Assembly: GCA_051652765.1 (NCBI GenBank)
Contig: JBOFUV010000010.1
Location: 1-15,123 of the forward strand
From: Microcoleaceae cyanobacterium
GTDB taxonomy: Bacteria > Cyanobacteriota > Cyanobacteriia > Cyanobacteriales > Microcoleaceae
DNA length: 15,123 nt
Direction: 5' to 3'
Of this stretch, positions 1 to 15,123 are shown one piece after another. The first letter of the stretch is position 1; every line of letters begins with the position of its first letter. The position numbers and the translations under genes are program-made. The notes beneath the pieces were generated by a model. The model was not told the origin of the DNA. It searched no databases and saw only the letters and a list, made by a program, of their open reading frames with translations.

Positions 1-108
1 GTTATCTTGCCAGCGCACCACAGCTTCCCTGTGGAGTTGAACCGAAGGGCGACTGACTATGTTGAGAGAGGGTTTGCATCATCTGCGCTGGTCGTTTTGC
101 TGAGTTAA
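1..108 (+). CDS. Possible 3' end of an unidentified gene (candidate integron cassette ORF), truncated by the window edge
   Basis: Frame 1 is open from base 1 to TAA at 106-108 (VILPAHHSFPVELNRRATDYVERGFASSALVVLLS*) and ends 24 nt before the attC-like site. No family recognised; frame 3 (stop at 54-56) is an alternative. Confidence 0.25.
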   Translation, partial: VILPAHHSFPVELNRRATDYVERGFASSALVVLLS

Positions 109-132
109 GAGACAGTCAGCTCGCCCAAGTCA

Positions 133-205
133 AGCTAACAAATCACTGCACCCGACCTGCAATAGCATTACTGGATTAATTCTGAAGCTGTTGGCGGCGG
201 GTGAG
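133..205 (+). mobile_element. Integron attC-like recombination site lacking its R' (GTTRRRY) end
   Basis: AGCTAAC (R''-like) - AAATC (5 nt) - ACTGCAC (L''-like) - CCGAC... The left arm CT[G]CACCCG[A]CCTGCAATAGC pairs with the right arm GCTGTTGGCGGCGGGTGAG with two extrahelical bases. Sequence after GTGAG is hsdM coding sequence, not R'. Confidence 0.7.
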
Positions 206-1150
206 GCGATCCAAGACCCAGCAGCGGGGACGGGCGGTTTTCTAGTGGCGGCGGATCAGTATGTTAAGAAGCAGACGGATGATCTCTATACCCTGAGCTC
301 GGATCAGGGGAATTTCCAGCGCCATGAGGCGTATCGAGGGTTGGAGCTAGTGCCCGATACGCATCGGCTGTGCCTGATGAATTTGATGTTGCATGGCATT
401 GAGAGTACGGTGAACTGTGGGGATAGCCTGTCACCCGATGGGGAGACGCTGGGTAAAGCAGATGTGATTCTGACGAATCCGCCATTTGGGACGAAGAAGG
501 GCGGCGGACGACCCACGAGAGCGGATTTTTCTGTAACGGCAGAAACCTCTAACAAGCAGTTGGCGTTTGTCGAGCATATTTACCGTGCCCTGAAACCGGG
601 CGGCAGGGCGGCGGTGGTGCTGCCGGATAATGTGCTGTTTGAGGACAATACGGGGCGGAAGCTAAGACAGCAACTGATGGAATTGTGCGATCTACACACC
701 ATTTTGCGCTTGCCGACGGGGATTTTTTACGCGCAGGGTGTGAAAACCAATGTGCTGTTTTTTACACGAGGTCACTCGGATCGCGGCAACACTAAAGCGG
801 TTTGGGTGTATGACCTGCGGGCAAACATGAACAGCTTTGGCAAAACCGGGCTGCTGACCGTGGCGGATTTTGCCGAGTTTGAAGCGGCGTTTGGGGATGA
901 CCCCTTGGGGAAAGCCCAGCGCACCGATCAGGGCGAGGAAGGGCGGTTTCGTTGCTTTAGCCGTGAGCAGATTGCCGATCGCAATGACAATCTGGATATT
1001 GCCTGGTTGCGCGACACTAGCAATGACCCAGAGGATGAACTAACGGAGCCGGAGGAGATTGCAGCGGCGATCGCCACCCATTTGGGCAATGCATTGCGAG
1101 AAATTGAGATAATGATGGGTGAGTTCACCCAAAAGGGAGATAAATCATGA
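191..1150 (+). pseudogene. hsdM: Type I RM N6-adenine methyltransferase subunit HsdM, 5'-truncated (C-terminal ~320 aa)
   Basis: Motif I DPAAGTGGFL, motif IV TNPPFG, GGRAAVVLPDNVLF, LRLPTGIFYAQGVKTN, LDIAWL. The N-terminal helical domain and the GQ(Y/F)FTPR motif that normally precedes motif I are absent; upstream in-frame sequence is the attC-like site, with a stop at 101-103. TTG start has no clear RBS. Confidence 0.9.
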
Positions 1151-1764
1151 TTGCTCAAGTCCAGCCCTCATTGATGACCGTTGCCGAGTATCTCGCCTGG
1201 GAAGCCGAGCAACCGCTGAAGCATGAATATATCAATGGCGAAGTTTACGCCATGACGGGCGGGACACTTCCCCACAATGACATTGCCGTGAATTTGACGA
1301 GTGCTCTTAGAACGACCTTACGAGGATCAGGGTGTAAGGTGCGTATGTCTGATGCGAAGGTCAGAATTGCGGCCAGCGGGCCGTATTTTTATCCTGATTT
1401 GGGGGTGAGCTGTGACGAGCGTGACCGACGGGCAACGGATGCCATCCAATATCCCAAGTTGATTATTGAGGTGTTGTCACCGAGTACCGCTGGGTTTGAC
1501 CGGGGGGATAAGTTTAAGTTTTACCGCCGCATCCCGATGCTGCAAGAGTATGTGTTGATTGATGCTGAGAAGGTGGGGGTGGACTGCTATCGCAGAACCA
1601 GCGCGGGTAGATGGGAACTCACCGCTTACCCAGAGGATGCAGCGGATGTGGAAAATCCGATTTTAGAATTGGTGAGCCTGGATTTTCAGTGTCCATTGGC
1701 GTTGATCTATGAAGAGGTGGAACTTACCCAGCCATTATCAGAGGATAATTTGCAATCGGGATAA
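1147..1764 (+). CDS. Uma2 (DUF820) family PD-(D/E)XK putative endonuclease
   Basis: EYLAWE, HEYINGEVYAMTGG..PHN, YFYPD, LIIEVLSPST...DRGDKF..Y, LQEYVLID. Start overlaps the hsdM stop (ATGA). Confidence 0.93.
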   Translation: MIAQVQPSLMTVAEYLAWEAEQPLKHEYINGEVYAMTGGTLPHNDIAVNLTSALRTTLRGSGCKVRMSDAKVRIAASGPYFYPDLGVSCDERDRRATDAIQYPKLIIEVLSPSTAGFDRGDKFKFYRRIPMLQEYVLIDAEKVGVDCYRRTSAGRWELTAYPEDAADVENPILELVSLDFQCPLALIYEEVELTQPLSEDNLQSG

Positions 1765-1796
1765 AGTCGCCTTAATGATTTCTAGAAATTAGACCT

Positions 1797-2042
1797 ATGA
1801 CATTACAAGAATTAAAACAGCAAGTATTGGATCTGCCCACGGCGGATCGCTGGATGTTGCTCAAGCTGTTAATTGAGAAGAACGATCAGGCGATCGCCGC
1901 AAAAGGAGACAACTGCATGAGTGATTTGCCAATGGGGTGGGAGCCAAACCGCGATCGCCCGATGATCGCCAAGCATTTACGGGCAGATCTGGCAAAGATG
2001 GAGACGTTTACTCAGGAGATGAGCCATGAAAACCCAATCTGA
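1797..2042 (+). pseudogene. Chimeric ORF: N-terminus of a small antitoxin-like protein (1797-1876) fused in frame to repeat copy 1
   Basis: MTLQELKQQVLDLPTADRWMLLKLLIE resembles small cyanobacterial addiction-module-type proteins (recall, unsearched); from 1877 the frame is the repeat (KNDQAIAAKGDNCMSDLPMGW...). Confidence 0.6.
1877..2014 (+). repeat. Junction repeat copy 1 (138 bp): HIP1 - RBS - hsdS head - HIP1 - hsdM-like tail
   Basis: Ungapped match to 2668-2805 (15 mismatches in 138 by hand count); first 84 bp match 3879-3962 (5 mismatches). HIP1 at 1890-1897 and 1951-1958. Confidence 0.95.
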
Positions 2043-2319
2043 AGTTTTGCAGATGTTAGCCCAGCAAAAATCGTCGTTGTTGGCAAATTATCAAATTACC
2101 CGGCTAGGGATTTTTGGGTCTTATGCCAGAGGGGAACAAACGGATGATAGTGATATTGATATTTTAGTTGAGTATGAGAATGCTCCCAGTTTATGGCAAT
2201 TAATTGAGTTAAGAGATTATTTGAGTGAGTTGTTTTCCATTAAGGTTGATGTGGTGACACGAAATGGTTTGAAGTCAAGAATTAAGGAAAGAGTTTTGGC
2301 GGAGGTGATTTATCTGTGA
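2026..2319 (+). CDS. MNT (minimal nucleotidyltransferase) antitoxin, MntA-like
   Basis: 97 aa, GS-x10-DxD motif (FGSYARGEQTDDSDID), KVDVV; GTGA overlap with the downstream HEPN gene. Confidence 0.93.
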   Translation: MKTQSEVLQMLAQQKSSLLANYQITRLGIFGSYARGEQTDDSDIDILVEYENAPSLWQLIELRDYLSELFSIKVDVVTRNGLKSRIKERVLAEVIYL

Positions 2320-2669
2320 CGAAACGTAGTCTCTTAGAGTTTTTACAAGATATTTTAGAGGCGATCGCTGATATTGAGTCTTTTACCTCAGGTGTTGATT
2401 TCGCCGCTTTTGTCACAAATAAAGAGAAAGTTTTGGCGGTTGTCAAGCTGCTAGAAAATATTGGGGAAGCTGTGAAGCAAATTCCTGATGATCAACGCAA
2501 CCTTTATCCACAGATTCCTTGGAAATCTGTCGCAGGAACGCGAGATATTTTCGTGCATCAATACTGGGAAATCGATACCGATGTGGTATGGGCAACGCTG
2601 CAAGATTCTTTGCCGTTGCTGAAGACGGTGATTGGACAAATGGCTGCTCAAGAGGAGACAAACCCATGA
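2316..2669 (+). CDS. HEPN (DUF86) RNase toxin, HepT-like
   Basis: 117 aa, LENIGEAVK, PQIPW, R-x4-H motif RDIFVH followed by QY (the Tyr position AMPylated in characterised HepT/MntA pairs). Confidence 0.92.
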   Translation: MTKRSLLEFLQDILEAIADIESFTSGVDFAAFVTNKEKVLAVVKLLENIGEAVKQIPDDQRNLYPQIPWKSVAGTRDIFVHQYWEIDTDVVWATLQDSLPLLKTVIGQMAAQEETNP

Positions 2670-2805
2670 AGAACGGTCAGGCGATCGCCGCAAAAGGAGA
2701 TAACTGCATGAGTGATTTGCCAATGGGGTGGAAGCTCAACCGCGATTGCCCAATGAACGCCAATTATTTACGGGCAGCTTCGGCAGAGATTGAGACGTTT
2801 ACTCA
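2668..2805 (+). repeat. Junction repeat copy 2 (138 bp)
   Basis: ~89% identical to 1877-2014; HIP1 at 2681-2688, degenerate HIP1 (GCGATTGC) at 2742-2749. Lies in a 58-aa ORF at 2666-2842. Confidence 0.95.
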
Positions 2806-2808
2806 TAG

Positions 2809-2842
2809 GGAAAGAGTTTTGGCTGAGGTGATTTATTTATGA
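2809..2842 (+). pseudogene. 3'-terminal remnant of an MNT gene (ERVLAEVIYL*)
   Basis: 31/34 nt identical to 2286-2319, the end of the first MNT gene; differences are synonymous. Confidence 0.88.
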
Positions 2843-3144
2843 ATACAACTCAAGAAGCAATTGTTGATTGTTTACGGCAACAGTTGGATTATTTAAGGGA
2901 GCAATTTTACGTTAAAAGAATTGGTCTGTTTGGTTCATTTGCTACCGAGACAGCAACCGCCACTAGTGATGTTGATCTAGTCATTGAGTTTGATCAACCG
3001 ATCGGCTTAAGATTTGTCGATTTATGTGACTATCTGGAAGCTTGTTTGGGCCGAAAAGTGGATGTTTTAACCCCAGCCGGAATCGCAACGATCCGGAATC
3101 GGTCGGTGGCTGAAAGCATTGCCAGGAGTCTGGTTTATGTCTAA
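2839..3144 (+). CDS. MNT antitoxin, orphan (cognate HEPN apparently deleted)
   Basis: 101 aa, FGSFATETATATSDVD motif, LGRKVDVLT, C-terminal LVYV. Confidence 0.9.
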   Translation: MNTTQEAIVDCLRQQLDYLREQFYVKRIGLFGSFATETATATSDVDLVIEFDQPIGLRFVDLCDYLEACLGRKVDVLTPAGIATIRNRSVAESIARSLVYV

Positions 3145-3214
3145 GCGGGGCGATCGCAATGGTCTCAAGCTGCGGATTTGCGATCGCGTGTTATCAGAGG
3201 TGATTGATGTATGA
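3137..3214 (+). pseudogene. 25-aa deletion-scar ORF: HEPN-like start (MSKR) fused at a HIP1 site to an MNT C-terminus
   Basis: ATG 3137 to TGA 3214 reads MSKRGDRNGLKLRICDRVLSEVIDV*; the tail aligns with the first MNT's RNGLKSRIKERVLAEVIYL. HIP1 at 3150-3157 (junction) and 3180-3187. Confidence 0.8.
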
Positions 3215-3525
3215 ATATTAATAACGAATGTGTTGCACCCGTATTAGATCAGGTTGTCCCGATTTTGCAGGCTCTCAAACCTTATCTATATGAACGATGG
3301 GGTATTACTGAGTTGGCCATATTTGGCTCGGTAGCGCGGGGTGAGTCTCAAGCGGATAGTGATATTGATATTCTGTTTGACTACGATCGCCCGTTGGGGC
3401 TAGAGCTAGTGATGTTGGGGGATTTTTTAGAGGAAAAGTTGCAAAACAAAGTGGATTTGCTCAGTAAAAAAGCTGTTCGTCCCAGAGTTTGGGAGTTTAT
3501 TGGCGATGAGATGCACTATGTCTAG
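3211..3525 (+). CDS. MNT antitoxin, MntA-like
   Basis: 104 aa, FGSVARGESQADSDID motif, KVDLL; overlaps the downstream HEPN start. Confidence 0.92.
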   Translation: MNINNECVAPVLDQVVPILQALKPYLYERWGITELAIFGSVARGESQADSDIDILFDYDRPLGLELVMLGDFLEEKLQNKVDLLSKKAVRPRVWEFIGDEMHYV

Positions 3526-3880
3526 GCGATCGCTGGCGTTATTATTGGCAGACATGATCGACTGTATCGACAAGTTGGCGATCGTCACGGCTGGCTTGAA
3601 TTACGAAGAATTTTGTACTGATGTCAAAGCGTTCTATCCAGCGATGTCTTTAGTTGCAATTTTGGGTGAAGCTGCCAATCAAATTGCCAAGGTTGAAGTA
3701 ACGCTACCCGACACGATTCCCTGGCAAGCAATTCGCGGGATTCGTAATCGTGTGGTACATCAATATTTCGATATCGATAGCCAAATTTTATGGTTGGTTG
3801 TTTCGGTCGAAATTCCTGGCTTGAAGGCTCCTTTACAGGAATTATTGAATATTTATAATGCTCAGGGAGGAAACCCATGA
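3518..3880 (+). CDS. HEPN (DUF86) RNase toxin, HepT-like
   Basis: ATG 3518 (MSRRS...) overlaps the MNT stop and is preferred over TTG 3500. ILGEAAN, IPW, R-x4-H motif RNRVVH followed by QYFDID. Confidence 0.92.
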   Translation: MSRRSLALLLADMIDCIDKLAIVTAGLNYEEFCTDVKAFYPAMSLVAILGEAANQIAKVEVTLPDTIPWQAIRGIRNRVVHQYFDIDSQILWLVVSVEIPGLKAPLQELLNIYNAQGGNP

Positions 3881-3962
3881 AGAACGATCAGGCGATCGCC
3901 GCAAAAGGAAACAACTGTATGAGTGATTTGCCAATGGGGTGGAAGCTCAACCGCGATCGCCC
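3879..3962 (+). repeat. Junction repeat copy 3 (first 84 bp only); supplies the start of the resident hsdS
   Basis: 5 mismatches to each of copies 1 and 2; similarity ends 2 nt after the HIP1 site at 3953-3960. Another HIP1 at 3892-3899. Confidence 0.95.
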
Positions 3963-4638
3963 TAGGAGTCATGATTGGAAAAGAGCAACAGTTGGAGAAC
4001 TGATCGATGGCATAGAAGCCGGTATAAATGTTAAGTGCGAAGAGCGTCCACCCCTACCTCATGAATTTGGTCTTGTAAAGATTAGTGCTGTTACATGGGG
4101 AACATTTGATGATGAGAAAAGTAAAACACTTCCTCCTAATCAGCTAATACCTGAATCAACTCGAATTAGAGTTGGAGATTTCCTTATTTCTCGTGCCATT
4201 GAATTAGTTGGAGCATGTGTAATTGTAGAGCGTGTCACACACCCTGTGTATCTCTCCGATAAGGTTCTTAGGGTTCTAGTTCGAGAAAATTATAAGCAAT
4301 GGCTCTTATTATGGTTGCGTTCTAAGAATGGTCGATCTCAAATAGAGCAGCTTGCTAGTGGAAACCAGCTATCTATGAGGAATCTGACACAAGCAAGTCT
4401 AAAATCTATTAAGTTGAAGCTTCCTTCTGAAGATGAGCGAGATGAGATCATCCGGCGAGGTGAAAAGCTGTTCAAAGCCATTGATTTGATCGAGCAGGAA
4501 TATCAAAAAGCCAGCAAACTGCTTGACCGATTAGAGCAAGCCACCCTCGCCAAAGCCTTCCGGGGTGAGCTTGTACCCCAAGACCCCAACGATGAACCCG
4601 CAGCGGTATTGCTAGAGCGGATTCGGGCCGAACGGTAG
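3919..4638 (+). CDS. hsdS: Type I RM specificity subunit HsdS, half-length (one TRD); possibly a pseudogene
   Basis: MSDLPMGW start after AAAGGA; one TRD (W...TVGELI...GDFLISRA...NLTQASLKSIKLKLPSEDERDEI), coiled coil and conserved end LEQATLAKAFRGELVPQDPNDEPAAVLLERIRAER. 239 aa from ATG 3919; alternative coupled start at 3877. Confidence 0.85.
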   Translation: MSDLPMGWKLNRDRPRSHDWKRATVGELIDGIEAGINVKCEERPPLPHEFGLVKISAVTWGTFDDEKSKTLPPNQLIPESTRIRVGDFLISRAIELVGACVIVERVTHPVYLSDKVLRVLVRENYKQWLLLWLRSKNGRSQIEQLASGNQLSMRNLTQASLKSIKLKLPSEDERDEIIRRGEKLFKAIDLIEQEYQKASKLLDRLEQATLAKAFRGELVPQDPNDEPAAVLLERIRAER

Positions 4639-4694
4639 ACACAGCCCAAGGGCAAAGCGGTAAAATCGAAGCAGTCACAAAGTCGAGGTACAGG

Positions 4695-4916
4695 ATGAGT
4701 CCTCTCCTAGAAAAAGTCTTAGCAGAAGTCGCTCAACTCGATCCCAAAGAGCAGTTACAACTCGTCTCCTATCTGGTCAACCGTTGGCAACAACAGCCGA
4801 ACCTATTTGCAGATAAAAAATTCAGCCGTAAAAACTTGTTTGGTTGTATGCAGGGCAAAATAAAAATCGCCGAAGATTTTAATGCCCCACTCCATGACTT
4901 TGCCGAGTATATGTGA
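4695..4916 (+). CDS. DUF2281-type antitoxin (VapB-like partner of the PIN toxin)
   Basis: 73 aa with C-terminal FGCMQGKIKIAEDFNAPLHDFAEYM signature; GAGG RBS; stop overlaps the PIN gene start. Confidence 0.85.
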   Translation: MSPLLEKVLAEVAQLDPKEQLQLVSYLVNRWQQQPNLFADKKFSRKNLFGCMQGKIKIAEDFNAPLHDFAEYM

Positions 4917-5302
4917 TGAAGTTATTGTTAGATACGCATATCTTCATTTGGTTGATAGACGGCAATCAAAATCTTAGCCAAACTGCCAGACAAGCAATAG
5001 AAGATGAAAGCAATCGTTTGTATCTCAGTATTGCTAGCCTATGGGAAATAACCATTAAAACTAGCCTGGGCAAACTCGAACTTGGAATACCACTCGAACA
5101 GATCGCAACCAATTTTATCCTTCCCAGTGGCATTGAAGTTTTACCAATTCATCTCCCGCATTTATTCGTGTTACAAACTCTACCCTTCCATCACCGAGAT
5201 CCATTCGATCGATTGTTGATTTCCCAAGCCAAATCTGAATCGTTAACGTTGGTATCCGAAGATAGCTTGTTTGAGCAATATGAAGTGGAGACGCTTTGGT
5301 AA
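4916..5302 (+). CDS. vapC: PIN-domain (VapC-family) ribonuclease toxin
   Basis: MKLLLDTHIFIW, SIASLWEITIK, LPFHHRDPFDRLLISQA, TLVSED. ATG 4916 (TGATG overlap) or GTG 4913. Confidence 0.93.
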   Translation: MKLLLDTHIFIWLIDGNQNLSQTARQAIEDESNRLYLSIASLWEITIKTSLGKLELGIPLEQIATNFILPSGIEVLPIHLPHLFVLQTLPFHHRDPFDRLLISQAKSESLTLVSEDSLFEQYEVETLW

Positions 5303-5310
5303 GTCATTTT

Positions 5311-5472
5311 ATGTTATTCGGCGATCGCCTTGAGCAAGCCACCCTAGCCAAAGCCTTCCGGGGGGAGCTAGTGCCCCAAGACCCCAACGATGAACCCGCA
5401 GCGGTATTGCTAGAGCGCATCCTAGCCGAGAAACAAGACTCGCCAAAGCGTAAACCTATAAAATCGCCCTAG
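5311..5472 (+). pseudogene. hsdS: Second copy of the hsdS 3' end (53-aa ORF) beginning at a HIP1 site
   Basis: MLFGDRLEQATLAKAFRGELVPQDPNDEPAAVLLERILAEKQDSPKRKPIKSP*. 5332-5430 vs 4534-4632: 9 mismatches in 99 nt. HIP1 at 5321-5328 encodes the first shared residues (DR). Confidence 0.92.
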
Positions 5473-5550
5473 AAATCTAGACAGCGAAGCTGACGATCGC
5501 CCCGATTGTCACTCATCTACAATCAGACTAGCACTAGTCAGGTACCACTG

Positions 5551-5640
5551 ATGACTTCCATTCCGGCCAAGCCATCCCCACTCCATCGCTATCCCGATTG
5601 GAAGCTCGAAGATGCCAAAGCTCGGTTTAGTGAAGTCGTT
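5551..5640 (+). pseudogene. Phd/YefM antitoxin N-terminal fragment
   Basis: ATG 5551; WKLEDAKARFSEVV matches the Phd/YefM N-terminal pattern; similarity stops at 5640 and no toxin gene follows. Confidence 0.75.
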
Positions 5641-5664
5641 TTGCTAAGGGGAGGTTGGGAGGGG
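5641..5664. repeat. G-rich half of a cyanobacterial small dispersed (REP-like) repeat
   Basis: TTGCTAAGGGGAGGTTGGGAGGGG resembles the right arm of C-rich/G-rich cyanobacterial dispersed repeats (recall); no C-rich left arm is present. Confidence 0.5.
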
Positions 5665-5736
5665 TTTGATGAATTGTATATTCAACACAAAACGGTATCA
5701 CTACAAGAAAAAGCCAATCACCAGGGATAAAAACGC

Positions 5737-8700
5737 ATGACATCTTTGTTAGACAATGCAATATTTGGGAATGAAAGTTCCAACCTGCTAGTTGGCACCC
5801 CAGCAGCAGACACAATATTTGGAGGCCAGGGCGCGGATAATATTGTTGGAGGGGCAGCAGCAGATTTCCTCTACGGCAATACTGATGCCGATGTTCTCTA
5901 TGGATCTCAGGCCGATGACTTCCTTTTCGGTGGCCAAGCCAATGACTTAATTCTTGGGGGTCAGGGCGATGACGAGATCTCTGGCGATGACGGTAACGAT
6001 ACGATTCACGGGGATCAAGGAGCTGATCAACTCACTGGAGGTTCAGGAGCAGATACCTTTGTGGTTGCCCCTGGAACCGGAGGATCGAGCCTTTCCCAGG
6101 CTGATTTAATCCTTGACTTCGCTGTTGGGGAGGATGCGATTCAACTCACAGCAGGGTTGACCTTCGCCGATCTGGAGATTTTGACGAACGGAGAAAACAC
6201 CGTCATTCAAGATCAAACAACCGCTGAAATTTTTGTCGTTCTGCAAGGCGTTGACCAGGAGACCGTGACTGAAGACAGCTTCTTGTTTGAACGTTCGGCT
6301 TTGCCTCCTGCAGATTCTCCTGATGAACCCCCAACGGAGGAACCAGAGGAACCAGACGTTCCAGACAGTGTAGATTTTGAACCCCCAGTCCTTGACGCGA
6401 GGCTAGCGAACGATACCGGCGGAAACGGCAAGGATCTGATCACCTCCGATCCAAGGGTAATTGGCAGTTTCAGCGATAACGTTGGCATTGATCATCTGGA
6501 AGTTAGTCTGAATGGCGGCGACTTCACCACGGTCTTTCCCACTTTCAACAGTGCGGGCAACTTTATCTTGGCTCGCGGCGATCTGGAATTCCTTCAGGAA
6601 GGTCGATTAACTGACGGGGACTACACGGTGAAACTACGAGTTGTAGATACTTCTGACCTAGTGTCTGAAGTAGCAACCGTAACCTATACCTTGTCAACCC
6701 AAAGACCTCCAGTTGACCCCCCAGACACTCCCCCCGTTGATCCTCCAGAACCGACTCCTCCCCCCGAACTGCCTGATCCCGAAGTGATTCGGGATGCGCC
6801 GATTGTGGTGATTGATCCCCCCGTGCCAACGCCGCCCCCCGCCATTGGAACGGGTACAGAACGTCCTGTATTGGAAGATCCAGGTAATACAGTTGCAGAA
6901 GCCTTGGCGATCGCAGGCAGTTCCGGTACCTTGACTTACAAGGAGCAGGTGGGGGAATCTGATCCCGATGACTTCTACGATATTTCGGTGGGAGCCAGTA
7001 GCAACCTGATTCTTTCTTTAACTGGGCTGAGCCATGATGCCGATCTGTTCCTCCTGGACAGCGCGGGCAACGTGATTCAAAGTTCGGAGGGGGCTGAAAG
7101 CGCCGATGAATTGATCACGCAACCCTTGGAATTTGGCACTTATGTTGTTCAGGTGAAATCCTATGACCTAGAAACTACAAACTATGCCCTCAACATCACG
7201 CTGACTTCTAACCTGCCAGGAATTACCACTGATGCTCCAGATGGAGTAGTCGAGCTGTTCACCGCTGAATCTTCCCAATTAATTCACCTTGAACCCTATA
7301 TCGATAACGGTGGCACCTTTTTCCAGGGATTCCGCAATGATCCCCAGTTTGCGGGAATTGATGGCCGGGGCTTTTCGACCGTGATCCTTGATACTGGCAT
7401 TGACCTAGATCATCCGTTCTTCGGGTCAGATACCGATGGTAATGGCGTTGCCGACCGGATCGTCTTCAGCCACGACTTTGCCGATAATGACACTGATGCT
7501 AGCGACGTTGATAACCACGGCTCTAACGTTTCTAGTATTGTTGCCTCCCAGGATGAATTCGAGACTGGCATGGCTCCCGGCGCAAATATCATCCATTTGA
7601 AAGTATTCCCTGATGATCCCAACAGCGATGTAAACGTAAATTATGCCATTGAACAAGCCATGCAGTGGGTTGCACGCCATGCCGATGAATACAATATTGC
7701 TAGCGTCAATATGTCCCTGGGTTCCGCTAACTATGCAGAACCAGTTAACGGTTATCTGTCGGATGAACTTTTGCTCCTAAGGCTGAAGAACGTAATTGTT
7801 GTCGCTGCCGCTGGAAACGACTTCGGTAAGAATAATAGTGCTCTGGGTGTTGCTTACCCTGCCGCTGACCCCAGTGCTTTAGCAGTGAGTGCAACCTGGG
7901 ATGAGGATGTTAATACGTATATACCTAATCCTGCAATATTTGGAGCACCAATACCGTTGCCAATCCTTTTTGAGCACTCAACGGACTTTTCTACAGATGC
8001 TTATCGAATTATCAGTTTCTCCCAGCGCGATCCAAATTTAACTGACATCTTTGCACCGGGGGGTTTGATTACCGGGGCAAACGCCAATGGAGGCACAGTT
8101 GACCAATCAGGAACCAGTCAGGCTGCTCCCCACATCGCTGGAATTGCCGTTCTCGCTCAGCAACTGGCCGTTCAGGAGTTGGGTCGTCGTCTGACGTTTG
8201 ATGAATTCAGGGACGCGATGATCATCTCAGCTAATCCTGTTATCAATGACGGAGACGATGAAAACGATAGCGTCACCAATACCGGGTTGGATTATCCCTT
8301 TGTGAGTGTTCAGGGTTTGGGAGAATATATCCTTTACTTGGCGAGCATCGAGAATCCGGAACCGCCGCCACCACCGCCAATTCCGGTCACTCAGTACAAC
8401 TTCGTTTACCTTTACGATGGAGGGACGGGAACCAGTAACGAAGGTTATTCGGGTTATACCTATGCCGAGCCTGGAACCTTTACGGTAGGAAGCTTGTACG
8501 ATCCGTTCTCAGGGTTCAATGAAAGAGGCACAAATGGAGCGTACTTCATCAGGAGTGAACAGCCAGCTCCTAGCGAAGCGCTCCTGGGTCAGACATACGT
8601 CGAGCGGTACATTGCAGACTTTGCCATCGAAAACTTAGTCAATGTTAATACTGCTGTTCCTTACTACTTCAGTGTCGGCAGTCCCTCAGGGTTTAATGGG

Positions 8701-8847
8701 ATCGGCAGTGAATATGACTATGTTCAGACTGTGGATGCAGGTGGACAGCGAATCGTTTCTGATGACTTTGGGCAGGATTACTATGCTGCAAACATTTATG
8801 ATGATGAGCTAGGTGAGATAGATGGGCCTATTGGTATTATGCTTTGA
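5737..8847 (+). CDS. Multidomain Ca2+-binding S8 (subtilase) serine protease: RTX repeats, Ig-like domain, Pro-rich linkers, PPC domain, S8 domain, unknown C-terminal domain
   Basis: GGxGxD nonapeptides near the N-terminus; LANDTG...DLITSDP Ig-like repeat; DPDDFY...LSLTGLSHDADLFLLD...GTYVVQV PPC domain; triad VILDTG / NHGSNV / GTSQAAPH and oxyanion AAGN. Confidence 0.92.
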   Translation: MTSLLDNAIFGNESSNLLVGTPAADTIFGGQGADNIVGGAAADFLYGNTDADVLYGSQADDFLFGGQANDLILGGQGDDEISGDDGNDTIHGDQGADQLTGGSGADTFVVAPGTGGSSLSQADLILDFAVGEDAIQLTAGLTFADLEILTNGENTVIQDQTTAEIFVVLQGVDQETVTEDSFLFERSALPPADSPDEPPTEEPEEPDVPDSVDFEPPVLDARLANDTGGNGKDLITSDPRVIGSFSDNVGIDHLEVSLNGGDFTTVFPTFNSAGNFILARGDLEFLQEGRLTDGDYTVKLRVVDTSDLVSEVATVTYTLSTQRPPVDPPDTPPVDPPEPTPPPELPDPEVIRDAPIVVIDPPVPTPPPAIGTGTERPVLEDPGNTVAEALAIAGSSGTLTYKEQVGESDPDDFYDISVGASSNLILSLTGLSHDADLFLLDSAGNVIQSSEGAESADELITQPLEFGTYVVQVKSYDLETTNYALNITLTSNLPGITTDAPDGVVELFTAESSQLIHLEPYIDNGGTFFQGFRNDPQFAGIDGRGFSTVILDTGIDLDHPFFGSDTDGNGVADRIVFSHDFADNDTDASDVDNHGSNVSSIVASQDEFETGMAPGANIIHLKVFPDDPNSDVNVNYAIEQAMQWVARHADEYNIASVNMSLGSANYAEPVNGYLSDELLLLRLKNVIVVAAAGNDFGKNNSALGVAYPAADPSALAVSATWDEDVNTYIPNPAIFGAPIPLPILFEHSTDFSTDAYRIISFSQRDPNLTDIFAPGGLITGANANGGTVDQSGTSQAAPHIAGIAVLAQQLAVQELGRRLTFDEFRDAMIISANPVINDGDDENDSVTNTGLDYPFVSVQGLGEYILYLASIENPEPPPPPPIPVTQYNFVYLYDGGTGTSNEGYSGYTYAEPGTFTVGSLYDPFSGFNERGTNGAYFIRSEQPAPSEALLGQTYVERYIADFAIENLVNVNTAVPYYFSVGSPSGFNGIGSEYDYVQTVDAGGQRIVSDDFGQDYYAANIYDDELGEIDGPIGIML

Positions 8848-8876
8848 GTCTGAGGATTGAATGAACCCACGAAACG

Positions 8877-8927
8877 TTAATCGCAACTGTCAGACTAGTA
8901 AATTCACTTGTGTGGCAGTTGTATTAA
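8877..8927. terminator. Imperfect inverted repeat between convergent genes (possible bidirectional terminator or RNA stability hairpin)
   Basis: TTAATCGCAACTGTCAGACTAGTAAATTCACTTGTGTGGCAGTTGTATTAA: CAACTG/CAGTTG and TTAAT/ATTAA arms with several mismatches; no clear U-tract. Confidence 0.45.
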
Positions 8928-9008
8928 TAGTCAGACATCTGAGTTACAGCGGTTCTCAATTCAGTTTGGCCTGAACGGCGCGTCAGCGCACCTAAAACTG
9001 CACCCGAA

Positions 9009-10019
9009 CTAACCGTCTGCACTGAGGGGAGTAATCTCCTTGTACTCTACAAGTTTGGTCTTTTTTCCTCTGAATCGATTCCAGTGAAACTTGAACTGTC
9101 CTTGAAATAGAGGAAACTTACCCACTACGCAAGACCAGGCATATAGTAAAGCATCTTTGGATGTCAATCCTTGCATTTTGAAGCGCAGGTAAATCCGTAA
9201 AATCATCAGGGGATAAATTAGAAGTACGAGCAAACTCCAACCCTGAGTTGACCACGCCAGCCCTAAGGCTAGAATTGGCGGAGTGAGTCCCCAGAACCAA
9301 ATACTGCGACTTTCCTTAACCCAATGTTGATCCGGGCTACGTCCATGGAGCCAAGCTCCCTCTGCATAGGAGTGCCCCGTCCGAATATTGCGTTTCCACC
9401 ATTGGCTAAAGCGGTGAATGTCCGCATCATGCCAAGTCATCTCAGCATCGACTCGAAGAATTTTCCAGTCAGCTTGGCGCAATCGCACGCAGAGTTCTGG
9501 TTCTTCTCCCCCAATCAAGCTGGGGTTAAAACCGCCAACGTGTTTGAAGGCAGCAACCCGCATCATTGCGTCTCCATGACAGTATTTCACTTCTCCCAGG
9601 GGAGTATCCCATTCAATATCCGCCAAACGATTATAGACAGAGGCTTCAGGAAAGCGCTCTCGCCGTCGCCCAGAAACAACTGCACATTCAGGGTGGGTAT
9701 CTAGTTCTTGCATCCCCCGTTGAATCCAATCTGCTCTCAGTTCACAGTCCCCATCTACAAATTGGACATATTCAATTTCCGGGACGATTTCAATTAATCG
9801 GTCAAAGCCTTCGTTTCGAGCCCGAGCTGCACCAAAGGGTTTAGCAGGATCAAGCTCAACACTTTCAACGCCAAGCGATCGCGCCACCCCAACACTGCCA
9901 TCCGTAGAAGCCGAGTCAACATAGACCACACAGTCCACTTGACCCACGACAGAATTCAGGCAGCGCCGCAGGCGTTCGCCCTCATTCCGACCAATTGCAA
10001 CCAGCCCAATTTTTGCCAT
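9009..10019 (-). CDS. GT2-family glycosyltransferase (exopolysaccharide or surface glycan)
   Basis: IGRNEGERL, YVDSASTDGS, AARARNEG, FVDGDC (DxD), GGFN...EEPELC.RL, C-terminal hydrophobic helices. ATG 10019 follows GAGGAG and is preferred over TTG 10034. Confidence 0.92.
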   Translation of the reverse strand: MAKIGLVAIGRNEGERLRRCLNSVVGQVDCVVYVDSASTDGSVGVARSLGVESVELDPAKPFGAARARNEGFDRLIEIVPEIEYVQFVDGDCELRADWIQRGMQELDTHPECAVVSGRRRERFPEASVYNRLADIEWDTPLGEVKYCHGDAMMRVAAFKHVGGFNPSLIGGEEPELCVRLRQADWKILRVDAEMTWHDADIHRFSQWWKRNIRTGHSYAEGAWLHGRSPDQHWVKESRSIWFWGLTPPILALGLAWSTQGWSLLVLLIYPLMILRIYLRFKMQGLTSKDALLYAWSCVVGKFPLFQGQFKFHWNRFRGKKTKLVEYKEITPLSADG

Positions 10020-10052
10020 CTCTCCACTCCTCAAGTTTGAAGATTCAGTAGG

Positions 10053-11783
10053 TTAAGGATTTTGTTTGATAAAATCCATCAGAGCATCATACCTCGAAGA
10101 ACTTGCTTGACTAACATGTTCTAAAGCACCCCAACTACCCCATTTACTATATCGCCCAATATCTGAAAAGTGCATAAATAAAGTTCGAGTTCCACTAGAA
10201 TCTTTCCAGGCATTGAGCATTTCCATGTAACGATCATAAAATTCAGGTTGGCGATGGAGTTCGATAAAAAACTGAGTCAATTTCTCATTGTTTTTGACCT
10301 GCTTCTTGCCAACAACATGACTTCCTCCTTCGTAAATTAATAGCTCTAGTCCCTTGGCTTGAGCTACTTTAGCATAGTGATCAAAGCGTTCAACCAGACT
10401 GGCTGTCGAATCATCTTTGTCCTTCAAAACACTGTTGTCTTTGAGTTGCTTGAATGCAAGTTTGAACTCGTCTACACTCGGATCGGTTAACCAGGATTCA
10501 ACCGTTTTTTCATGTTCTAATTCTCCTAAACGACCACTAAAATAGGCCGTAATTGCGAGGGCATCAATTCCATGTTGATAACAGGGCGCTTTTTCCCACT
10601 GTTCACAATTTAAGACTTGATCAGCGACCCAGCGATTGCCCGTATGGGTGGCCATCACACACTTAACTCGCTGGCTCTCCTGGCCAAAGGCTTCCTTCCA
10701 GGCATCACACATCTGAGCCGAACGAACGCCGTAGGCTTGATGGAGGGCCTGCTGTCCTAAGGGGTGATTCTGGGCTAGCCATTGATGTTGCTTGAAAATG
10801 GGATTCCAGACTTCATTGGAATATTCAACATAAATCGTTAAGCGGGGGTCTACTAGATCTTTTGCCATCTGGGCAAAGTTCTTGATGTATTCATCGGTTG
10901 CCTGATGGGGCATATTGAACCAGGGATCAGCTTGAAGTTGATTGGCGAGGCTGGCCATCACTTCCAAGGGCACGCCCTTGTCATAGCCGTAGGATGCATC
11001 TTCAACCTTGGGGCGATCGCGCCATTCTTTTTGAGGAGAGTGGTTGGTTGCCATCCAGTCCATAAACCTGAGGGCTTTAAACGGCTTTGTTTTAGTTAGA
11101 AACTCAGGATTAAAACGCTCTTGCTGATAGGTCTGTTCATACTGGGCCGACATCACGCGAATATTACGGAGGTAATTGCCGTTGCGTTGGGGATCGGTTG
11201 CGGTAATGGTTAGCTGCATTCCTTTGCGGGAAGGAGTCACATTTAGGACATCTCGACCAGGAGCAGACTGGGCTGAATTCTTTTCCGCGTCCATGCCATA
11301 AATAATCGTGCCCTCTCCGTCATAGAGAACGACATATGACCCCCCTGGATAGGGATCTGTCCCGCGATTCAGAACAGTGGTTACTCGAGTAAATTCTGGG
11401 GCATCTTCTGGAGCAGGCAACGCCTTGACCCAACCTGATGCATCCAGATTGAGTTGATCCGATTCCTTGGTGTCCCACTTGCCCGTACATCCTGGGTCAG
11501 TTCGCCGATTGCACTGAGTAATCCAGGGACGAGCAGATTTGAAGACATCAATAAAGGGCATCTGAGTTGAGTGGTTGGCAATCCCACTCAAATTCACTCC
11601 CAGAGCCAGAGTAGGGCGGGAAGACTGGGCCAATACTGTGGGTTCAGGCTGGCCATAATTGTCTCTGCTCCAAGGGCGATACATCACAAGAGCTACAATC
11701 AAAGTCAAGCTGAAGACTAGGAGAAAACTAATAAACCGAAGTTGATTGCGAGTAAAAAAGTCCTGGAAACGAAAAAAAGCCAT
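10053..11783 (-). CDS. Membrane-anchored or secreted glycan-active protein of the family often labelled cellulose-binding protein; probable GH-A-like TIM barrel
   Basis: N-terminal hydrophobic helix; LGVNL, YVVLYDGEG, LRFMDW..TN, DPWFNMPH, YVEYSNEVWN, YEGGSH, KWGSWGALE. Confidence 0.75.
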   Translation of the reverse strand: MAFFRFQDFFTRNQLRFISFLLVFSLTLIVALVMYRPWSRDNYGQPEPTVLAQSSRPTLALGVNLSGIANHSTQMPFIDVFKSARPWITQCNRRTDPGCTGKWDTKESDQLNLDASGWVKALPAPEDAPEFTRVTTVLNRGTDPYPGGSYVVLYDGEGTIIYGMDAEKNSAQSAPGRDVLNVTPSRKGMQLTITATDPQRNGNYLRNIRVMSAQYEQTYQQERFNPEFLTKTKPFKALRFMDWMATNHSPQKEWRDRPKVEDASYGYDKGVPLEVMASLANQLQADPWFNMPHQATDEYIKNFAQMAKDLVDPRLTIYVEYSNEVWNPIFKQHQWLAQNHPLGQQALHQAYGVRSAQMCDAWKEAFGQESQRVKCVMATHTGNRWVADQVLNCEQWEKAPCYQHGIDALAITAYFSGRLGELEHEKTVESWLTDPSVDEFKLAFKQLKDNSVLKDKDDSTASLVERFDHYAKVAQAKGLELLIYEGGSHVVGKKQVKNNEKLTQFFIELHRQPEFYDRYMEMLNAWKDSSGTRTLFMHFSDIGRYSKWGSWGALEHVSQASSSRYDALMDFIKQNP

Positions 11784-12727
11784 CGCTTACACAGTTCTAT
11801 AAGGTGATCTATCAGGTTACAGACTTCGAAAAAGCCAATCGCTCCCTGGCCATCCCAAACTTCGGTGCAAAAATCCTATCAATAACACCTAAATGACACC
11901 CTATAAAGATTGCGATTCCATGTTCAAAATGTCCAAGAAGGTTGCAGGGTGTTGGCTTATTTAACTGTAGCCCATTTCAAACTGAAGTGGTAGTTGGCAT
12001 TCATTTGTAACTTTAGCTAGGCTAGTACAGTCAAGAACAATATTGTGTGAAATGATTGTATGATTCATCTCTTTTTCAAGGAAGAGTGAGTTTTATATAG
12101 GTCTGCATAGGGTTAGTGCAGTGTCAGCTTTAGAATTCATTTTTCTCCCATTGTCGGCAGCAAAATAATTTAGGGGGATCGGGATTTAAGGGAATCGGTA
12201 AGTGCTTAAAATCACAGCCGACCCCTGTTCAAATATCCTTTAATTATTATCGTACTTGTCCTAAGGTGATCTGGATGGCAAACCCACTTTTTTTGAGACT
12301 GCTAAGTTGCTGAATTAGGTTGTGTGGAAGCCTCTTGTCAAAACTAGGTCAAATCAGTTTCCAGGGAGAGCATGGAGGACTTACAAGCGTCCTATGGAGA
12401 TTTAGGATATTCTGACTTTCTTGGAGAAAAAGTTGTACATATAAGAAGGATTTTAGGGAAGGATAGAATATGTCTCTTGCAAAATCTTTACAAGAATCTT
12501 ACATGAACTCGACCAAGTTTTACATTAAACCCTGTGTTCTTAACAGGTGTCAGAGTTAAACTAGAAGCGAAGGGCATCTAAACATGGGAACTCTTCTAGA
12601 GTTTGATTGAGATTATGTAATTCTACCCATGATGATTATTATTTATCAAATACTGGACAACCTACAGACCAACATCGTCAGTGTTGTAAAGTTTGAGCCA
12701 GATATAAAAGTACAACTCCCTAAGAGC

Positions 12728-12761
12728 CTTTACCTTTGCTTTACCTAAGGTTGGGTACATT
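12728..12761 (+). promoter_or_regulatory. OmpR/PhoB-type direct repeat next to a possible -10 box
   Basis: CTTTACCT-TTG-CTTTACCT (12728-12746, 11-bp period), then 9 nt and TACATT (12756-12761), upstream of ATG 12828. Confidence 0.45.
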
Positions 12762-12827
12762 TTTTGGCCTAATAGGCTGGTTGTAATGAAATGTTCTGAA
12801 TTTAACAGTTAATCCTAAGGATCTGAG

Positions 12828-15123
12828 ATGTCTTTTAACTCTGAAAATATCAATGGTGTTCTGGGAGATATCCAGCAAATTTCCCAAGAATTGTTAACCA
12901 CAACTGCTAGTGATGAACTAGCATTTTCCACCCTCATTAGCACTGTCTTTAGGGATAGCGATAACCCTGCAATAGTAGAGCAACTGCGGCAGGCTTGGGC
13001 CAGTGGAGACTTCAGTCAGTTACCAACGATTGACATTCGCTCGGCCCAAGAAATTAATGGCGGGGCGGGAGCTTATGCAGCCTCGACGAACACGATTTAT
13101 CTGTCTCAAGAATATCTGCTCCAGAACATTAATACTCCTCAAGTTGTTGCTGAAGTCTTGCTCGAAGAAATTGGTCACTTTGTAGATGCTCAGATTAACT
13201 CAGTAGACTCCCAGGGAGATGAAGGCGAGTACTTCTCAGCTCTAGTTCGGGGTGTTACTCCCAGTAGCGGGCAACTTCAAGTCCTGCAAGCCGAAAATGA
13301 CGCTGCTACTGTTTTACTCGATGGAACCTGGACTCAGCTCGAAAATGCGGTTCTGAGTTTTTCTGGAGATATTCAGCAGCTTGCCTCTCTGGGAAATTTT
13401 TGGTGGAATGAGGCAACACAACCTGCCCCGACTTATTCAGAACATCGTGCCCCTAGAGCTAATGTCTTACAATTTTTTGAGGAAAGTCAAAATGTCTTAC
13501 TGTCAGAAGATATCGAAATTAGCTTCGTCAATGATTGGGACAATCTGACTAATTTAAACACACTCCCAGCAGGCATTACCGTTGACAGTCATTATGTCTA
13601 TCTGAATCGGCCCATAGGTCAGGGAAATACGATTGAAGTCACAGCAACTCTCACCTTTGATGCACCGATTGTTGGGGTCATGGGAGATCCATCTCTGATC
13701 AATCCCAGCAATAGTTGGTTTGTTCCCTATACAGCCAGACCTATTTCTCCTCGTGGCACCCTGGACATGACAGACAATGGTTTGGATGTTGTTGAGATTA
13801 ATGGGAATACATTGACGGTAACTTTCAAGAATACGTCAGCCATGGATCCGTTGCGGGTAATCACCTCGGATGGAATGCCAACGCCAACACCAACACCTGA
13901 CCCAACCCCGACCCCAACTCCAGTTCCAACTCCTACCCCCACTCCTGAACCCAGTCTGCCAATTCGCATCGAAGCAGAGAGTCTGGCCTTGTCAACAGGT
14001 TACAGGGTGGCGACTGGAGCTTTTGCATCGGCTGGCCAGTATATTGGCCTAAATGATAATCTCGTTGCCGAAGGTGAGTCGCGAACTGCAACGACCACGT
14101 TTACTGGAGATGCTGGAGTATACGAGGTCACCATTAGCTACTTTGATGAAAATGATGGGGTTTCCGATGCAGCGTTCACCCTGAATGGCAATCCGGTTGA
14201 GACCTGGCAATTTGATGCAGCGTTGCCAGGAAGTCGCCCTGCAGCAAATACCCAAACGACTCGTACCTTAACCCAGTTGGTTACGCTTGCTCCAGGAGAT
14301 ACAATTGGGCTTCAAGGCAGTAGAAACGCAGATGAACTGGCTCGCTTCGATTACATTGAGTTGGTATTGCAGCCCGATCAAAACCAGGCTCCCACAGCCA
14401 TCGCCCTCAGCAACAACACCGTTAACGAAAACGCAGTCGAAGCTGTCATCGGCAACTTAACTGTTACTGATGTGGATGACACCAGCTTTACCTACAGTGT
14501 TAGCGATGCCCGGTTTGAAGTGGTAGATAACGCGCTGAAACTCAAAGCAGGTCAGTTCCTAAATTACGAAACTGAACCTAGTGTTCTAGTAACTGTTACG
14601 GCAACTGATTCAGGTTCTTTGAGTACCACTCAAGAATTCACTGTTACTGTCAACAACGTTAATGAAGCACCCACAGCCATCGCTCTCAGCAACAACACCG
14701 TTGACGAAAACGCAGTCGAAGCAATCATCGGCAACTTAACTGTTACTGATGTGGATGACACCAGCTTTACCTACAGTGTGAGCGATGCCCGGTTTGAAGT
14801 GGTAGATAACGCGCTGAAACTCAAAGCAGGTCAGTTCCTAAATTACGAAACTGAACCTAGTGTTCTAGTAACTGTTACGGCAACTGATTCAGGTGATTTG
14901 AGTACCACTCAAGAATTCACTGTTACTGTCAACAACGTTAATGAAGTACCCACAGCCATCGCCCTCAGCAACAACACCGTTAACGAAAACGCAGTCGAAG
15001 CAATCATCGGCAACTTAACTGTTACGGATGTGGATGATACCAGCTTTACCTACAGTGTTAGCGATGCTCGGTTTGAAGTGGTAGATAACGCACTGAAACT
15101 CAAAGCAGGTCAGTTCCTGAATT
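12828..15123 (+). CDS. Large secreted or surface adhesin-like protein (partial, at least 765 aa): EEIGH N-terminal domain, unknown beta-rich domain, Pro/Thr linker, CBM6/35-like domain, cadherin-like repeats
   Basis: Translated by hand: TAAGGA RBS, MSFNSENING..., GAYAASTNTIYLS, VLLEEIGHFVD...DSQGDEGEYF, PTPTPTPDPTPTP, IRIEAE...ARFDYIEL, then APTAIALSNNTVNEN...LNYETEPSVLVTVTATDSG...NNVNEAP repeats. No stop before the window end, so it is missing from the ORF track. Confidence 0.9.
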   Translation, partial: MSFNSENINGVLGDIQQISQELLTTTASDELAFSTLISTVFRDSDNPAIVEQLRQAWASGDFSQLPTIDIRSAQEINGGAGAYAASTNTIYLSQEYLLQNINTPQVVAEVLLEEIGHFVDAQINSVDSQGDEGEYFSALVRGVTPSSGQLQVLQAENDAATVLLDGTWTQLENAVLSFSGDIQQLASLGNFWWNEATQPAPTYSEHRAPRANVLQFFEESQNVLLSEDIEISFVNDWDNLTNLNTLPAGITVDSHYVYLNRPIGQGNTIEVTATLTFDAPIVGVMGDPSLINPSNSWFVPYTARPISPRGTLDMTDNGLDVVEINGNTLTVTFKNTSAMDPLRVITSDGMPTPTPTPDPTPTPTPVPTPTPTPEPSLPIRIEAESLALSTGYRVATGAFASAGQYIGLNDNLVAEGESRTATTTFTGDAGVYEVTISYFDENDGVSDAAFTLNGNPVETWQFDAALPGSRPAANTQTTRTLTQLVTLAPGDTIGLQGSRNADELARFDYIELVLQPDQNQAPTAIALSNNTVNENAVEAVIGNLTVTDVDDTSFTYSVSDARFEVVDNALKLKAGQFLNYETEPSVLVTVTATDSGSLSTTQEFTVTVNNVNEAPTAIALSNNTVDENAVEAIIGNLTVTDVDDTSFTYSVSDARFEVVDNALKLKAGQFLNYETEPSVLVTVTATDSGDLSTTQEFTVTVNNVNEVPTAIALSNNTVNENAVEAIIGNLTVTDVDDTSFTYSVSDARFEVVDNALKLKAGQFLN
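14391..15123 (+). repeat. Intragenic tandem repeat, 279-bp unit (93 aa, cadherin-like), at least 2.6 copies
   Basis: CCCACAGCCATCGC recurs at 14391, 14670 and 14949; units are nearly identical. Confidence 0.96.

Follow-up and report, generated by a model that had tools for sequence, protein, structure and literature searches.

How does a restriction–modification (RM) operon come to hold a series of toxin–antitoxin (TA) genes, set apart by pieces of the operon itself, in DNA that encodes no integrase? The window, a 15,123-nt stretch of DNA from a Microcoleaceae cyanobacterium, raises this question. Pfam searches, which name N6_Mtase, Uma2, three MNTs, two HepT-like HEPNs, Methylase_S, DUF2281 and PIN, all on the plus strand, together with repeat alignments confirm the order, orientation and repeats given in a preliminary description of the locus (Table 1). 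Promoter (11 versus 7.9) and terminator (8 versus 5.4) scans give counts at chance level, and Rfam has no match in positions 1-6000. The open reading frame that had been called a Phd fragment is not confirmed as one: it has no match in Pfam and none in NCBIfam at E ≤ 1.

Table 1. Features of the RM operon and its cargo, in window coordinates
Feature	Position	Strand	Basis
Integron-type empty cassette with attC, right arm truncated	1..205	+	attC motif scan
hsdM', type I methyltransferase	196..1150	+	Pfam N6_Mtase
Uma2 family putative endonuclease	1147..1764	+	Pfam; PADLOC candidate PDC-S03
Small gene, first 27 codons only	1797..1877	+	Comparison with relatives
Joint 1	1877..2042	+	Repeat/joint alignment
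MNT1, intact	2026-2319	+	Pfam
HEPN1, intact	2316-2669	+	Pfam HepT-like
Joint 2	2668..2842	+	Repeat alignment
MNT2, intact, orphan (HEPN partner deleted)	2839..3144	+	Pfam
Scar	3137..3214	+	Sequence comparison
MNT3, intact	3211-3525	+	Pfam
HEPN2, intact	3518-3880	+	Pfam HepT-like
Half joint 3 (tail, hsdS start, linker)	3879..3962	+	Repeat alignment
hsdS', 239 aa	3919..4638	+	Pfam Methylase_S
DUF2281	4695-4916	+	Pfam, 25.7 bits, just below the 26.5 cut-off
PIN	4913-5302	+	Pfam
Second hsdS 3' end, from another allele	5318..5485	+	85% to first hsdS end
Short ORF ("Phd fragment")	5551..5730	+	No family match

The host operon is a wreck. Its hsdM' lacks the first ~163 of ~507 codons, and its hsdS' keeps one of two target-recognition domains, with the hsdS start and linker running in frame into the second domain and the C-terminal block. 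Relatives such as L025 carry a 1128-aa hsdR directly upstream; a matching hsdR was not found in the window's genome. The RM system of the window is dead. The DNA that natively precedes the second target-recognition domain was not found either (closest match, 61% protein identity), so the junction at 3962 cannot be called as two-sided.

Cargo blocks are separated by copies of the hsdM end, the hsdM tail and the hsdS start, and the blocks meet at short stretches of microhomology, of which roughly a tenth are at HIP1 (GCGATCGC). The delimiter is a composite joint made of an old hsdM tail, an hsdS start, a linker and an hsdM end. In joint 1 these are the tail at 1877-1916 (HIP1 at 1890), the hsdS start at 1917-1941, the linker with its HIP1 at 1942-1964 and the hsdM 3' end at 1965-2029. 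Lengths of 65-85 nt are short for homologous recombination. The hsdM' stop overlaps the Uma2 start, and the truncated small gene, which is 81-86 aa long in relatives, usually ahead of a PIN gene, and is a putative antitoxin, continues in frame into joint 1, itself a single open frame that overlaps the MNT1 start. In joint 2, whose linker HIP1 has decayed by one base, an in-frame deletion runs into an MNT1-type gene and leaves its last 11 codons, with a stop that overlaps the MNT2 start. The scar consists of the first 7 HEPN codons, which break off precisely where HIP1 3150-3157 has its 3' edge, and the 18 final codons of an MNT1-type gene, fused in frame, again with a stop overlapping the next start (MNT3). 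Half joint 3 ends 2 nt past HIP1 3953-3960. Repeat identities are 89% over 138 nt (1877-2014 against 2668-2805), 94% (1877-1960 against 3879-3962) and 85% (4534-4668 against 5332-5466), and the repeats have no further copies in the 5.04 Mb assembly.

The same joint is present in four genomes, namely the window's, L028 (two copies), L105/L106 and the complete genome G016/L015, and the cargo on both sides of it differs among them. All six full copies are in frame, one with a later stop. Of the proposal that hsd termini serve as landing pads with HIP1 as the crossover point, the part on gene ends as delimiters is supported and the part on HIP1 is not. The three hsdM tails of the window, which follow three different cassettes, are 94-95% alike and only 58-75% identical to the tails of relatives. 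The 20-nt linker may derive either from eroded hsdM sequence or from a leader of foreign origin that closes with a start codon. Among the 27 loci compared, the full joint occurs in those four genomes and most relatives' arrays lack it; therefore, other routes also add cargo. The joint was not found in 143 other genomes of the family, where the single weak match (G296) was rejected as a chance HIP1-centred one, and the window's hsdM allele was not found in the two same-genus genomes. Joints may perhaps have been inherited within blocks instead of reused, and an hsdM tree that leaves out L015 does not discriminate, as joint-bearing rows fall in an unresolved polytomy.

A cleaner array lies in the same genome. 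Behind a type IIG-like gene (C148), eight delimiters occur, five of which share derived changes yet head different cassettes; only 3/8 left edges fall within 3 nt of a HIP1 site, and a proximal-to-distal age gradient is suggested. Beyond the window's own array, the same design appears twice more in this genome and in three other cyanobacteria, at a type IIG-like gene.

We put the chance at roughly 60% that the array owes its growth to host recombination acting on the RM gene ends it has kept, and not to a cassette machine. In a first step, an incoming allele, likely acquired through natural transformation, would pair by homology at one end and be joined by microhomology at the other; alternatively, the incoming DNA might circularise and enter by a single crossover. 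This step would leave behind a 60-170 nt copy of a gene end. In a second step, the joint (hsdS start, then hsdM end) would let a joint-bearing donor add a downstream block, which could land behind any resident block through two homologous crossovers, converting a replace-only slot into an append-capable one. In a third step, microhomology deletions would trim the array and remove toxins before antitoxins, and survivors would tend to retain reading frame and start/stop overlaps because the ribosome-binding region of each cargo gene sits in the preceding gene end. HIP1 may help because it is a shared 8-mer of high abundance, and it possibly enhances recombination in a methylation-dependent way.

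Several observations bear on this scheme. ComEC and DprA are present in the genome. PMC3240628 reports that single crossovers of re-circularised DNA left gene-end duplications of 109-950 bp in E. coli, and that the junctions of HFIR carry 3-10 bp of microhomology. Fusions at deletions are in frame in 19 of 25 cases, against a codon-phase null of 0.40-0.53 (p 0.0003-0.016), for a list hand-picked from automatic breakpoints in loci that are kin.

The strongest competitor, with perhaps a third of the weight given to growth at gene ends, holds that the array is one-off debris: gene-end copies would be scars of rare illegitimate events or tandem duplications, later eroded, and joints would be passively inherited with no landing-pad reuse. 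Scars do dominate the arrays, cargo identities are old, the window's RM genes are broken and the majority of arrays lack a joint. Against it stand the linker-bearing joint with differing cargo on both sides in four genomes, the three lineage-specific tails behind three different cassettes, and the C148 delimiters, whose shared derived changes head different cassettes.

Comparison with relatives shows that, within one cyanobacterial clade of type I RM systems, the slot between hsdM and hsdS varies in both content and order. Gene-sized inserts lie between hsdM and hsdS in 9/12 scorable cyanobacterial loci versus 2/51 in other bacteria. Uma2 stands ahead of MNT1-HEPN1 in the window and behind it in L028, the order of Uma2 and the MNT8-HEPN10 pair is swapped between L029 and L035, and DUF2281-PIN precedes hsdS in L029 and follows it in the window and L039. 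Three near-identical pairs of loci (L108/L109, L027/L031, L041/L042) differ in cargo. The integrase-free, variable array of the preliminary description survives a survey of relatives, which finds turnover and no single fixed order. Shared cargo is only 72-91% identical, much as hsdM itself is (81-87%), so that shuffling may date far back. In each genome, the entire RM unit sits in a different neighbourhood. A phylum sample of 400 adds one more locus, apparently from the same organism as L041, and a plasmid search returns only distant homologues (60-75%).

These order conflicts largely refute deletion-only descent from a single large ancestral array of fixed order, which we consider improbable. 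Deletions are indeed many, L015 and L111 have one scar in common, and blocks such as MNT3-HEPN2-tail are shared whole among the window, L106 and L109. Two cyanobacterial loci and nearly all outgroups, however, carry no insert.

Equally improbable is the original proposal of an integron-like cassette system that lacks IntI and uses HIP1 as its specific site of crossover. Eleven of the window's 14 HIP1 sites fall within 1067-5328, a density of one per 387 bp versus one per 1556 bp genome-wide; among the eleven, one site is present in three copies and another in two. Only three lie on a rearrangement edge (3150-3157, 3953-3960 and 5321-5328), the last being where the second hsdS end starts and where the intact hsdS of L025 and L036 has HIP1 at the same place. 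The claim that boundaries fall on HIP1 thus holds for these three edges and not for the other eight sites. The site at 1951 is inside the joint linker. Those at 1890, 2681 and 3892, each 13 nt into the repeat, are lineage gains that the tails of relatives lack, and 1067, 2361, 3180 and 3526 are ordinary sites also found in relatives. The first of these, 1067-1074, is conserved within the last 30 hsdM' codons, and hsdM-end copies begin at or inside this hsdM position, as a HIP1 site model would have it.

Measured against local HIP1 density, breakpoints are nonetheless enriched at HIP1: 6/60 versus 1.27 expected (rotation p 0.002, about 5-fold, in loci that are kin), with none of 139 control words as extreme. 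Two junctions in relatives are clear, two-sided HIP1-by-HIP1 events (L025 14527 and L036 11688), and PMC4390886 cites a case of site-specific recombination at HIP1, in PCC 7002. An all-against-all count of alignment ends at HIP1 (28/427 versus 7 expected) was set aside, as it counts the conserved hsdM HIP1 once per locus. However, 54/60 breakpoints lie elsewhere, cargo is present in L029, L041 and L115 with no HIP1 in the interval, and gene-end copies occur in HIP1-free loci (L091, L058, and L219, where 16 kb without any HIP1 hold three delimiters); C148 edges and tail sites argue the same way. HIP1 is thus a favoured but minor and dispensable breakpoint, which fits a helper role and not that of an attachment site; homologous HIP1 is also described as raising integration efficiency (10.1101/2024.09.10.611283).

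It is very unlikely that an integron integrase or other tyrosine recombinase built the array in trans. The genome does hold 40 attC motif matches, intI fragments and seven tyrosine-recombinase matches, and an attC relic adjoins hsdM. The preliminary report of no integrase or transposase in the window stands for the integrase, and positions 1-205 are nonetheless an integron-type empty cassette. This cassette is multi-copy in the genome, is outside the set of array delimiters, and has its attC fused to hsdM across a ~9-nt microhomology (196-204). The sole attC motif match on the contig, at 135, falls outside the array; ends of coding genes, ragged at their edges, serve as delimiters; this contig has no intI, and the best intI match in the genome scores 63.9 bits versus a family cut-off of 265, with no intact intI; no tyrosine integrase is among 70 flanking proteins, and the scanned flanks of relatives hold no conserved recombinase. 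Assembly collapse of several strains, suggested by a window that opens within a multi-copy element at the end of a contig, is highly improbable, as the repeats are only 85-94% identical with unique flanks, contamination is 0.18%, the joint recurs in independent assemblies including the one-contig G016, and arrays are present in chromosome-level records (L029, G678).

The cargo consists of whole genes (MNT, HEPN, PIN, ParE, Uma2, XisH/XisI). The motifs expected of a HepT/MntA pair are R-x4-H-x-Y and G-S-x10-D-x-D. As read from translations, the MNT-then-HEPN pairs of the window carry both motifs, and Pfam HepT-like and NTP_transf_2 score above cut-off. With two intact MNT-HEPN pairs, one intact VapBC-like DUF2281-PIN pair and overlapping start/stop codons, the window resembles the HepT/MntA (type VII) and VapBC systems; it differs in that its putative pairs score below NCBIfam equivalog cut-offs. 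A phmmer search finds no solved relative of HEPN1 in the PDB. Uma2 and the three MNTs have profile matches to the PADLOC candidates PDC-S03 and PDC-S09. Intact toxins have an intact antitoxin directly upstream in 29/30 cases, the remaining one lacking it, while 29/58 antitoxin-type genes are without a toxin.

Integrons combine IntI, attI and attC with promoter-poor, co-oriented, variable, TA-rich cassettes. The array shares these cassette features and, at C148, a suggested age gradient; it lacks IntI, has no attC at its boundaries, and shows imprecise edges with many internal scars. The term integron-like therefore suits the outcome and not the mechanism. Genes embedded in type I RM operons are already published: Payne et al. 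(10.1101/2024.01.29.577857) describe "guilt by embedding" within type I RM, BREX, DISARM and Hma operons, with an Hma search allowing ≤3 genes per gap. Their co-oriented extra genes between core RM genes, PDC-S03 and PDC-S09 included, resemble those here; the available text of that paper describes no gene-end delimiters, HIP1 or stacking mechanism, and the window differs in its almost entirely TA-type cargo and dead RM core. Neisseria minimal mobile elements (PMC3787668) likewise have variable content between two conserved flanking genes, no recombinase and a naturally competent host. As defined there, they involve replacement between flanks, whereas here partial flank copies lie inside, blocks accumulate and the RM unit itself changes neighbourhood.

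Polymorphic-toxin arrays (mafB-CT, cdiA-CT, rhs orphans; PMC4287609, PMC2935791) are integrase-free, lie downstream of a main gene and exchange by recombination. Their cassettes are alternative toxin C-termini, with immunity genes, and can be exchanged onto the main gene; in the present array, whole unrelated genes are headed by the last codons of an RM gene. HFIR and single-crossover integration (PMC3240628) share homology at one end and microhomology at the other, and E. coli shows comparable gene-end duplications. As described there, without a cyanobacterial case, HFIR usually leaves a deletion and not a duplication; the array would need many repeats at one locus. We found no published description of the shared joint, the measured HIP1 share or the type IIG array.

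How RM-operon defence hotspots gain genes, and the significance of embedding, are left to explore in the available text of the study that catalogued them (Payne 2024). Because the arrays retain joints, the mechanism is readable and testable: a transformation assay could take the joint as its substrate without further construction, and gene-end repeats offer a simple, annotation-free way of finding such arrays. The arrays also bear on what HIP1 does: about 5-fold over-represented at natural junctions, it explains only a tenth of them, and its pattern fits a helper in uptake or recombination.

A bolder reading, which we hold only tentatively, is that in cyanobacteria the final codons of RM genes, both type I hsdM/hsdS and type IIG-like, have become self-propagating, recombinase-free append sites, with methylated HIP1 raising the rate. 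Each copy would provide the homology at which another insertion can occur and also the ribosome-binding region for the cassette that follows, and new cassettes would enter beside the RM gene and push older ones outward. If so, the TA/defence arrays would be growing actively, would amount to an analogue of integrons that needs nothing beyond host recombination, and would preserve a natural record of crossovers assisted by HIP1.

The assembly that holds the window (5.04 Mb; completeness 99.97%, contamination 0.18%) carries 3238 copies of HIP1, an over-represented cyanobacterial octamer, or one per 1556 bp, and the window makes up the whole of contig C10. An ORF listing together with Pfam bears out the gene order of the preliminary description, in which toxin-antitoxin (TA)-type genes are stacked between hsdM and hsdS, save that its 'Phd fragment' matches no family. 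The repeats between the blocks are real and, within the assembly, confined to C10. The restriction-modification (RM) system itself is broken. Its hsdM, whose closest relatives are cyanobacterial, covers residues 164-507 when aligned to the ~508-codon frame of a relative, and a truncated attC is fused to it at 196-204; hsdS retains its second half alone. A genome search with a relative's hsdR returned a 27% fragment and nothing more, and no match to the EcoEI_R_C family was found. The residual hsdS carries a single target-recognition domain (TRD), and elsewhere among type I systems such half-subunits can function as homodimers, although the hsdM here is truncated. Upstream of it, at the end of HEPN2, lies a sigma-70-like match (11/12) that is not kept in the compared locus L106, in a promoter scan that is overall at chance level. 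An empty integron-type cassette with its attC recurs on many contigs, and the genome, with 40 attC-like motif matches and intI present as broken pieces only, holds a decayed, dispersed integron.

Across relatives, the slot between hsdM and hsdS is often occupied. DNA around hsdM relatives includes 20 loci titled cyanobacterial (L025-L044), 12 of them scorable through an hsdS C-terminal block downstream. Nine of these 12, which are kin, carry inserted genes of 659-3635 nt, one has a 300-nt gap without a clear gene, and two show a 4-nt hsdM/hsdS overlap; the other eight have hsdS upstream (three), end within cargo (four) or show no hsdS (one). The three loci with hsdS upstream (L037, L038 and L039) carry cargo around it, and L039, like the window, has the DUF2281-PIN pair behind its hsdS end. 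Among 59 other loci (L045-L103), leaving out seven without a detected hsdS end and one inverted duplicate, an inserted gene occurs in 2 of 51 scorable, likewise kin, loci (L046 and L091), three apparent gaps being frameshifted hsdS genes. The cargo comes from a common pool of MNT, HEPN, PIN, ParE/RelE-type, DUF433/DUF5615, XisH/XisI and Uma2 genes, plus small unnamed genes ahead of toxins. Its order conflicts from genome to genome, which largely rules out descent by deletion alone from one fixed ancestral array. Close pairs differ in the block adjoining hsdS (L108/L109) or by deletions and an insertion (L027/L031, 98.9% over 5.2 kb; L041/L042, 96%). Cargo common to the window and its relatives is 72-91% identical, similar to hsdM at 81-87%, and thus gives no sign of very recent transfer.

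The delimiters of the window are composite. Comparison with the cargo-free relatives L032 and L033 identifies the ~40 nt ahead of hsdS as the acidic tail that ended the ancestral hsdM, and repeats 1 and 2 therefore consist of the old hsdM tail, the hsdS start (8 codons), a linker of ~20 nt and the hsdM end (~22 codons). This joint, recognisable by its shared linker, also occurs in L028 (twice), in L105/L106 (counted once) and in the one-contig genome G016 (L015; linker more divergent), giving with the window four genomes among 27 loci, with different cargo around it in each. All six full copies stay in frame from hsdS start to hsdM end across 6- and 12-nt indels, one having later gained a stop. 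The three tail-plus-start copies of the window, which lie behind three different cassettes, are 94-95% alike and match relatives' tails at 58-75%. Simpler duplicates consist of the hsdM end alone (L016) or the hsdS start alone (L108, L030), and non-cyanobacterial gene-end copies are found in L091 (hsdM end) and L058 (hsdS end).

Elsewhere in the same genome, the design recurs on contigs C109 and C148. The C109 locus, a second type I operon, retains intact hsdS and hsdR, and its hsdM-end copy (161 nt, 88%) opens with a start codon joined to the HIP1 core. The C148 array is cleaner than that of the window: its delimiters derive from a further type IIG-like gene, whose 3' end they repeat, and its blocks comprise four MNT-HEPN pairs, three XisH-XisI pairs and extras including DUF2283. 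This delimiter is matched in 5 of 300 other genomes. G678 has the intact parent gene followed by two further copies, G171 three copies with no HIP1 in 16 kb, G619 one extra copy, and G561 and G577 a single copy. Measured on the 58-nt core, identity with the parent declines away from the proximal end (58, 55, 49, 53, 49, 51 and 51, the eighth copy being truncated); copies 3-7 have derived changes in common, and the left edges fall at +18, -18, -21, -1, +2, -10, -3 and -18 relative to the parent's near-HIP1 site. This pattern suggests that this one array grew newest-first, with copying of the delimiter itself. A HIP1-like site in the delimiter is split after its third base by a 13-24 nt insert near 110390 and 104610 on C148 and near 10190 in L216, and a like insert has been described for the small repeat SDR5 (PMC4390886).

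Coordinates of arrays, gene-end duplicates and neighbouring features
Feature	Location	Strand	Content
Window hsdS	3919-4638		single-TRD gene within open frame; hsdM truncated
Sigma-70-like match	window 3832-3859		
Subtilase	window 5737-8847		1036 aa; RTX calcium-binding repeats, PPC domain, Ig-like domain
Tandem repeats	window 14388-15123		279 nt x3, 96-97% identical, reaching contig end
Empty cassette + attC	window 1-205; G000:C74:39585-39925		~135 nt, integron-type
C109 type I operon (L207)	G000:C109:23371-28342	minus	hsdM, MNT, HEPN, hsdM-end copy, DUF433, DUF5615, hsdS, hsdR
C148 array (L206)	G000:C148:104500-113340	minus	behind Eco57I-type gene; seven blocks, eight delimiters
C34 locus	G000:C34:179900-185747	minus	MNT-HEPN and more TA-like genes behind a third type I pair (methyltransferase, specificity gene); no internal repeats
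Thiorhodococcus	L091:8600-9282		hsdM-end duplicate around 94-aa gene
Caldilineaceae	L058:12196-14150		hsdS-end duplicate around 540-aa gene
Oscillochloris	L071:10746-11870		numerous short repeats behind hsdM
Pseudanabaena spacers	L036:10991-12630; L043:11038-11840		40-60 nt, 88-98% identical

Mapping each array against intact genes of other loci yields 60 breakpoints in 14 HIP1-rich loci, a list that misses window 3962 and includes a borderline match in L107 and at least three spurious ends (two where contigs stop, one due to divergence). HIP1 is no more than 3 nt away at six of the 60, where rotation predicts 1.27 (p 0.002), and at 4 of 53 once the window is left out; none of 139 control 6- and 7-mers lacking GATC is as extreme, and the two best of these overlap HIP1. 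Two junctions join HIP1 to HIP1 (L025 14527 and L036 11688), and in the two Pseudanabaena loci, whose arrays have a repeated spacer of a different kind, all five spacer copies open with HIP1 or its core. The remaining junctions use other microhomologies, frequently shared start or stop motifs, and cargo and gene-end delimiters are both present in HIP1-free loci. HIP1 is thus favoured at junctions, minor and dispensable. This agrees with the literature, which cites site-specific and illegitimate recombination at HIP1 (PMC4390886), reports that homologous and methylated HIP1 raise integration efficiency in PCC 7002 (10.1101/2024.09.10.611283), proposes a DNA-uptake role (PMC13756078) and calls the function unresolved (PMC5861425).

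Reading frame and toxin pairing are both skewed. Among assignable fusions of two gene fragments, 19 of 25 are in frame (22/30 with six by-eye fusions added). In-phase microhomologies of 3-7 nt between array genes set the null rate at 40-53%, giving p 0.0003 to 0.019 for the excess in a hand-picked list that may include natural variants. Every scar of the window is in frame and terminates at a stop overlapping the start of the following gene. Over 25 loci, only 1 of 30 intact toxin genes has no intact antitoxin directly upstream, and to the front of this exception a DUF2281-like frame is fused; antitoxin-type genes, small ones being classed by position as an inferred role, have no intact toxin after them in 29 of 58 cases, one owing to a contig end. 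These patterns suggest chain-wise translation of the arrays and harm from toxins left unpaired. Translational coupling of hsdM and hsdS is stated for EcoKI (PMC3510504).

The genome encodes ComEC and DprA and retains intI as fragments; none of its seven tyrosine-recombinase matches lies on C10. A scan of 69 of 119 flanking ORFs from 19 loci, plus one hsdR, turned up a single resolvase, next to a cargo-free operon, and a single DDE transposase but no tyrosine integrase, and the flanking neighbourhood differs in each genome. These arrays vary in content, carry copies of gene ends and, in four genomes, share a joint; their junctions show microhomology and an excess of HIP1, and frame and toxin pairing are asymmetric. 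The favoured reading, with a probability of roughly 0.6, is that host recombination builds them. Incoming DNA would enter by transformation, and a gene-end copy would be made by one-sided homology or by a single crossover of a re-circularised fragment, for which there is precedent (PMC3240628). Further blocks would be appended through two homologous crossovers at the joint, and the result would be trimmed, with selection favouring translation and disfavouring free toxin. The main alternative, that the gene-end copies are passive debris, is improbable. Construction by a HIP1 cassette machine is very unlikely, with 6 of 60 breakpoints at HIP1 and both cargo and delimiters in HIP1-free loci.

The observation behind the preliminary description stands and its interpretation holds in part. 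Present evidence speaks against a new cassette machine. Genes embedded in type I RM operons have been published by Payne et al. (10.1101/2024.01.29.577857), whose supplements may list such loci and whose candidates are matched by the window cargo. The nearest mechanisms are minimal mobile elements (PMC3787668) and polymorphic-toxin cassettes (PMC4287609). A full-text literature search covering few subscription journals found no title or abstract opening on RM-gene-end-delimited TA arrays or on HIP1 at such junctions. These arrays offer an unusually legible record of gene accumulation at RM hotspots and a direct handle on the role of HIP1 in natural recombination.
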